In this document: in pieces, positions 1 through 64,000 of the stretch
Position numbering within the stretch: position 1 is the stretch's first letter
How the letters are laid out: each line of letters opens with the position of its first letter
Source: an uncultured Gemmatimonadales bacterium
GTDB taxonomy: Bacteria; Gemmatimonadota; Gemmatimonadetes; Gemmatimonadales; GWC2-71-9
Assembly (NCBI GenBank): GCA_963798915.1
Contig: CAWCVB010000005.1
Coordinates: 324,012-388,011, forward strand
Direction: 5' to 3'
Length of the DNA: 64,000 bases
The notes under the pieces: generated by a model
What the model was told of the DNA's origin: nothing
What the model saw: the letters and a program-made list of their open reading frames with translations, nothing else
Databases searched by the model: none
Position numbers and translations under genes: made by a program

Positions 1-768
1 GGCACGCCGCTCGTCGTCGCCGAGGGCGACCGCGTGCTCGGGGTGGTCCACCTCAAGGACATCGTGAAGGGCGGCATCAGCGAGCGCTTCGCCGAGCTGC
101 GCGCGATGGGGATCAAGACGGTGATGATCACCGGCGACAACCCGCTCACCGCCGCCGCGATCGCGGCCGAGGCGGGGGTGGATGACTTCCTGGCCGAGGC
201 CACGCCCGAAGCCAAGCTCGAGCTGATCCGGAAGTACCAGGCGGCGGGCCAGCTGGTCGCCATGACCGGGGACGGCACCAACGACGCGCCGGCCCTCGCG
301 CAGGCCGACGTCGCTGTGGCCATGAACTCCGGGACCCAGGCGGCCAAGGAAGCCAGCAACATGGTCGACCTCGACTCGAACCCGACCAAGCTCATCGAGA
401 TCGTCGAGATCGGGAAGCAGCTCCTCATGACGCGCGGGGCGCTGACGACGTTCAGCATCGCGAACGACGTCGCCAAGTACTTCGCGATCATCCCGGCGGC
501 GTTCGTCGGCATCTATCCGGCGCTGGCGTGCTCAACATCATGCGCCTGGCAACACCCGCGAGCGCCATCCTGTCGGCGGTGATCTTCAACGCGCTGATCA
601 TCGTCGTACTGATCCCGCTGGCGCTGCGGGCGTCCGGTACCGGCCCGCAGGCCGCGGCGCGCGCTGCTGCGGCGACAACCTGCTCATCTACGGCGTGGGC
701 GGGCTGGTGGCACGCCGTTCATCGGCATCAAGCTCATCGACCTGATCCTCGTGGCCCTGGGGGTCGAC
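1..768 (+). pseudogene. kdpB: K+-transporting P-type ATPase subunit KdpB, 3' portion (5' end outside the window), with at least two frameshifts
   Basis: Frame 1 reads [105 protein letters not shown]. The conserved tail continues in a second frame near 530 ([32 protein letters not shown]). It continues in a third frame near 700 ([17 protein letters not shown]). Confidence 0.85.
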
Positions 769-1406
769 ATGGAAGGCGCACGGCCAGGGCGGGCCCAGGC
801 TGCGAGCGGCCGTCCCTCGCTGCTGGCTCGTTGTTCACCGTGCTGACCGGAGTGGTGTATCCGCTGGCGATGACCGGTCTCGCGCAGTTGTTCTTCCCGC
901 GACAGGCCAACGGCAGCCTGATCGTCCGGCACGGGGAGGTCGTCGGCTCAGCGCTCATCGGACAGTCTTTCGACGCCCCGGACTACTTCTGGAGCCGGCC
1001 CTCGGCCACGCGCCGGCTATCCGTACAACGCGCGCCGGCTCCCGGGGCTCGAACCTGGGACCGACTGAGCCCGGCTGATCGATGCGGCGCGTGAAGCGAG
1101 CGCCAGGCCTCCGGGCCGCCGATCCGGAGACGCGCCCGGTGCCCGTCGACCTCGTGACCGCTCCGGGCAGCGGGCTCGATCCGCATATCTCGCCGGCTGC
1201 CGCGCGCTACCAGGTGGGCCGGGTGGCCGAAGACCCGCGGTCTCGATCCGGCCGCCGTTGAGGCGCTGGTGACGCGCGCCACTGAAGGACGGGCGTTCGG
1301 CGTGCTCGGCGAGACACGGGTCAATGTTCTGCTGCTCAACCTGGCGCTGGACTCCCCTCGGTCAGTCCGCCGCCCCTCCGGCGCGCGGAAGGCGGTCGCC
1401 GGATGA
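769..1406 (+). pseudogene. kdpC: K+-transporting ATPase subunit KdpC, frameshifted
   Basis: The ATG at 769 is followed by KdpC motifs spread over different frames. These are [49 protein letters not shown], then [30 protein letters not shown], then VNVLLLNLALD. The stop overlaps the kdpD ATG (ATGA at 1403-1406). Confidence 0.75.
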
Positions 1407-4110
1407 CGGGGAGACCGGCCGGACCCAGACGCGCTGCTCGCCCAGGTGCAGCGACGACCGGGGACCGGCGCGTCCGTGGCCGCCTGAAGGTCTTCTTCGG
1501 CGCGACCGCCGGCGTCGGGAAGACATACGCCATGCTGGAGGAGGCGCGGCGCCGCCGGCGTGAGGGCGTGGACGTCGTGGTAGGTGTTGTGGAAACCCAC
1601 GGTCGGCGCGAAACGGAGGCGCTGCTGGATGGGCTCGAAGTCCTGCCACGGCGCATGCTCGAGCACCGGGGTGTCCGCTCTGGCGAGTTCGATCTCGACG
1701 GCGCGCTCGCCCGCGCGGCCGGGGCTCGCTCCTGGTCGACGAGCTCGCGCACACCAACGCGCCCGGGCTCGCGGCACGCAAAGCGGTGGCAGGATGTCGA
1801 GGAGCTGCTCGGGGCCGGGATCGACGTCTACAGCACGGTGAACGTCCAGCACGTTGAGAGCCTCAACGACGTGGTGGCCCGCATCACGATGTCCAGGTAC
1901 GCGAAACGGTGCCCGACGCGGTGCTCGAACAGGCCGACGAAATCGAGCTGATCGACTTGCCACCCGAGGAACTGCTGCAGCGGCTGTCCGAGGGCAAGGT
2001 CTACATCCCGCACCAGGCGCAGCGGGCCACGGAACAACTTCTTCCGCAAGGGCAATCTCATCGCGCTGCGGCAGCTCGCGCTCCGCAAGGCCGCCGAGCG
2101 CGTCGACGACGCAGATGCAGACCTACCGCCGCGCGCTAGGCGTGGCAGAGATCTGGCCGGTGACGGAGCGGATCCTGGTGCGCGGTGGGACCGACGCCGG
2201 TGCGGCCACGGCTGGTGCGCGCCGCCAAGCGAATGGCGAACCGGCTTGGTGCCGAGTGGACGGCGCTGTTCATCGAGACACCCGACGCCACGCCATTGGG
2301 CGGACGCTAGACCGGGCGCGCGTCTGGGAGACGCTGCGCCTCGCGGACTCCCTTGGCGCCAACACCGTGACGATCACGGGTTCGGATGCCGGCCGGGAGG
2401 CTACTCAACTACGCTCGGACCCACAACGTCGGACGCAGTCGTCGTCGGCAAGCCAAGCCGGTCGCGCTGGCGCGAGCTGCTGTTCGGATCAAAGATCGAC
2501 GGCGTCATCCGCCACAGTGGCGACATCGATGTCTACATCATCGCCGGCGCGCCGGAGGCGGTGCCGGCGCGCGGGTTGCGGCCGGTGGTGCCGGTCGAGC
2601 GGGCGCCGTGGACCGTCTACGCCCGTGTGGCCGTCATCGTGGCCGTGCTGACGGTGGTGGCGGTGATGATGCGGGAGTTCTTCTCGCCGGTGAATCTGGT
2701 CATGGTGTACCTCGTGGGCGTGCTCGTCATCGCCATGCGGTTCGGACGCGGGCCCTCGGTGCTCGCCGCGGTGCTGAGCGTTGCCGCGTTCGACTGGTTC
2801 ACGGTTCCGCCCTACTATACGTTCGCCGTCACCGACACCAGTATCTCCTCACGTTCGTGGTCATGCTGGGCGTCGCGCTCGCGATCAGCGGGCTCGCCGT
2901 GCGGTTGCGCGAGCAGGTGCTGCGGTCACGCGCGAGGGAGCATCGCACGGCCGCCCTGTACGAAATGAGCCGGGAGCTGATCGAGACGGCCGACCTCGAC
3001 GAGGTCCTTGTGGCTGGAACGCGGCAGCTCAGGACTGTCTTTGGTCTTCGCCCCGTCATTCTGCTTCCCGGCGAGGAGAAGCGGCTGGTGCCATGGCCGG
3101 GGACGGCGGAGGAGCCCGCGCCCGTAGTGGGTCCACAGGAGCTCGGCGTTGCCCAGTGGGTGTACGACCATGGGGAGCGCGCGGGCGCTGGCACCGACAC
3201 CCTGCCATCGGCGAATGGGCTCTACCTCCCGCTGTCGGCACCCGCCGGCACGGTGGGCGTGTTCGGGGCGCTGGACATTGATGCGGCGCGCTTTCGCGAT
3301 CCGGAGCAGCTGCACCTGCTCGAGACCTTTCTCCATCGTGTGGCCGCGGGCGTCGAGCGGAGCCGACTGGCTGACGAGACTCGGCGCGTTCGCGAACTCC
3401 AGGAGCTGGACCGGCTGAAGAGCGAGTTCGTGGCGACGGCGTCGCATGAGCTCAAGGCACCGCTCGCCAGCCTTGCGCTTACGGTCGGCCGCCTCCGGAG
3501 CGCGTCGCCCGGAGTCGGCAGCGAATGGATGGCGCAGCTTGACGCGGCCGAGGAGCAGGTCGTGCGACTGCGTCGGCTGGCTGACGATCTGCTCGACCTG
3601 GCTCGGCTCGAGGCCGGCCGCGTCGAGCTGCACATCCTGGCGGTCGATGCCGGGGCGCTCGTCCGTGAGCAGGTCGACCTGCTGCAACAAGTGGCGGCGG
3701 AGCGGGGCGTACGGCTCGGGCTCGATGTGCCGGACGGCCTCCCGGCGGTCGCTGCGGACCGTAACCGCCTCGGCCGAGTCATCGACAACCTGGTGCTGAA
3801 CGCGCTTCGGCAGGTCGGGGTCGGAGGGCGCGTACTCGTGTCGGTGGACGCGTTCGGCCGCTTCGTGCAGGTTTCCGTCGCGGATGACGGGCCGGGAATC
3901 TCGATCGAGGATCAGGCGCGCATCTTCGACCGGTTCGTCCGACTCGGGCAGGCGGGGCCCGACGGCAGTGGCCTTGGCCTGCCGATCGCACGCGAGATCG
4001 TCCGGGCACACGGCGGCGCGATCTGGGTGGACTCCGGCCTGGGCCCGGGTAGCGTCTTCAGCTTCACAGTGCCGGTCGCGGCCGGCGACGGAAAGGATGC
4101 GGCGGAATGA
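1403..4110 (+). pseudogene. kdpD: Sensor histidine kinase KdpD. The N-terminal sensor, Usp and TM half is broken by several frameshifts. The C-terminal GAF and kinase core is uninterrupted from about 2830.
   Basis: Consecutive KdpD motifs sit in different frames. These are RPDPDALLAQVQ (from ~1416), RGRLKVFFGATAGVGKTYAMLEEARRRRREGVDVVVGVVETHGRRETEALL and RHAKRWQDVEELLGAGIDVYSTVNVQHVESLNDVV (1403 frame). Next come ELIDLPPEELLQRLSEGKVYIP (1909 frame) and NLVMVYLVGVLVIAMRFGRGPSVLAAVLSVAAFDWF (2246 frame). From ~2830 there is one open frame with QYLLTFVVMLGVALAISGL, YEMSREL, AGAGTDTLP, the H-box FVATASHELKAPL, DDGPGI and GSGLGLPIAREIV, running to the stop at 4110. Confidence 0.8.
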
Positions 4111-4571
4111 GCAGGCCGGGGATACGACTGGCGGATTACTTCGATCTGGAGAACGTGCGACTCGATCTGGCCGCGACCACGAAGCCGGAGGCTATCCGCG
4201 AGCTGCTGGCGAGCTTCGGGCTGCCACCCGAGAGCGAGGCTGCCACGCTCCGAACCATTCTGCGGCGGGAAGAGATGGGAAGCACCGGTATCGGCCGTGG
4301 AATTGCGGTGCCGCATGGGCGCACGCCTCTGGTCTCGACACTGCGGGTGGCGTTCGGGCGCTCGGTGGGCGGCATTCCCTACGAATCTGTCGACGCAGCG
4401 CCGGTGCATTACCTGTTCCTGCTGCTTGCGCCGCCGGTCGAGGTGTCGAATGAGTACCTGCCGGTACTGGGGCGCATCGCCGAACTGGCGAAGGACCCGG
4501 CAACCGGCGGGGAGCTCGCGGCAGTGGAGTCGGTCGAGGATCTGCTGGCGCTCTTCCAGGAGGGAGACTGA
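4107..4571 (+). CDS. ptsN: PTS EIIA-type-2 domain protein (EIIA-Ntr / PtsN-like)
   Basis: 154-aa ORF. REEMGSTGIGRGIAVPHG (active-site His context) and HYLFLLLAP match the PtsN/EIIA-Ntr family. The start overlaps the kdpD stop by 4 nt. Confidence 0.8.
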   Translation: MSRPGIRLADYFDLENVRLDLAATTKPEAIRELLASFGLPPESEAATLRTILRREEMGSTGIGRGIAVPHGRTPLVSTLRVAFGRSVGGIPYESVDAAPVHYLFLLLAPPVEVSNEYLPVLGRIAELAKDPATGGELAAVESVEDLLALFQEGD

Positions 4572-4639
4572 TCGCTCCGGCCGGCACGTAGGCCTTGATC
4601 TCATGCATGATGCTGCGCTCCCAGGCTAGATGTCCACCT

Positions 4640-6126
4640 CTGCCGGCACGGGTTCCGCAAAGTGGCTCGGCCGGAGTTTGGCTCAATCTCTCTGTCCCCG
4701 CCAGGCGCAGCCGCCGCGCAAGCTCCCTCTCCTTCCAGAGCGAATAGATGGCCGGGATCACCACCAGGGTGAGCAGCGTTGCGCTCACCATGCCTCCCAC
4801 CATCGGGTCTGCGATGCGTTTCATGACATCCGCCCCGGTCCCTTCGCTCCAGAGAATCGGCGGGAGGCCGCCGATCACCGCCGTGACGGTCATGATCAAG
4901 GGACGTACCCGGAGCATCGCACCCTCGGTGACTGCCTGGGCCAGGTCCCCGCGCTCCGGCACCCGGCCGCTGGCCCAGCGCGACCGCCACGGCTGATCCA
5001 GTTGGACCAGCATGATGACGCCGGTTTCGGCCGCCACTCCCGCCAGCGCGATGAACCCGATCGCGACTGCCACGCTCAGGTTGTAATGCGGCGGCCACAT
5101 GAGCCACATCCCGCCCACCAGCGCAAAGGGAAGCGAGAGCATCACGATCGCACTTTCGGCCACGCTGCCGAAATTGAGATAGAGCAGCAGCAAGATGATG
5201 CCGATGGTGACGGGAACCACGACCCTGAGCGTGCGGTTGGCGCGCTGCATCGCCTCGTATTGGCCCGACCATTCCAGCCGGTATCCGGGAGGGAGCGCCA
5301 GTCTGGCCCCGAGCAGCTCCTTGGCCTCCGCGACGTAGCTGCCCACGTCGCGGCCTGCACATCGACGTATACCACATTGTTGAGGTAGCCATTCTCCGAC
5401 TTGATCAGCGTCGGCCCGCGCACGACCGCAAGGTGCGCCAGCGTGCCGAGCGCCACCTGGGCTCCTGACGGCGTTGCGACGAGGGTGTTCGCGATGACGT
5501 CGGGACTGTCACGGAGGTCACGAGGATAGCGGACCAGTACCGAGTAACCTTCCCGCCCACCGCTGTGCTGGCGGCCATCAGCAGGTCGCCGACCGGCATT
5601 CCATTACGCGCGGCAGCGGTCCGGTCCACCTTCACATCCGCGAAGCGACCGCTCATAGTCCGGCGAATTCCGACTTGGTTCCCGGGACGCCGGGCAGCAA
5701 CGCCTCGATGTGCTTTCCGATCTGCTCCAGGGTGCCGAGATCCGGGCCGAAAACCTTGATGCCGATCGGCGTCTTGATTCCGGTGGTCAGCATGTCGAGC
5801 CGGTTCTTGATCGGCATCGACCACATGTTGGCGACTCCCGGCGTCTTCACCGTTGCAGTGGCGTCGCTCACGATCGAGTCGTAGGCTACTCCGGGGCGCC
5901 ATTCGCGCTTGTCCTTCAGGATGGCAATGGTCTCAAGCACGGACATCGGTGCCATGTCGGTCGTCGTCTCGGCGCGCCCGATCTTGCCCAGCTCCATCTT
6001 GACTTCCAGGATTCGGGCCAGGGCCGCGTCCCGCTGCTGCAGCACCGCCCGCTGGCCGGTTTCATCAACGTGGAGTCGCTCGACATAGCCGCTGAAGCGC
6101 GGGGTTGACCTGTACGCCGGCCACAT
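4640..6126 (-). pseudogene. Heavy-metal efflux RND pump (CusA/CzcA family) remnant: C-terminal half only, frameshifted
   Basis: Three minus-strand pieces in different frames carry consecutive CusA/CzcA motifs. Piece 6126-5653 has ELGKIGRAETTTDMAPMSVLETIAILKDKREWRPG..ANMWSMPIKNRLDMLTTGIKTPIGIKVFGPDL. Piece 5456-~5350 has VRGPTLIKSENGYLNNVVYVDV. Piece 5346-~4700 has GSYVAEAKELL..LEWSGQYEAMQRA..LYLNFGSVAESAIVMLSLPFALVGG..GFIALAGVAAETGVIML..RVRPLIMTVTAVIGGLPPILW..VVIPAIYSLW. Only about half of a ~1000-aa pump is present, and there is no stop at the expected end. Confidence 0.8.
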
Positions 6127-6304
6127 CGCTGGAAGCCGACTCGACCTACGCCCTGCACATGGGAACTGGACTGATGACTGCCGCCGGTGATACTGTGAGC
6201 ATACGTGCCGGTCTCGGGATAGGCGGGCAGTGGCTCATGGGGGGCATGATGTTCACGTGCATGACGAGTTTGGTCGCGGTTCGCGCGGCGGCGCTGGCGC
6301 CCTG

Positions 6305-6842
6305 ATGGGCGCTCGTCCGGGAGTCGCGGCGCTGGTTGTCAGCTTGGTGTTTCTCGCGGGTGGGTGCTCAGACCCGCGGCAAGGCGGGCCGAGGAATGCA
6401 GCTGGCGACGGCGCGCCCGATACCCCGCCACCCCGGGGTATGCGGGGTATGATGTCCGGCCGGATGCCGATGATGGGGGGTGCACCTGCCGATACCGCCG
6501 CCGCCCCACAGGCGAGCGTTGCTCCCGCGCCCGCGGCGGCGGGCTGTCCAGCGACAGCGCAGCCGCTCGTGGAGCAGGGTCGGCGGATCTTCAGCGGCAC
6601 GGGCAACTGCTTCGCCTGCCACGGACCGAGTGCCGCCGGTACGGTGGCGGCCCCCGACCTGACTGATACGCAATGGCTCGACATTGATGGAACCTACGCC
6701 TTGATTGTCGGGCTGGTCCGCGCCGGTGCCCCGGCACCCGCAACAATATCCGGGTCTCATGCCGCCGACGGGTGGAGCGCCGTTGAGCAATGAGCAGGTC
6801 TGCGCCGTTGCGGCGTACGTGTATTCGCTTCATTCCAGGTGA
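6305..6842 (+). pseudogene. Class I cytochrome c lipoprotein with one frameshift near 6735-6745
   Basis: Lipoprotein signal MGARPGVAALVVSLVFLAGGC and the heme motif CFACH at 6608-6622. The conserved tail QQYPGLMPPTGGAPLSNEQVCAVAAYVYSLHSR continues in another frame to the TGA at 6840-6842. The original frame stops at 6793. Confidence 0.65.
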
Positions 6843-7012
6843 CGCCGGCCCGGCCCGCTCGGGGCCGCGGCGTCTCATGCAGGCAGCCACGCTGCCCGGC
6901 GTGTCTCTCCGGCCCAGACACTGTTGGTTGGATTCCTCAGCATCGTGTGTCTTTTGGCAAGCATTGTAGCGCCTTGACGACCGCCGCCCTCGCGTGACCA
7001 CACTGAAGCCGC

Positions 7013-7555
7013 ATGGATACTGCATGTATTTACCATGCCGTGGCGCTGTCCAGCCGGGGCCTTCGCTTGAGCCATCTTACGCTCGCCTACAACACCCTCG
7101 AAGGAACGCTTGCTCTCGGCGCGGGCGTTCTTGCCGGCAGTGTCGCGCTCGTCGGTTTCGGGGCCGACAGTCTTATCGAGGTGACGGCGAGCGGAGCGGC
7201 TGACGCTCCGCATCGTCGGTGGCTGCTTCCTGGCGCTCGCCTTCTGCGTGGCCTGGGATGCGGTGGGCGCGCGGCTCAGGCGGGAGGCGCCGAGTGAATC
7301 CATTCTGGGCATTGTGATAGCCGCCCTCTTCGATCATCGTCGCCGTACACAGCAGCGCACTCGAGGCCGAAGTCGAATCAGACATCGCTCTGTGCCTTCC
7401 TGTCGGTGATCCTCCTCGGCGGCTTGATTCTGAATGCAGTGCTCGGGTGGTGGTGGGCGGACCCCGTCGCTGCGCTGGTCATGACGCCGATCATCGCCGG
7501 CGAGGGGGCTGAGGGACTGCGCGGTGAGTCGTCGTGCGGAGATCAGTGTCACTGA
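7013..7555 (+). pseudogene. Small cation-transporter family protein (CDF-related), frameshifted with internal deletions
   Basis: Motifs lie in three frames. These are RGLRLSHLTLAYNTLEGTLALGAGVLAGSVALVGFGADSLIEV, then ERLTLRIVGGCFLALAFCVAWDAVGARLRREAPSESILGIVIAAL. They end with SSALEAEVESDIALC and FLSVILLGGLILNAVLGWWWADPVAALVMTPIIAGEGAEGLRGESSCGDQCH, up to the TGA at 7553-7555. Confidence 0.55.
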
Positions 7556-7608
7556 GGAGATGACCCTCGAAGGGCAGGGCTTGTCGTGACGACGCAGGTA
7601 CCGGGACG

Positions 7609-7642
7609 AAAAAACGGCCAGCTTCGCATTCAAGCTGGCCGT
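7609..7642 (-). terminator. Intrinsic terminator closing the minus-strand tRNA operon
   Basis: An 11-bp stem (ACGGCCAGCTT 7614-7624 with AAGCTGGCCGT 7632-7642) and a 7-nt loop. The plus-strand A6 run at 7609-7614 gives U6 after the hairpin on the minus-strand transcript, 10 nt past tRNA-Pro. Confidence 0.8.
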
Positions 7643-7652
7643 TTGATATCCA

Positions 7653-7727
7653 TCGGGGCGCCCGGATTTGAACCGGGGACCTCCTGCTCCCGAAGCAGGC
7701 GCGCTAACCGGGCTGCGCTACGCCCCG
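7653..7727 (-). tRNA. tRNA-Pro (anticodon CGG)
   Basis: The reverse complement is CGGGGCGTAGCGCAGCCCGGTTAGCGCGCCTGCTTCGGGAGCAGGAGGTCCCCGGTTCAAATCCGGGCGCCCCGA. It folds as a cloverleaf with a 7-bp acceptor, TTCAAAT T-loop and anticodon loop TTCGGGA. Confidence 0.95.
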
Positions 7728-7767
7728 TGTGGGCTGAAAGCTCCAGTCGAAAAGCACTAGTTTCGCT

Positions 7768-7873
7768 CAGCCTTCAGCCTTCAGCCTCAGCCTTCAGCCT
7801 TCAGCCTTCAGCCTTCAGCCTTCAGCCTTCAGCCTTCAGCCTTCAGCCTTCAGCCTTCAGCCTTCAGCCTTCA
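7768..7873. repeat. (CAGCCTT)x15 heptamer tandem array (one 6-nt unit at 7782-7787) filling the tRNA-Arg to tRNA-Pro spacer
   Basis: Units were counted directly. The array abuts the tRNA-Arg 3' end at 7874. Read on the transcribed minus strand the unit is TGAAGGC / AAGGCTG. Confidence 0.95.
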
Positions 7874-7947
<74 letters not shown>

Positions 7948-7972
7948 TCGGCGGCGCAGAACACGCCAGCCA

Positions 7973-8046
7973 TGGGCGGTACAAGGCTCGAACTTGTGAC
8001 CTCCACGATGTCAACGTGGCGCTCTAACCAACTGAGCTAACCGCCC
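7973..8046 (-). tRNA. tRNA-Val (anticodon GAC)
   Basis: The reverse complement is GGGCGGTTAGCTCAGTTGGTTAGAGCGCCACGTTGACATCGTGGAGGTCACAAGTTCGAGCCTTGTACCGCCCA. The anticodon loop is TTGACAT. Confidence 0.95.
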
Positions 8047-8051
8047 GAGGA

Positions 8052-8171
8052 GACGGACAGACGGCTAGACGGACGGACGGCTAGATGGAGAGTGGTCTGG
8101 TGACGGATGCCATTCCCTCACCGGAGGCCACCAACCGTCTAGCCGTCCAGCCGCCTAACCGTCTTCCTGCC
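8052..8171. repeat. Two inverted arrays of five octamer units around an imperfect central stem; this is the whole tRNA-Val to tRNA-fMet spacer
   Basis: Left arm 8052-8091: GACGGACA GACGGCTA GACGGACG GACGGCTA GATGGAGA. Right arm 8132-8171: CAACCGTC TAGCCGTC CAGCCGCC TAACCGTC TTCCTGCC. The arms pair in one continuous register (p+q=16223). By hand count that is 28 of 40 Watson-Crick pairs. Confidence 0.85.
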
Positions 8172-8172
8172 A

Positions 8173-8246
8173 TAGCGGGGGTGGGATTTGAACCCACGAC
8201 CTCCGGGTTATGAGCCCGGCGAGCTACCAGACTGCTCCACCCCGCG
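8173..8246 (-). tRNA. Initiator tRNA-fMet (anticodon CAT)
   Basis: The reverse complement is CGCGGGGTGGAGCAGTCTGGTAGCTCGCCGGGCTCATAACCCGGAGGTCGTGGGTTCAAATCCCACCCCCGCTA. It has a 1:72 mismatch (C:U) and three G:C pairs closing the anticodon stem. It closely resembles E. coli tRNA-fMet. Confidence 0.9.
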
Positions 8247-8334
8247 ACGCGACCCGTAACTTCAGGTCCATTCCCCGTGGCGGCCTTGGCCGCCACTAAT
8301 CATTGGGTCAGGGCTTAAGCCCTGCCGCCGAGAC

Positions 8335-8352
8335 CTGCTCCACCCCGCGACG
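8335..8352 (-). repeat. 18-nt direct copy of the tRNA-fMet 5' end plus 3 nt of its leader (a tRNA gene fragment)
   Basis: CTGCTCCACCCCGCGACG at 8335-8352 is identical to 8232-8249. That stretch covers the first 15 nt of tRNA-fMet plus 3 nt of leader on the minus strand. Confidence 0.8.
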
Positions 8353-8385
8353 TTGTGACGCTTAGCGCTCAGCGCTGAGCGCTAG

Positions 8386-8458
8386 AGCGGGAAACGGGAC
8401 TCGAACCCGCGACCCCAACCTTGGCAAGGTTGTGCTCTACCAACTGAGCTATTCCCGC
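8386..8458 (-). tRNA. tRNA-Gly (anticodon GCC)
   Basis: The reverse complement is GCGGGAATAGCTCAGTTGGTAGAGCACAACCTTGCCAAGGTTGGGGTCGCGGGTTCGAGTCCCGTTTCCCGCT. The anticodon loop is TTGCCAA. Confidence 0.95.
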
Positions 8459-8562
8459 GAGCGGACGACAATGCTAGCCAGCCGGTTCACGCAACGCAAC
8501 GCCAGCCCCGCACCCGTCCTGTCCCACGCTGCCGCTCCCACGCTGCCGCGCGTCCCACCAAA

Positions 8563-8635
8563 TGGAGGCGAGGGGGATCGAACCCCTGACCTCGTGAATG
8601 CCATTCACGCGCTCTCCCAACTGAGCTACGCCCCC
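8563..8635 (-). tRNA. tRNA-Ala (anticodon GGC)
   Basis: The reverse complement is GGGGGCGTAGCTCAGTTGGGAGAGCGCGTGAATGGCATTCACGAGGTCAGGGGTTCGATCCCCCTCGCCTCCA. The G3:U70 identity pair is present. Confidence 0.95.
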
Positions 8636-8772
8636 GTTATATTGTCGCGCCCCGAAGTGGCCGGGGACGCAGGCGCGGCAGCACGGCAAGTTATCCGAAT
8701 TCACCCGGCCGCGTCAAGCGGCCACGGCCCGCGACGCCTCGCGGCCTCCGGTTTCCGCATTAGTTTGGATCA

Positions 8773-9789
8773 ATGACCAAGAAGCAGGCATCCGACAGCG
8801 GCGATCAGGCGCCCAAGCGGCCCACCAAGCGGCCGCCCGACGACTCCATTCCCGCGATCACCGACGACATGTCGATGGCCGAAATCCTGGCGGCCAGCCC
8901 GCCCGCCAAGGGCAGGCGCAGTCGCAAGCGCGAGACCGCCAAGTCGCTCGGCGTTTACGACGCCGACGGCGACATCCTGGATCAATACCTCTACGAGGTC
9001 AGCCTCACGCCGCTCCTGACGTCGGCCCAGGAGATTGCCATCGCGCGCAAGGTGCGCGCCGGCGATGAAGCCGCCATGCAGGAGCTGGTCAAGCGCAACC
9101 TGCGTTTCGTGATTTCGGTGGCCAAGAAATACCAGAACCGGGGTCTGGCGCTCACGGACCTGATTGGCGAAGGCAATGTGGGTCTCCTGACCGCTGCGCG
9201 GAAATTCGACCCCGACATGGGCGTCAAGTTCATCTCGTATGCCGTGTGGTGGATTCGCCAGGCCATCCTCGCCGCGCTGGCGCGCCATGGCCGCACCGTG
9301 CGGGTGCCACTCAACCGCACCGCGGACCTGTCGCGCATTGGCCGGACCTCGGAGGCCCTCCGCCAGGAACTCCGCCGCGAGCCCACGCCTGAGGAAATCG
9401 CGGCATCGACGGGCCTCGCCCTCGACGTGGTGCAGGCGCTCGCGGCATTGAATACGGCCGAGGTTCGGCTGGATGCGCCGCTCGATCCCGAGGGCGACCG
9501 CTCGCTGATCGATCGCTTCGTTGCCGAAGGACAAGGGGATGTCGAGGAACGGGCCATGGACCAGTTCCTGTCGGAGGAGATCGAAACGGCGCTGCGGACG
9601 CTGCCGCCGCGTGATGCCAAGGTGCTGCGGCTGTACTTCGGGCTGGACGGCGACCGGGAGCACACGCTCGAGGAGATCGGCAGCATGCTCGGTGTCACGC
9701 GCGAGCGGGTGCGCCAGCTGCGCGACCGAGCCCTCAAGCGGCTGCGCGAGGGCGATGCCGGCCGGGCGCTGGCGAGTTTTGCGGCGTAG
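8773..9789 (+). CDS. RNA polymerase sigma factor, sigma-70 family (RpoD/SigA-like)
   Basis: 338 aa. Region 2 reads LVKRNLRFVISVAKKYQNRGLALTDLIGEGNVGLLTAARKFDPDMGVKFISYAVWWIRQAI. Region 4.2 reads TLEEIGSMLGVTRERVRQLRDRALKRLR. Confidence 0.92.
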   Translation: MTKKQASDSGDQAPKRPTKRPPDDSIPAITDDMSMAEILAASPPAKGRRSRKRETAKSLGVYDADGDILDQYLYEVSLTPLLTSAQEIAIARKVRAGDEAAMQELVKRNLRFVISVAKKYQNRGLALTDLIGEGNVGLLTAARKFDPDMGVKFISYAVWWIRQAILAALARHGRTVRVPLNRTADLSRIGRTSEALRQELRREPTPEEIAASTGLALDVVQALAALNTAEVRLDAPLDPEGDRSLIDRFVAEGQGDVEERAMDQFLSEEIETALRTLPPRDAKVLRLYFGLDGDREHTLEEIGSMLGVTRERVRQLRDRALKRLREGDAGRALASFAA

Positions 9790-9829
9790 GGCGCTCGACG
9801 CCACGATATTTCCCCCCTAACTTCCTCCC

Positions 9830-10588
9830 GTGCCTCAACCCCCATTGCCGGCCCCGTTCTGGACGCGGGCCATTGTGCAGGTCGGTCATTCGGCCAAGGG
9901 CGCTGCCCGCGCCCTGGCCGACGTTCCAACCTGGCGTCCGCATCTGATTCCGCAGATGCGGCGTCTTGGCGTGGACTCGGTACCCATCGGGTTGTTCATC
10001 GCCATCTTCACGGGCATCGTGCTCGCCCTGCTCGCATCCTACATCTTCACCGGTGCGATCCCGCTGTACTTCGTCGGCGCCCTGGTCGGCAAGACCATCA
10101 TGATGGAACTCGGGCCGGTCCTCACCGGGATGGCCCTGGCGGGCCGGGTGGGCGCGAGCATCGCCGCCGAAATCGGCACCATGCGGGTGACCGAGCAGGT
10201 CGATGCCCTCGAAACCCTGGGGTACAACCCGGACGCATTCCTCACGGCGCCGCGCGTGCTCGCCGCCATGATCATGTTCCCGGTGGTCACTGCCTTTGCG
10301 ATGGCGGTCGGCGTGCTCTCCGGATGGATCACGGCGATCAACCTGCTGGACCTGACCTCGCAGGAATTCGTGAAGGGGTTGCGGCAGTTCTACCAGTTCA
10401 AGGACATCTGGTTCGGGCTGCTCAAGTCGGCGACCTTCGGTGGGGCCGTTGCGCTCATGGGTTGTCTCCGCGGGCTGCGCTCCCGTGGAGGCGCCGAGGG
10501 CGTGGGGGAAAGCACCACGCGCGCTGTCGTTCTGGGATGCGAGGCCATCCTGGTGCTCGATGCCTTCTGGGCAGTGATATTGCTGTGA
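9830..10588 (+). CDS. mlaE: MlaE-family ABC transporter permease
   Basis: 252 aa with a GTG start. GPVLTGMALAGRVGASIAAEIGTMRVTEQVDALETLG is the MlaE/YrbE signature. Confidence 0.88.
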   Translation: MPQPPLPAPFWTRAIVQVGHSAKGAARALADVPTWRPHLIPQMRRLGVDSVPIGLFIAIFTGIVLALLASYIFTGAIPLYFVGALVGKTIMMELGPVLTGMALAGRVGASIAAEIGTMRVTEQVDALETLGYNPDAFLTAPRVLAAMIMFPVVTAFAMAVGVLSGWITAINLLDLTSQEFVKGLRQFYQFKDIWFGLLKSATFGGAVALMGCLRGLRSRGGAEGVGESTTRAVVLGCEAILVLDAFWAVILL

Positions 10589-10595
10589 GCGCGCC

Positions 10596-11345
10596 GTGAT
10601 CGAGATACGCGACCTGGCCAAGAGTTTCGGGGACAAGGACGTGCTGCGCGCGGTGTCGCTCGACGTGCCTGACGGGCAGAATACGGTGGTGATCGGCTAT
10701 TCGGGTACCGGGAAGAGTGTCCTGCTGAAGTGCATCATCGGGCTCCTCCGACCCGATGCCGGACAGGTCACAGTCGATGGAGAGACGGTCGACGACCTGG
10801 AGCCCGAGGCGCTGGCGAGCTTGCGTGGACGGGTGGGATACGTGTTCCAGTTCGCCGCGCTGTTTGATTCGATGACGGTGGAGGGCAATATCCGGCTTGG
10901 GCTGGCCCGGCGCGATCTTGACGAGGCCACGATCCGCCAGCGGATCGCCGAGGCCCTCGACGTGGTGCACCTGACCGGGTCCGAAGACAAGTTTCCCGGC
11001 GAACTGTCGGGAGGCATGCGAAAGCGCGTCGGGCTGGCGCGAGCCATCGCGCTGCGGCCGAAGTACCTGCTCTATGACGAGCCCACCACGGGCCTGGATC
11101 CGGTCACGTCGGCCTCGATGAGCCAGCTGATCTGCCGCACCCGTGATCTCGGGGTGACGGGCGTGGTGGTCACCCATGACATGCACAGTGCCTTTGTCGT
11201 GGCCGACCGCATCGCGATGCTGTACGACGGTGGGATCCGCCAGGTCGGCACGGTGGAGCAAATGCGCGCCTCGAAGGATCCGGTGGTATCCCAGTTCATC
11301 GAGGGCCGGCCTGATGCGCCGACGCCCGGGAGGACGGACCAGTGA
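10596..11345 (+). CDS. mlaF: MlaF-type ABC transporter ATP-binding protein
   Basis: 249 aa with Walker A GYSGTGKS, the ABC signature LSGGMRKRVGLARA and Walker B LLYDEPTTGLD. Confidence 0.9.
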   Translation: MIEIRDLAKSFGDKDVLRAVSLDVPDGQNTVVIGYSGTGKSVLLKCIIGLLRPDAGQVTVDGETVDDLEPEALASLRGRVGYVFQFAALFDSMTVEGNIRLGLARRDLDEATIRQRIAEALDVVHLTGSEDKFPGELSGGMRKRVGLARAIALRPKYLLYDEPTTGLDPVTSASMSQLICRTRDLGVTGVVVTHDMHSAFVVADRIAMLYDGGIRQVGTVEQMRASKDPVVSQFIEGRPDAPTPGRTDQ

Positions 11346-12349
11346 AGAGGACCAACGAGTTTGCCGTCGGGGCCGCCGTCCTCGTTGCGCTCGCCGTGAT
11401 CATCGCCGGCGCGCTCTGGCTGGGTCAGCTGCAGCTGGGTGGGCAGCCAGATCACTACTCGGCCCGATTCCGTACGGTCGACGGGCTCCAGGTCGGAAAT
11501 CCGGTCACGCTACGCGGCGTGCGCGTCGGGAAGGTGTCCGCCATCCGGCTCGCCGGTGACGACTGGGTGGAAACCGAGCTGGAGCTGGAGTCCAAGGTGC
11601 AGCTGCCGCGGAAGCCGGCCGTGATCGCGTCCTCGGCCAGTCTGTTCGGTGGGTGGAGTGCCAATATCATCTCCTTTGAGCCGCTGCCGGACGATCCCAA
11701 CGTGCGGGCGGCGCTGATCGAGAGCGATCGAGCCGGAGGTGACGCGTGGCCCGGTGCGACGCTGCCGGATATCGGACAGCTGACCGCCCAGGCAAGCCGG
11801 ATCGCCGGGGATGTGGCCGAAGTGACCAGCCGCATCCAGGGGGCCTTCGATAGCACCGCGCTGAAGGAATTTCGCCAGAGTGTCCTGGATCTGGCCGCGA
11901 TCTCCAGCCGCCTCGTGAGCTTCACCAAGGCCCAGAGCGCCCGCCTGGATCGGGTGGGGGCGAATGCCGAGGTCACGGCCAACAGTTTCGCCAACGTGTC
12001 TCGCAATCTGGATCGTACCGTGGAGCGCATCGACAGCGCCACCGCGCATGGCCAGCTCCAGTCCATCCTCGACAATGGGGCGGCTGCCAGCACGGACTTG
12101 CGGACGGCATCCGCCGACTTTCGCCAGGTCATGACCGCGCTGCAGCAGAACCAGGCGAGCCTGATCAACGTCATCCAGGCCATGGACACGCTGCTCGCCC
12201 GGATTCAGTCCGGCAATGGTACCCTCGGCATGCTGGCCACCGATTCGACGCTCTACAGTGAGACCGCTGCCACCATGAAGCAGTTCCGTGAACTCATGAC
12301 CGACTTCCAGGCGCACCCGCGGAAGTACATCAAGATTTCGGTGTTCTGA
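11342..12349 (+). CDS. mlaD: MlaD / MCE-domain protein
   Basis: 335 aa with an N-terminal TM helix. The MCE core reads YSARFRTVDGLQVGNPVTLRGVRVGKVSAIRL. It overlaps mlaF by 4 nt. Confidence 0.85.
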   Translation: MKRTNEFAVGAAVLVALAVIIAGALWLGQLQLGGQPDHYSARFRTVDGLQVGNPVTLRGVRVGKVSAIRLAGDDWVETELELESKVQLPRKPAVIASSASLFGGWSANIISFEPLPDDPNVRAALIESDRAGGDAWPGATLPDIGQLTAQASRIAGDVAEVTSRIQGAFDSTALKEFRQSVLDLAAISSRLVSFTKAQSARLDRVGANAEVTANSFANVSRNLDRTVERIDSATAHGQLQSILDNGAAASTDLRTASADFRQVMTALQQNQASLINVIQAMDTLLARIQSGNGTLGMLATDSTLYSETAATMKQFRELMTDFQAHPRKYIKISVF

Positions 12350-12838
12350 ATGCCCAAGAAACGAGCGGAACTCGAGGTGAGTGCCGGTGGCATCGTTTTC
12401 CGCCGCGATCCCGATGGGCAGGCAAGATTTCTGCTGATTCGCGACTCCTATGGCAACTGGGGATTTCCCAAGGGGCACCTGGAAGAAGGCGAATCGCCGG
12501 CTGATGCGGCCGTGCGGGAGACGGCGGAAGAAACCGGCTTGGACCAGCTGGTGCTGCGGGGGCCCATCCGGGTCATCGACTGGCATTTCCGCTTTCGCGG
12601 ACGTCCCATTCACAAGTACTGCCACTTCTTCCTGCTGGAATCTCCGGCCGGCGAGTGCATTCCCCAGCGTGACGAGGGCATCACGGATTTCCGCTGGCTT
12701 CCCCTCGCCGGAGCGCTGGACAAGCTCTCCTACGACAACGCCCGCGGCGTCCTGAAGCGCGCGGGTGACATGGAGCGAACGCTCGTGGCCGTCGGCGCGG
12801 GCCGTCCGACCTCCCATCCCGCGCCGACCAGCAGCTGA
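12350..12838 (+). CDS. NUDIX hydrolase
   Basis: 162 aa. The Nudix box is GFPKGHLEEGESPADAAVRETAEETGL. Confidence 0.88.
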   Translation: MPKKRAELEVSAGGIVFRRDPDGQARFLLIRDSYGNWGFPKGHLEEGESPADAAVRETAEETGLDQLVLRGPIRVIDWHFRFRGRPIHKYCHFFLLESPAGECIPQRDEGITDFRWLPLAGALDKLSYDNARGVLKRAGDMERTLVAVGAGRPTSHPAPTSS

Positions 12839-12840
12839 CC

Positions 12841-13617
12841 ATGTCACTCGTCGCCGCACTGGTCGACGATCGTGCGGCGCTGCTCGCACTCCGACGCGCG
12901 CTGCCAAGGGGCGGGCCGCGGCTGGTCGCCTGCCGTTCGTCCGCCTCACTGCACCGGCACCTCGAGCAGCACCTCACCGACGCCATCATCTTGAGTCCTG
13001 CCCGGTTGGGTGATCATGATGGTCACGCGCTTCATGCCTCCTTTCCCGGCATTCCCACGGTGGTCTACTCCGCCTTTCGCCCCGACGATGCGCCGCTCAT
13101 GCTGGAGACTTTTGCCCGGGGTGTCGCCGCGGTGATGGTGGCCGACGTGGACGACGCGGTGGTGGGGGAGCTCCTCGGCCGGATCACGCTGACGGCCCGT
13201 CGGCGCGCCGACATGGCCGATGCAGTGCGGGTACTGCAGCTGGACGAGGCTATCCAGCGGCGGGCCTGGGAGCGTCTCGTCAGTGATGTCGCGACTCCGC
13301 TGCGCACGGCGGAGCTGGCCCGGCACCTCGGCGTGAGCCGGGAACACCTCTCCCGGCAGTTCGGGGCGGGTGGGGCTCCCAACCTGAAGCGGGTGATCGA
13401 CCTGACCCGGGTCGCGGCGGCAAGCCAGCTCCTGCAAAATCCCGGCTATGCGCCGGCCGCGGCCGCGCGACTGCTCGGCTTCTCCTCACCAGCCCACCTG
13501 AACGCCACGGCCACCCGTATCGCGGGCGTGGGTGCCAAGGGGCTGGCGCGCCTCGGGCCGAGGGGTGTGCTGGCCCATTTTGTCCGGGGCAACACCCGAT
13601 CCCGAACCGGCGACTAG
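12841..13617 (+). CDS. AraC-family HTH transcriptional regulator with a receiver-like N-terminal domain
   Basis: 258 aa. The C-terminal part is an AraC-type double HTH (TAELARHLGVSREHLSRQF..AASQLLQNPGYAPAAAARLLGFSSPAHL). Confidence 0.75.
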   Translation: MSLVAALVDDRAALLALRRALPRGGPRLVACRSSASLHRHLEQHLTDAIILSPARLGDHDGHALHASFPGIPTVVYSAFRPDDAPLMLETFARGVAAVMVADVDDAVVGELLGRITLTARRRADMADAVRVLQLDEAIQRRAWERLVSDVATPLRTAELARHLGVSREHLSRQFGAGGAPNLKRVIDLTRVAAASQLLQNPGYAPAAAARLLGFSSPAHLNATATRIAGVGAKGLARLGPRGVLAHFVRGNTRSRTGD

Positions 13618-13659
13618 CAGGGTCCCAGGTGTGCCCTCCCACTTCCCCGATTCGGCCAT

Positions 13660-13675
13660 TGTGATTAATTTCACA
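13660..13675. promoter_or_regulatory. Perfect CRP/FNR-type palindrome TGTGA-N6-TCACA upstream of atpA
   Basis: TGTGATTAATTTCACA sits inside the most AT-rich stretch of the atpA 5' region. Its centre is about 50 bp upstream of the atpA ATG (13717). Confidence 0.5.
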
Positions 13676-13716
13676 AGCTAGTTCCGGACCGTCACCGACG
13701 AACCCACAGGACGCCA

Positions 13717-15294
13717 ATGGCCACCGAAACGATCCTTCGCCCGGGCGAGCTCAAGGACATTCTCATCCGTGAAATCGAGAGCGCGGACCTCGCGACCGTC
13801 GATGTCGCGGAAGTCGGCACTGTGCTCGAGGTGCGCGACGGCATCGCGCGGGTTTACGGCCTCAGGTCGGCCACCTCTGGCGAGATGCTCGAGTTCACCG
13901 CCCAGGAAACGGGCGAGGTCGTCACCGGACTGGTCCTGAACTTGGAAGAGGACAACGTCGGGTGCGCCATCCTGGGCGATTACCTGAAGCTCAAGGAAGG
14001 CGACGAAGTGCGCCGCACCGGGCGGCTGCTGGAAGTGCCGGCGGGTCGTGCCATGCTGGGCCGGGTGGTCGATGCGCTGGGTCGGCCGGTGGATGGCCGC
14101 GGCGAGATCGTCACCGACAAGCGGCGGCCGGTGGAGATGATTGCGCCGGGCATCATCGTGCGCCAGCCGGTCAAGGAGCCGCTGCAGACCGGCATCAAGG
14201 CGATCGACGCCATGATCCCGATCGGCCGCGGCCAGCGCGAACTGATCATCGGCGACCGGGGCACCGGCAAGACGGCCATCGCGGTGGACACGATCCTGAA
14301 CCAGAAGGGCACTGGCGTCATCTGTGTCTATGTCGCGATCGGGCAGAAACGCTCCACCGTGGCCACGGTGGTGGAGCGGCTCAGGGAAGCGGGTGCGATG
14401 GACTATACCATCGTGGTCGTCGCCTCCGCCTCGGAGCCCGCACCACTGCAGTACATCGCGCCCTATTCCGGCTGCGCTATCGCCGAATATTTCATGTACG
14501 AGGAAGGCGCCGCCACGCTGTGCGTCTATGACGACCTGTCCAAGCAGGCCGCTGCCTATCGCCAGCTCTCGCTCATTCTCCGGCGGCCGCCGGGCCGCGA
14601 GGCATACCCGGGTGACGTTTTCTATCTCCACAGCCGCCTGCTGGAGCGGGCCGCCAAGATTTCCGAAGATGCCCGCACCATCGAGCAGGATCCCCGCATC
14701 AAGAAGCCGGGCGGCTCGCTGACCGCGTTGCCGATCATCGAGACCCAGGCCGGCGATGTCTCGGCCTACATCCCGACCAACGTCATTTCGATTACCGATG
14801 GCCAGATCTTCCTCACCACCGACCTGTTCTACTCGAACGTGCGGCCGGCAGTGGACGCGGGCATTTCAGTCAGCCGGGTCGGTGGCAATGCGCAGATCAA
14901 GGCCATGAAGAAGGTGGCGGGACCGCTCCGGCTGTCACTCGCCCAGTTTCGCGAGCTCGAAGCCTTTGCCCAGTTCGGTTCCGACCTCGACCCGGCCACC
15001 CAGCGACAGCTGGCCCGGGGCGCCCGCCTTGTCGAGGTCCTCAAGCAGCCGCAATACCAGCCGGTGCCGGTGGAGCAGCAGGTCGCGATCATCTTCGCGG
15101 TGACCAATGGTTTCCTGGACGACGTCGAGGTCAGGCACATTCGCCAGTGGGAACGGGACTTCCTCAAGTACCTGGAAGCCCAGCGCCCCGAGGTGCTCGA
15201 AGGGATTCGCACTCGGAAGGAGCTGACCGATGAGCTGACTGCCGGGTTGCGGTCGGCCATCGAGGCGTTCCAACACGTCTTCGCCGCCGTGTAA
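13717..15294 (+). CDS. atpA: F1 ATP synthase alpha subunit
   Basis: 525 aa with Walker A GDRGTGKT and [23 protein letters not shown]. Confidence 0.97.
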
Positions 15295-16172
15295 TGGCCA
15301 AGACCAAGGCACTCCGGGGCCGCATTCGCTCGGTCCAGAACACGCGCAAGATCACGCGGACGATGGAGCTGGTGTCCACGTCCAAGCTGAAGCGCGCCCA
15401 GGACCGGGTCATCGCCGCCCGCCCGTATGCCGAAGCCCTGCGAGAGGTGATTGCAGCGCTCGTCACGCCCGAGCTGGCCAGCGAATTTCCGCTGCTGCGC
15501 GAGCCCGCCCCGCCTGGCGCTGGCGGTCCGGATCGCGCAGCACTCATCCTGGTCACGTCGAACCGCGGGCTCGCCGGCGGCTTCAACTCGAACCTGATCA
15601 AGGAAGCCCGGCGACGGATGGCCGAGCTGGAGCATCAGGGACTGACGGTTGACCTTTATGGCATCGGCCGGAAGGGCATCGGCTACTTCCGCTACCTCGG
15701 CCGCAGCCTGGCCCTCGAGCGCATCGATATTGGCGACCGGCCGACGTCGGCGCAGGCCACCGAAATCATGGAGCCACTGACCGAGCGATATGCGCGCGGC
15801 GAGGTGGCCAGCGTCGATCTGGTCTATGCCCGGTTCGAGAGCGCCATTGCCACCCCGCCGACGGTCATGCGGATCCTGCCGGTGCAAACGCCGGAGCGGC
15901 GGGGACCGCGCCCCGACTATCTGCTCGAACCGGACGCCGCCACACTGCTGGAGCGGCTGCTGCCACTCTATGTGCGGAACGCACTCTATCGTGGCCTGGT
16001 GGAGACGGCTGCTGGCGAGCATGGCGCCCGGCGCACGGCCATGAAGAATGCGACCGACAACGCCGGTGAGATTCTCGACGGCCTCAAGCGGACCTACAAC
16101 CGGCTGCGCCAGGCGGCGATCACGCAGGAAATCGCCGAGATCGTCGGCGGCGCGGCGGCATTGCAAGGGTAG
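15294..16172 (+). CDS. atpG: F1 ATP synthase gamma subunit
   Basis: 292 aa. The N-terminus reads LRGRIRSVQNTRKITRTMELVSTSKL. The C-terminus reads NRLRQAAITQEIAEIVGGAAAL. Confidence 0.95.
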   Translation: MAKTKALRGRIRSVQNTRKITRTMELVSTSKLKRAQDRVIAARPYAEALREVIAALVTPELASEFPLLREPAPPGAGGPDRAALILVTSNRGLAGGFNSNLIKEARRRMAELEHQGLTVDLYGIGRKGIGYFRYLGRSLALERIDIGDRPTSAQATEIMEPLTERYARGEVASVDLVYARFESAIATPPTVMRILPVQTPERRGPRPDYLLEPDAATLLERLLPLYVRNALYRGLVETAAGEHGARRTAMKNATDNAGEILDGLKRTYNRLRQAAITQEIAEIVGGAAALQG

Positions 16173-16178
16173 ACGAGA

Positions 16179-16227
16179 GTCAACGGTCTACGGTCAACAG
16201 TCGACCGTCGACCGTCGACCGATGACC
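16179..16227. repeat. Seven degenerate heptamer units (GTCRACS) in the atpG-atpD spacer
   Basis: The units are GTCAACG GTCTACG GTCAACA GTCGACC GTCGACC GTCGACC GATGACC. The array begins 7 nt after the atpG TAG and ends 17 nt before the atpD ATG. Confidence 0.85.
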
Positions 16228-16232
16228 TTTAG

Positions 16233-17915
<1,683 letters not shown>

Positions 17916-17923
<8 letters not shown>

Positions 17924-18542
17924 GCTGATTGTCGGCATGACCGCTGCGGCCGCTGCGCTGATCCTGGCGGGCCACGCCGCGGCGCAGGAGACCGGTACTC
18001 CGGTGTTCAAGTCGCCGTATCGGACCTATACCTCAAGTGAAGTGGGCGCCACGATCTCCGATCCGGGTGGCAGTGGCTGGGGCCTGGAAGGCTTCTACGG
18101 CTACGGGCATGAAAACTGGGATATCGGACTGCGGGGTGGTTTTCTCGACACGCCCGGGAGCACCAAGGTCCTGGCGGGCGTCAGTGCGCGCACCCGCGTG
18201 TTGCAGTCGTCCGAGAGCATCCCACTCGATGGGGCGCTGACGCTCGGGGCCGGCCTGAGGTTCAATGACGGTACCTATGCCTTCATCCCGATCGGCATCT
18301 CACTGGGCCGGCGCGTCCTGCTTGAGAATTCGGATGTGACGTTCGTGCCCTACGTGCATCCCATCATGGTGCCGGTTTTCGGGAGCAATGTTGGCGGACT
18401 GGGCGACGACTCGGACATCAAGTTCGCGCTGGGGCTTGGCGTGGACATCAAGTTCACCCGGTCGATTGACGTTCGCGTAGCCGGTGCGCTGGGCGACTCG
18501 CCATGGGACGGGGTATCGATCGGGCTCGCATTTGTGCACTGA
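17916..18542 (+). CDS. Outer-membrane beta-barrel protein
   Basis: The RBS AAGGAGAG at 17901-17908 precedes the ATG at 17916. The signal peptide is MRKLIVGMTAAAAALILAGHAAAQE. The rest alternates G/aromatic-rich strands. Confidence 0.7.
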
Positions 18543-18563
18543 TCTGTCCCAGTGACGCTTAGC

Positions 18564-18596
18564 CTGCGCGCCCGGCGATTGTCGCCGGGCGCGCAG
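18564..18596 (+). terminator. Strong hairpin downstream of the first OM barrel gene
   Basis: A perfect 15-bp stem (CTGCGCGCCCGGCGA / TCGCCGGGCGCGCAG) with loop TTG. The 3' U-tract is weak (CTTC). Confidence 0.5.
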
Positions 18597-18678
18597 CTTC
18601 ATCGGCGCTCTTGCATCGCCTCCCGCTGCCGCTAGCTTCCGCGGGTTCATCATCTGGGCATACTTGACGAGGAGCATC

Positions 18679-19356
18679 ATGCGAAACTCCGTAGGCCGCG
18701 CCATCCTGCTCTCGACGCTCGTCACGGCCGCTGTTGGCCAGGTGCACGCGCAGGCCGCCGGCCTCCCCGTAATGAACAGTGGGATTGTCAGCGGCATCGG
18801 GCTCGCCCTGGATGCTGGCATTCCCAATGACGCTGCCGGAGGCGGCTGGGCGGCGGGCGCCACGCTGAAGGCGGGATTCGGCGTACTCGGCGTGACGGGC
18901 ACCATCTCGCGCCTGGATCCTGATGCGGCTGACGCCGTGTGGTCGGGCGGGGCCACCGCCAACATGAAGGTCTTCGGCGGGCCGCTGGTGCCGATTGCCG
19001 TGACCCTGCAGGCAGGGGCCGGTTACGTGGCGCCGGAATTTCGCTGCCTCACCCCTGGCGCCTGCGATCTCAAGGAGTGGCACGTTCCCGTCGGGCTGGG
19101 GGTCTCATTCACGATTCCCAATCCTGCCCTCGCCATCAAGCCCTGGATTGCTCCCCGTGTGGACATCGTGCGCACTTCGCAGACGGGAGTCGACTCCGAT
19201 ACTGACGTGGGGGTGGGGGTGAGCGGCGGCGTCGAATTGAACCTGCTGAACGGCATGGGCCTGCATGCGGCTTATGACTGGTCCAAGCACAACGACGTCA
19301 AGCCCGGCATCTTTTCGGCCGGGATCCATTATGCGTTTCGGGTGCCCGGCCTTTGA
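18679..19356 (+). CDS. Outer-membrane beta-barrel protein (paralog-like to 17916-18542)
   Basis: The ATG at 18679 follows GAGGAG. The signal peptide is MRNSVGRAILLSTLVTAAVGQVHAQA. The protein is barrel-like and Gly-rich. Confidence 0.7.
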   Translation: MRNSVGRAILLSTLVTAAVGQVHAQAAGLPVMNSGIVSGIGLALDAGIPNDAAGGGWAAGATLKAGFGVLGVTGTISRLDPDAADAVWSGGATANMKVFGGPLVPIAVTLQAGAGYVAPEFRCLTPGACDLKEWHVPVGLGVSFTIPNPALAIKPWIAPRVDIVRTSQTGVDSDTDVGVGVSGGVELNLLNGMGLHAAYDWSKHNDVKPGIFSAGIHYAFRVPGL

Positions 19357-19730
19357 CCATTCGTTACGCCGTTATGAGGGCCGCAGTGCTCGCGTGTGTC
19401 GTGCTGGTGGCTGGCTGTGCACAGACCTTTGACGCGACGACACTCGGAGTGCCCGCGAGCATGGCCTCCGCGGCGTCTCCGACGGTGCCGGACAGCGCGG
19501 CCGCTTTCTCGGTATCATCGCATGCGATGTTTGGATTCTGGGGCATGGTGTCGCTGAAGAACCCGTCGGTCGAGAAGGCGTTGGCCGGCCAGCTGGTCGG
19601 TGGAAAGCGCATCGAGAACGTGCGGATCAAGGTTCGCAGCAGCGTGAGCGACGTGATCTTCACGGTGCTCACGGCCGGCATCATTGTCCCGCGGTCGGTG
19701 ACGGTCGAGGGGACCGTGACCGGGCCCTGA
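19353..19730 (+). CDS. Bor/Iss-like lipoprotein
   Basis: 125 aa with lipobox LVAGC. HAMFGFWGM..ENVRIKVRSSVSDVIFTVLTAGIIVPRSVTVEG resembles the Bor family core. Confidence 0.55.
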   Translation: MTIRYAVMRAAVLACVVLVAGCAQTFDATTLGVPASMASAASPTVPDSAAAFSVSSHAMFGFWGMVSLKNPSVEKALAGQLVGGKRIENVRIKVRSSVSDVIFTVLTAGIIVPRSVTVEGTVTGP

Positions 19731-19733
19731 GGG

Positions 19734-20465
19734 GTGGCCAGTTCCTATTGGCGCCTCTCCCGGGCGCCACGCTACAGCCTCCTGTTCGCGCTGCCGCTTC
19801 TGGTGTTCTATGAGGCGGCAGCGTTTCTGTTGTCCGGCGACGCCGTCTCCGGCGTCCGGAACGGGGCAGACGTCCTGCTCAAGAGTCTCTTCCTCACCCT
19901 TGGCGGCCGGCGCGGGCTGGTAGCATTCGATGTGCTCCTGGTGGTGGTGGCGGGCATCTTCATCGTCCGGGACTTCCGGCGGAATCCCGGTCCGCTTCGG
20001 GGCGGAGTCTTTGGGGTCATGCTGGGCGAATCGGTCGTCGGCGGACTCATCTTCGGTGTGGTGGCGGGCCTGCTCACGGCAGTGCTGCTTCGTGGCGTGC
20101 CCCGGCTGATGCTCGCCCCGGTAGCGGCGCTCAGCGTGCCAACCCAGCTCACCGTCGCGCTCGGGGCGGGGATCTACGAGGAATTGCTGTTCAGGGTCCT
20201 TCTGGTCGGAGGGCTGGCGCTGTTCGCGCGCCGAGTGCTGGGTTGGCGACCACTGCCGGGGGGGATCATGGCTGCCAGCGTCGGCGCTGCCCTCTTTTCG
20301 GCGTTCCACTACGTTGGCCCCTACGGAGATCCCTTCTCCCTGGCCACCTTTGTGTTTCGGCTCGTCGCCGGTCTCCTGTTCAGCATCATGTACCTGGTGC
20401 GCGGCTTCGGCATCACGGCCTGGACACACGCCTTGTATGACGTGTTCCTGATCCTCGCCACCTGA
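19734..20465 (+). CDS. CPBP-family intramembrane glutamic endopeptidase (CAAX protease/Abi)
   Basis: 243 aa and multi-TM. The motifs present are EELLFR, FSAFHY and HALYD. Confidence 0.85.
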   Translation: MASSYWRLSRAPRYSLLFALPLLVFYEAAAFLLSGDAVSGVRNGADVLLKSLFLTLGGRRGLVAFDVLLVVVAGIFIVRDFRRNPGPLRGGVFGVMLGESVVGGLIFGVVAGLLTAVLLRGVPRLMLAPVAALSVPTQLTVALGAGIYEELLFRVLLVGGLALFARRVLGWRPLPGGIMAASVGAALFSAFHYVGPYGDPFSLATFVFRLVAGLLFSIMYLVRGFGITAWTHALYDVFLILAT

Positions 20466-20665
20466 GCACAGCGGCTCAACTGGCACCCGCAGCTGGCCTT
20501 CCAGCGGAGGTCTGGCCTCAGGAGTGTTTCATATCGCGAACCATTGTGCATCGCACACGCTGGCTCCGCCCTTCGGGGCATCCGTCACCGCCGGGCGACG
20601 CACGGTCGATTATCCTGCGGTGAAGGCAGGTTTGGCACTGTTCGGACCCAACGTGGAGGCGAACC

Positions 20666-20941
20666 ATGGCTTCAGGTCGCGCATCCGGCCACACGCTCCG
20701 CTCGCTCGGACTCTGGGCGCTGGGCGGCGTCGCCGGGTACCTGATCATCAGGGAATTCAGGGCAGGGGCGCCCGGCAGGGCAGCAGGGCACACGTCCGGG
20801 GGACCGGTGACACCGGCGACGCTACCGGCTGACACGGAGCGAGGCGTCGAGGAGAGCGGCGGGGATTCCGACCAGCAGCTGGATGCCGCCGTTGATGCGA
20901 CCTTCCCGGCGAGTGACCCGATTTCGATGCAGTTTGAGTGA
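20666..20941 (+). CDS. Small single-TM hypothetical protein with a C-terminal TFPASDP motif
   Basis: The RBS GGAGG lies 8 nt upstream of the ATG. The protein is 91 aa with a TM helix LGLWALGGVAGYLII. Confidence 0.5.
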   Translation: MASGRASGHTLRSLGLWALGGVAGYLIIREFRAGAPGRAAGHTSGGPVTPATLPADTERGVEESGGDSDQQLDAAVDATFPASDPISMQFE

Positions 20942-20988
20942 CATCCTCAGGGGCCAATCTTCAGTCGCCTGCCAAGTCTGATCCATAG

Positions 20989-21037
20989 CCACTGACGACC
21001 GACGACTGACGACCGACGACCAACGACCGACGACTTA
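20989..21037. repeat. Seven degenerate heptamer units (CGACYRA) abutting the DsbA-like gene stop
   Basis: The units are CCACTGA CGACCGA CGACTGA CGACCGA CGACCAA CGACCGA CGACTTA. The last unit contains the TAA stop (21035-21037) of the minus-strand gene. Confidence 0.85.
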
Positions 21038-21694
21038 CTTGCTCCTCTCCGCGATGATCGAGTCGAGTATCGGCCGAAAGACCTCGATCGGCTGGGCGCC
21101 GATCAGCAGCCCTCCCTCGATGAAGAAAGACGGCGTGGCATTCGCGCCCGTACGGGCGGATGCCAGCGCCTCCTCACGCACCGCTGTCTCGACGGTTGAA
21201 TCGGCCAGACATCGCAGGGTCGAGTCCCGGTCAAGCCCTGCCGAATCCGCCAGTCCCAACAGCGCTGGCACCGGATTCTCCATCGGTGCCCATGCTGACT
21301 GGGCCTGAAACAGAAGGTCGTGCAGGGTCCAGAACTTGCCTTGCCGGGCGGCGCACAGGCCCAGTTCGGCCGCGGGCAGCGCGTTGGGATGAATCTCGGT
21401 GATCGGGAAGTTGATGAAGATGTAGCGTACCTTGCCGGTGGCGATGTACTCGCGCTCCAGCACCGGCAGTGTTTCCACGGCATGACGGCGGCAAAAGGGG
21501 CACTGGAAGTCCGACATCTCATAGACGGTGACGGGTGCGTCACTCCGGCCCATCACCCGAGCCTCACGCGGGTCCCCGGTGTCGGCGGCCATGGGCCCCG
21601 GCGTCGAGACGTTCGGCGGCGGCTCCTGCCTCGGCGGCGATCCGGAGCATGCCGGGGCCAGGAGCGCGGCCAGAATCAGCGAACGGATCAGCAT
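21035..21694 (-). CDS. DsbA-family thiol:disulfide oxidoreductase lipoprotein
   Basis: 219 aa with a signal and lipobox (LLAPAC) and the thioredoxin-fold active site FQCPFC. Confidence 0.85.
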   Translation of the reverse strand: MLIRSLILAALLAPACSGSPPRQEPPPNVSTPGPMAADTGDPREARVMGRSDAPVTVYEMSDFQCPFCRRHAVETLPVLEREYIATGKVRYIFINFPITEIHPNALPAAELGLCAARQGKFWTLHDLLFQAQSAWAPMENPVPALLGLADSAGLDRDSTLRCLADSTVETAVREEALASARTGANATPSFFIEGGLLIGAQPIEVFRPILDSIIAERSK

Positions 21695-21696
21695 CG

Positions 21697-22383
21697 TCAG
21701 CGCGAGCGGCGGCGGCCGCTCTCCGGATCGAGCATCACTGTGTCGCCCGTGACCTTCACGTTCCAGTACCAGGTCCGGTTCGGGTCAAGCGGATCCCATG
21801 AACTGGCGCTGACCCACCATCCGCCCGGCAGCGATGGCAGCGTCAGGACTGCCTCTCCTGCGCTATTGGTGGTATCGCTGATCGGCTTGCCACCAGTCTG
21901 GCGCATGAGTTCCTTCGCTCGACCGTCATATCCCGCATAGGTGCTATCTTCCCAGCGAGCCACCGCACCCCGCAGTGAGTCAATGCGGTCGCCCACCGCC
22001 GTCCGGGCCTTACTGAGCGCCTGTCTGGCCTCGGCCAGTCTGGTGTCGGCGGCCAGCAGCGCCGAGGCTGGCAAGCTGCCCGCGCTGACTGAGTCGCTGA
22101 TGGCTGAGCGCGCCTGGTTTGCCGTGAAATAGGCCAGGAAGGGCCCCTTGAAGGCATTGTAGAGGGAGTCGAGCTGGTCGGTGAACGGGCGGCCGCCTCC
22201 ATGCTCGCGCTCCATGGCAGTCGTGAGACTGTCCCGGTCGAATGGAAGCGCGGTTACGGTTACGCCGCTGGCTGGTGTCAGCCGCTCGGCCAGGTCAGGA
22301 ATGGCCACGCGGACGACGACCTTCCGAGGGCCGTGGCAGGCGGCCAGCGACAACGCAAGAAGGAGGACTGTTGGGCGGAGCAC
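21697..22383 (-). CDS. Lipoprotein of unknown function
   Basis: 228 aa with a GTG start and lipobox LSLAAC. I recognise no family. Confidence 0.55.
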   Translation of the reverse strand: MLRPTVLLLALSLAACHGPRKVVVRVAIPDLAERLTPASGVTVTALPFDRDSLTTAMEREHGGGRPFTDQLDSLYNAFKGPFLAYFTANQARSAISDSVSAGSLPASALLAADTRLAEARQALSKARTAVGDRIDSLRGAVARWEDSTYAGYDGRAKELMRQTGGKPISDTTNSAGEAVLTLPSLPGGWWVSASSWDPLDPNRTWYWNVKVTGDTVMLDPESGRRRSR

Positions 22384-22385
22384 GA

Positions 22386-23204
22386 ATGAAAGCTATCGCG
22401 GCGCTGGTGCCGCTACAACTTCTGGCCGCCGGGCTGCAGGCGCAGGCGGGCCTCCAGCAATACGTTCCAGACCGCCCGACCGGCTTCGTGAGTGACTTTG
22501 CCGGTGTCGTCGATGCCGCATCCAGCGCGCGCATGACCGATCTCATCCAGCGGCTTCGGGGCACCACCAAGTCGGAAATTGCGGTCGTCACCCTCCCGAC
22601 CATCGGCGATCGTGATGGCGCCGAGGTGGCGCTTGCCATCGGCCGAAAGTGGGGCGTCGGATTCGAGGGCGGGGTCGGGGACTCCACCCGCAATCGCGGC
22701 ATCGTTGTCCTGCTGGTCCCGCGCCAGGATGGTCGAGCTGGTTCGGGACATATTCGTATCGAAGTCGGATACGGTCTCGAAGGTATCGTGACCGATGCCT
22801 TGGCGGGCAGGATCCGCGATGACGTCATGGGCCCGCTGCTCGCGAGGGAGCAGTACGGGCGGGGCCTGCTGGCTGGGGTCGAAGCCTTGGCATCGCTGAT
22901 CGCGCGCGCCAATGGCGTGACTGACTCCACGCTGACGGCATGGAACCCGGACGCAGTGCGCGGTGGTGGCAGCGGTGGTTCGCCCATCCGGTATCTGCCT
23001 CTCCTGCTGTTCCTCCTCTTTGGGTTTGTGCTCCCACTCCTTTCCCGGCGGGGGCGCCGCCGGCGGGGGATATATTGGGGAGGGCCCTGGATTGGTGGCG
23101 GATTCGGGGGCGGAGGTGGCTGGGGCGGTGGGGGAGGCGGTGGTTTCGGCGGATTTGGCGGAGGCGGCGGATTTGGTGGCGGCGGAGCTGGAGGGCGGTT
23201 CTGA
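22386..23204 (+). CDS. TPM-domain (YgcG-like) protein with a Gly-rich C-terminal tail
   Basis: The ATG at 22386 gives signal MKAIAALVPLQLLAAGLQA. The TPM core is VSDFAGVV..EIAVVTLPTIGDRD..IVVLLVP..RIEVGYGLEGIVTD. A TM segment and a GGGFGGGGGWGGGGGGGFGGFGGGGGF tail follow. Confidence 0.8.
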   Translation: MKAIAALVPLQLLAAGLQAQAGLQQYVPDRPTGFVSDFAGVVDAASSARMTDLIQRLRGTTKSEIAVVTLPTIGDRDGAEVALAIGRKWGVGFEGGVGDSTRNRGIVVLLVPRQDGRAGSGHIRIEVGYGLEGIVTDALAGRIRDDVMGPLLAREQYGRGLLAGVEALASLIARANGVTDSTLTAWNPDAVRGGGSGGSPIRYLPLLLFLLFGFVLPLLSRRGRRRRGIYWGGPWIGGGFGGGGGWGGGGGGGFGGFGGGGGFGGGGAGGRF

Positions 23205-23929
23205 TGCATCAGGCAGTGCAATCGACGGTGAACGACTTTCTTGCGTCTGCGGACGCCACGCTGCCAAAGGGCTATAGTGCGGTGCTCTATGGCTCGGCCG
23301 CCCGGGGTGACTATGTCGCCGGCCGGAGTGACGTCAATCTCCTGGTGGTGGCGGACAGCGCCGATTTTCCGGTCCTGCGGGCACTTGGATCGGCGCTGCG
23401 TACGTGGAGCAAGGCGTCACGCGAGCCGCCCCTCCTGTTCACCCGGTCTGAATGGGCAGACTCGACCGACGCGTTTCCGATAGAGATTACCGACATGCGG
23501 TCCCACTACGAGGTTGTTCGGGGTAGTGATCCGGTGGCGCCCATGCAGGTGAGCCGGGCCGAGCTTCGACAGGCGCTCGAGAGCGAGCTTCGCGGCAAGC
23601 TGATGCGGCTGCGACAGGCGTACGCCACCTTCGGCAACGACGCCGGCAAACTGACTCCCGTCGCCCGGAGCTCAGTCTCATCCATCCTGGTCCTGTTGCG
23701 GGCGCTGGTCGGCTTGGAACGTGGCGAGGGTGCCGCGTCTGACGATTCCGAGCGGCTGGTTGGGGAGGCAGCCCGGATCTCCGAATTTGCCCCCGATGCG
23801 CTGCTGGCACTGGTTCGTCATCGTGACCAGAAGTCATGGAGCTGCGGCGCCGACCTGTTCGAAGGCTATGTGACGTCCGTGGCGCGCGCCGCGCACCACG
23901 TCGATCAACTTCAGACCGGAGATTCGTGA
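23204..23929 (+). CDS. Nucleotidyltransferase-fold protein with a C-terminal helical domain
   Basis: 241 aa with the Pol-beta-type NTase motif LYGSAARGD..SDVNLLVV. The start overlaps the TPM gene stop (TGATG). Confidence 0.7.
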   Translation: MHQAVQSTVNDFLASADATLPKGYSAVLYGSAARGDYVAGRSDVNLLVVADSADFPVLRALGSALRTWSKASREPPLLFTRSEWADSTDAFPIEITDMRSHYEVVRGSDPVAPMQVSRAELRQALESELRGKLMRLRQAYATFGNDAGKLTPVARSSVSSILVLLRALVGLERGEGAASDDSERLVGEAARISEFAPDALLALVRHRDQKSWSCGADLFEGYVTSVARAAHHVDQLQTGDS

Positions 23930-24493
23930 ATGAAGCGCGTCAGGCTCTCCTCCGCCCTGCTGGCCGTGGCGCTGGCCACGTCGGGCTGCGGATACAACAC
24001 GATTCAGACGAAGGATGAGCAGGTCAACAAGGCTCAGGGCAACATCCAGACCCAGTTGCAGCGCCGGGCCGACCTGATTCCGAACCTGGTGGAAACGGTG
24101 AAGGGCGTGACCAAGCAGGAGGATACCGTATTCATCTCGATCGCCAATGCGCGGGCTCGCCTGAATGGCGCCGTCCAGAGTGGCAATGTGCCCGCAATGG
24201 CCCAGGCGAACGCGGCGCTGTCGAGCGGACTGGGCCGTCTCCTCGCCATCGCCGAGAATTATCCCGACCTGAAGTCGAGCCAGAATTTCCGCGACCTGCA
24301 ATCGCAGCTGGAAGGGACCGAGAACCGGGTGGCCGTGGCGAGGACGGACTACAATGATGCGGTCAACCAGTACAACTCATTCATCCGGCGGTTTCCCTAT
24401 AACCTGACCGCCAAGATCTTCGGCATGAGCAAGCCGAGGGACTACTTCGAGGCGGAACCGGGTGCGACCGAGACGCCGAAGGTGAAGTTCTAG
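23930..24493 (+). CDS. lemA: LemA-family protein
   Basis: 187 aa with lipobox LATSGC. QLQRRADLIPNLVETVKG..ENYPDLKSSQNFRDLQSQLEGTENRVAVAR..YNDAV..YN is the LemA signature. Confidence 0.9.
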   Translation: MKRVRLSSALLAVALATSGCGYNTIQTKDEQVNKAQGNIQTQLQRRADLIPNLVETVKGVTKQEDTVFISIANARARLNGAVQSGNVPAMAQANAALSSGLGRLLAIAENYPDLKSSQNFRDLQSQLEGTENRVAVARTDYNDAVNQYNSFIRRFPYNLTAKIFGMSKPRDYFEAEPGATETPKVKF

Positions 24494-24496
24494 ACG

Positions 24497-24615
24497 ACGG
24501 AAGGAACGGAGGCGGGAAGGCGGGAAGGCGGGACGCCAAAAGGGGCAGCTTCGCGATAACGCGGCGCTGCCCCTTGCCTCACTCCACTTCCCGTCTTTCC
24601 GTCTTCCCGTCTAAT
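24497..24615. repeat. Inverted octamer arrays flanking the lemA / M23 convergent terminator
   Basis: Left arm 24497-24536: ACGGAAGG AACGGAGG CGGGAAGG CGGGAAGG CGGGACGC. Right arm 24584-24615: CCACTTCC CGTCTTTC CGTCTTCC CGTCTAAT. The last unit contains the M23 gene TAG (24611-24613). Confidence 0.8.
24538..24575. terminator. Bidirectional GC-rich terminator hairpin between lemA and the M23 peptidase gene
   Basis: The stem is GGGGCAGC (24542-24549) with GCTGCCCC (24566-24573), plus an inner CGCG/CGCG stem. It is flanked by AAAA on the left (U4 for the minus transcript) and TT on the right. Confidence 0.7.
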
Positions 24616-25537
24616 CAGTAACCACATCCGGCAGCACGTACCGCAGCGGGTTCACCGGACGCCCATTGACGTGCACTTCGTAGTGAAGATGTGGGCCAGT
24701 GGCGAGGCCGGTGCTGCCGACCAGCGCAATCCGCTCGCCCCGCTTGACGCGCTGGCCCTTCCGGACCAGTGCCTTGGAGGTGTGGGCAAACTTGGTCACG
24801 ATGCCGTACCCGTGGTCCAGCTCGACGACGTTGCCGTAGCCTGATTCCCACCCCACTTCGATGACCCGGCCAGCCGCGGGTGCTTCAATCGGCGTTCCGG
24901 TCGGCGCTGAGACATCGATGCCTTCATGCGGCCTGGCGTAGCCGAGAATCGGGTGCAGCCGGGCCGACGTGAAGTTGCTGGTGAGCCAGCCCTGCGTGGG
25001 CAGGATCGAAGGCATGGCCTCCACCCGGTCCTTGTGGGAGGCAAGGCTGTCGGCGGCTTCGTTGAAGGACGTGGCCAGCAGGTTGGCGCGGCGGATCATC
25101 GCGCTGAGGTCCACCTTGATTTCATCGGCACGACGAACCAGCACGCTCTTGGGCTGGCTGTCAGCGCGCTTGGGCTCGGCCGGACCACCGATGCCGGCCT
25201 CCCGCACCTCAGGTGCGATCGGGTCGAGGTTGGCGAGCACGCGGATCTGTTCATCGCGCTCGGAGAGCGCGGCCACGGTATCGGTCAGGTGATGCAGCCG
25301 GCCATGCAGGTCGCCCAGCTCGGCGGCGAGGGCGCGGTTCTCTTTTTCCAGCTGGTCGGCGCGGGAGAGGTCGATCGAATGGGAAAGATTGGCGTAGCCG
25401 AACAGCAGCGAGGCAGCGACCAGCACGACGGCAAGGCCGGCGCCCAGCTTGAGCAACGAGTAGGACACTTCGATGATCCGGGACGGTTCCGAATCATGGG
25501 GAACCAGCACGAGAGTCCAGCGGCGCTTCTTGGCCAT
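24611..25537 (-). CDS. M23-family metallopeptidase
   Basis: The start was taken at MAKKRRWTLVLV (25537). The protein has a TM helix and a coiled coil. The M23 core reads HEGIDVSAPTGTPIEAPAAGRV..GYGNVVELDHGYGIVTKFAHTS..GSTGLATGPHLHYEV. Confidence 0.88.
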   Translation of the reverse strand: MAKKRRWTLVLVPHDSEPSRIIEVSYSLLKLGAGLAVVLVAASLLFGYANLSHSIDLSRADQLEKENRALAAELGDLHGRLHHLTDTVAALSERDEQIRVLANLDPIAPEVREAGIGGPAEPKRADSQPKSVLVRRADEIKVDLSAMIRRANLLATSFNEAADSLASHKDRVEAMPSILPTQGWLTSNFTSARLHPILGYARPHEGIDVSAPTGTPIEAPAAGRVIEVGWESGYGNVVELDHGYGIVTKFAHTSKALVRKGQRVKRGERIALVGSTGLATGPHLHYEVHVNGRPVNPLRYVLPDVVTD

Positions 25538-25740
25538 CCACAGCTCGCATCTCTGGGATTGAATCCACCCCTGCCTGACCAGTCGACCGGGGAGAATCTG
25601 AACGGCCGGCAAAGCCCGGCAGGAAGATGAACCGTGTTCAGCCAGATGTCAAGAACTGCGCCCAAATAGCAAGTGACTGTCTGGCAATGACTTATGCTCG
25701 CCAGATCGGCTCGCGTGCAAGATCGTGCTCTGGCAGTCTG

Positions 25741-27261
25741 CTAGGATGGGGGATTCTTCGGAAACAGCACCGCAGGACGGGTCGTCTGCTGTCCCTGCAC
25801 CGAGAGTTTCCCCAGCTCGTTCAGGCGGACCTTGGTAAGCGGCTCGCTGAAGCCCAGGGCCTGCCAGAGCACCTCGGTCGTCGCAGGCAGGAACGGACTG
25901 GCGAGTACCGCGAGCCGGGCGAGACAGGACGCGAGCGCGCTCAGGATCCGGTCAAGCGTTGCGTCATCGCCGGCCTTGGCCACGGCCCAGGGCGCCGACG
26001 TCTGGATGAACCCGTTGGCGGCTGCCACCAGTTCCCAGACGCCATCGGCGGCGCCGCGCAGGTCCAGCGCGTCCATCCGCTGGCGATAGCGGGACACCGC
26101 CTCGAGCCCGGACGCCTCCAGCGCGTCGGACGGTATCGCCGCTGGCACCTGGCCGTTGCGGTACTTCTCGAGCATGGCGAGCGAGCGGGCGGTCAGATTG
26201 CCGAGGCCGTCCGCCAGATCGGCGGTGTAGCGTTCCTCGAAGCGTTCCCATGTGAAATTGCCATCCGCATCCCAGGGAATTTCCCGCAAGAGGTAATACC
26301 GGAAGGCATCCGGGCCGAAGCGGGTGATGGCATCGTCGAGATCCAGCGTCGTGCCGGCACTCTTGCTGAACCGCTCGCCCCGGAAGTACACGAAGCCATG
26401 GGCCCAGATCCGCCGTGGCCGCTCGAGTCCGGCGGCCTTCAGCATGGCCGGCCAGATGACCGCGTGGAAGCGGGTGATATCCTTTCCGATGACATGCAAC
26501 TGGGCCGGCCATTCGGCACCCGATCCCGCCGCTCGGGTGGCGGTCCAGTAGTTCGGGAGGGCATCAAACCACACGTACGTGGTCTGTTGCTCGCCGTCGC
26601 TCGTCGGGCGGGGAAAGGGCACACCCCACGTGAACCGGGCGCGGCTGGCGCTGATGTCCTCGACGCCCTGGCGCAGGAAACTCAGGACTTCATTCCGGCG
26701 CGACTCCGGCTGGAGGAACTCCGGATCGTTCTGATGCAGCTCGAGCAGGTAGTCGGCATAGCGCGACAGCCGAAAGAACCAGTTCCGCTCCTCCACCCAC
26801 TCGAGTGTCCGTGTCGGATGGAGCGCACACCGGCCATTCTCGATCTCGGCGTCCTGCTTGAATGACTCGCAGCCAACACAATACCAGCCGGCATAGGACT
26901 TTTCGTAAAAATCATCCGGATTGCGTTCGAAGATTCGCTCGATCAGCTCCTGCACCCCGGCCTTGTGCGCTGCGGCAGTAGTGCGGATGAATTGGTCGTG
27001 GGAGATGGCCAGTCGCGTCCACATGGCTTCGAAGCGAGCGGCGACCTGACCGGTGAGGTCCTCCGGCGTCAGGCCGCGTTCCGCTGCGCTCTGCGCGACT
27101 TTCTGGCCATGCTCGTCCATGCCGATCAGGAACCAGACCTCATCGCCCGCGAGCCGATGATACCGCGCGATGGCGTCGGCGCCGAGCTTCTCATAGGCGT
27201 GGCCCAGATGCGGGTCGCCATTGGCATAGTCAATCGCCGTTGTGAGGTAGAACCGGCTCAC
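25741..27261 (-). CDS. metG: Methionine--tRNA ligase
   Basis: 506 aa with a GTG start. The HIGH-type motif is NGDPHLGHAYE and the KMSKS-type motif is RFSKSAG. Confidence 0.95.
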   Translation of the reverse strand: MSRFYLTTAIDYANGDPHLGHAYEKLGADAIARYHRLAGDEVWFLIGMDEHGQKVAQSAAERGLTPEDLTGQVAARFEAMWTRLAISHDQFIRTTAAAHKAGVQELIERIFERNPDDFYEKSYAGWYCVGCESFKQDAEIENGRCALHPTRTLEWVEERNWFFRLSRYADYLLELHQNDPEFLQPESRRNEVLSFLRQGVEDISASRARFTWGVPFPRPTSDGEQQTTYVWFDALPNYWTATRAAGSGAEWPAQLHVIGKDITRFHAVIWPAMLKAAGLERPRRIWAHGFVYFRGERFSKSAGTTLDLDDAITRFGPDAFRYYLLREIPWDADGNFTWERFEERYTADLADGLGNLTARSLAMLEKYRNGQVPAAIPSDALEASGLEAVSRYRQRMDALDLRGAADGVWELVAAANGFIQTSAPWAVAKAGDDATLDRILSALASCLARLAVLASPFLPATTEVLWQALGFSEPLTKVRLNELGKLSVQGQQTTRPAVLFPKNPPS

Positions 27262-28253
27262 GGCTCGTCCAGGCGGCGATCGCGCCGCCGGCGGCGCTTC
27301 CGGCGGCGTTCCGGGTCGTCGGCAACGGGAGCCGGCGTCGGGCCCGGCACGGCGACGTCGGTGGGTGCCGCTCCCGCCCGGACGGGCGCCGCCGCTTCAG
27401 CAGCTTCCTGCTCTTCCCTGAGCTGAACCAGTGGAATGATGCGGGACTCGTTGTTCTCACCGCGGAGATAGACGCGCTCCCGGAAGATGTCCACCGCCAC
27501 GACCTTTTCGGCGCCCTGCGCGGTGCGGAGAATCTTTCCCTCGCGCGGGAACCGTTTGCGACTGGAGACGTAGAACTCGTGCTCGTACTTCAGGCAGCAG
27601 AGCAGCCGTCCGCATCCGCCTGAGATCTGAGATGGATTGAGGGAGAGATGCTGGTCCTTGGCCAGTCCCAGGTTGACCGGCGTCAGTTCCTTGAGCCAGC
27701 TGGAGCAGCAATATTCCCGGCCGCAGCGGCCAACCCCGCTCAACCGGGCGGCCTCGTCCCGGACCCCGATCTGCCGCAGTTCGATTCGCGTGCGGAAGAG
27801 ACTGGCCAGGTCGCGCACCAGCGACCGGAAGTCCACGCGCTTCTCGGCCGTGAAGAAGATGGTGAGCTTGGCGCGATCCCACTGCCACTCGCAGTCGCTC
27901 ACTTTCATGATCAGCTCGTGGGCCCGGACCCGTTCCATCACCTTCCGGCGCACGTCCTCCTCCGACGCCCGGACCTCCCGGTGGACCTGCCGGTCTTCGG
28001 GGCTGGCCTTGCGCACCACGTCGCGCATGGTGGCACCCTGATCGCCGGCGATCGCCTCGCCCACGGCGCAGCCGGTGCAACTGCCGGCGCATTTCTTCTC
28101 CGCGACCTCACCTACCGCGGTCACATGTCCATAGTCCCGCCCGCGCTCGGCATCCACCACGACCGCATCACCATCACGGAGCTGAACCGGAGAACGGAAG
28201 AACGCCTTGCGCGTGCCCTTGAAGCGGACTTCGACCGTGAGTGGCGTATCCAT
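27258..28253 (-). CDS. PSP1 domain protein (YaaT/RicT-like) with an Ala/Pro/Arg-rich tail
   Basis: 331 aa with VRFKGTRKAFF and GGCGRLLCCLKYE. The start overlaps the accA stop (ATGA) and the stop overlaps the metG start. Confidence 0.85.
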   Translation of the reverse strand: MDTPLTVEVRFKGTRKAFFRSPVQLRDGDAVVVDAERGRDYGHVTAVGEVAEKKCAGSCTGCAVGEAIAGDQGATMRDVVRKASPEDRQVHREVRASEEDVRRKVMERVRAHELIMKVSDCEWQWDRAKLTIFFTAEKRVDFRSLVRDLASLFRTRIELRQIGVRDEAARLSGVGRCGREYCCSSWLKELTPVNLGLAKDQHLSLNPSQISGGCGRLLCCLKYEHEFYVSSRKRFPREGKILRTAQGAEKVVAVDIFRERVYLRGENNESRIIPLVQLREEQEAAEAAAPVRAGAAPTDVAVPGPTPAPVADDPERRRKRRRRRDRRLDEP

Positions 28254-29218
28254 CAGTGCTCAGTGTACGCGCCGATGGCCGCGTACTTCTCGGCTCGGCG
28301 GCGGACCAGACGCTCGGGCCTGGTCTTTCGGAGATCGGCCAGCTGCCGGATCAGCGCAGCGCGGAGCGCTTCGCCTGCGGCATCGGGATCAAGGTGGGCG
28401 GCTCCCAGTGGTTCGGGAATGATCTCATCCGCGATCTTGAGGCGCAGCAGATCCTCCGCGGTGAGCTTGAGCGCTTCGGCGGCACGGGCGCGCTGTGAGG
28501 CGTCCTTCCAGAGGATCGCGGCGCACCCCTCGGGCGAGATCACCGAGTACACCGAATTTTCCAGCATGAGAATGCGATCGGCGACCCCCAGGGCCAGCGC
28601 GCCGCCTGAGCCACCTTCACCGATGACCACCGCGATGCACGGCACCGGCAGGGCGCTCATCTCCAGGATATTGCGCGCCAGCGCCTCGCTCTGGCCACGC
28701 TCCTCGGCACCAAGACCCGGGAATGCTCCGGGCGTGTCGATGAGGGTGATCACCGGTACGCCGAACTTGGCGGCCAGTTGCATCAGGCGGAGCGCCTTCC
28801 GGTAGCCTTCGGGATGCGGCATGCCAAAATTGCGCTTGAGGTTCTCGCGAGTATCGCGTCCCTTCTGGTGTCCGATGACCATGACCGTATCGCCATCCAG
28901 GCGGGCCCAGCCACCGACGATGGCGGGATCATCCATGAACAGTCGGTCACCGTGCAGTTCAATGAAGTCGGTAAAGATCGTGCTCAGATAGTCGAGCGTG
29001 TACGGCCGGCGGGGATGGCGCGCGACCTGCACCCGCTGGATCGGGGTCAGGGCCGCGTAGATGCCACTGCGGGCGGTCTCGAGCTTCCGCTCCAGGCCGA
29101 GCAGCTCGTCATCGACATCGATCTCCCGCTCCGTATCGATGCGCCTGAGCTCGTCGATCTGCCGTTCCAGTTCCTGCAGCGGCTTCTCGAAGTCCAGCGT
29201 GTAGAGTGACGGTGCCAT
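28253..29218 (-). CDS. accA: Acetyl-CoA carboxylase carboxyltransferase alpha subunit
   Basis: 321 aa with [67 protein letters not shown]. Confidence 0.95.
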
Positions 29219-29221
29219 GCG

Positions 29222-32200
29222 TCAACCGGCCTTGACGTAGTGGACGGCGTCCGGTCCGAGGATCTCGCGCAGCGCGCGCACCAGATTCTCATCGGCCTGA
29301 ACGCGAATACGACGGGCTCGGAGGCGGACAGCCTCCCCATTCCCGTCGCTCCAGTCAATATACAGGGGGGTCGGGCCCGGGTGGGCCGCGCAGATCGCGC
29401 TGGCAGCCCGGACCGAGTCGGTGGGCGGGGCCCCGGTCAGGCGCCATCGGAGGCAGAGCGCCAACGCTCCCGAGCTCTTGAGCTCTGCCAGGGGCCGAGC
29501 CGACTCCACGATGAACGGCGCACGGTCTTCTCCGCGGTCACGGTCACTGTATCCGCCAGTCAGCAGCATCGGGCTGTCGGCGACGATGACCTGGCTCAGG
29601 CGGGCCCAGGCGTCCGGAAAGACGATCGCCTCGGCGGTGCCCTGAAAGTCCTCGAGGACCAGCCGGGCGTATTCCTTCCCGGTCTTCTTGGAAATCTGCC
29701 GTTTTACGACGGTCACGACGGCACCGATCGTCACGGGATGCTCGCTCCATTCGTGCAGCGTGGCGGTGCTGCGTGAGCCGAACAGCTCGACCTCGCTCCG
29801 GAAGCGTTCCAGCGGATGGCCCGAAATGAAGAATCCCAGGACCTCCTTTTCGCGTGCCAGCCGTTCGCCCTCGCTCCACGCGGGCACCTCCGGCAGCGCC
29901 ACTGCGTGGGTGCGGACTGGCTGTGCCTCCCCGAAGAGGGAGGATTGGCCGGCCTCGCGTTCCGCCTGCTTGAGCTGCGCCTCGGCCAGGACGTGCTCGA
30001 GCGCCTCGCTCAGCTGCTTGCGATGGCCGCCCAGCCCGTCGCAGGCCCCGGCGGCGACGAGCGACTCCAGCACCCGCTTGTTGCACAGACGAATGTCGAT
30101 CCGCTCGGCAAAATCATCGAGCGAGCGGAAGGGTCGCTCCGCGCGCGCCTCGATGATGGAGCGGATCGCGCCCTCCCCGACATTGCGCACGGCGCCCAGG
30201 CCGAACCGCACCCGCTGGTCACTGACCACGGTGAACTTGAAACCCGATTCACTCACGTCGGGCGGCAGGATCTCGATGTCCAGACTGCGGGCCTCGTTGA
30301 TATACTGGACCACCTTGTCGGTGCTGCCGATTTCCGAGGAGAGCAGTGCCGCCATGAACTCGGCGGGATAGTGAGCCTTGAGCCACGCCGTCTGGTAGGA
30401 CAGCACCGAGTACGCGACCGAGTGCGACTTGTTGAAGCCGTAGCGCCCGAACGTCACGATCTGGCGGCCCAGCTCCTCGATCATCGGCTTGGGATGCCCC
30501 AACGCCGCGGCCCGCTCAACGAAGCTGGCCACCGCTGCGTTGGCCATCTCCTGGTCCTTCTTGCCAACGGCCTTGCGCAGCACATCGGCTTCGGCCAGGG
30601 AGAAGCCGGCCAGCACGTTGGCGATGCGCATCACCTGCTCCTGATAGGTGATGACGCCGAACGTCGGTTCGAGAATCTCGCGCAGCAGCGGATGCGGATA
30701 GCTCACCTGTTCCTGGCCGAGCTTGCGCCGGATGAACACGGTGTGCATTCCGGCATCGAGCGGGCCCGGTCGGAGCAGGGCGTTGCAGGCGACCAGGTCG
30801 TCGAACCGATCACACTTGAGGGCCCGCAGCGTCTCGGTCGCCAGCGCTGACTCGAACTGGAACACTCCGCCTGTGCGGCCCGCCCGCAGCAGGCTGTAGA
30901 CCGCCGGGTCGTCGAACGTCAGCGCATCCACATCCACCGCGATGCCGCGCCGCGACCGGATCATCTCCACCGCGTCATGAATCACGGTCAGCGTCTTCAG
31001 GCCGAGCATGTCCATCTTGAGCATGCCGACTTTTTCGAGCGGCCCCATCTCGAACTGAGTGATGATGGAATCCGCGCCATTCAGCCCGGCCCCTGCACCA
31101 CGGGTCGGCGCAGTGCATACCGGCACGTAGTCGGCGAGCGGGCCGGGTGCGATGACGACGCCGGCGGCATGCACTGACATGTGCCGGCTGACTCCCTCGA
31201 TTCGCGCGCTGAGGTCCATCAGGCGCTGATAGGCCGGGTTGCCGCGCACCAGCTCTCGCAGTTCATCGACCCGGCGCAGCGCCTCCGGAATCGTGAGACT
31301 GTAGGCGGGTCCCGACGGGATCAGCTTGGTCAGGCGGTCGGCCTCGCCGGGCGGAATGCGAAGCACCCGTGCCACATCCTTCACCGCAGCCCGAGCCTTC
31401 ATGGTGCCGAACGTCACGATCTGCCCGACGCTGTCCCGCCCGTAGCGCTCACGCACATACTCGATCACTTCGCCCCGCCGCTCGAAGCAGAAATCCACGT
31501 CGATGTCCGGCATCGAGACACGTTCCGGATTGAGGAAGCGCTCGAACAGCAGGTCGAACTTCAATGGGCACACATTGGTAATGCCCAGCGCATAGGCCAC
31601 CAGCGAGCCGGCCGCCGAGCCTCGGCCCGGTCCGACCGGGATGCCCCGCTCGCGCGCGGCCTGAATGAAGTCCTGGACGATCAGGAAGTAGCCGGCGTAG
31701 CCTGCGGTCTCGATGACCTGCAGTTCGTACTCCATTCGCTCCTGCACCGGCGCGGGCAGGGGTGTCCCGTAGCGGCGCGCTGCGCCCTCCAGCGTCAGGT
31801 GCCGCAGCAGCGCTTCGTCGCTCTCAAACCCCGCCGGCTTGGGAAAACTGGGGACGAAGTAGCGCTTCTCGAAGTCGAACTCGCATCGATCGGCCACGGT
31901 CTGGGTGCTGGTGATCGCTTCCGGCTGGTCCCGGAACAGCGCCCGCATCTCGGCTTCACTCTTGACGTACGACTCGGTGCCGGTGAAGCGGAAGCGCCTG
32001 GGGTCGTCGAGGTCGGCGCCGGTGCCGATGGCAAGCAGCACATCGTGACTCTCGGCATCCTCACGGCGGAGGTAATGCGCATCGTTGGTGGCCACGACGC
32101 CAAGCCCGAGATCGCGACTCAAGCTCAACATGCCCTCCGTGACCAGGTCTTCCTCCGGAATACCATGTTTCTGGATCTCGAGCCAGAAGTTCTCCGGCCC

Positions 32201-32701
32201 AAAGACTCCCGACAGCCATTGGGCGGTCTTCCGCGCCTCATCGAACTTCTGCTGGCGCAAGTACAAGGCGATCTCGCCGGACATGCACGCGGCCAGACAC
32301 ACCAACCCTTCGGAGTGCCGCTCCAGTACCTCACGGTCAATTCGCGGCCGACGGTAGAAGCCCTCCGTGTACCCGATCGATGAGAGTCGGACGAGGTTGT
32401 GGTATCCGGCCCGGGTTCGGGCGAGGAGGACGAGGTGGCTGTATGCTGCGGGTGCCCAAGTGGGCTTTTCCCGCGCCTGGCGGGGGCCGAAGGCCAGGTA
32501 GGCCTCAAAGCCCAGGATGGGCCGAAGTTGCTGGGCTCGGGCGGCCTCGTAGAACGTCCACGCAGCATGCAAGTTGCCGTGGTCGGTCACGGCAAGCGAA
32601 TCCATGCCAAGCCGCCGGGTGTGCGACACCAGGTCGCCGATCCGGTTGGCCCCATCCAGCAGCGAATATTCGCTATGCGTGTGCAGGTGTACGAATGCCA
32701 T
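29222..32701 (-). CDS. dnaE: DNA polymerase III alpha subunit
   Basis: The start was taken at MAFVHLHTHSEYSLLDG (PHP domain), giving 1159 codons with no interruption. The ORF-track N-terminal extension to 32863 has no homology. Confidence 0.95.
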   Translation of the reverse strand: MAFVHLHTHSEYSLLDGANRIGDLVSHTRRLGMDSLAVTDHGNLHAAWTFYEAARAQQLRPILGFEAYLAFGPRQAREKPTWAPAAYSHLVLLARTRAGYHNLVRLSSIGYTEGFYRRPRIDREVLERHSEGLVCLAACMSGEIALYLRQQKFDEARKTAQWLSGVFGPENFWLEIQKHGIPEEDLVTEGMLSLSRDLGLGVVATNDAHYLRREDAESHDVLLAIGTGADLDDPRRFRFTGTESYVKSEAEMRALFRDQPEAITSTQTVADRCEFDFEKRYFVPSFPKPAGFESDEALLRHLTLEGAARRYGTPLPAPVQERMEYELQVIETAGYAGYFLIVQDFIQAARERGIPVGPGRGSAAGSLVAYALGITNVCPLKFDLLFERFLNPERVSMPDIDVDFCFERRGEVIEYVRERYGRDSVGQIVTFGTMKARAAVKDVARVLRIPPGEADRLTKLIPSGPAYSLTIPEALRRVDELRELVRGNPAYQRLMDLSARIEGVSRHMSVHAAGVVIAPGPLADYVPVCTAPTRGAGAGLNGADSIITQFEMGPLEKVGMLKMDMLGLKTLTVIHDAVEMIRSRRGIAVDVDALTFDDPAVYSLLRAGRTGGVFQFESALATETLRALKCDRFDDLVACNALLRPGPLDAGMHTVFIRRKLGQEQVSYPHPLLREILEPTFGVITYQEQVMRIANVLAGFSLAEADVLRKAVGKKDQEMANAAVASFVERAAALGHPKPMIEELGRQIVTFGRYGFNKSHSVAYSVLSYQTAWLKAHYPAEFMAALLSSEIGSTDKVVQYINEARSLDIEILPPDVSESGFKFTVVSDQRVRFGLGAVRNVGEGAIRSIIEARAERPFRSLDDFAERIDIRLCNKRVLESLVAAGACDGLGGHRKQLSEALEHVLAEAQLKQAEREAGQSSLFGEAQPVRTHAVALPEVPAWSEGERLAREKEVLGFFISGHPLERFRSEVELFGSRSTATLHEWSEHPVTIGAVVTVVKRQISKKTGKEYARLVLEDFQGTAEAIVFPDAWARLSQVIVADSPMLLTGGYSDRDRGEDRAPFIVESARPLAELKSSGALALCLRWRLTGAPPTDSVRAASAICAAHPGPTPLYIDWSDGNGEAVRLRARRIRVQADENLVRALREILGPDAVHYVKAG

Positions 32702-32866
32702 GGCGTCTATCGCGGGGAGCGCGCGCGCGTGCCCGCTTCTTGCAACCGGATGGGGCACACCCAGAGCGGCGACAGCCCCCACATCGGGCCAGTTACATTG
32801 TTGCAGAAGTGAACGTGAATTGCAAACTCGTGTCTCACGGCGGGAAGGTATCGGCCGTGTCACCGA

Positions 32867-32895
32867 TTGTCAAAAACTGTTGTGATACCTACGCT
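32867..32895 (+). promoter_or_regulatory. Candidate sigma-70-type promoter TTGTCA-N17-TACGCT for the downstream peptidase gene
   Basis: The hexamers are at 32867-32872 and 32890-32895, about 50 bp upstream of the ATG at 32945. This rests on sequence pattern only. Confidence 0.3.
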
Positions 32896-32944
32896 TAATG
32901 GTCCTGGCCGTGGTCGGGATGGTGATCTGGAGGCAGATTTGCAC

Positions 32945-34669
32945 ATGCGAAGGCTGGGCACGCTGGCGCTGTTTGTGCTCGCCATTGGCGCCTGCGGCGG
33001 CGACGCAGTCGCACCAAACCCAGGCAACGGGCCGCCCGGCGACAGCACGCCGTCTCCCGGCATCGTCAGCTGTTCCAACCCGACGGACATCAGTCTCCCC
33101 GTTGGCGGCGCACAGGTCCTGGATCCGGCGAGCAACGGCGGGTGCGTCCGGTTCCCGGCGGCCGCAGCGAACGGGGCCGAGTATCTCTACTTGGCGGCGG
33201 CCACCAATGGGCACGAATCGTCCGCCGGTGTTTCGGTCAGCTACGAGCTGCGTGGAGCGCCAGTCTCGCTGACCGCGTCGATGGCGAATCCTTCCTCGCC
33301 CGTTCCCCAGTCCCTTTCCTTGAGCACGGTACCGCATCGCAACGCTGGCTTCGACGCCATGCTGCGCCAGCGCGAGCGGAGCCTGGCCCGGAACACGGCG
33401 GCGGTCTCGCTGAGTCGGGCCCGCATCAGTGCCAACCTGGTACCCATTCCTCCAGTGGTTGGCAGTCACCGGACGTTCAAGGTCTGCAAGACCATCGACT
33501 GCACCGCCTTCGTGGATGTCGCGGCCACGGCCAGGCATGTCGGACCCAAGGGCGCCATCTACCTGGACGATAGCGTTCCGTCCGGCGGCTACACGCTGGC
33601 CGAGATTGATTCGGTCGGCTTCCTGTTCGACAACTACCTGTATCCAGTGGATACGGTGTCATTTGGGCGGGAGTCGGACCTGGACAACAATGGCGTTGTC
33701 GCGGTGCTGCTGACCGACCAGGTGAACGCGCTGAGCCCCAACTGCGATGCCGATGGCAGTGTGATTCTGGGTTTCTTCTACGGCAATGACCTGCTGCCGT
33801 CCAATGTGGGCTCCAACGGCGGTGAGGTATTCTACGGCCTCGTTCCGGACCCGACCAACACCAAGTGCGGTATCTCGCACGAGTTCGCCAGCGCGTACCT
33901 GGCACCTACGTTCATTCATGAATTCCAGCACATGATCAGCTTCAACCAGCATGTGCTGGTGCGTGGCGGGTTGAGCGAGGACACCTGGTTGAACGAGGGA
34001 TTGTCGCATTATGCCGAAGAGCTTGGCAGCCGGAGCATTCCGGATCAATACTGCGTGAACAATGATTGCCTCACCCAGTTCGCCATCGGCGATCTCCAGA
34101 ACGCCTACAGTTACCTGGGAGATCCCGAGTCGTTCTTCCTGGTGGAGCCCAGTTCCTCAACGGGGCTGCTCGAGGAACGCGGTGCCAACTGGCTGTTCGT
34201 GCGTTGGCTGGTGGACCAGTTCGGGTCCGATATCATCGGCGCCACCTTCACCCGTTCGCTTGTGGCGACGTCCAAGCTTGGCGCCGACAACGTAGCGGCT
34301 ATCACGGGCGTGGCCTTCGCCACGCTGGTGCCACAGTGGCAACTCGCCAACTACCTCGACGACCTGCCGGGCTTCGTGGCCCAGGACGCCCGGCTTCGAT
34401 ATTCCAGCTGGAATTTCCGGACAACGTTCGATGCGTTCCATCAGCAGAATCCCGGCAGCTTCGCCGCTGGCTACCCGTTACTGCCGGACACCATGCTGTC
34501 GTCGGCCTATGACCGGAAGGGCACACTTCGGGCCGGTTCGGGGCCGTTCCTTCGGGTGATTCAGCCAGCTCAGGGAGAGACGGTCACGGTGCAGTTGACC
34601 GACAGTCTGCGTCGCGCGATCGGCGCGAGCACCGCGGCGCCGCGCATCGGCATCGCGCGGATTCGTTGA
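32945..34669 (+). CDS. Secreted lipoprotein, HExxH zinc metallopeptidase (HEFQH; possibly M30/hyicolysin-like)
   Basis: The start is at MRRLGTLALFVLAIGAC (lipobox). It contains FIHEFQHMISFNQH and the downstream EGLSHYAEE. Confidence 0.65.
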   Translation: MRRLGTLALFVLAIGACGGDAVAPNPGNGPPGDSTPSPGIVSCSNPTDISLPVGGAQVLDPASNGGCVRFPAAAANGAEYLYLAAATNGHESSAGVSVSYELRGAPVSLTASMANPSSPVPQSLSLSTVPHRNAGFDAMLRQRERSLARNTAAVSLSRARISANLVPIPPVVGSHRTFKVCKTIDCTAFVDVAATARHVGPKGAIYLDDSVPSGGYTLAEIDSVGFLFDNYLYPVDTVSFGRESDLDNNGVVAVLLTDQVNALSPNCDADGSVILGFFYGNDLLPSNVGSNGGEVFYGLVPDPTNTKCGISHEFASAYLAPTFIHEFQHMISFNQHVLVRGGLSEDTWLNEGLSHYAEELGSRSIPDQYCVNNDCLTQFAIGDLQNAYSYLGDPESFFLVEPSSSTGLLEERGANWLFVRWLVDQFGSDIIGATFTRSLVATSKLGADNVAAITGVAFATLVPQWQLANYLDDLPGFVAQDARLRYSSWNFRTTFDAFHQQNPGSFAAGYPLLPDTMLSSAYDRKGTLRAGSGPFLRVIQPAQGETVTVQLTDSLRRAIGASTAAPRIGIARIR

Positions 34670-34673
34670 GCAG

Positions 34674-35759
34674 GTGCGCAGGCGGCGGCGCATGATCTTT
34701 CTCGTGATCGTGGGAGCCCTCGTCGCCGGTGCGAGCACGGCGTACGTCGCCAGCGACGATGTCCGCTATGTGACCCGCGCCGGGTTTGAGGAAATCCGTA
34801 TCCTGCAGGCGCGCGAACCCATTGCGCGCCTGGTGGCCGATTCGGCGACGCCGCCGGAATTACGCGCCTCCCTCCGGCTCGTTCTCGATGCCAGGGACTA
34901 TGCCGATTCCCTGGGGTTGGAGGCGGCGCGGACCTACACGACCTATGCCGATGTCGGCCGGGACACACTGTTGCTGGTGCTGCAGGCCGCGCCTCCCGAC
35001 TGTATCTGTCCCTACACCTGGAAGTGGCCCATTGTCGGACGGATGCCCTACAAGGGGTTCTTCGACCCGGCATCGGCGAAAAGGGAAACCGAGCGGCTGG
35101 CCGGGCGCGGCTATGACACGTACCTCCGGCCGTCGGGCGCGTTTTCCACGCTGGGATGGTTTGAGGACCCGCTGCTGTCCACGGCACTCTCAGCCGACTC
35201 GATGGAGCTCGTGGCAACAGTCTTCCATGAAATCGCTCACAATTCGCTCTATGTGCCCAGCGCGACCCCATTCAACGAGAGTTTTGCCCAGCTGGTTGGC
35301 TACCGGGCGGCCGAGCGCTTTTTCCGGGAGCGAGGCGACACGCTCGACGCCCGCCGGGCCGCTGACCGCTGGCACGATGAGCAACTGCTGGGAGCGTTCT
35401 ACACCGAGCTGACCGATCGGCTGGACCGGTTCTATGCCGGGGCGCCGGACTCGGCGGCGCTCGACTCAGGCCGGCTGGCGGAGGGCCGGTGGGCTCGCAG
35501 CCAACTGGAGGGACCGCTGGCGGATTCCCTCCGGACCTATCGGGTTGGCGCGCTTCCCGAGCGACCGGTCAACAATGCACGCCTCATTGGCGCCACGATC
35601 TACCGTTCGCACCTTGACTGGTTCGAGGCGTACTTCAGGCGGCATGACACCGACATTACCAAGACGGTCGCCGCGCTTCGTTCGCTCATGAAGGATGCGG
35701 ATGGAGATGAGGCCTTTCGCCGCCTGGAGCACGCAGTGGTGGACCCCGCGCCGTCGTAA
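34674..35759 (+). CDS. Putative aminopeptidase (DUF2265-like), HExxH
   Basis: 361 aa with an N-terminal TM or signal segment and the motif VFHEIAHNSLYV. Confidence 0.65.
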   Translation: MRRRRRMIFLVIVGALVAGASTAYVASDDVRYVTRAGFEEIRILQAREPIARLVADSATPPELRASLRLVLDARDYADSLGLEAARTYTTYADVGRDTLLLVLQAAPPDCICPYTWKWPIVGRMPYKGFFDPASAKRETERLAGRGYDTYLRPSGAFSTLGWFEDPLLSTALSADSMELVATVFHEIAHNSLYVPSATPFNESFAQLVGYRAAERFFRERGDTLDARRAADRWHDEQLLGAFYTELTDRLDRFYAGAPDSAALDSGRLAEGRWARSQLEGPLADSLRTYRVGALPERPVNNARLIGATIYRSHLDWFEAYFRRHDTDITKTVAALRSLMKDADGDEAFRRLEHAVVDPAPS

Positions 35760-35785
35760 GGGCAGGCCGAGGCCTCTGATACGCA

Positions 35786-35812
35786 AATGCCCCGGCGAGC
35801 GGCCGGGGCATT
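35786..35812. terminator. Bidirectional terminator hairpin between convergent genes
   Basis: An 11-bp perfect stem (AATGCCCCGGC / GCCGGGGCATT) with loop GAGCG. It is flanked by AAA and ATT. Confidence 0.65.
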
Positions 35813-35835
35813 ATTGCGTCAGGAATCCACGAGGG

Positions 35836-36360
35836 TTACTGCGGGGGGCTCGTGGTGGTGGCCGGCGTGCTGTCCGTCCGCCCATTCGGGTCAACCACCG
35901 GGTTGTTGCCAGGGGTCGCAGGTGAAGCCGGCGTCGCCGGGCTCGCCGGGGTGGCAGGCGTCACTGTGGGATCGACCGACGACGATGGCGGCGTGGCGGG
36001 GGTAACGGCGTTCGTGCCAGGCGCCGACTGTGGCGTGGCAGCCGTGGTGTCGCGATCCGGCGTGCCAGTGGAGGGATAGTCACGCTTGTCCCGCTTTTCC
36101 ATCTTCGTCTGGAAGTCAGGATTGGCCGCGTTCACACTGTCGCACATGGTGCGCAGGGAGTCGGTCACGGCGGGAGCTGGCGCGGCCATGTTCGAGTTGT
36201 CCCGTGCACTGTCCCGCTCGGCGAGCGAAAGGCACTGCTTCTGCAGGGTCTTGGAATTCACCTTGGGTTTGCCTGAATCCTGCGCCTGCGCCGAACCAGC
36301 GCCGATTGCAAGCAGACCCAGGACCAATCCGGTGGAAAGAAGTGGGATTCGGTGTCTCAT
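35836..36360 (-). CDS. Secreted low-complexity protein (Pro/Thr/Ala-rich C-terminus)
   Basis: 174 aa with signal MRHRIPLLSTGLVLGLLAIGAGSAQA and TPATPASPATPASPATP repeats. Confidence 0.6.
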   Translation of the reverse strand: MRHRIPLLSTGLVLGLLAIGAGSAQAQDSGKPKVNSKTLQKQCLSLAERDSARDNSNMAAPAPAVTDSLRTMCDSVNAANPDFQTKMEKRDKRDYPSTGTPDRDTTAATPQSAPGTNAVTPATPPSSSVDPTVTPATPASPATPASPATPGNNPVVDPNGRTDSTPATTTSPPQ

Positions 36361-36579
36361 AACGTTACGCCTCTTTTGCGGTAGAGCGCTTGGAGCTGGT
36401 CCGGAGTCACGTTCGGCACCAGCCGCGAGGCCATAGTTTAGCGATCTGCTCCCGTTCGCTCTGTGAGTCCGCTCACCACCGCGCGTTTCGCCACGTCACG
36501 TCGGACGGTGCGCTGGTGACTGGCTCTCATTAAGCTTTTGGGGTTTGGCTGCGAGATTCGTCCCTAACCAGGTGATCGC

Positions 36580-37950
36580 ATGGACAGTGGCTTCGTGCAG
36601 GACAACCGCGAGCGCATGCTCCGGGAACTTACGGACTTTCTGGCCATCCCGAGCGTCAGCGCGTTGCCTGAGCATGCCGGAGATTGCCGTCGTGCGGCGG
36701 AATGGCTCGTGGCCGAGTTTCGGCGGCTCGGATTTCCGGTCGCCCAGCTGCTGGAGGGGCGAGGCCACCCGGTCGTCTGGGCGGAGGGACCGGCCGCGCC
36801 GGGTCGCCCGACGCTGCTCATCTACGGCCACTATGACGTGCAACCGGCCGATCCGCTGGACGAATGGGTGACGCCACCCTTCGACGCGACCGTTCGGGAT
36901 GACAAGCTCTATGCCCGTGGTGCCGCTGACGACAAGGGACAGGTCTACTGCCTGCTCAAGGCATGGGAAGCGGCTTGCGCGGAGAGCAGCGGGCCGCCGC
37001 TGAACATTCGCTTGGTGATCGAGGGCGAGGAGGAGTGCGGCGGCGAGGTGGTCGCGGAAGTGCTCGCCGAGGAGCCGGAACGACTTGCGGCCGATGCGGT
37101 GCTGGTTTGTGACATGGCGTATTATGCCCGCGGGTGGCCAGCGGTCTACACCGCCTTGCGGGGGATCTGCTATGCAGAGATCCATCTGCGAACGCTGCGG
37201 CGCGATCTGCACTCGGGGAGCTATGGCGGGGTTGCTCCCAATGCGCTCGAAACCCTGGTACGGATCCTGGCGCAATTGAAGGACGCGGACGGCACCATCC
37301 GCATTCCGGGCCTCTACGAAGCCGTCAAGCCGCCATCGAAAGCGGAGCTGGACGCCTGGGCAGCCCTGCCCTTGAATGCCGACCGGTATCTGCGGGATGA
37401 ACTGACCGCCAAGGCACTAACAGGACTGCCTGGCCGTTCCGTGCTTGAAAAGACCTGGGCACTGCCCACCTTCGAGGTTCATGGGATTCGCGGCGGCTTT
37501 GTCGGTGAGGGAGCCAAGACCGTGATACCTGCGGCGGCGCTCGCGAAGGTCAGCCTGAGGCTGGTGCCGGGCCAGACGCTCGACACCGTGCTGGCGGGGC
37601 TTCGAAGCGCAGTTCAGGCCCTCACGCCGGGCTGGGCGGACGTGGAGGTCCGGCTGATTCACGGTGCCGATCCGGTGCAGATCGACGTCTCGAATCCGGT
37701 GTTCGAACTGCTGGACCAGGCATTCCGGGAGAAAGTTGGCCGGGGTACGGTGATGGTGCGTTCTGGCGGCAGCATACCCATCGTGTCAGTGCTGGGCTCG
37801 CGCGGGACTCCGGTGGTGCTCTCCGGCATCGGATTGCCGGACGATGGCCTTCATTCGCCCAACGAGAAGCTCGACCTGCAGCAGTTGTGGGATGGGGTGG
37901 ACATCTTTGCGAACTTCTTCCAGTTGTTCCGCGATGCTCAGGCTGGGTGA
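36580..37950 (+). CDS. M20-family dipeptidase
   Basis: 456 aa with LLIYGHYDVQPADPLDEW..GRGAADDKGQ..IEGEEECGG. Confidence 0.88.
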   Translation: MDSGFVQDNRERMLRELTDFLAIPSVSALPEHAGDCRRAAEWLVAEFRRLGFPVAQLLEGRGHPVVWAEGPAAPGRPTLLIYGHYDVQPADPLDEWVTPPFDATVRDDKLYARGAADDKGQVYCLLKAWEAACAESSGPPLNIRLVIEGEEECGGEVVAEVLAEEPERLAADAVLVCDMAYYARGWPAVYTALRGICYAEIHLRTLRRDLHSGSYGGVAPNALETLVRILAQLKDADGTIRIPGLYEAVKPPSKAELDAWAALPLNADRYLRDELTAKALTGLPGRSVLEKTWALPTFEVHGIRGGFVGEGAKTVIPAAALAKVSLRLVPGQTLDTVLAGLRSAVQALTPGWADVEVRLIHGADPVQIDVSNPVFELLDQAFREKVGRGTVMVRSGGSIPIVSVLGSRGTPVVLSGIGLPDDGLHSPNEKLDLQQLWDGVDIFANFFQLFRDAQAG

Positions 37951-37989
37951 GGGAGCCGACGTTACCACGCGGACCCAGGCAGCCGCTGC

Positions 37990-38535
37990 TCAGCGTTCCT
38001 CTGGCGGAATGGCAGGGCGGGGAACTCCGCCCGAATAACGGGCCTCGGTGCGGGCTTGCAGTTCGTCCACGCCGATCAGTGCGCGCGCCGACGCAATTAT
38101 CCCTGCGACCACGTCGTCGGCCCAGTAGGGATCTGGACGCTCGGCTTCGGGAAGTGCCTCGGCGCACCGCTCCAGATACCGAATGGCCGTCTCGATCCAT
38201 TCGCTCTGGGCCGATGCCACCAGCGACCAGGAGCCCGTTGAACGCAGCTCCATCTCGGCCAGCGCCGCCAGGTGCGGCCGGATATCGCGGGAGACCTCGG
38301 CTGAACGCAGCCGCTCCGCCACCTGCGCCAGCACTTCCTTCCGCTCACTCTCCTGCGGCTCGGGCAAGGGGGCGAGGTAGTGCCGCTGGTCCGCCACCAT
38401 TTCAGCCAGGCGAATGCACACCGCACGGATGGCCGGCTCCAGCGCCGCCGGGGCCTCTGCCGCCCAGCGCCGGGCCGCCCGCAGGATATCCTGCACCCGT
38501 TGGTCGGGCGTGCCCGGCCTGGTGTCGTCAACCAT
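37990..38535 (-). CDS. Hypothetical helical protein
   Basis: The start was taken at MVDDTRPGT (38535), giving 181 aa. I recognise no family. Confidence 0.45.
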   Translation of the reverse strand: MVDDTRPGTPDQRVQDILRAARRWAAEAPAALEPAIRAVCIRLAEMVADQRHYLAPLPEPQESERKEVLAQVAERLRSAEVSRDIRPHLAALAEMELRSTGSWSLVASAQSEWIETAIRYLERCAEALPEAERPDPYWADDVVAGIIASARALIGVDELQARTEARYSGGVPRPAIPPEER

Positions 38536-38624
38536 GGTTCGGAGAATGGCGGAGTCGTGCCGCCAAATCAACCGGTGCCGACAGGGCAGGAATTCAACGA
38601 CGGAGGTGGGCGGCGCGCGGTTGA

Positions 38625-39086
38625 TCAGATGGCGAGCCGCCGGACAGTTCGGCCGAGGAGCAGCGCACCAAGCAGGCACAGCGCGGCAAAGCCAACCAGC
38701 CCTGCCGGGCCCAGCAGCGCCCGCACCGGCAGCGCCAGCAGCATGCTGATGACCGTGGCGAAGGCGCTGACCGTGGCCAGCATGCCACGACGGAACCAGT
38801 TGCCGAGGGGAGCGAGCACGAGCCAGGTGGTGAGTGCCGCTCCGGCGAGCCCTGCCATGGTTCCGCCCGCAATCAGCAGCACGGCGGTGCTCTCGCTGGG
38901 GGTCATCCGGACCTGGAATGCGAGCACGGCGAGCATCGCAAGGACGACGATGGCGGTACCGGCCAGTGTCCCCATGGCCGTGCCGCGGAGGGCGAGTTGC
39001 ACCAGCCGCCTGACGGCCGCATCGGCCTCGTGCTGAGCGACCCCGGCGTCTGGCTCCGGCGCCGCCTGCTCCTCGAACGACGCCAT
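38625..39086 (-). CDS. Hypothetical membrane protein (about 4 TM) coupled to lpd
   Basis: 153 aa. The ATG lies 1 nt after the lpd stop and hydrophobic helices run throughout. Confidence 0.55.
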   Translation of the reverse strand: MASFEEQAAPEPDAGVAQHEADAAVRRLVQLALRGTAMGTLAGTAIVVLAMLAVLAFQVRMTPSESTAVLLIAGGTMAGLAGAALTTWLVLAPLGNWFRRGMLATVSAFATVISMLLALPVRALLGPAGLVGFAALCLLGALLLGRTVRRLAI

Positions 39087-39087
39087 G

Positions 39088-40482
39088 TCAGATGTGGATG
39101 ACGCGACCCATCGAGTCGAGGCACGCCTCGGCGACGGCTTCGCTCAGCGTCGGGTGGGCATGCACCGCCAGGTCCACTTCCTCCACGGTGAATTCGTTTT
39201 CGCGTGCGACGGCGAGTTCGTGGATGATCTCGGAGGCGTGGCCGCCCACAATGTGGGCACCGAGGATTTCCCCGTACTGCTTGCCTCGAATGACCTTGAC
39301 GAATCCCTCCGTTTCGTTGGTGGCTCGCGCCCGCCCATTGGCGCTGAAGGGGAAGCGACCAACCTGATATGCCAGCTTCTGTTCCTTGCACTGGTCTTCC
39401 GTCAGGCCGATGCTGGCGACTTCGGGCTTGCAATAGGTGACGCTGGGAATGTTGTCGTACTTGATGGCTGGCGGCTGATGGCCTGCGATCCGCTCGGCCA
39501 CCACCACGCCTTCACGGCTGCCCTTGTGGGCCAGCATCGGGGGGCCTGCGACGTCACCGATGCAGTAGACGCCCTGGGCCGTGGTTTCGAGCGTATCCAT
39601 GTTGACCTTGACGAAGCCGCGGTCGGTGAGTTCGATCCCGGCCTCCTTGAATCCCATGTCCTCCGTATTGAGGGCGCGGCCGGCTGCCATGAGGACCTTT
39701 TCCGCCTCAACGGTCTTCTTGTCGCCGCCGACCTCCAGCGCGAGCGTCACCTTGTCCTTGCCCACCTTGGCCGAGGTCACCTTGGCGCCGGCGTAGATGT
39801 CGATGCCACGCTTCGTATAGCTCTTGCTCACGGCCTCGGAACTTTCGGCGTCCTCGATCGGGAGGATGCGAGGCAACGCCTCGATCAGCGTCACCTTGGT
39901 GCCGAAGGCATTGAAGATGTCAGCGAATTCAGTACCGACGGCCCCGGCGCCGACGATCGCCAATGTCCGGGGCGCAGACTCGAGAAACAGTGCTTCGTCG
40001 GAGCTGATGACCGTGCTCCCGTTGAGTTCAAGCCCGATCTGGGGGATGCCCTTCACCCGCGAGCCGGTGGCGAGGACGAGTGCCTTCTTCGCCTCGTGTG
40101 TGTCCTCACCCACCTTGACCTTCCGACCCGGCAGCACGGAGCCGGTGCCGTTCAGGACCGTGACCTTGTGCTTCTTCATGAGGAACCCGACGCCCTTTGA
40201 GTTCTGCTCCGAGACCTTGCGGGAGCGTTTCATGGCGACGCCGTAGTCGGTCTTCATTTCGCCCGTCGAGATGCCGAGGTCCTTGGCCTCATGCGCCAGG
40301 ACGCGCGCGATGTACGCGCTGTACAGCAGGGCCTTGGTCGGAATGCAGCCGATATTGACGCAGACGCCGCCCAGTTTGTCCTTCTCCACCACGGCTGTGG
40401 CCAGGCCGAGCTGCGCGGCACGGATGGCGCACACATAACCGGCCGGGCCGCCTCCCAGGATGATGACATCGAATTGTGCCAC
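39088..40482 (-). CDS. lpdA: Dihydrolipoyl dehydrogenase (E3)
   Basis: 464 aa with a GTG start, GGGPAGY, the redox centre GGVCVNIGCIPTK, and HAHPTLSE. Confidence 0.95.
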   Translation of the reverse strand: MAQFDVIILGGGPAGYVCAIRAAQLGLATAVVEKDKLGGVCVNIGCIPTKALLYSAYIARVLAHEAKDLGISTGEMKTDYGVAMKRSRKVSEQNSKGVGFLMKKHKVTVLNGTGSVLPGRKVKVGEDTHEAKKALVLATGSRVKGIPQIGLELNGSTVISSDEALFLESAPRTLAIVGAGAVGTEFADIFNAFGTKVTLIEALPRILPIEDAESSEAVSKSYTKRGIDIYAGAKVTSAKVGKDKVTLALEVGGDKKTVEAEKVLMAAGRALNTEDMGFKEAGIELTDRGFVKVNMDTLETTAQGVYCIGDVAGPPMLAHKGSREGVVVAERIAGHQPPAIKYDNIPSVTYCKPEVASIGLTEDQCKEQKLAYQVGRFPFSANGRARATNETEGFVKVIRGKQYGEILGAHIVGGHASEIIHELAVARENEFTVEEVDLAVHAHPTLSEAVAEACLDSMGRVIHI

Positions 40483-40496
40483 GGGTGTCCTCGATC

Positions 40497-40561
40497 GTAA
40501 GCGTAGGTCGTAGAGGTCAAGGGCCAGCGGTCAATGGTCGACAGTCAACCGTCGACTGTCA
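40497..40561. repeat. Nine degenerate heptamer units in the E2-lpd spacer
   Basis: The units are GTAAGCG TAGGTCG TAGAGGT CAAGGGC CAGCGGT CAATGGT CGACAGT CAACCGT CGACTGT followed by CA. The end of the array supplies the E2 TGA stop (40559-40561). Confidence 0.75.
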
Positions 40562-41872
40562 CCACACCATCGCCAGCGGGTTCTCCAGCATGCGCTTCAG
40601 TGTCTGCAGGAACCTGGCCCCGGTCGCGCCGTCGATCACACGATGGTCGCATGACATGGTCACCTTCATCCGCCTGCGCACTTCCAGCCCGTCCGCTGCG
40701 GGCACCGTGCGCTCGGCAATCCGGCCGATGGCAAGGATGCCGGCTTCGGGCGGATTGATGATTGCGGTAAATTCATCGATGTCCAACATGCCCAGGTTGG
40801 ACACGGAGAAGGTGCTCCCACTGTACTCCTCGGGCGTCAGCCGGCGGTCGCGGGCGCGGGCCGCCAGGTCCCTCGCCTCCGTTGCGATCTCACGAAGCGA
40901 CTTGAGGTCCGCGTGCCGGATGACGGGCGTGATGAGGCCATCCTCGATCGCCACCGCCATGCCGATGTGCACCTCGTTCCAATAGCGGATATGATCATCC
41001 TGCCACCAGCCATTGCATTCAGGATGCTGCCGGAGCGCCAGCGCGGTGGCCTTGATGACGATGTCGTTGTACGAAATCTTGCCTTCGCCCAACGTGTTGA
41101 TGGCATCCCGCGCCTCGGCGGCGCGTTCCATGTCGATGTCGGTCGTGAGGTAGAAGGTCGGCACCGGCCCGATTGACTGGACCAGCCGGCGGGCAATGGT
41201 CTTCCGGATCTGGCTCAGCGGGACATCTCGAAAGGGCTCACCCGGGGGAACGAGCGGAGCCCGCGCGGGCGCCTTCGCGGCGGCCCCGGCCGGAGCCGCA
41301 ACTTCCGCCGATTCGACGTCACGCTGCACGATTCGGCCGGCCGGCCCCGAGCCGCGCACGCCAGCGAGGTCGATGCCGCGTTCCTGCGCAATGCGTCGAG
41401 CCAGCGGGGAAGCTTTGACCCGCGCCCCAGCCGGACCTGGCGCCGCCGCCGCCGCGACCGGTGCCGCTGCCGGGATGGGTTCGGCGCGGCGCTCGGGGCG
41501 CGGCGCTTCGACCGGTTCCGGACGTGTCACGCCGCCGGTGGCGGTGGGTGGGTTGGCGGCCGGCTCCTCGGTCGCCGGCTGGCTCCCGCCGGCCTCGGTC
41601 GGCGCTCCATCGCCCACTGCCTCGCCCGGCTGGCCGATCCACCCGACGGTCTCCGAGACCGGCACGGTGGCGCCCGTGGCGGCGACCTGCTTCAGCAGGG
41701 TGCCGTCCGCACGCGCCACCAGCTCCATCACGGCCTTGTCCGTTTCGACGTCCGCCAGCACGTCGCCGACAGCCACCGTGTCGCCCTCCTTCTTCTTCCA
41801 TTCAACGAGGCGCCCTTCCTCCATCGTGGGCGAGAGCGCCTCCATGACGACTTTAGTTGCCATCGTATCCAT
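40559..41872 (-). CDS. pdhC: Pyruvate dehydrogenase complex dihydrolipoamide acetyltransferase (E2)
   Basis: 437 aa (an alternative ATG lies at 41863). It has the lipoyl domain MEALSPTMEEG..VETDKA, an Ala/Pro linker, and the catalytic site MSCDHRVIDGA. Confidence 0.93.
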   Translation of the reverse strand: MDTMATKVVMEALSPTMEEGRLVEWKKKEGDTVAVGDVLADVETDKAVMELVARADGTLLKQVAATGATVPVSETVGWIGQPGEAVGDGAPTEAGGSQPATEEPAANPPTATGGVTRPEPVEAPRPERRAEPIPAAAPVAAAAAPGPAGARVKASPLARRIAQERGIDLAGVRGSGPAGRIVQRDVESAEVAAPAGAAAKAPARAPLVPPGEPFRDVPLSQIRKTIARRLVQSIGPVPTFYLTTDIDMERAAEARDAINTLGEGKISYNDIVIKATALALRQHPECNGWWQDDHIRYWNEVHIGMAVAIEDGLITPVIRHADLKSLREIATEARDLAARARDRRLTPEEYSGSTFSVSNLGMLDIDEFTAIINPPEAGILAIGRIAERTVPAADGLEVRRRMKVTMSCDHRVIDGATGARFLQTLKRMLENPLAMVW

Positions 41873-41910
41873 CGTGGGTCATGAGTCGTGGATCGGGTGC
41901 CGCACCGGCA

Positions 41911-42894
41911 TCACTCATCGAGGTAGAGCACTTTCCTCGCGGCCGCGACGACCGTATCCGGGTCGGGCTTGGCGGCCTTCTCGAGGGCGCGGTTGTAGGG
42001 CATGGGCACGTCGGCCTGGGTGATCCGCAGCACCGGCGCGTCGAGTTCGTCGAAGATCTGTTCCTGGATCTCGTACACGACCTGCGCGCCGACGCCGGCA
42101 AAGGGCCAGCCTTCTTCGACCACGACGCACCGATGCGTCCGGGCCACCGAGTTGAGGATCGTCTCCGTGTCCAGCGGGCGGATGGTGCGCAGATCGAGCA
42201 CCTCTGCCGCGACGCCCTGCCCGGCAAGCTTGTCGGCCGCCTTGAGCGCCACCGACAATGTCTTGGAGTGGCAGACAATCGTCAGGTCCCGGCCCTCCCG
42301 CTTGATCTCGGCCTTGCCGATGGGCGTGGTGAATTCGTCCTCGGGCACCTCACCCTTGGTGTTGTAGAGCATCTCGCCTTCCATGAACACCACCGGGTTG
42401 TCGTCCCGGATGGCGCTCTTGAGCAGCCCCTTCGCATCTGCCGGTGTGGCGGGCGCAATCACCTTGAGCCCTGGCACGTGGGCGTACCACGACTCGAACG
42501 CCTGGGAGTGCTGGGCGCCGAGCTGCAGCGCGGCGCCGCCCGGCCCACGGAACACGATCGGGCACCCGATCTGGCCGCCCGACATGTAACGGACCTTGGC
42601 GGCGGCATTGACGATCTGGTCGATCGCCAGGAGCGCGAAGTTCCACGTCATGAACTCGATGACAGGACGGAGGCCCGTCATGGCGGCACCGACGCCGATC
42701 CCGGTGAACCCAAGTTCGGCAATGGGTGTGTCCACCACCCGCATCGGGCCGAATTCTTCGAGCAGCCCGCGGCTGACCTTGTAGGCGCCGTTGTACTCGG
42801 CCACTTCTTCGCCCATCAGGAACACGTTCTCGTCCCGCGCGAGTTCCTCGCGCAGCGCCTGGTTCAGTGCATCACGGTAGGTGAGGACGGTCAT
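41911..42894 (-). CDS. pdhB: Pyruvate dehydrogenase E1 beta subunit
   Basis: The start is at [17 protein letters not shown] (42894), giving 327 aa. It overlaps the pdhA stop (ATGA). The ORF-track extension to 43389 is the out-of-frame shadow of pdhA. Confidence 0.93.
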
Positions 42895-43919
42895 CAGGCG
42901 CCCGCTTCCGGCGCGTAGACGTTGGTGCGCAGCTCGCTCAGGTCCGGTTCCGGGGATTGCTCCGCGAACTGCTCGGCGTCGGTTACCTCCGCGGCGACCT
43001 CTTGCTCGAGTTCGGCCATGGCCGCATCGTCCAGCAGACCGGCTTCGCGAAGCCGCGCCGCCAGCACCTCGATCGGGTCGCGCTTGCGGTACTCGTCCAC
43101 TTCGTCCCTGGTGCGGTAGGTCCCGTGCGCGGCGTCGGACATGGAGTGGCCGACGTAGCGATAGGTCCGGATCTCCAGCAGCGTCGGCGCCGAATCCTCG
43201 CGGGCGCGCCGCACCGCGTCGTCCGTGGCACTCTTCACCGCGACGACGTCCTGGCCGTCGACGACCACGCCGGGCATGTTGTAGCTTGCCGCGCGCTCGA
43301 ACAGATCGGTGATGGCCGACGCGCGCCCGACGGCGGTACCCATGCCGTAGCCATTGTTCTCGATCACGAAGATGGCTGGGAGCCGCCACAGGCCCGCCAT
43401 GTTCAACGTCTCATGGAAGGCGCCGATGTTGGCTGCGGCCTCCCCGAAGTAGCAGAGCGACACCTGATCGGTGCCGCGGTACTTGGCCGAGAAGGCAAAT
43501 CCGGCTCCCAGCGGAATCTGGCCACCCACAATGCCATGCCCACCCATGAAGTGGAGCGAGGCATCGAAGAGGTGCATCGAACCGCCCTTGCCGCTGGAGC
43601 ATCCCGTGGCCTTGCCATATAGCTCTGCCATCACGCTGCGCGCCGAAATGCCGCGCGCCAGCGCCTGGCCGTGCTCGCGATACGCGCTCACGACGTAATC
43701 GTCTTCGCCCAGCGCCGCGAGCGTGCCCACGGCCACGGCCTCCTGCCCGATGTAGAGATGACAGAAGCCACCGATCTTGCCCAGGCTGTACGCCTCGCCC
43801 GCCTTCTCTTCGAACCGCCGGATCAGGAGCATCTGGCGCAGCCAGTGACGCCATTCCCTGGCGGTGTCGTCATTGACGCCCTTTTCCTTGCGCGACCGTG
43901 TTGCCGTTCCTGCCATCAC
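42894..43919 (-). CDS. pdhA: Pyruvate dehydrogenase E1 alpha subunit
   Basis: 341 aa. The TPP-binding region reads [47 protein letters not shown]. Confidence 0.93.
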
Positions 43920-44842
43920 ATGGTCCTCTGCTGGGCCCGGGCATGGTCGACCTGCGCCCAGGCATGGTACGAGCTGCGCGTGAGGGGGCTTGCTTCGACA
44001 TGGGCAAAGCCCATGCGGCGTCCCGCCTCTGCCAGTTCGGCAAACTCCTCAGGGGTGTAATAGCGGGCGACCGGCAGGTGGCCATCGCCTGGGCGCAGGT
44101 ACTGCCCCAGGGTCACGATATTCACGTCGGCGCGCCGCAGGTCCCGCAGGCAGACCAGGATTTCATCCCATTCTTCACCCATGCCCAGGATCATGCCGCT
44201 CTTCGTCAGGGCGCCTGGCCCGCCCAGCGTCCGCGCGTTGCGCAGCAGCTGCAGCGCCCTCCGGTAGCGGCCACCCGGCCGCGCCAGCCGATAGAGCCGG
44301 TCCGCTGTTTCCAGGTTGTGATTGAGTATGTCGGGACGGGCGTCCATGACTATGCCCAGTGCCCGACGCGAACCCTTGAAGTCGGGAACGAGCACCTCGA
44401 CCGACGTGTCCGGCAACCGCCGCCGGATCTCGGTAATGCAGCCGGCAAACGCCTCGGCGCCGCCGTTGGGGAGGTCGTCGCGGTCCACCGAAGTGATCAC
44501 GACGTGCTGCAGGCCCATCTGCGCCACCGCCTCGGCCAGCCGGGTTGGCTCCAGTGGGTCGAACGCCTTGGGCGTGCCGTGCGCCACCGCGCAGTACGTA
44601 CAGTTACGAGTGCAGACGTCGCCCAGGATCATGAACGTTGCTGCACGGTGCTCCCAGCACTCGCCCATGTTGGGACAGCGCGCCTCCTCGCAGACCGTGT
44701 GCAGGTCCAGTGTGCGCATCACCTGCTTGAGGTGCGCATAATTGGGCCCGCCAGGCGGCTTGATCGTGAGCCAGCCCGGCTTGCGCGCCGGGGCCGAACG
44801 AGCGGCCGGAGCGCGCGTCAGCTGTACCAATGGTGCCGCCAC
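43916..44842 (-). CDS. lipA: Lipoyl synthase
   Basis: 308 aa with the clusters CEEARCPNMGEC and CTRNCTYC. The stop overlaps the pdhA start. Confidence 0.95.
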   Translation of the reverse strand: MAAPLVQLTRAPAARSAPARKPGWLTIKPPGGPNYAHLKQVMRTLDLHTVCEEARCPNMGECWEHRAATFMILGDVCTRNCTYCAVAHGTPKAFDPLEPTRLAEAVAQMGLQHVVITSVDRDDLPNGGAEAFAGCITEIRRRLPDTSVEVLVPDFKGSRRALGIVMDARPDILNHNLETADRLYRLARPGGRYRRALQLLRNARTLGGPGALTKSGMILGMGEEWDEILVCLRDLRRADVNIVTLGQYLRPGDGHLPVARYYTPEEFAELAEAGRRMGFAHVEASPLTRSSYHAWAQVDHARAQQRTM

Positions 44843-44940
44843 TCCATCTCCTCAGTCCGAAGTCCGGACGGAGCGTCCGAAGGCCGGAAAAGTAGTCGGG
44901 CTGGGGAGGGTTTTGTATGGGGACGGGCAGCAGGACGGAC

Positions 44941-46116
44941 TCAGAAAAACAGCATCATTCCAGCCGCCAGGCCCATCGATCGGTTGGTTGCCGACGCCGG
45001 ATTGTCGTCGAGGCTCCACGCTTCCGTCACTTCACTCACCAGTTTGAGTGAGCGGGTCGCCTGATAGTAGGCGCCAAGCGTGGCGGCACGATTGATCGTG
45101 CGGAATGCGGGCTCACCAGGCGCCGACGAGAGGCGGCTTGCGCCCAGCGCCGCGCCCAGGGTGAGCGGCCCCATGCGGGGTTGCAGCGTCACCTGGCCGT
45201 AGACCCCGGCGCTTCGGCGTAGCGCCGCACTGGTGCTGTCCGCCGTACGCCCATCGCGAAACAGCAGCGTGGTGCCAATGCCGCGTCCGGTGTAGCCCTG
45301 CAGCGAGAGCGCGAGCGCTCGATACTGGAGCCGTCCGCCGACCGAGGTGCCCCAGGCCGTCGCACTGGCGCCCAGATGGGTGTCCTTCTGCGGTTGCACC
45401 AGGCCCGAGGCCCACAGCGAATTCCCGTCCCGTTCCCACTGCACCTCGCCCTCGACGCGAGGGGCGATCAATTCGTCAAACCCATTGTTGCTGCTCGGGT
45501 CGAAGAGCGCCAGTGTGACCTGGAGCGGCCGCTCCGCTGGCGAGCTGTAGGCAAACTGCGCGTTGAAGCCGGGATAGATGTAACCAAACCCGCTATGTCC
45601 CCGCGTCGTGCCGCCGGGGTTGCCGGCGATGCCGCCCGTCGCGCCGGTACCGAACAGCGACATGTCGCTCAACATGCTCTGGCGGCCGAAGACGCCCACC
45701 TCGCGCCCCGCCAGCACCCGGCCCCAGGTGCCAGCGGCCGAGACGTATGCCTGGCGCAGGTCGATCCGCGCGCCAAGGTCCTCGCCATCGTCGTGGCCAC
45801 CCGCGGTCTGAATGACCGGTGCAAGGCCGAAATGTGCCGTGAGTTCCGTGACGCCCTCAGTGCCCTTGGCATCGAGCACCGCAAAGGCCGGCAAGTAGCC
45901 CGACCGGATGGCGGAGCCCTGGTGGCCCACGCCGACCTCAGTGCCCGGCGTGGCGACCTGACCGCCGTCACGTTCGTGCTCGAAGACGTAGAACGCGCCG
46001 ACGTTGCCCGCAAACGTGAAGGTCCAGCCATCGGGAGTGGCCAGTTGAACCTGGGCATGCAGCTTGGCGACTGCCGTCAGGAGCAGCAGCATGCAGCCCA
46101 GCACTCTTGGCATCAC
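44941..46116 (-). CDS. Outer-membrane porin
   Basis: 391 aa with a signal peptide, beta-strand periodicity and a C-terminal ..GMMLFF. Confidence 0.7.
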   Translation of the reverse strand: MMPRVLGCMLLLLTAVAKLHAQVQLATPDGWTFTFAGNVGAFYVFEHERDGGQVATPGTEVGVGHQGSAIRSGYLPAFAVLDAKGTEGVTELTAHFGLAPVIQTAGGHDDGEDLGARIDLRQAYVSAAGTWGRVLAGREVGVFGRQSMLSDMSLFGTGATGGIAGNPGGTTRGHSGFGYIYPGFNAQFAYSSPAERPLQVTLALFDPSSNNGFDELIAPRVEGEVQWERDGNSLWASGLVQPQKDTHLGASATAWGTSVGGRLQYRALALSLQGYTGRGIGTTLLFRDGRTADSTSAALRRSAGVYGQVTLQPRMGPLTLGAALGASRLSSAPGEPAFRTINRAATLGAYYQATRSLKLVSEVTEAWSLDDNPASATNRSMGLAAGMMLFF

Positions 46117-47291
46117 GGTTCTCCCAGAAGACGTGTGATGTATGAGTGAAATGCATCGCGCTGCTGCTGGTGCATGGCGCCGGTGCTGGCCCCGTAGAAT
46201 CCCGCGTAGACCCGGCGAACCCGACCATCCCGCCCGAGGAAGATCGACGTCGGGTAGGAGGTGAAGCCATCGAGCTGCGGTAGCGTTGCCGCCGTGGCTT
46301 CGACCGTGTTGGTGCCGCCCAGCGCAAGCGGGAAGGGAATCCGGTGTCGCGCCCGGTAGCGACGGACCAGTGCGGCATCGACCGCGGTGTCGCCCGACAC
46401 TTCATAGGCAATGCCCACGATCTCGAGTCCCCTCGAGTGAAATTCGTTCCACAGCGCGACCAGCTCCGGCGCTGCCTCCTGGCAGGTGGGGCACCAGGTG
46501 CCGAAAATGTCGATCAGCACCACCTTGCCCTGGAACCTTGGGTCGCTGCTGCGCACCATCCCGCCGTCCACACCTGGGAAGGCAAACTGAAACGGCGCGC
46601 TGGTGTCGGCGCGGGTCATGCTGGTCGGCCGCTTGAGGTGCGGCCGCCCCGAGCTGCGGACCGCCGTGAACGGCGTCTGGGTGCGGAGCCCCGCGTGGAA
46701 GGTGCCGCGCAAGGTATCGCCGTCGAGGCGCGCCGTCACCAGATAAACAAACGAGCCATCAAAGTGGGCCATGACAATGCTGTCACCAGCCGCGTGGCCG
46801 GCAAACCGGCCATAATCGCCGGTGTTCGCGACGACGGTTCCCTCGAATCCGCCGGGCGTGTTCTGGAAGAGCAGGAGCCGCGGGCTGCGCCGCTCCCCCG
46901 TCACGAAGGTGGCGTCCCAGCTTCCCACCACCGCGCGGGGCGCTTCGCTCCGCGGAAAGGCACCCCGACTCGCGTGGAAGGGAATCACCCGCGGGCCTCG
47001 GTTACCCACGTTGCGATACATGCCGGCCAACGTGTCGCCAACGCAGCGCGCGCCAATGGTGGCCGCATAATCTGCCATCTCGAAAATGACCGAGTCGCCA
47101 ACTTGCCGAACGCCGCTCAGCCGCTCGCAGGAACCCGCATTGCAGATCTGCCCCGCCGTCCCGCTGTCATCGATGCGCAGCACAAACTCGAGTTCGCCGC
47201 CGGCGAGAGAAAGCGCGGCCCGCCAGGGGCCATCCAGCGAAGTTCCGCAGGGGAGCGCGAGGGCAAGCCCGAAGAGCACCGAGTTCATCAA
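46113..47291 (-). CDS. TlpA-like thiol-disulfide oxidoreductase with an N-terminal extra domain
   Basis: 392 aa. The thioredoxin-fold motif is IDIFGTWCPTCQEAAPEL. Confidence 0.8.
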   Translation of the reverse strand: MMNSVLFGLALALPCGTSLDGPWRAALSLAGGELEFVLRIDDSGTAGQICNAGSCERLSGVRQVGDSVIFEMADYAATIGARCVGDTLAGMYRNVGNRGPRVIPFHASRGAFPRSEAPRAVVGSWDATFVTGERRSPRLLLFQNTPGGFEGTVVANTGDYGRFAGHAAGDSIVMAHFDGSFVYLVTARLDGDTLRGTFHAGLRTQTPFTAVRSSGRPHLKRPTSMTRADTSAPFQFAFPGVDGGMVRSSDPRFQGKVVLIDIFGTWCPTCQEAAPELVALWNEFHSRGLEIVGIAYEVSGDTAVDAALVRRYRARHRIPFPLALGGTNTVEATAATLPQLDGFTSYPTSIFLGRDGRVRRVYAGFYGASTGAMHQQQRDAFHSYITRLLGEP

Positions 47292-48100
47292 TGCTCGAGG
47301 TACTGCTCGCCAGCCCGGATCGGCGCATCAATGGTGTTGCCGCGCCAAGGAGCAGGACAGGCGTAGGCAGAACTGTACGAACAGAACGGATTGCGTGCGC
47401 GGTTGAAGTCAAGACGCCAACCGCGGGCTCCTGCCGGTATGAGTGCCACAAAGCGACCCGCGGGATAGGTCCCCTGACCGTTGGTTCCGTCTCGGAAGTA
47501 GATCTCGAGATCCGCCTCATCGGTCGCTGGATCGGGAAGGCGCAGCACTGCGAGACGCACATCGTGTCCATTGATCGGCACAAGAACGGAGCCCGCCTCC
47601 TCGGCCAGTACCTCGACGCCATCCGGTGACAGTACGGTGCGCCGACGAGTCGAATCGGGTGGAATGAGGCGGCCGACGAAGCTGAGGCTCGGGTCGAATG
47701 GGTACCAGGCGGGCCGCCCCCGTGCCCTGGTGCTGTCGAAGATGGTCACTACCGGGCGATCCGCAGTTCCATTGGCGACCAGCAGGTAATGTCCCGCGCG
47801 CACGGGCCGTCCGCGCGACATGGCCTGACGACCCTGCGGTCCGACCAGCTGCATCGAGCCACCTGTCGTCGTGACCTGCAAGGACCCGATGCCAGGAAGG
47901 GCGAGGTCGGCATCGGCCGGACCCAGCTGAAGACCGGAGCCGACCGGCAGCTGCGCCACGGCGGCATAGGGAGAAATCGGCGATTTGGCCAGCCACGTCG
48001 CAAAGGCATCGCGCTCGGCGCGAATGAGGGCCGGCTCCTGCGCCGGAAGCTGGCCGGCGACGATGCAGAGGAGGGCCAGCACTGCACGGGGCTGATTCAC
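47288..48100 (-). CDS. DUF1684 domain protein
   Basis: 270 aa with FRDGTNGQGTYPAGRF..LDFNRARNPFCSYSSAYACPAPWRGN. Confidence 0.8.
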   Translation of the reverse strand: MNQPRAVLALLCIVAGQLPAQEPALIRAERDAFATWLAKSPISPYAAVAQLPVGSGLQLGPADADLALPGIGSLQVTTTGGSMQLVGPQGRQAMSRGRPVRAGHYLLVANGTADRPVVTIFDSTRARGRPAWYPFDPSLSFVGRLIPPDSTRRRTVLSPDGVEVLAEEAGSVLVPINGHDVRLAVLRLPDPATDEADLEIYFRDGTNGQGTYPAGRFVALIPAGARGWRLDFNRARNPFCSYSSAYACPAPWRGNTIDAPIRAGEQYLEH

Positions 48101-48137
48101 AAGTGGGGCTCCCGGAAGTTCGACTCACGATGCGCGA

Positions 48138-49241
48138 CTACCACACCCACATCCGTGCTGGATCGAGCACCTTGGCGTGTTCGTGTACCGGCTCGCCGCG
48201 AATCATCTGCTGCAAAAGGATGGCCGTAATAGCCGCAAGCAGGATCCCGTTCCTGCCATGGCCAGTCGCATACCAGAGATGACCGAGGTCCGGCGCAGGC
48301 CCGACGAGAGGCAGTCCATCAGGTGTGACTGGCCGCAGACCGGCCCAGCTGCGGCTTTCAGGACGAGCACCGAGCGGAGGGCAAAGTTCCCGCACGGATG
48401 CCCAGATCCGTTGCTGGCCAATGTCGGTGACAGAAGCGTCAAAACCGGCATACTCCATGGTCGAGCCAATGAGGGCCTCGCCTCCGCGCGCCAGGACGTA
48501 CGCGTGTTGATGATAGAGAATGGCTCGCCGCATGTCGGACGGCCAGGTGAAGGCCGCCATCTGTCCGCGCACGGGCTCCACCGACAAAGGGCGGGGCAAA
48601 CCCTCGAGGCGCCCGGACCAGGCGCCGCCCGCCACGATGATGTCGTCGGCCGCAAACCGGTCGTCGGCAATGACCGCCGTGGCCCGGTCCCCATCCCGCT
48701 CGAGGCGCGTGGCGGTGCGGCGGAGAATGGTTGCGCCGTGCTGCACGGCGTCGGCCAGCAGCGCATTGACGAGGCTGACCGGATCGAGCGCGCCATCCAG
48801 GGGAGACCAGAGCGCGCCCAATGGCGCGCGCAACCAGGGCCACTGCTGCCGGACCTCGCCCGCATCCAGCCAGTCGCACCGGTGTCCCTGTTGCCGCTGC
48901 CATGCCACGTCCGCCTTGAGGCCGGTCGCGTCGGCTTCGTCGAAGGCAACCCGGGCGATACCCTCGCGCCAGAACCCCACGTCGATGCCGGTGGCATCCT
49001 GAAGCTCCGCCGCCAATTGCACATACCGGTCGCGGCTGGCGACGCCCAGCTCGTAGAGTGACTCGCTCTTGTCGCTCTCGATCTGGGGCGCAAGCATTCC
49101 TCCCGCCGCGCGCCAGGCTGCCCCGGCGACGTCGGGGCGGTCCAGGACGAGGACCCGGCGCCGCTCGCGGGCGAGTTCACGGGCACACGCTGCCCCTATC
49201 GCGCCGCCCCCGATTACGATAACATCATAGTTGGAAGCCAC
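48138..49241 (-). CDS. FAD-dependent oxidoreductase (glycine oxidase ThiO-like, DAO family)
   Basis: 367 aa with YDVIVIGGGAIGAACARELA and a C-terminal ATGHGRNGILLA. Confidence 0.8.
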   Translation of the reverse strand: MASNYDVIVIGGGAIGAACARELARERRRVLVLDRPDVAGAAWRAAGGMLAPQIESDKSESLYELGVASRDRYVQLAAELQDATGIDVGFWREGIARVAFDEADATGLKADVAWQRQQGHRCDWLDAGEVRQQWPWLRAPLGALWSPLDGALDPVSLVNALLADAVQHGATILRRTATRLERDGDRATAVIADDRFAADDIIVAGGAWSGRLEGLPRPLSVEPVRGQMAAFTWPSDMRRAILYHQHAYVLARGGEALIGSTMEYAGFDASVTDIGQQRIWASVRELCPPLGARPESRSWAGLRPVTPDGLPLVGPAPDLGHLWYATGHGRNGILLAAITAILLQQMIRGEPVHEHAKVLDPARMWVW

Positions 49242-49315
49242 TTAGTGCCTCGACGAAACTTAATGAAACATCGGGGCGTATGGTGACGCGACCGGCCACC
49301 TCGGAGGAAAATAGC

Positions 49316-49528
49316 ATGGTCCGGAGCATACTCGGCTTTTCGATTTTCGCGTTCGTCGGCGTACTGGCGATGAAGTTGGTGCTCGGGTTGTTGGGCGGCA
49401 TCCTGTCCCTGATCGTTACCATCCTGATCTGGGCATTCTGGGGCTGGGTGTTCTATCTGATCCTCAAGGCGGTCGCCCCGGATACGGCGGCGCGGCTCCG
49501 CGGCGTGATCAGCGGCAAGGCGGACTGA
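49316..49528 (+). CDS. Small membrane protein (2 TM)
   Basis: The RBS GGAGG lies 8 nt upstream of the ATG at 49316. The protein is 70 aa and hydrophobic. Confidence 0.5.
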   Translation: MVRSILGFSIFAFVGVLAMKLVLGLLGGILSLIVTILIWAFWGWVFYLILKAVAPDTAARLRGVISGKAD

Positions 49529-49539
49529 CCAGCGCTTCG

Positions 49540-50295
49540 TCAGGCGTGCTCGGCGGCCTGGGCCCGGGACATTGCCGGTACGCCGCCGAGATCTCGCCGC
49601 GCTTTCCAGAGCGATCGGGCAGCTTCGAGCGGCACAACCCGGCTGGGCCGCGGCCGATACTCGTGATGCTCTGGTGCCCGTAAGCTCTCGATCTGCCGGG
49701 CGTGAACCGCTGTGACCGCCAGGAGTTCCGCCCGCGCGGCCCAGCCGTCGGTGCGCAACAGGCGTTGCGGCCGGTCACGAAACGCGTGCCGCAGCGTGAT
49801 CAGCCGGAACGCGGCATATCCACTGACAATGTCCCTCACCCCCGGGATCCGCACGCCAAGCAGCAACGGCGCCAGCTGACGCAACCACCGCCGGGCCCGT
49901 GAGGGCTCGCCGTCATGTTGCCCCTCTGCCACCACCAGGTCTGCTCCACTGTCCAGCCGCCTCACGATGTCGGGCAGCACCTCCGCGTCGTGGGTGAAGT
50001 CGGCGTGCATGACAACCGCGTAGTCGCGCTTGGGCCGGTCGCTTCGCTCCAGCGCAGCGCGAAGCAGCGCCTCCACCGTCGCAGCGTACCCCAGACGCGT
50101 CTCATGGGTCGTCACCGTCAGGGGCAGCACCCGCGAATAGGGTGACAGCACCTCGGCGGTCGAATCCGTCGAGCCGTCATTGGCGACCAGCAGCTGGTAC
50201 TCCCGGGGGAAATCCGTGAAGATGCGCCGGATCTTCCAGAGCAGGAGCCCGACAGTGCGGGCCTCATCATGGGACGGAATGCAGACGTAGATCAT
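49540..50295 (-). CDS. Family 2 glycosyltransferase
   Basis: 251 aa with VCIPSHDEARTVG..LLVANDGSTDST. Confidence 0.85.
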   Translation of the reverse strand: MIYVCIPSHDEARTVGLLLWKIRRIFTDFPREYQLLVANDGSTDSTAEVLSPYSRVLPLTVTTHETRLGYAATVEALLRAALERSDRPKRDYAVVMHADFTHDAEVLPDIVRRLDSGADLVVAEGQHDGEPSRARRWLRQLAPLLLGVRIPGVRDIVSGYAAFRLITLRHAFRDRPQRLLRTDGWAARAELLAVTAVHARQIESLRAPEHHEYRPRPSRVVPLEAARSLWKARRDLGGVPAMSRAQAAEHA

Positions 50296-50355
50296 GCGTC
50301 GTTTTCTGGGTCGAGGGTCGCCTGCATGATAGCGGGGTGGCCGGCTCCTGCGAAA

Positions 50356-52302
50356 TCAGGGCGGGTCAGCGATAGCCATGTGGTGTCCCGAGTCACGGCC
50401 GGTCGCCATGCGGGCGGCGGTGGCCAGCAGCGAACGGAGTTCGGAGAGGCCGAAGGGCTTGTGAAGCCACGGGCGCTCCAGGCTTTCGAGGAATTGCAGG
50501 GTGTCGCCCCGGATCGTATCGCCGGTGGAGAAGAAGATCCGCCGGGCCAGCTGGGGCCGCTCCCGGGCGACATCTTCGAACAGTTCGCGCCCGCCAATCC
50601 GCGGCATGCGCAGGTCGCAGATGATCAGGTCGTGCGTCTCTTTGAGCGCCAGCTGGCGTCCTTCGGCACCGTCCGCGGCCACTTCGACCTCGTGTCCCCA
50701 TGCCTCGAGGGTGGCACGCATATAGTGCAGAATGTGCGGCTCGTCGTCGACGATCAGCACGCGCAGCGTCCGCTCCAGCGGCCGCACCTGCTGGAGGCGT
50801 GTGGAGGCGGGGCTCGTCGCCTCGGTGAACGGGATGTACACCGTGAACGTGGCACCCTGGCCCGGTTCGGTGACCAGCGTAATACGTCCACCGTGCTCGC
50901 GGACAATGCCCTGGCTGATGGGCAGGCCCAAGCCGGTGCCATCGCCATCGCGCTTGGTGCTGAAGAACGCGTCGAAGACGTGCTGTGCCACTTCCGGTGC
51001 CATGCCCGGTCCGTCATCCCGCACGTCGACGGCGACACCTTCGTGGAACCGCCGGGCCGTGAGCGTCACCGTTCCCGGGCGATTGGTCGAGGCGATCGCC
51101 TGCGCAGCGTTTGTCAGCAGATTGACGAAGACCTGCTGCATCCGGTTGGAGTCAAGAACGATAGGCGGCAATCCTGCTTCCACGTCGAGGTGCGCTTCCA
51201 CCCGGCTCGACATCAGCGGGTTCCGCAGGAGCGCCATGGTGGAACCCAGCAGTTCGCGCAGGTCGGCGGGTGCCCGCTGATGATCCTGCTTGCGAGCAAA
51301 GTTGAGCAGGTTGCGAACGATGGCTGAGGCCCGCTCCGCTTCCTCGCGGATGACGGCCAGGGGCTCCCGCAGCGGGGCGGGCACGTCGGGTATTTCGCCG
51401 AGGAAATCAGAAAAGCCGACGACCGAAGCCAGGGGATTATTGAGCTCGTGTGCCACGCCGGCAATCAGCTGGCCCATGGCGGACAGCTTGGCACTCTGCA
51501 ACAGCTGCTCCTGGAGGCGCCGCTCCTCGGTCTGGTCCTGGAACAGCAGGACAATGCCGGCGTTCTCACCCTCGCCAACGGGAATGCCGCTCACCGCATA
51601 GGAGCGTGAGGCGGTCTGGAGCTCGACCTCCTGCCGGAGGGGAAACGCGAGGACCCGCTCGAGATCTTCGGCCCACTCGCTGGGCACGAATCCGGTCCAC
51701 GGACGGCCGACCAGCACCGCCGGCGGAGCACTCACGAGCTCGGCGAAGGCGCGATTGGCACGCCGTATGCTTCCGGAGCGGTCCACGATGCAGATGGCGA
51801 GCTTGAGGGCGTCGACGACCTCTTGCCATGAGCGCCGGCCATCATCATAGATATCGACGAGTTTGGCGCTCTCAATCGCCACTGTGCCTTGTGCGGCGAT
51901 GGCGGCGAGAAGGTCACCAGCAATGGCGGCGAGCCCGCCGACCGGGTCGCGAACCGCGATGAAGCCGCGCACTTGTCGGCGAGCGAGGAAAGGGGCCAGC
52001 TTCCAGTGGCCGGCGGCGTCGTCGAACGTTACGGGCATCTCGCCCGCCAGATGGTCGGCGATTGAGCTGCGGTCCGCATCGGGCTCCGGCCACGTGTGCA
52101 GCAGCGGCGGGCGCGAGGCGTCGCCCTCGGACAGGGCGAGCACGATTTCCGCGGGGCGGAAGACCTCGCGTGCGGTCTCCATCAGGATGTCGATCACCGC
52201 ATCCTGGCGTAGTACTCCGGCAAGTTCGTGGCTCAGGCGGGCCAGGCGCCTGGCGAGGGCGCCGGAATCAGCAAGGTCTGGACGTGCGAGAGGATGTTCC
52301 AT
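50356..52302 (-). CDS. Hybrid sensor histidine kinase with a C-terminal receiver domain
   Basis: The start was taken at MEHPLARPD (52302). It has GAF- and PAS-like regions, the H-box AGVAHELNNPL, the HATPase motifs DDGPGM and GTGLGL, and the receiver LIVDDEPHIL..DLIICDLRMP. Confidence 0.88.
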   Translation of the reverse strand: MEHPLARPDLADSGALARRLARLSHELAGVLRQDAVIDILMETAREVFRPAEIVLALSEGDASRPPLLHTWPEPDADRSSIADHLAGEMPVTFDDAAGHWKLAPFLARRQVRGFIAVRDPVGGLAAIAGDLLAAIAAQGTVAIESAKLVDIYDDGRRSWQEVVDALKLAICIVDRSGSIRRANRAFAELVSAPPAVLVGRPWTGFVPSEWAEDLERVLAFPLRQEVELQTASRSYAVSGIPVGEGENAGIVLLFQDQTEERRLQEQLLQSAKLSAMGQLIAGVAHELNNPLASVVGFSDFLGEIPDVPAPLREPLAVIREEAERASAIVRNLLNFARKQDHQRAPADLRELLGSTMALLRNPLMSSRVEAHLDVEAGLPPIVLDSNRMQQVFVNLLTNAAQAIASTNRPGTVTLTARRFHEGVAVDVRDDGPGMAPEVAQHVFDAFFSTKRDGDGTGLGLPISQGIVREHGGRITLVTEPGQGATFTVYIPFTEATSPASTRLQQVRPLERTLRVLIVDDEPHILHYMRATLEAWGHEVEVAADGAEGRQLALKETHDLIICDLRMPRIGGRELFEDVARERPQLARRIFFSTGDTIRGDTLQFLESLERPWLHKPFGLSELRSLLATAARMATGRDSGHHMAIADPP

Positions 52303-53011
52303 GATCCGTGCCGATCTGCGCAGTAGTCTACAGGCTGATGATCTGGACCTGGTGCTGCAGCTGCTCAGTGGCGGCTCCGCCGGGCACCGGAAGCGTCTCG
52401 AGCGGCAGCTTGCGGTCGAAGGTCCAGATGCGCTGCTGGATTCGCCGGGCCTGCTGGAGCTGCTGGTTGCCGCGCGGAGCATGCTCGTGCCGGGTGAGCG
52501 GCTTTTTCTCTACGTCGCGATGCGCCATTTCCTGCGAGCGTCCGGGCTCGACGACCGGGATCTCACCGACTACCTGGCCTCGCTGGTGCTTGCATTCGGC
52601 GAACGGGACCGCGCCAATCGCGTGGCATGGCACGACGACCAGCATCACACCTACCTGGTCGATATCCTGGCCGACCTCGAAAGCACCGAGGGCGAGCGAC
52701 GTTTCCAGGTGATGGTCCACCTTGGCAACTATGCTCTGTGGCTCTCCGGCCTCTTCCCGGATTATATCGCCGCGCGGCGCGCGCGCCACGGTGGACCCGA
52801 CGTTTCGTACTATGACTCGATGGGCCGCCGGGGTTTCGGCCTCGCCGCTGAGCACGTGCTCGCCGGCCGCTATGGTCTGGATGACGTTTTCCGCGTGGCG
52901 GCTGCTTCCATTGTGCCGTTGCGTGCCGCGCTCAATGGTGTCAGCGACCGCTTCCTGTTTCCGTCATCGCTGACCCCTGAGCGCCTCATGCGGCAACTGG
53001 GCGTGCACTGA
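52301..53011 (+). CDS. Hypothetical protein (start uncertain)
   Basis: 236 aa counted from the ATG at 52301 (MIRADLRSSLQ..). The frame stays open and has coding-like composition to 53011. I recognise no family. Confidence 0.5.
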   Translation: MIRADLRSSLQADDLDLVLQLLSGGSAGHRKRLERQLAVEGPDALLDSPGLLELLVAARSMLVPGERLFLYVAMRHFLRASGLDDRDLTDYLASLVLAFGERDRANRVAWHDDQHHTYLVDILADLESTEGERRFQVMVHLGNYALWLSGLFPDYIAARRARHGGPDVSYYDSMGRRGFGLAAEHVLAGRYGLDDVFRVAAASIVPLRAALNGVSDRFLFPSSLTPERLMRQLGVH

Positions 53012-53684
53012 GCGCCTGGGCGAACGCTTGAAAAAGGCCTGCCTCGGGTGCGCCGCGGTCCACACCCACGAGGTCTTCCGGGTGCCATTGCACGCCGACC
53101 ATCCAGGGACCGGCATGGGTTTCGATCGCCTCGACCAGGCCGTCATCGCTGGAGGCCACCGGGACGACGCCCGGCCCCAGCTCGCGCAGGCCTTGATGAT
53201 GCGCCGAGTTGACGGCCAGTTCTCCGCAGCCGAGGGCGCGCGCCAAGGCACTGCCTGCGACGACCTGCACGGCATGAGTTCGCTGCTCGCGCGGCACATC
53301 GGGTGCATGGCCCACGGCGCTCGGGCGTTCGGATGGCAGGTCCTGCCAGAGTGTGCCCCCGAGCGCGACATTGACCAATTGCATGCCCCGGCAGATGGCG
53401 AGCACGGGCAGTCCTCGAGATCGCGCCTCATGGAACAGGGCGAGCTCAAGCTGGTCCCGGTCGCGCGCCATGGCCGGATCAATGTCTTCGCCGCCGGTCA
53501 GCAGGAGTCCGGCCATGCCGTCCAGCAAGCGTGGCGCCAGCGCCAGCGGGCTGAGCGGCGAGGCGACCAGCGTGGGCACGCCCTGCATTGACAGCGCGCG
53601 CAGATAAGGCGCGTCGACGCCAGCGTGCGCTCGTGCCCCCCGCTGGTCTATGTCGCCCGTGACCAGCACGCGCCCGCCACTCAC
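52986..53684 (-). CDS. Gamma-glutamyl-GABA hydrolase-like class I glutamine amidotransferase (peptidase C26)
   Basis: 232 aa with LLLTGGEDIDP, LAICRGMQLVNVALGGTL, HHQG and GVQWHPE. Confidence 0.88.
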   Translation of the reverse strand: MSGGRVLVTGDIDQRGARAHAGVDAPYLRALSMQGVPTLVASPLSPLALAPRLLDGMAGLLLTGGEDIDPAMARDRDQLELALFHEARSRGLPVLAICRGMQLVNVALGGTLWQDLPSERPSAVGHAPDVPREQRTHAVQVVAGSALARALGCGELAVNSAHHQGLRELGPGVVPVASSDDGLVEAIETHAGPWMVGVQWHPEDLVGVDRGAPEAGLFQAFAQALSARPVAA

Positions 53685-54178
53685 TTGCGGAGCGAATCCG
53701 GGAACGCGCCGCAGCTCGGATCTTCGTACACATCCGATCCGGCCTCGACGCCGATCAGCGGCGCGGTCATCTCGCCAAACGTGACGGTGCCCAGTTCGGG
53801 CGCGCCCTCGATGGGCGGACCCTTGTACAGCATGACGCCCTTGGCAGTACCGTCAGGATCGGTGACCAGGACCCCGAAGCCGAGCACGAAATTGGCCGGC
53901 ACGGCGCCCTCCACACCAACGAGAACTACCGAGTCAGCGGCCGCGGACCTGCCGATCACGCTGGAAAATGCCCCGCCCCCGGCGATGCGAGCCGGCAGGC
54001 GCGGGGGCAGCCGCCGTGGGGCGCGGCCCAGCGTCCTCTGCGGGATGGTGAATTGATTGAGCAGTTGCGACGGCCCGACCATGGCGGCGATGCCACAATT
54101 GGCACGGCCCGACGTGCCGCTGCCCTTGCAGGCAAGCACCGCGAGCAGCAAGCAGAACATTGCATGAGATCTTGGCAT
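53681..54178 (-). CDS. Lipoprotein of unknown function
   Basis: The start is MPRSHAMFCLLLAVLAC (lipobox). It overlaps the downstream amidotransferase gene by 4 nt. Confidence 0.5.
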   Translation of the reverse strand: MPRSHAMFCLLLAVLACKGSGTSGRANCGIAAMVGPSQLLNQFTIPQRTLGRAPRRLPPRLPARIAGGGAFSSVIGRSAAADSVVLVGVEGAVPANFVLGFGVLVTDPDGTAKGVMLYKGPPIEGAPELGTVTFGEMTAPLIGVEAGSDVYEDPSCGAFPDSLRK

Positions 54179-54309
54179 TCCAAAGCTCCAGCCGGGGCCT
54201 CGCTGAGTCGCTGATGGCAAAGATAACGTGCCTTTGGTCGCCGAGTGGTCGCTTGACGCCCCGGGTTGCCCCTCGTAACGTTTGCCTTTCCCTTGAGAGC
54301 AGGCGCCCC

Positions 54310-54867
54310 GTGGCAGCATTTGACGGACTCAAAGCCCGTCTGGAACGACTCTTTGCGGAATCGGCGGGCGATCCCGCCGCCGGCCTGCGGGAGGCGCTGG
54401 TCGAAATGCGCGTGGGCCTTGGCGTCATGCGCGATGCGCTGCACCGGACTGAGCAGGAGCTGGCCGCCGAGCGGCGTCAGCTCGGTGATGCGGAGCGGCG
54501 ACAGTCGCTGGCCGCCGACATCAACGATGCGGAAACGGTTCGAGTCGCGGAGCGCTTCGTCATTCGCCATCGGGAACGCTCGGCGGTGCTTGAGCGCAAG
54601 CTCTCGGTGCAGCGCGACGAGCTTGCGCTGGCCGAGCGCGAGGTCGAGGAACTCACGGCTCAGTATCGCTCGTCTTCCCTCGGGGCCGGGGAGGCGGCGG
54701 CGTCGATCAAGCGCGCCTGGCGCGATCTGGCGGCGGCCGGCGGTACCCGGCCCGAGATGGATCTGGACGCTGAACTGGAGAAGGCCGAGGCAGATCGGAA
54801 GCTGCATGAAGCTGCCGTAGAAGCACAGCTGGCACAGCTCAAACGCAAGCTCGGACGACAACCCTGA
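54310..54867 (+). CDS. Coiled-coil protein (possibly PspA/IM30-like); start uncertain
   Basis: The frame is open from 54160. A GTG at 54310 gives VAAFDGLKARLERLF.. and the rest is heptad-rich and Ala/Glu/Arg-rich. An alternative ATG lies at 54214. Confidence 0.45.
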   Translation: MAAFDGLKARLERLFAESAGDPAAGLREALVEMRVGLGVMRDALHRTEQELAAERRQLGDAERRQSLAADINDAETVRVAERFVIRHRERSAVLERKLSVQRDELALAEREVEELTAQYRSSSLGAGEAAASIKRAWRDLAAAGGTRPEMDLDAELEKAEADRKLHEAAVEAQLAQLKRKLGRQP

Positions 54868-54893
54868 TCCTTCTCACGACAGGAGCCCGCTCC

Positions 54894-56429
54894 TTGCCCT
54901 CCCATGCCCAAGCGGCCGAGACCGCGCTGGATCCAGCCGCCGACCGCGGCTTCTTTGGCCATCCCCGCGGCCTGGCAACGCTCTTCTTCACCGAAATGTG
55001 GGAGCGGTTCAGCTATTACGGGATGCGAGCCATCCTGATGCTGTTCATGACGGCCGCGGTCGTCAACGGTGGTCTCGGATTCGATGCCGCGACCGCGGGG
55101 CCGATCTACGGCCTGTACACCTCGATGGTGTACGTCGTGGCACTGCCAGGCGGGTGGTTTGCCGACCGGGTAATCGGCCAGCGGCACGCCGTGCTGATCG
55201 GTGGCATCGTCATCATGCTTGGCCATATCTCGCTGGCCATGGAAGGGCTTCCATTCTTCCTCCTGGGCCTCTTCCTGGTGATCTGTGGCACTGGACTGCT
55301 CAAGCCGAACATTTCGACCATGGTGGGCCAGCTCTACTCGGCAGATGATGCCCGCCGTGATTCCGGCTTTTCGCTCTTCTACATGGGCATCAACCTGGGC
55401 GGCTTCCTCGCGCCGCTTGCGTGCGGCTTCCTGGCCCAACATCCCCGCTTTCATATGCTGCTGGAATCGTGGGGCATGAACCCCAACCGGTCCTGGCACT
55501 GGGGCTTCGGAGCGGCCGCGGTCGGGATGTTCTTCGGGATCCTGCAGTATGTGCTGGGTGCGCGGCACCTGCGCAGCGCGGGTCTCGCGCCCGGGGACCC
55601 GCTTGCGCGCAACCGACGCAATCTCGCCAAGATCGTGCTGGCCGCGCTGATCCTGGGGGGCGCCGCCATCCTGCTGCTGTCGGGCAGCAGCGCCATCGCT
55701 GCGATGCCCACCGTCAACAAGACCATGGCCGTGGTGCTGCTGGTTACCCCGATCGCGTTCTTCACCTGGTTGCTGACCGTCGGCAGCCGGAACCGCGACG
55801 AGCGGAAGCGACATCTTGTCATCTTCGTGCTCTTCCTGGGAGCATCCGTCTTCTGGTCGGCCTTCGAGCAGGCGGGCTCGACGCTCACACTGTTCGCCAA
55901 GGAAAGCACGAGGCATGCATTCCTTGGCATCACCTTTCCCGCGTCGTGGTTCCAGTCGGTCAACTCCCTCTGGATCATTCTGCTGGCACCGGTATTCGCA
56001 TGGCTCTGGCTCCGGCTCGGCAGGCGCGAACCATCCACACCCACCAAGTTCGCCCTTGGGTTGTTCTTTCTGGCGGCCGGATTTGCCATCCTCATCCCGG
56101 CGGCGCGGTTCTCGGCCGGCGGAGGGTCGGTAAGTCCCGGCTGGCTGATCACCACCTACCTGCTGCATACCATCGGCGAGCTGTGCCTGAGCCCGGTCGG
56201 CCTGTCGGCCATGACCAAGCTTGCGCCGATACGCTATGCGGGCCTGATGCTGGGCGTATGGTTCCTGGCGGCGTCGGTCGGGAATTTCATTGGCGGCAAC
56301 GTGGCCGGCCTGTACGATGCCTTCACCACGGACCAGATTTTCACGGCCGTGACGGTCTTTGTCCTCGGCGCATGTGCCCTGATGCTGGTATTCGTCCGGC
56401 CCATCAAGCGGATGCTGGCGAGGGAATGA
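54894..56429 (+). CDS. POT/PTR2-family proton-dependent oligopeptide transporter
   Basis: 511 aa with FGHPRGLATLFFTEMWERFSYYGMRAILMLFM. Confidence 0.93.
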   Translation: MPSHAQAAETALDPAADRGFFGHPRGLATLFFTEMWERFSYYGMRAILMLFMTAAVVNGGLGFDAATAGPIYGLYTSMVYVVALPGGWFADRVIGQRHAVLIGGIVIMLGHISLAMEGLPFFLLGLFLVICGTGLLKPNISTMVGQLYSADDARRDSGFSLFYMGINLGGFLAPLACGFLAQHPRFHMLLESWGMNPNRSWHWGFGAAAVGMFFGILQYVLGARHLRSAGLAPGDPLARNRRNLAKIVLAALILGGAAILLLSGSSAIAAMPTVNKTMAVVLLVTPIAFFTWLLTVGSRNRDERKRHLVIFVLFLGASVFWSAFEQAGSTLTLFAKESTRHAFLGITFPASWFQSVNSLWIILLAPVFAWLWLRLGRREPSTPTKFALGLFFLAAGFAILIPAARFSAGGGSVSPGWLITTYLLHTIGELCLSPVGLSAMTKLAPIRYAGLMLGVWFLAASVGNFIGGNVAGLYDAFTTDQIFTAVTVFVLGACALMLVFVRPIKRMLARE

Positions 56430-56439
56430 GGACGCTGGC

Positions 56440-57282
56440 GTGAGGCGGCTTCGGATCGCCGCCTGCATGGCCCTCGGAAGTGTCGCGTTGACGGCGTGCG
56501 ACCGGCCGCCGGCCAGCCCGGCCTCCACCAGCCTGCCGGGTGTCGTCGCGCTGCGGGTGCCGCCTGACTCGGAGATTCCGGACGGGCCGATGGGGATTGC
56601 CATCCGGCGCGGCCGTGCCTTGCTGGATCACACGCGTGACAGCATGCCAGCATTTGTAGGCAACAGGCTGAACTGCACCAGCTGTCATCCCGCCAATGGC
56701 ACTCAGGCCAACGCCATTCCCTGGGTGGGCGTGTATGCCCGCTTTCCGCAATACCGTGCGCGCAGTGCTGCCGTCCTCACCATCGAAGAGAGAATTGCCG
56801 GCTGCTTCCGAAGATCCATGAACGGCACGGCGCCGCCAGCCGGGAACCGGGATGTCGCCGACATCGTCGCTTACTTTGCGTGGTTATCGCGGGGCGTGCC
56901 GCAAGGAGCCAAGGTGGAAGGACAGGGCCTGCCGCGGTTCGAACTGCTGCATGGCGATACGGCGGCCGGCCGCGCGCTCTACGCCGCCGAATGCGCCCGA
57001 TGTCATAACGCCGATGGCTCGGGCAACGTGGGGCCGGCATTATGGGGAGACGGCAGTTACAACATTGGCGCCGGCATGGCGCGCATCCGCACCGCTGGCT
57101 CGTTCATCCGCCACAACATGCCGTTTGACAAGCCGGGGACGCTGTCAGACGCCCAAGCGGCCAATCTCGCCGCCTACATCAATGCCCAGCCCCGTCCCGA
57201 CCTGCCCGGAAAGGAAAACGACTGGCCCAACGGCGATGCACCACCGGATGCGGCCTATCCGACGCTGGCGTCCCCGCGGTAG
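56440..57282 (+). CDS. Diheme c-type cytochrome lipoprotein (COG3258 / TsdA-like)
   Basis: 280 aa with lipobox LTAC and two CxxCH motifs (CTSCH and CARCH). ARFPQYRARSAAVLTIEERIAGCFRRSMNG resembles the thiosulfate dehydrogenase family. Confidence 0.7.
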   Translation: MRRLRIAACMALGSVALTACDRPPASPASTSLPGVVALRVPPDSEIPDGPMGIAIRRGRALLDHTRDSMPAFVGNRLNCTSCHPANGTQANAIPWVGVYARFPQYRARSAAVLTIEERIAGCFRRSMNGTAPPAGNRDVADIVAYFAWLSRGVPQGAKVEGQGLPRFELLHGDTAAGRALYAAECARCHNADGSGNVGPALWGDGSYNIGAGMARIRTAGSFIRHNMPFDKPGTLSDAQAANLAAYINAQPRPDLPGKENDWPNGDAPPDAAYPTLASPR

Positions 57283-57304
57283 GGCAGAGAGATGAGAGCT
57301 AAAA

Positions 57305-57376
57305 GCTGAAGGCAGTAGCTTCGCTCAGCCTTCAGCCTTCAGCCTTCAGCCTTCAGCCTTCAGCCTTCAGCCTTCA
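57305..57376. repeat. Second (CAGCCTT)n locus: anti-repeat GCTGAAGGC, TTCGCT linker and seven units plus CA
   Basis: GCTGAAGGC (57305-57313) is the exact complement of GCCTTCAGC in the array. The units run 57326-57374. The flank AGCTTCGCTCAG matches AGTTTCGCTCAG at 7759-7770. The final TCA is the TGA stop of the TonB receptor gene. Confidence 0.9.
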
Positions 57377-60169
57377 AAACACCAACTCCACACCCAGTCG
57401 CGCCAGCCGGGGGGTCCCGTAGGCAAAGAGCGGTTGGGTGTAGTCAATGGCGGCCGCCTGGTAGAGTGGCAGCAGTTCGGTCTGGCCCGCGATGAAGCCG
57501 TCATGGTTCAGGTCGGCGGCCGCGCGATATCGCTCCGACTCATACGGTATGGCTTCGGGGTGCTGCAGGTACGCATCCATGGCCATCGACGAAAGGACGC
57601 TGGCAGGGGCGTCAGGCGTCCCGGTATCGCGTCGGACCGCGACGACATTGCGTCGGTTCAGCAGGTTCCGCACGTCCAGGTAGATGCCGCCACGCACCCC
57701 GGCCAGCGTGAGCGGCCGGCGCAGCAGCACGTCGAACGTGGTCGTGAACGGCAGCCGGGCGTCATTGGGAAGCCCGTTCATCGTGTCGCTGCCGATCGGC
57801 CTGCTGGTGTATGGCAGGCCGGAGTTGATCCGGCTGATGAGCGCCGCTTCGAAACCGGCGAACGGCCGGATCCCCGCGAATGAGGGCCCTGCGCTGTCGC
57901 GTACCTGCCCCTGCAGGATCATCGTCAGCGTGTGGCGCCGATCGAAGTCGAGCGGGAACTCGACCTTGGCAGGGAAGATCGTGTCGTGCGTGAGGGTGTC
58001 GATCCGTATGGCGCGACGAAGCAGGAAGGCGCTGCTCGACGAAGCGGTCGCCTGCTGGAGTGTGTACGCGACTCGCACGCCGATCCCATGCTGCAGGTCG
58101 CGATCCAGGATCAGCTCCATGCCCTTGACCGTGCCGATATCCGTGTTGCCGAAAATCGACGAATCGGGGTCCTGGCCCAGCGGGACTGACGAAACCAGCC
58201 CTTCCAGCCGTTTGACGTAGATATTGGCCCGCACCGTAAGATTGTCGCGCGGACGGGCGCGCAAGCTCATTTCGTACTGCCACGAATCTTCAAAGCCGAG
58301 ATTCGGGTTGCCCTGGCGGAACCGTCCGGTACGAGTCGTGTCGTCAAAGGCCGCGTCCACGAGGTACTGATAATCGGGTGGCTGGCTGAAGCGGCCAATG
58401 CTCGCCACGAACGTGGCATGGTGGAAAACAGTCGATACACCAATGCGGGGATTGACTCGCAGCTTCGCGCCGGCGTCGGTTCCGGGCAGGTCCACGCGCG
58501 TGTCAAAGCGATCCACGCGCAGTCCGGCGGTGAAGCCCAGCTCGGCCAGGCGGAATTGACCCTCCGCGTAGGCCGCGGCGGCCACTGGCGAAAATTCGGA
58601 GGCCGTTGCCGGTGGAACCGAGTCGCCCGTGGGCAGGTACCCGAGGATGCGCTGGAAGGTGCGCACGCGTTGCTGAACCAGCTCTCCGCCGGCGTAGATA
58701 TCACCATGACTACCGGCGCTGAAGGTCAAGTCGAGCTGTGACCGGAGTTCCCGGAACTGGTTCCAGGCCAATTCGCCTCGGGAGCCCCCGGTAAGGAAGA
58801 ACGCCGGAACGCCCCACGGAGTACCCGCCGCCAGGGTTGGCGCCTCGAGCCCCGGGATGGGAGCGGCCGCCGCGGTGGTGTCCTGCGCCCGCGCGATATC
58901 TTCGCCGACGACGTTGAAGCGTGAGCCAGTGAAGGCGCCGAACTGGTAGTCCGGACTGCTGTCGAGTGTGCCGCGCACGAAATCACGATTAAAGACCGAG
59001 AGGCGCAGGTCCGCCACGAACGGGTGCCGCGAGGTCGGTCCGCTGGCGTGCTGGAAATGGATGCTCCCCAGCGTGCCCGCCACGCGTCGCGCCGGACCAC
59101 CGTCGGGGTCGTACTTGAAGACGGGATCGTAGAGCAGGCGCTGGTCGATCGACCGCAGTCCGAAGACCCGAATCGTTTCCGTGTGGCCAAGCGGAATCGT
59201 GAGCTTGCCGCCAAAGTTGTACTCTTCGCCTCCGTTGTGCGGCAGCATCCAGGGATTCCCCGCTCGGGGATCGAGCGCGTTCTCAGGCGGCGGCGCGTTG
59301 ACCGGGTCGGCATCCAGCCGGGCGGAGAGATCCGCCGAGACGACCGCCCGAATGCCGCCCGCCACCGGCCCGTCTGCCTCGAAGACGGCCCGGTCGAGAC
59401 CATAGTCCCAGCCATCGCCAAAGGGCCGATCGGTTTCATATGCCGTGCGTCCCGACCACTGCTCCCCACCGTCCTTGGTGACGATGTTGACGATGCCGGA
59501 GATGGCCTGCCCATAGCGGGCGGAGAAGCCATTGGTCACCAGGGATGCCTCGGTGAGCATGTCGGTCGGAAAACGGAGGCCGAGCGCGCCGGTGGAGGCG
59601 TCCAATTGGTTCTTGACGCCCAGCCCGTCGATCACAAACGCTTGCTGGCCCAGACGGCCGCCCCGGTAGCTTTCGCCGACAGCACCCGCCGAAAGCGCCA
59701 GGGCATCTTCGAGTGTGCTGACTGGAAGCCGGCGGAGGTCGGCGCTCGAAATCACCTGCTCGGACTGGGTGGCGAGCGGATCGAGAACCCGGTCGGAGGT
59801 CTCGACAATCAGGGGGGCGAGTTCGATGGCGCGGGGCCGCATCGTGACATTGGCGACGCTGGTGGCACCGGCGCGGACCACGAGGCTGTCGCGGCGAAGG
59901 GGAGCATAGCCGAGGGCACGGACATTCAGCGTATAGCTGCCGGCCCGAACGGCGCGGATCCGGTAGGCACCCGCGGTGTCGGTCACACTTCCGCGACGTC
60001 CGTCGTCGATGGTCACGAGCGCCCCGCTGATGCCTGCGCCAGTGGCACTGTCGGTGATGATACCGCTGATGGCCCCGGCGGACTGGGCGGTTGCGCGAGT
60101 GGCGCTGAAGGTCAGCACGGCGCAGGCAAGCATCAGCGTCACGAGACGTGATTGGCTGCGGGCGCTCAT
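57374..60169 (-). CDS. TonB-dependent receptor with an N-terminal carboxypeptidase-regulatory-like domain
   Basis: 931 aa with a signal peptide, GIITDSATGAGISGALV, plug motifs, and a C-terminal ..RLGVELVF. Confidence 0.9.
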   Translation of the reverse strand: MSARSQSRLVTLMLACAVLTFSATRATAQSAGAISGIITDSATGAGISGALVTIDDGRRGSVTDTAGAYRIRAVRAGSYTLNVRALGYAPLRRDSLVVRAGATSVANVTMRPRAIELAPLIVETSDRVLDPLATQSEQVISSADLRRLPVSTLEDALALSAGAVGESYRGGRLGQQAFVIDGLGVKNQLDASTGALGLRFPTDMLTEASLVTNGFSARYGQAISGIVNIVTKDGGEQWSGRTAYETDRPFGDGWDYGLDRAVFEADGPVAGGIRAVVSADLSARLDADPVNAPPPENALDPRAGNPWMLPHNGGEEYNFGGKLTIPLGHTETIRVFGLRSIDQRLLYDPVFKYDPDGGPARRVAGTLGSIHFQHASGPTSRHPFVADLRLSVFNRDFVRGTLDSSPDYQFGAFTGSRFNVVGEDIARAQDTTAAAAPIPGLEAPTLAAGTPWGVPAFFLTGGSRGELAWNQFRELRSQLDLTFSAGSHGDIYAGGELVQQRVRTFQRILGYLPTGDSVPPATASEFSPVAAAAYAEGQFRLAELGFTAGLRVDRFDTRVDLPGTDAGAKLRVNPRIGVSTVFHHATFVASIGRFSQPPDYQYLVDAAFDDTTRTGRFRQGNPNLGFEDSWQYEMSLRARPRDNLTVRANIYVKRLEGLVSSVPLGQDPDSSIFGNTDIGTVKGMELILDRDLQHGIGVRVAYTLQQATASSSSAFLLRRAIRIDTLTHDTIFPAKVEFPLDFDRRHTLTMILQGQVRDSAGPSFAGIRPFAGFEAALISRINSGLPYTSRPIGSDTMNGLPNDARLPFTTTFDVLLRRPLTLAGVRGGIYLDVRNLLNRRNVVAVRRDTGTPDAPASVLSSMAMDAYLQHPEAIPYESERYRAAADLNHDGFIAGQTELLPLYQAAAIDYTQPLFAYGTPRLARLGVELVF

Positions 60170-61305
60170 GGGACATCGATCCGGTAAAGGTCAGCAACCG
60201 GAGAAACGACGGTGTCGGGGTAGCTTGGAGTGCCGTCCGGCGGCACTGTCGTGACGATCTCGTAGGGATAGCCTTCGGCCACAAGGGCCTTGCCATCCGG
60301 GCTCCAGCGCGGCCGCCGGAAGAAGAGGTTTGGGACCGGCATTGGCGTGATGAGGCCGGTTGTCGCGTCCACGATCTGCAGCTCACCGCCCTGATCAAAT
60401 CCCTGCGCGGGGTCGCCGGCATCGTCAGTCACCTGCAGCAGCTTGCCGCCCGCGACGACGACGATGCGACCATTCGCCTGGTCAGCATCGCGCGGGATGC
60501 GCGTCGGGTCGAACGTCGCTATGACCGACTCGGCGCCCGAGCCGACGTCATGGCGCACCACACGCGGGTCACTGGCGAACGTGAGCACTACCTGCCCTGA
60601 AGCGCCGGGCGTGGCCGAGGTCGCGAAGTCGGCACCCGGAAGCACCTGAGGCGCTCCCGAACCCGAGGCCGCCAGCAGGTAGGCGTCACGCCATCGGCGC
60701 ACAACGAGCGGGTCGCAGGTGGGGCATGGTGACGAGACCGCATCGTCGGCCCCAAGGAATACCAGCGTGCCGGCGGACATCCAGCGGAGCAGCCCGATGG
60801 CCACGACCTGGCCGTGCGGCCCGGGAAAGCGCGCGTTGGCGAGCACCACACCGTCGGGAATCGAGTCTAGCGGCCCGGCCACTACGCTGGTGAGACCGGA
60901 TTGGTTGGCCGGATCGAGCCTGGCCCGGATAAAGGCCAGCCGGTCCGATCCCGGTTCTGGAGCCGCCTGGGTGAAGATGTCGAGCGTGTCAGCCTCGAGC
61001 GCGGACGCGCTGCAGATGCTGCGCACGCGGGTTCCACCCGAAGAAGGGAGAATTCCGAGGCAGATGTCGGGGCTGTGATGATGGTTGCCGTGCTCGAGCG
61101 AAGCGTACGAGTAGAGGATCTCGGTGTCCGACAGCCAGGCTGGATCGGTGCCGCCGCCATAGGTCAGCCGGAGCGGATGGACGTTGGGCTCGAGCGGGCT
61201 GTCCGTGGCCGTATCAGGTGGGGCAAAGGGCTCGCTGTGGGAACAGGCAAGCTGCATGAGCGTGAGCAGTACCAGTGCTGGATGGAGCGGCTGCCATCTA
61301 CGCAT
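60166..61305 (-). CDS. Lipoprotein with beta-propeller-like repeats (TolB-like)
   Basis: 379 aa with lipobox LMQLAC and RWSPDGKALV-type blades. It overlaps the TonB receptor start by 4 nt. Confidence 0.6.
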   Translation of the reverse strand: MRRWQPLHPALVLLTLMQLACSHSEPFAPPDTATDSPLEPNVHPLRLTYGGGTDPAWLSDTEILYSYASLEHGNHHHSPDICLGILPSSGGTRVRSICSASALEADTLDIFTQAAPEPGSDRLAFIRARLDPANQSGLTSVVAGPLDSIPDGVVLANARFPGPHGQVVAIGLLRWMSAGTLVFLGADDAVSSPCPTCDPLVVRRWRDAYLLAASGSGAPQVLPGADFATSATPGASGQVVLTFASDPRVVRHDVGSGAESVIATFDPTRIPRDADQANGRIVVVAGGKLLQVTDDAGDPAQGFDQGGELQIVDATTGLITPMPVPNLFFRRPRWSPDGKALVAEGYPYEIVTTVPPDGTPSYPDTVVSPVADLYRIDVP

Positions 61306-61555
61306 CTCTGGCCTCGGCTGGATTCGTCAGAGGGGACGCCTTGGCTGAAAGCCGGTGCACAGGGCACTCCTCTTCCGGTGGACCATCGGGAGACGGCAGT
61401 CCAGCCGGCCGTGCTGCCCGCTTCCGCAGCGGCGGTTCACGCCGTATATGTTCTGGATCAGCCCGGGCAGGACACTGCGCGGGCTCTCTATCAAACGTCC
61501 CGCTGCGAGAAAACGCAAGTCGCATCCGCCGGTTTCTTCCACTCCCGAGGCCACC

Positions 61556-61999
61556 ATGTTCAGGGATTTCAAGACGTTTATCATGCGCGGCAATGTGCTC
61601 GACCTGGCTATCGGTATCATCATAGGCGGCGCATTCGGGACGATCGTGAAGTCCTTCGTGGACGACATCCTCATGCCGCCGATTGGCATGTTGCTGGGCA
61701 ATGTGGACTTCACTGACCGCTTCATCCTGCTGAAGGAGGGGACCAGCGTGTTACCCCGCGGCGCGAGTCTGGAACAGGCCAAGGCCGCCGGGGCTGTCAC
61801 CATCAATTACGGCTCGTTCATCAACGCCGTGGTCGCGTTCCTGATCATCGCGTTCTGCGTCTATCTTGTGGTGCGAGCCGCCAATCGGCTTGAGGGCCCC
61901 AAGGAGGCAACAGTGCCAACCACGAAGAACTGCCCCTTTTGCGCGACCGCTATTCCGCTGGCCGCCAAGAAATGTCCCAACTGCACGTCGGCCCTGTGA
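61556..61999 (+). CDS. mscL: Large-conductance mechanosensitive channel with a C-terminal CxxC..CxxC zinc-ribbon
   Basis: The start is MFRDFKTFIMRGNVLDLAIGIIIGGAFGTIVKSFVDDILMPPIG. The tail is KNCPFCATAIPLAAKKCPNCTSAL. Confidence 0.9.
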   Translation: MFRDFKTFIMRGNVLDLAIGIIIGGAFGTIVKSFVDDILMPPIGMLLGNVDFTDRFILLKEGTSVLPRGASLEQAKAAGAVTINYGSFINAVVAFLIIAFCVYLVVRAANRLEGPKEATVPTTKNCPFCATAIPLAAKKCPNCTSAL

Positions 62000-62007
62000 T
62001 CTCCGGC

Positions 62008-62042
62008 TTGACGAGGACGGGCCAATGCTTTACACTGTAAAG
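62008..62042 (+). promoter_or_regulatory. Candidate promoter TTGACG-N17-TACACT overlapped by the palindrome CTTTACA-C-TGTAAAG
   Basis: The -35 is at 62008-62013 and the -10 at 62031-62036, only 12 nt before the ATG at 62049. A 7-bp inverted repeat at 62028-62042 covers the -10. Confidence 0.45.
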
Positions 62043-62048
62043 TAGTTT

Positions 62049-62654
62049 ATGGCTTCGCCACCACGACGAGTGGACGCGCCGGCGGCGCTGCATGACCGGG
62101 CGATGGATAACCTGTCTTACATCCGATCTGCCATGGAGCGCGCCGGGACGTTCACGGCCGTGCCGGGGTGGGGCGGAGTGGCCATGGGGCTGTCGGCCCT
62201 CCTCGCGGCGGCGCTGGCCGCCGTCCAGCGGCAGGTGCATGGCTGGCTGGCAGTGTGGATGGCCGAGGCCGTGGTGGGGGCCGCCATCGGTGGCCTTGCC
62301 ATGCGTCGGAAGGCGCGGCGCATCGGCTCTCCCATGCTGGGGCGACCCGGCCGCCGCTTCTTCTTGAGCTACGCTCCACCTATTGTGGTGGGAGCGCTGC
62401 TGACGGTGGTATTGTACCGGGGGTCGCTGGCCGAAGCCCTTCCCGGCACCTGGCTCCTCTGCTACGGGACCGGGGTGGTGACCGGCGGCGCGTTTTCGGT
62501 GCGAGTGGTGCCGGTGATGGGACTGTGTTTCATGGGGCTGGGCGCGTTGGCCTTGGCGTTGCCGGCGTCAGCAGGCAACTGGCTCCTCGCGGCGGGTTTC
62601 GGAGGGCTGCACGTGATTTTTGGGTTGGCAATTGCCCGGAGGTATGGTGGCTAG
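62049..62654 (+). CDS. Hypothetical membrane protein (about 5 TM)
   Basis: 201 aa with hydrophobic helices. It overlaps the downstream regulator gene by 11 nt. Confidence 0.6.
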   Translation: MASPPRRVDAPAALHDRAMDNLSYIRSAMERAGTFTAVPGWGGVAMGLSALLAAALAAVQRQVHGWLAVWMAEAVVGAAIGGLAMRRKARRIGSPMLGRPGRRFFLSYAPPIVVGALLTVVLYRGSLAEALPGTWLLCYGTGVVTGGAFSVRVVPVMGLCFMGLGALALALPASAGNWLLAAGFGGLHVIFGLAIARRYGG

Positions 62655-63030
62655 GAGCAATGCGGCACGAAAGACGGGACGGGACCACGAGGCGGCTCGC
62701 CGCCTGACTGGCGTGCGCGGCGGACAGGAAGGCGAGGCGCTGGCGCTCGACCGGGTGATTCATGAACGGGTCCGGCTCGCCATCGTCAGTGCGCTCGCGG
62801 TGAATTCCACGCTCTCGTTCAGCGAACTCAAGGCGCTGCTCGACGTCAGTGACGGTAACTTGAGCGTGCACGCCAGGAAATTGGAGGAGGCTGGCTACGT
62901 CGCCTGCCGCAAGTCCTTCGATGGGCGGATGCCGCGCACCGAGTATTCACTCACCGCCGCCGGACGCCGGGCGCTCGAGCAGTATCTGTCGCACATGGAG
63001 GCCCTGATCGCCGCGACCAGAAGCGGCTGA
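62644..63030 (+). CDS. Winged-helix transcriptional regulator (HTH_34/ArsR-MarR-like)
   Basis: The start was taken at 62644. It contains [66 protein letters not shown]. Confidence 0.8.
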
Positions 63031-63059
63031 GCGGTGGTGGCTTTTTTTTGCCGTTGCAA

Positions 63060-63074
63060 CTTTGTGATACAAAG
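63060..63074. promoter_or_regulatory. Palindrome CTTTGT-GAT-ACAAAG upstream of uppS
   Basis: It lies 25 nt before the uppS ATG, just after a T8 run. The half-site CTTTG/CAAAG is similar to the 62028-62042 palindrome. Confidence 0.3.
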
Positions 63075-63098
63075 CACTTATTGGAAAGGACCGAGCCG

Positions 63099-63848
63099 AT
63101 GGCAGGAGAGTGGGCAGGCCGCCGCACAGGCCTGCATGTAGCGGTGATCATGGACGGCAACGGGCGCTGGGCCACCAGGCAGGGATTGCCCCGTGCCGCG
63201 GGCCACCGGGAAGGTGTGGAAGCCGTGCGCCGCCTGGTCGAGGGCGCACCCGGCGCCGGGATCAGCACGCTCACGCTGTACGCCTTTTCCTCCGACAACT
63301 GGCAACGGCCCACGCGCGAAGTGCAATGGCTCATGCGCTTGTTTCGCGAATATCTGCGTGGGGAAACGGCGCGCTGTGTGGCGACCGGGACCCGGCTCAG
63401 CATCATAGGGCGGCGCGACCGCCTTGCCCCATCGGTGCTGCGACAGATCCAGCGTGCCGAGGCACAGACGGCTGAGGGTACCCGGCTGCATCTCCGCGTT
63501 GCCGTCGACTATTCAGCGCGGGACGCCATCCTGCGAGCGGCCGCATGTGCCGGCACGGAGGAACTGACGCGCGAGCGCTTCGGCCGGCTCCTCGCCATTG
63601 CGGACCACGGTTCCACCCGCACGCCGGATGTCGACCTCCTGATCCGGACCGGTGGAGAACAACGCCTGAGCGACTTTCTGCTCTGGGAGTGCGCCTATGC
63701 AGAGCTGCTCTTTCTTCCCGTCATGTTTCCCGACTTTGCGGAGGCCGACCTGATGGCGGCGCTGCATGCCTTTCACGCTCGAGAGCGGCGCTTCGGCAGC
63801 CTCCAGGCCGTGCCCCAACCCGTCCAGACGGATCGGAGGATCTCCTGA
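63099..63848 (+). CDS. uppS: Isoprenyl transferase (undecaprenyl diphosphate synthase)
   Basis: The start is [25 protein letters not shown]. It also has [13 protein letters not shown] and [19 protein letters not shown]. Confidence 0.93.
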
Positions 63849-64000
63849 TGAGCACGCTCCTGCGCCTGGCCGGGCCGGTGCTATTCTTCGCAGCGGTCAC
63901 CAGCCTCGTCGCGTTGCTGGCTCTGGGTGTAACCGTCCTGGCGCGCGGGAGGAGTCGCGCGACCCGGTGGGCGACGGCTGCCTGCGTGACGGTGCTCGCC
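63848..64000 (+). CDS. Membrane protein, 5' part only (runs off the window end)
   Basis: The ATG overlaps the uppS stop (TGATG). [28 protein letters not shown] is hydrophobic. Confidence 0.4.
   Translation, partial: MSTLLRLAGPVLFFAAVTSLVALLALGVTVLARGRSRATRWATAACVTVLA

Follow-up and report, generated by a model that had tools for sequence, protein, structure and literature searches.

Genes of the kdp locus and its neighbours

The window, by which we mean the whole 64,000-nucleotide stretch analysed on contig C5 of an uncultured Gemmatimonadales bacterium, opens inside a kdp operon and continues into cus, cytochrome c and cation-transporter genes and the last gene of a tRNA cluster (Table 1; negative positions lie upstream of its first base). 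The assembly is a metagenome-assembled genome of 17 contigs with a completeness of 84.8%. Gene-level claims were checked by frameshift-aware protein-to-DNA alignment against intact orthologues of relatives.

Table 1. Features of the locus in window positions, with their reading-frame state or supporting evidence
Feature	Position	Strand	State and basis
Second histidine kinase	upstream of window		1 shift at -4968
kdpA	upstream of window		11 shifts (frameshift-aware alignment)
kdpB, 3' third	1-765	+	3 single-base shifts, near 523, 627 and 713
kdpC	807-1361	+	3-5 single-base shifts between 1011 and 1229
kdpD, N-terminal sensor half (KdpD, Usp, start of DUF4118)	1395-2837	+	12-13 shifts
kdpD, C-terminal half (tail of DUF4118, GAF, HisKA, HATPase_c; Pfam)	2838-4110	+	frame unbroken
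PTS EIIA-2 (PtsN-like) gene	4107-4571	+	intact; PF00359 profile positions 2-143 of 144
cusA/czcA-type RND pump remnant	4675-6060	-	residues ~577-1052 of orthologue only
cusB fragment, residues ~55-73	6049-6105	-	joined in frame to cusA residue ~577
Class I cytochrome c	6230-6842	+	1 shift near 6700-6730 (three-frame translation)
Small cation-transporter-like remnant, WWWADP motif	7043-7555	+	2-3 shifts
Hairpin, 13-bp stem then U6	7610-7646	-	fold -25.5 kcal/mol, z = -5.4
tRNA-Pro(CGG), last gene of six-tRNA cluster	7653-7727	-	ARAGORN and Rfam

The first 1.28 kb or so of kdpB lies outside the window, on its upstream side, and carries 13 further shifts; the gene matches TIGR01497 in colinear pieces and was also aligned to the KdpB of the relatives G027 and G015 and to intact DNA of L121. 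Once the frames are corrected, KdpF, KdpA, KdpB, KdpC and KdpD each reach full length and follow their family models colinearly, and the EIIA and kdpD genes share 4 nt at the kdpD stop, as they do in L121, the closest intact relative. In both respects the locus resembles the known kdpFABC-kdpD operon with an EIIA(Ntr)-type partner, and in E. coli EIIA(Ntr) binds and stimulates KdpD. It differs from the known operon in its response regulator, which sits upstream of the kdp genes together with a second KdpD-like kinase and not downstream of kdpD. A search of 5.8 billion proteins with the corrected, full-length KdpB returned no near-identical independent sequence (best match 83% identity), a scan of JGI metagenomes with the KdpD core gave no near-identical copy (best 79% identity, on a fragment), and an exact look-up of the EIIA protein for independent copies of the species found nothing.

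Further to the right, the cusA remnant, aligned to the CusA of G027 and G025, has shifts near 5664 and 5357 and a frame-shifting deletion of about 28 nt near 5551, and frame translations show that it stays open beyond the expected stop. Only positions 588-1041 of the 1051-position model TIGR00914 are matched, in four pieces, instead of its full length. The cusB-cusA junction is the scar of a deletion of about 2.6 kb, as shown by tblastn and alignment to the cusB of G027 and G025. One frame of the cytochrome c holds the haem site CFACH and another its C-terminal motif MPPTGG...YVYSL, and PF00034 is matched on the first piece only. Compared with four relatives, among them an intact paralogue on contig C2, the cation transporter lacks two internal stretches of about 55 and 40 nt. 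Judged by their sequence, the deleted cusBA and cation-transporter genes look like genuine gene remnants. Real deletions in these adjacent genes show that decay does occur around here, and they raise the prior for some real lesions in kdp as well.

The tRNA-Pro gene marks the edge of a locus that varies between lineages: in the genus comparison, the interval from the upstream RND operon to tRNA-Pro has another gene content in other species, and the kdp operon has no match in them. Such an absence would also fit ongoing loss. The closest kdp genes among sampled relatives are those of G027, in another family of the order (75-78% amino-acid identity), and the GC content of the kdp tract is 0.69-0.72 vs about 0.66 for the contig. 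Among the hallmarks of an island, tRNA adjacency and variability within the genus are present and GC is slightly raised; the gene lists contain no integrase, and direct repeats were not identified. The hairpin at 7610-7646, which emerged only on folding after a simple terminator scan of 7300-7800 had been negative, is best interpreted as terminating the tRNA operon on the minus strand, possibly as a bidirectional terminator.

Extent and spectrum of the frame breaks

The original prediction, that almost every gene between 1 and 7555 is broken, is borne out by frameshift-aware alignment, and the damage is more extensive than it stated. About 50 frame breaks, of two kinds, and in addition several deletions lie between -4968 and 7555, from about 5 kb upstream of the window onwards. 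The dense patch covers window positions -2932 to 2837 (C5:321080-326848), that is kdpA, kdpB, kdpC and the N-terminal half of kdpD, with about 45 shifts of 1-2 nt each in 5.8 kb (about 0.8%); the right-hand part, 4675-7555, holds the deletion-bearing cus and cation-transporter remnants. The minimum numbers of frame changes predicted for kdpB, kdpC and the kdpD sensor half (two, three and four) agree with the three, three to five and 12-13 found in the window. So do the claims of a cusA without its 5' half, with at least two shifts and no stop at the expected end (three shifts; residues 577-1052), of a single shift in the cytochrome c, and of at least two shifts and internal deletions in the cation transporter. 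The kdpD kinase core and EIIA were said to be intact, and are so over 2838-4571, where Pfam identifies the tail of DUF4118, GAF, HisKA and HATPase_c and a full-length PTS_EIIA_2. The other 56 kb of the window, described as clean, proves to be so, since a single frame runs unbroken through its only two codon-model flags (23032 and 23194) and through the one stretch without a gene call (48081-48435). As to the limits proposed for the block, the terminator hairpin and tRNA-Pro do close it at one end; at the other it starts upstream of the window edge, beyond which kdpA and the second histidine kinase are also affected.

In control alignments of 10 relatives there were no shifts in kdpA and kdpB except one call in G015 kdpA, and 0-3 shifts per gene in kdpC and kdpD; because the kdp genes of relatives give few shifts or none, the counts at this locus lie far above method noise. 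The codon model undercounts inside clusters, where it called 12 shifts in this block vs the 46 that alignment gives from -4968 to 2837. The last shift of the patch falls at 2837, an abrupt end inside the DUF4118 domain of kdpD and away from any gene edge; at the patch rate, the probability of zero events in the next 2519 nt is 3e-9. Compared with the intact operon DNA of L121, the stretch from kdpB to the N-terminal half of kdpD contains 35 gaps that are not multiples of three, 30 of them of 1-2 nt, and beyond a boundary event at 2840 the gaps in the C-terminal half of kdpD and in EIIA are solely multiples of three.

Natural indels favour homopolymers and deletions, vary in size and are fewer than substitutions. 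The kdp tract shows neither this spectrum nor the accompanying substitutions and stops: its events comprise 24 extra bases vs 21 missing ones, their homopolymer context is that of random positions (runs of at least 4 near 4% of shifts vs 6.5% of random sites), and the frame-corrected tract contains zero in-frame stops. Gaps of more than one codon are restricted to sites where intact orthologues vary too, and none is specific to the window. Mismatches at residues invariant in 11 orthologues amount to 2.4-5.0%, within the range of intact lone orthologues such as those of G015 and G027, and in KdpB most of them adjoin shift sites. What the tract does show is the pattern of consensus error, single-base indels in otherwise conserved, stop-free coding sequence, with clustering independent of gene boundaries and an enrichment at contig ends in the assembly. 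Counting indels against orthologous loci, a check that had been suggested for the decay reading, points to a technical rather than a mutational spectrum of the kdp lesions, which are not supported as decay.

Three simple causes were rejected. Homopolymer-linked shifts are absent and a nanopore- or HiFi-type homopolymer error model is unsupported; slipped-strand natural mutation is likewise unsupported, as the shifts show no homopolymer association; and GC-driven failure as the sole cause does not account for the intact stretch 3001-4000, with a GC content of 0.70 that is as high as in the broken part.

Frame breaks elsewhere in the assembly

The sole rpoC of the assembly is split at C5:489509, the sole nrdJ, at C6:478164, is frameshifted and split, hppA is split too, and no fewer than six RND pumps are broken into colinear pieces. 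Further dense shift clusters occur in a polysaccharide locus, a restriction-modification gene, an RHS gene, an FAD oxidase and an M13 peptidase, and contig C17, likely a contaminant, carries a second, complete gyrA with 11 shifts of the same non-homopolymer signature. The 3 kb next to contig ends show an enrichment of shifts of about 3-fold. Outside clusters, the genome-wide codon-model total of 346 shifts can only be a maximum, since about half of the isolated candidates in other places turn out to be normal gene boundaries.

Lesions of the kdp type thus reach essential single-copy genes (rpoC, nrdJ), as expected of error. The original prediction had taken the contrast with the clean 56 kb to argue against uniform sequencing error, and had named a comparable frameshift density elsewhere in the assembly as evidence to the contrary. 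The contrast does not exclude error, which in this assembly is patchy and not uniform, and comparable density was indeed found, in the other dense clusters and in the frameshifted sole copies of rpoC and nrdJ. A localised cluster of frameshifts is no evidence against sequencing error, because error in long-read assemblies of metagenomes follows local coverage.

Probable consensus errors and gene remnants, and rival explanations

We consider it likely that two things are superimposed beside the tRNA cluster, namely consensus indel errors in kdp and genuine remnants of cus and transporter genes. The dense breaks in kdpA, kdpB, kdpC and the N-terminal half of kdpD would be residual consensus indel errors, in a tract most likely assembled from a small number of long reads or from unpolished ones, perhaps because of a low-coverage bridge or of an accessory region present in only part of the population. 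The data show what the lesions look like, how sharply the patch ends and that similar lesions occur in essential genes and in further patches of the assembly; what we infer is the technical cause (low depth or no polishing) and, with it, why the sequence changes so suddenly from error-rich to error-free. In the right-hand part (4675-7555), the fusion of cusB' to cusA' and the shortened transporter would be real remnants, produced by the deletions of about 2.6 kb and 28, 55 and 40 nt, and the scattered single-base shifts at -4968 and in cusA, the cytochrome c and the transporter may have the same error origin as those in kdp. In the organism itself, the kdpFABC-kdpD-EIIA operon is probably unbroken and probably functional.

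False pseudogenes of this kind are a known product of long-read assemblies (PMC12007338, PMC8103633). The likeness lies in 1-nt indels that fragment genes while the protein is conserved (PMC12007338, PMC8103633, PMC8011154), in the involvement of essential genes, in the concentration of errors in poorly covered stretches and at contig ends, and in a completeness estimate lowered despite few contigs. The kdp errors differ in being unusually concentrated, about 0.8% in one 5.8 kb tract, and in having no homopolymer association, unlike systematic nanopore errors (PMC8011154).

The decaying island of the original prediction survives in part, in the lineage-variable locus at the tRNAs and the real-looking cus and transporter deletions, and gives way where the kdp lesions show a technical spectrum. 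Extended to the whole 12 kb block, with kdp shifts that are real and arose after the operon became dispensable, and with the kdpD core and EIIA under selection, it is in our view unlikely. Variable content next to tRNA genes, the truncated cusBA remnant and the transporter with internal deletions do liken the locus to known decaying islands, from which it differs in that neither an integrase (in the gene lists) nor direct repeats were identified; the absence of a kdp match in other species of the genus agrees with decay, and the 1.7 kb left intact corresponds to two genes that may be useful. The most numerous lesions, those in kdp, nevertheless depart from a natural mutation spectrum: insertions about equal deletions, homopolymer bias is absent, nearly all events are of 1-2 nt, and there are zero stops and no excess change at conserved residues, when even five substitutions per indel would predict about 5 stops and about 50 invariant-residue changes. 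Moreover, the only copies of rpoC and nrdJ bear the same lesion type, and the intact stretch begins mid-domain without an obvious new start site. A real but localised indel-only process in a living population, for example error-prone synthesis in one tract, appears highly improbable as the source of the roughly 45 kdp indels; if true, it would give frameshifts without substitutions that stop abruptly inside kdpD.

Less probable than decay of the whole block, and on balance improbable, is that the assembler joined in a low-coverage piece of a different strain or organism, chimeric or foreign and of poor consensus. The closest sampled kdp in another family of the order and not in the genus, the raised GC content and the low-quality foreign sequence binned into the genome as contig C17 all speak for such a join; however, the error-rich tract begins and ends inside genes of one colinear operon, and its error-free continuation (the C-terminal half of kdpD and EIIA) shares its operon architecture with L121. 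Both flanks are continuous with the contig, and a simple foreign insertion is therefore not indicated. An explanation by biological decoding of the shifts, through programmed frameshifting or an unusual code, has nothing in its favour beyond corrected frames that encode well-conserved proteins. The roughly 45 shifts run in both directions in unrelated contexts without a slippery motif, and the rest of the window is decoded normally, so that the diversity of contexts effectively refutes this idea already.

Under the preferred combination of consensus errors and adjoining gene remnants, the frameshift patch is largely a data-quality problem, not a decaying island. The genome serves as a species representative, yet its patchy indel errors make false pseudogenes, rpoC and nrdJ included, and any gene loss, pseudogenisation or reduced completeness inferred from it in unpolished form is unsafe. 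The biological residue is modest: a variable locus at a tRNA cluster, a deleted cusBA remnant and a probably functional kdpFABC-kdpD-EIIA operon.

Frame breaks in and around the block

The DNA was aligned by dynamic programming that allows for frameshifts to intact orthologues from relatives, and the resulting shift counts are collected in the table with the other coordinates. The broken frames of the kdp, cus, cytochrome c and transporter genes, as originally predicted, are borne out by the alignments, by family models, by frame translation and, for the kdp genes, by control relatives. The breaks in the kdp genes reach further and lie more densely than had been stated, a second KdpD-like kinase and kdpA, both upstream of the window, being broken as well. 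Family-model searches agree with the alignments for the kdp genes, returning colinear pieces with no model positions lost, and in the cytochrome c gene the haem site and the C-terminal motif lie in different frames. As had been claimed, no break interrupts the kinase half of kdpD or the full-length EIIA-2 gene, and the rest of the window also proved clean on checking. When the same alignment was run as a control on the kdp genes of ten relatives, kdpA and kdpB were without shifts, except for one call in kdpA of the relative G015, and kdpC and kdpD had 0-3 shifts per gene.

Features of the block, its surroundings and frameshifted loci elsewhere in the assembly (window positions, negative values lying upstream of its start; C numbers denote contigs of the assembly, C5 carrying the window at 324012-388011)
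Feature	Position	Observation
Second KdpD-like kinase	-4968	1 shift; upstream of window
Phenol_MetA_deg family outer-membrane gene	-4156 to -3353 (C5:319855-320658)	Intact; between second kinase and kdpF
kdpF	Upstream of window, after Phenol_MetA_deg family gene	Intact; 30 codons
kdpA	Whole gene upstream of window	11 shifts
kdpB		16 shifts, 3 inside window
kdpC	Inside window	3-5 shifts
kdpD	Between 1473 and 2837	12-13 shifts
kdpD kinase half and EIIA-2 gene	2838-4571	Unbroken
Overlap of kdpD and PtsN-like EIIA-2 gene	4107-4110 (5797-5800 in L121)	4 nt (ATGA)
cusB fragment	6049-6105	Matches cusB residues ~55-73; continues in frame into cusA residue ~577
Six tRNA genes	7653-8635	Minus strand
Tandem repeat	7767-7873	7 nt (TCAGCCT), 15.4 copies, perfect-looking; between tRNA-Pro and tRNA-Arg
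Polysaccharide-synthesis locus	C5:200007-212093	Flag cluster (C5:200-212 kb), second dense patch on C5; sugar dehydrogenase, asparagine synthase, O-antigen ligase and beta-helix proteins broken
Restriction-modification gene	Start of C3	Flag cluster
RHS gene	C1	Flag cluster
FAD oxidase	C2	Flag cluster
M13 peptidase	Start of C11	Flag cluster
Sole rpoC	C5:489187-493504	Single frameshift, colinear split (family-model search)
Sole nrdJ (class II ribonucleotide reductase)	C6:478073-479786	Single frameshift, colinear split (family-model search)
hppA (H+-pyrophosphatase)	C6:381579-383605	Single frameshift, colinear split (family-model search)
Example of frameshift-rich stretch	C17:49203-51702	

Lesion spectrum of the kdp tract

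In bacteria, small indels of natural origin cluster in homopolymers, are biased to deletions and vary in size. The kdp tract holds about 45 events in 5.77 kb (-2932 to 2837), with 24 extra and 21 missing bases; homopolymers of at least four bases lie near 4% of them, compared with 6.5% of random sites, and their sequence context is indistinguishable from that of random positions in the same tract. The closest intact kdpA-B-C-D-EIIA operon is that of L121, a Gemmatimonadales MAG, and direct DNA alignment to it gives 38 gaps across kdpB and the following genes as far as the N-terminal half of kdpD, of which 35 break the triplet frame by their length and 30 measure 1-2 nt; beyond a boundary event at 2840, the C-terminal half of kdpD and EIIA have gaps in multiples of three only. 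This end of the patch falls inside the DUF4118 domain of kdpD, and at the rate seen within the patch the following 2.5 kb would be free of events with a probability of 3e-9.

Once frames are corrected, no in-frame stop is found in the kdp genes, and gaps exceeding one codon are confined to loops that are also variable among intact orthologues. Of the residues invariant in 11 orthologues, 2.4-5.0% differ in the window, the same range as in intact orthologues without a close sister (those of G015 and G027), and most such differences in KdpB adjoin a shift site. Natural decay with as few as five substitutions per indel would be expected to leave about 5 stops (probability of none, 0.007) and to alter about 50 of the invariant residues. 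Corrected KdpB contains all P-type ATPase motifs and has a full-length best match of 83% identity among 5.8 billion proteins. The kdp lesions fit random errors of the consensus in a single tract with poor support, not mutation.

Frameshifts elsewhere in the assembly

The source assembly (3.31 Mb, 17 contigs, completeness rating 84.8%) was scanned throughout with a codon-usage Viterbi model for same-strand frame switches not ending at a stop. The 346 switches flagged are clustered, and enriched about threefold within 3 kb of contig ends; family-model searches also returned at least six RND pumps in colinear splits. A frameshifted rpoC, when it is the only copy, cannot be of biological origin; indel errors are therefore demonstrably present in the assembly, in a patchy distribution. 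The contrast with the clean 56 kb of the window had been taken to argue against uniform sequencing error; as a ground for excluding error it is not supported, with errors so distributed and with the sole rpoC and nrdJ split. Frameshifts of comparable density do occur elsewhere in the assembly, in dense clusters, which is the outcome that the original prediction had itself named as refuting it. Pseudogenes that are false in this way have been documented for long-read assemblies (PMC12007338, PMC8103633, PMC8011154).

Contig C17 (69.8 kb) is frameshift-rich over most of its length. It carries a further complete gyrA, which shares only 52% identity with the intact gyrA of C1 and has 11 single-base shifts, located outside homopolymers. 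The contig is therefore probably a contaminant of low coverage that was binned with the genome and bears the same error signature.

Deletions, explanations and the surrounding locus

Only the part of cusA from residue ~577 on remains, on the minus strand; the gene carries three frame-shifting lesions and lacks a stop at the expected end, in accordance with the earlier description and as confirmed by family-model pieces, alignment and frame translation. Nine codons that the orthologues of G027 and G025, used for comparison, both have are also missing from it, together with a frame shift close to 5551, and its in-frame join to the cusB fragment implies a deletion of about 2.6 kb. The shifts and internal deletions ascribed to the small cation transporter were upheld by alignment: it has 2-3 shifts, is ~31 codons short and is without two conserved segments of ~18 and ~13 residues present in four relatives, these comparisons including an intact paralogue on C2. 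Unlike these genes, the kdp tract has no mid-size or large deletions, so the two sets of lesions are read as different processes, and from their sequence the cus and transporter genes look like true remnants.

The locus upstream of the tRNA cluster is variable. Of the other species of the genus, G003 keeps the upstream RND operon but has ~10 kb of other genes before the tRNA cluster, and G006 differs again; searching the other species of the genus yielded no match to the kdp operon.

A mixed explanation is considered likely, in which the kdp shifts would be technical and the deletions in the cus and transporter genes real; the technical cause is one we infer from the spectrum of the lesions together with the pattern across the assembly. 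An accessory region present in only some members of the population might also account for low coverage at the locus. The original prediction of a decaying island retains the cus and transporter deletions and the variable locus in its favour and loses the kdp shifts, and wholly real decay across the block is improbable, the lesion spectrum of the kdp tract not being that of mutation. A chimeric low-coverage insert seems less probable still, and anything else takes the remainder; the collections searched contained no near-identical independent sequence. The block does exist in the sequence as deposited, but for the most part it does not belong to the organism, and the useful outcome is caution over this reference genome.

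GC content is ~0.66 in the contig and higher, 0.69-0.72, in the first 4 kb of the window, and the best protein matches come from Gemmatimonadales and Gemmatimonadota MAGs. The overlap of kdpD with the EIIA-2 gene, found in both the window and L121, suggests, for this lineage, coupled translation of the KdpD kinase and an EIIA(Ntr)-type partner.

What the first reader, a model, noticed from the sequence alone, without database searches (positions are those of the whole stretch)
7732..7873. (CAGCCTT)x15 fills the tRNA-Arg to tRNA-Pro spacer and can pair with an upstream anti-repeat only in the transcribed sense
Fifteen heptamer units start directly at the tRNA-Arg 3' end. Near the other end of the spacer, GGCTGAAAGC (7732-7741) is complementary to the repeat (GCCTTCAGCC) except at one position. 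In the minus-sense RNA, which is the sense of the tRNAs, that position is a G:U wobble, giving 10 of 10 pairable. In plus-sense RNA it is an A/C mismatch. The anti-repeat can pair with any unit, so the structure is a sliding or register-variable hairpin in the pre-tRNA. Read in the tRNA sense, the unit TGAAGGC places a TGA in all three frames every 21 nt.
Basis: seen in the sequence. Interest (0 to 1): 0.6.

Follow-up and report, generated by a model that had tools for sequence, protein, structure and literature searches.

The report
Heptamer repeat array in tRNA spacer
The 15-unit CAGCCTT array between tRNA-Arg and tRNA-Pro is real, but it is one ordinary, recently expanded copy of a repeat-hairpin family that fills gene and tRNA 3' flanks throughout this Gemmatimonadales genome, and tests found no sign that it pairs preferentially in the transcribed sense.

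Summary
Observation confirmed. The array 7768-7873 holds 14 perfect CAGCCTT units, one 6-nt unit and a partial unit. It starts at the first base after tRNA-Arg(acg). The anti-repeat GGCTGAAAGC (7732-7741) lies 4 nt from tRNA-Pro(cgg) and is not a chance match (expected 0.011).

Interpretation not supported. The hairpin forms on both strands (-24.7 vs -21.7 kcal/mol). The G:U versus A/C argument rests on one position. Across array hairpins in the genome there is no sense bias (92/92 and 70/62). In tRNA spacers of relatives, where the sense is known, the counts are 21 G/T vs 28 A/C.

The array belongs to a genome-wide family: 568 period-7 arrays, G-rich arm first in 112 of 132 hairpins, median 7 nt after the upstream gene. 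About 20 of 46 tRNA trailers carry one. Congeners have 10-12 nt, or other hairpins, at this spacer, so the array is a young gain.

Most likely it is a slippage-expanded passenger, transcribed with the operon and cut out by RNase Z and RNase P. This repeat type is described in Xanthomonas and Nostoc (Rehm 2015), and this scan had already noted it elsewhere in this genome.

In passing: RNase III was not found in 31 genomes of the order.

The parts
7609..7643 (-). Canonical intrinsic terminator after tRNA-Pro: ACGGCCAGCTT-GAATGC-AAGCTGGCCGT followed by TTTTTT in tRNA sense. It marks the end of the six-tRNA operon.
   Evidence: Read directly from the sequence. Equivalent hairpin plus T-run follows tRNA-Pro in relatives L002, L003 and L005. 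The consensus scan did not list it.
7653..7727 (-). tRNA-Pro(cgg), last gene of the Ala-Gly-Met-Val-Arg-Pro cluster
   Evidence: ARAGORN; Rfam RF00005, 66.7 bits
7732..7741 (.). Anti-repeat GGCTGAAAGC. It is the vestigial G-rich partner arm (about 1.4 units) of the array and lies 4 nt from the tRNA-Pro 5' end.
   Evidence: Sequence; chance expectation 0.011; always paired in the ensemble fold
7742..7767 (.). Loop/linker with an inner stem, CGAAA (7748-7752) pairing with TTTCG (7761-7765). It ends in the junction motif TTCGCT, which is shared with other CAGCCTT loci.
   Evidence: Folds. TTCGC(T) junction seen at 57320-57325 and at C3:114239, C15:25905 and C2:18621, and in congener G004.
7768..7873 (.). 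(CAGCCTT)15 array, read as (TGAAGGC)n in tRNA sense. It is the expanded C-rich arm; one unit (7782-7787) lacks a T.
   Evidence: TRF 15.4 copies, 98% matches; pattern search; tenth longest 7-9-nt array in the genome
7874..7947 (-). tRNA-Arg(acg). CCA is not encoded, and its trailer starts with the T of the first repeat unit.
   Evidence: ARAGORN; Rfam 70.8 bits; trailer table
57305..57376 (.). Second copy of the same design between convergent genes: perfect anti-repeat GCTGAAGGC (57305-57313), linker ending in TTCGCT, then (CAGCCTT)7 at 57326-57374.
   Evidence: TRF; sequence; orthologous sites in congeners

Best explanation
The array is one arm of a dispersed 'paired short-repeat array' hairpin that has grown by replication slippage. 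The design is a G-rich arm, a short loop, then a C-rich arm. It is a lineage-specific occupant of the tRNA-Arg/tRNA-Pro spacer.

Shown here:
- It belongs to a genome-wide family with a fixed arm order.
- It sits flush against gene 3' ends, like other members.
- It was gained within the genus.
- The family shows no bias towards the transcribed sense.

Inferred:
- The array is transcribed as part of the Ala-Gly-Met-Val-Arg-Pro precursor.
- The 146-nt spacer folds on itself. RNase Z cuts after the tRNA-Arg discriminator (CCA is not encoded and U is at +1), and RNase P cuts at the tRNA-Pro 5' end. The spacer is then discarded.
- At this site the array has no sense-specific role. It fills the space that tRNA function leaves free.
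- Any function is the one shared by the whole family, such as a 3'-flank hairpin, not one tied to pre-tRNA register sliding.
For: Family membership:
- 568 period-7 TRF arrays in 3.3 Mb. The unit AAGGCTG/CAGCCTT gives 42 of them.
- Arrays of at least 10 copies: 37 intergenic vs 10 genic, with 16.6% of the genome intergenic.
- 12 of 22 CAGCCTT loci have GCTGAAR anti-units upstream, none downstream.
- The G-rich arm comes first in 112 of 132 hairpins with skewed arms.
- Hairpins lie a median of 7 nt from the upstream gene and 51 nt from the next gene.

tRNA context:
- None of the 46 tRNA/tmRNA trailers starts with CCA; 38 of 46 start with T; about 20 start with such arrays.
- RNase Z is present at 337.9 bits, above the 292.95 cut-off.
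- In relatives, 21 of 69 tRNA spacers of at least 40 nt hold hairpins scoring 12 or more. Twenty shuffles gave none.

Young gain:
- The Arg>Pro spacer is 10-12 nt in congeners G003, G007 and G009. It is 61 nt with plain GC hairpins in G005, and 61 nt with (GTCGTGG)3 inverted arrays in G006.
- (CAGCCTT)3 or longer is found in 6 of 10 genomes of the genus and in none of 31 genomes from 25 other genera of the order.
- The array is 98% homogeneous.

Turnover: the orthologous site of the second copy keeps a paired-array hairpin in congeners, but with other units and copy numbers.

No sense bias.

Operon: a canonical terminator follows tRNA-Pro only, and no promoter-like site lies in the spacer.
Against: - Transcription, cleavage sites and true copy number are therefore untested.
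- Some relatives separate tRNA-Arg and tRNA-Pro by 886 nt with a terminator (L013). An ancestral operon boundary at this junction cannot be excluded.
- The promoter scan found nothing even upstream of tRNA-Ala, so it says little for this phylum.
- Hairpins persist at the same junctions (Met>Val in 9 of 11 genomes) although their units differ. The fixed G-first order also holds. Both could reflect selection for a structure, that is, a function I cannot name.
- My gene calls are a crude codon-usage model.
Confidence: 0.6

Rival explanations
1. RNA-level functional element. The spacer hairpin brings the tRNA-Arg 3' end and the tRNA-Pro 5' end together, or keeps neighbouring tRNAs from misfolding. 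It would guide or pace RNase Z and RNase P processing, in a lineage that seems to lack RNase III.
For: - In the fold of the whole precursor both cloverleaf acceptor stems form. The spacer helix closes 5 nt after tRNA-Arg and 4 nt before tRNA-Pro.
- The - sense spacer folds better than shuffles, z = -3.0.
- Hairpins recur at the same tRNA junctions across genera with different units.
- RNase III was not found in 31 genomes of the order, so long helices would not be cleaved by it.
Against: - There is no excess of G:U over A/C on the transcribed strand, in tRNA spacers (21 vs 28) or genome-wide.
- Congeners manage with 10-12-nt spacers at this junction.
- The partner arm here is vestigial: the locus scores below 12 on the hairpin measure that other spacers pass.
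- The opposite arm asymmetry occurs after another tRNA-Pro, at C6:145917.
Confidence: 0.2
2. DNA-level role or selfish spread. The hairpins would be small mobile or gene-converting elements (REP/MITE-like), or binding or structure-forming sites on DNA such as cruciforms or G-quadruplexes. The tRNA spacer would be just one landing site.
For: - The arm order is the same on both strands and there is no transcription-sense bias, which fits a DNA-level entity.
- A shared junction motif TAG(C/T)TTCGC occurs at several CAGCCTT loci and in congener G004.
- The unit family is restricted to part of one genus.
- Y1 (IS200/RAYT-type) transposase homologues exist in the genome, best 72.6 bits.
- Many hairpin loops hold nested REP-like palindromes.
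Against: - No transposase was linked to the arrays and no target-site duplications were seen.
- TGAAGGC has only GG runs, so the three-G-tract quadruplex rule described by Rehm 2015 is not met.
- Orthologous sites keep a hairpin while the unit drifts by point changes. That looks like in-place concerted evolution, not repeated insertion.
Confidence: 0.12
3. Assembly artefact: the length of the array, or its position, is wrong.
For: - This is a metagenome-type assembly, 84.8% complete in 17 contigs.
- In congeners, such arrays end contigs: G004:C297, G004:C474 and G006:C95.
Against: - The array lies 8 kb into a window inside a 517-kb contig, with unique sequence on both sides.
- It carries an internal variant unit.
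- At 106 nt it is short enough for single reads or long k-mers to span.
- Fourteen other arrays of similar or greater length exist in the genome.
Confidence: 0.05

Closest known systems
Intergenic GGGAATC / GGGGA(C/T)T heptamer arrays of Xanthomonas and Nostoc (Rehm et al. 2015, PLoS One 10:e0144275, PMC4692102)
   Same: - Tandem heptamers of 2-26 units, spread over the genome and enriched in non-coding DNA.
- They lie within 50 bp of the stop codon of the 5' neighbour.
- Many are convergent inverted pairs that can form stem-loops.
- Position and type are kept between close species while length and sequence vary.
- Both strands are found in transcripts, and the function is unknown.
   Different: - The unit here has no GGG tract, so the quadruplex rationale does not apply.
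- This genome uses dozens of different 7-9-nt units, not one.
- The lineage is Gemmatimonadales.
- This copy sits inside a tRNA operon; the paper does not mention tRNA at all (0 occurrences).
STRR (short tandemly repeated repetitive) heptamers of heterocystous cyanobacteria (Mazel et al. 1990; cited from my own knowledge, not read here)
   Same: Tandem heptanucleotide arrays in intergenic DNA, with several unit families per genome.
   Different: They are cyanobacterial with different units. As far as I recall, paired inverted arrays and tRNA-spacer copies are not their defining feature. Not tested here.
REP/BIME extragenic palindromes of enterobacteria
   Same: Hundreds of copies, hairpin-forming, placed just after stop codons inside transcription units. 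They are thought to stabilise upstream RNA. A Y1 transposase family (RAYT) has homologues in this genome.
   Different: REPs are single conserved palindromes of about 35 nt, not variable tandem arrays. No conserved GTAG-type head was seen, and no RAYT was linked to the arrays here.
TAACTGA direct repeats of marine Beggiatoaceae (MacGregor 2015, PMC4679880)
   Same: An intergenic tandem heptamer whose unit carries stop codons in several frames, found patchily across distant phyla. (CAGCCTT)5 or longer likewise occurs in at least 115 records from many phyla.
   Different: TAACTGA sets are short (2-6 copies), lie just upstream of start codons, and are almost never inverted (1 of 170 sets). The proposed role there is translational.

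Membership tests
Paired short-repeat array hairpins of this genome and order (Rehm-type intergenic heptamer arrays in the wide sense) | Tandem array of a 7-9-nt unit in non-coding DNA | tested here: met
   TRF period 7, 15.4 copies, lying wholly between two tRNA genes
Paired short-repeat array hairpins of this genome and order (Rehm-type intergenic heptamer arrays in the wide sense) | Inverted partner arm, with the G-rich arm 5' of the C-rich arm on either strand | tested here: met
   GGCTGAAAGC lies upstream of the CAGCCTT array on the + strand. The family rule holds in 112 of 132 hairpins. The partner here is only about 1.4 units long.
Paired short-repeat array hairpins of this genome and order (Rehm-type intergenic heptamer arrays in the wide sense) | Sits directly after the 3' end of the upstream gene | tested here: met
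   Starts at base +1 after tRNA-Arg. The family median is 7 nt.
Paired short-repeat array hairpins of this genome and order (Rehm-type intergenic heptamer arrays in the wide sense) | Same unit at many other loci of the genome | tested here: met
   42 TRF arrays of the unit AAGGCTG; 26 perfect runs of at least 2 units
G-quadruplex-forming heptamer repeats (Rehm 2015, strict sense) | At least four G-tracts of three or more G at heptamer spacing | tested here: not met
   The unit TGAAGGC has only a GG run
Intrinsic (Rho-independent) terminator | GC-rich hairpin followed at once by a U-tract on the transcribed strand | tested here: not met
   In tRNA sense the anti-repeat is followed by CCCACACGGGG. 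No terminator-like site was found in the spacer. The real hairpin plus T6 lies after tRNA-Pro.
RNA structure under selection on the transcribed strand | Excess of G:U-compatible over A/C oppositions on the transcribed strand, across members | tested here: not met
   92/92 between tandem + genes and 70/62 between tandem - genes; 21 vs 28 in tRNA spacers read in tRNA sense
Known RNA families (Rfam 15) | Match above the gathering score in the spacer | tested here: not met
   Only the six tRNAs pass. Spacer hits (sR30, 15-17 bits against a gathering score of 38) are noise.
REP elements mobilised by RAYT | Conserved palindrome with a fixed head sequence, and a linked Y1 transposase | tested here: inconclusive
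   Y1_Tnp homologues exist but their linkage to the arrays was not examined. The arrays themselves are not a single conserved palindrome.

The most novel reading that the evidence does not exclude
In an order where RNase III could not be found, short-repeat hairpins may be a maintained structural feature of gene and tRNA 3' flanks. They are placed flush after tRNA 3' ends and persist at the same operon junctions while their units turn over. They would set 3' ends for RNase Z or shield them from exonucleases. The repeat nature would then be the means by which the helix is rebuilt quickly after decay. The tRNA-Arg/Pro array would be one such element caught in a lopsided state.
Probability: 0.15. 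Interest if true: 0.6.

Novelty: new member of a known kind. Interest (0 to 1): 0.27.

Why it matters
By itself this locus is a routine copy of a repeat class that is already described. Its use is as a clean test case. Inside a tRNA operon the transcribed strand is known, so the claim of RNA-sense selection could be tested, and it failed.

The wider pattern may deserve work in a cultured Gemmatimonas relative. Its elements are a fixed arm order, hairpins kept at the same junctions with changing units, tRNA trailers starting with U and then a hairpin, and RNase III not being found. That work could say whether bacterial heptamer arrays, unexplained since their description in cyanobacteria and Xanthomonas, act on RNA 3' ends or are only slippage products.

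Tried and rejected
- **Same insertion in other strains:** exact scans for the unique linker and for the array/tRNA-Arg junction found nothing. Metagenome contigs were scanned for both and genome contigs for the linker.
- **Orthologous array in congener G004:** its CAGCCTT arrays at contig ends (C474, C297) flank protein genes, not tRNA-Arg. In G002 the contig ends inside tRNA-Pro, so the spacer is unknown.
- **Promoter/terminator scan of 7300-9000:** no hits on either strand. It also missed the evident terminator after tRNA-Pro, so it says little.
- **Rfam at permissive E-value:** only the tRNAs.
- **Wobble asymmetry by transcription sense:** none.
- **Arm-length asymmetry by transcription sense:** none.
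- **Shared loop motif across all hairpin families:** none found. Instead, many loops hold unrelated nested REP-like palindromes. The TTCGC junction is limited to the CAGCCTT family.
- **Coding reading:** the + strand ORF 7586-7915 runs through two tRNA genes and failed my codon model. Rejected.
- **G-quadruplex reading:** rejected, because the unit has only GG.
- **Literature:** a search for the unit itself found no paper.

Full report
**Observation.** The window holds a six-tRNA cluster on the minus strand: Ala(ggc), Gly(gcc), Met(cat), Val(gac), Arg(acg), Pro(cgg) (Rfam agrees). Between tRNA-Pro (7653-7727) and tRNA-Arg (7874-7947) lies a 146-nt spacer. TRF reports a period-7 array at 7767-7873, 15.4 copies, 98% matches. 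Read directly, units start at 7768 and run to 7865. The third unit (7782-7787) lacks a T, and 'CA' ends the array at 7873. In tRNA sense the array is (TGAAGGC)n and begins at the first base after the tRNA-Arg discriminator. A match of that quality is expected 0.011 times in the 40 non-array bases.

**The locus is one of many.** A second array of the same unit lies at 57326-57374, with a perfect anti-repeat (57305-57313) and the same TTCGCT junction. The whole genome (3.3 Mb, 17 contigs, 66% G+C) has 568 period-7 TRF arrays. The leading units are GACGACC-like families, and AAGGCTG/CAGCCTT gives 42 arrays. With my crude codon-usage gene calls, arrays of ten or more heptamer copies are 37 intergenic against 10 genic, although only 16.6% of the genome is intergenic. 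The tRNA-spacer array is the tenth longest of the 7-9-nt arrays; the longest has 26.9 copies.
- Of 22 CAGCCTT loci, 12 have GCTGAAR anti-units upstream and none downstream.
- Among hairpins built on arrays, the G-rich arm comes first in 112 and the C-rich arm first in 20. This order is the same on either strand.
- Between tandem genes the hairpin lies a median of 7 nt after the upstream gene and 51 nt before the next.

**tRNA trailers are a usual home for these arrays.** None of the 46 tRNA/tmRNA trailers in the genome starts with CCA, 38 start with T, and about 20 go straight into a G-first short-repeat array. After tRNA-Pro at C6:145917 the G arm is short and the C arm long in tRNA sense. 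That is the reverse of the asymmetry at our locus.

**Relatives.** The tRNA cluster is conserved through the order.
- Its spacers are repeatedly filled by inverted arrays of other 7-9-mers. Of 69 spacers of at least 40 nt, 21 hold a hairpin scoring 12 or more; twenty shuffles gave none. The Met>Val junction has one in 9 of 11 genomes.
- At the Arg>Pro junction, congeners G003, G007 and G009 have 10-12 nt. G005 has 61 nt of plain GC hairpins. G006 has 61 nt of (GTCGTGG)3 inverted arrays. Other genera range from 3 nt to 176 nt.
- (CAGCCTT)3 or longer is present in 6 of 10 genomes of the genus and in none of 31 genomes from the other 25 genera searched. The array here is therefore a gain within the genus.
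- At the orthologous site of the second copy, every congener examined has a paired-array or short repeat hairpin, but with other units (GCTGAGA, GAGCTAA, GGGATCA) and other arm lengths. Position is stable and sequence is fluid.
- The same heptamer in runs of five or more occurs in at least 115 genome records from many phyla, usually beside other heptamer arrays. The unit has therefore probably arisen many times independently.

- The tRNA-sense spacer folds to -57.7 kcal/mol (z = -3.0 against shuffles) and the opposite sense to -25.9 (z = +1.4). Most of that gap comes from GGCU/GGCU self-pairing inside the G+U-rich array: the array alone folds to -38.8. It does not come from the anti-repeat.
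- The proximal hairpin, which includes the anti-repeat and an inner CGAAA/TTTCG stem, forms in both senses, at -24.7 and -21.7 kcal/mol.
- In the ensemble the anti-repeat is always paired, in three registers: 71% with the unit next to tRNA-Arg, then 18% and 10% with the two units nearest the loop. 'Register-variable' is fair; 'only in the transcribed sense' is not.
- The wobble argument rests on one base, so I tested it on the family. Between tandem + genes, G/T and A/C oppositions are 92 and 92. Between tandem - genes they are 70 and 62, and RNA-level selection predicts the reverse there.
- In 21 tRNA-spacer hairpins of relatives, where the sense is certain, wobble-capable oppositions number 21 and A/C 28.
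- The longer arm is G-rich or C-rich on the transcribed strand equally often (50/50 and 38/41).
- I found nothing that supports selection on the transcribed strand.

**Operon context.** A canonical hairpin plus T6 follows tRNA-Pro (7609-7643, read), and relatives have the same feature there. Nothing like it follows the array. No sigma-70-like site lies in the spacer, but the scan also found none upstream of tRNA-Ala, so it carries little weight. Spacers of 3-12 nt in relatives leave no room for a separate promoter, so co-transcription is the likely ancestral state. One relative (L013) does split Arg and Pro by 886 nt with a terminator. RNase Z is present and so is Rho. CCA-less genes with U at +1 fit endonucleolytic 3' maturation by RNase Z, as established for Bacillus subtilis (my own knowledge).

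**Best explanation.** The array is a slippage-expanded arm of a family hairpin, gained recently. It is carried in the precursor and removed by RNase Z and RNase P, with no role tied to the transcribed sense (confidence 0.6). Rivals:
- An RNA-level processing or insulating role (0.2).
- A DNA-level or selfish element (0.12).
- An assembly error (0.05).

**Known relatives.** Rehm et al. 2015 describe the same anatomy for GGGAATC in Xanthomonas and GGGGAYT in Nostoc. Their repeats are non-coding, lie within 50 bp of the 5' neighbour's stop codon, form convergent inverted pairs in 70-75 cases, vary in length and sequence between close species, and have no known function. The unit here lacks GGG, so their quadruplex rationale does not carry over. 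MacGregor 2015 describes TAACTGA arrays with a different placement. No paper holds the CAGCCTT repeat. Earlier notes of this scan had already described the genome-wide arrays on another piece of this genome and named the Rehm paper. I checked the paper and redid the counts myself.

**Limits.** Gene calls are home-made. Kin genomes are not independent samples.

**In passing.**
- Three RNase III models found nothing in 31 genomes of the order, 23 of them at least 90% complete, while controls rang in 8-9 model bacteria. The ERLEFLGD-type signature is absent from the six-frame translation of this genome.
- Many hairpin loops hold nested REP-like palindromes.
- Y1 transposase homologues exist in the genome.

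Noticed in passing
whole genome G000 and 30 relatives of the order: RNase III was not found with three models (TIGR02191, PF14622, PF00636) in 31 genomes, 23 of them at least 90% complete. Controls rang in 8-9 model bacteria. No ERLEFLGD-type signature appears in the six-frame translation of G000. A lineage without a dsRNA endonuclease might tolerate long hairpins in its transcripts.
   Followed up: partly
genome-wide; in the window for example 8052-8171 and 24497-24615: Array hairpins have a fixed arm order: the G-rich arm is 5' of the C-rich arm in 112 of 132 cases, which reads the same on both strands. tRNA spacers of relatives give 19 of 21. Rehm 2015 reports the same 'convergent' order in Xanthomonas. 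I have no tested explanation. One untested idea is that it avoids exposing C-rich RNA to Rho.
   Followed up: partly
G000 C1:274565-274656, C1:128221-128475, C1:46277-46454 and others: Loops of many array hairpins contain other dispersed palindromes, such as TTGTCATCCTGAGCGAAGCGAAGGATC...GCTCAGGATGACAA, GGAATGACA-type and GGGGTCCATGAGGG-type. This suggests REP/MITE-like elements nested inside the arrays. Three Y1_Tnp homologues are present.
   Followed up: no
Hosts include Desulfobulbaceae, Geobacter, Acidobacteriota, Planctomycetota, Chloroflexaceae, cyanobacteria, Pseudomonas, Bacteroidales and others. The array often adjoins arrays of other heptamers. Within the window's own order the unit is confined to part of one genus.
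   Followed up: partly
window 7973-8635 and relatives L001-L030: The Met>Val tRNA spacer holds a strong paired-array hairpin in 9 of 11 genomes that have this junction, each with a different unit. Some relatives pack Ala, Gly, Val and Arg only 0-3 nt apart.
   Followed up: partly
window 57240-57400 and L160-L164: At the orthologous convergent-gene site, congeners carry (GCTGAGA)14/(CCCTCAG)9, (GAGCTAA)6/(CTCACAG)3 or GGGATCA-type hairpins. In G005 each unit carries the same A/C (or G:U) opposition between the arms, which points to arm-wise homogenisation.
   Followed up: no
G000 tRNA trailers (all contigs): None of the 46 tRNA/tmRNA trailers starts with CCA, and 38 of 46 start with T. This fits RNase Z-type 3' processing with U at +1. 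RNase Z is found at C2:761507-762397.
   Followed up: partly
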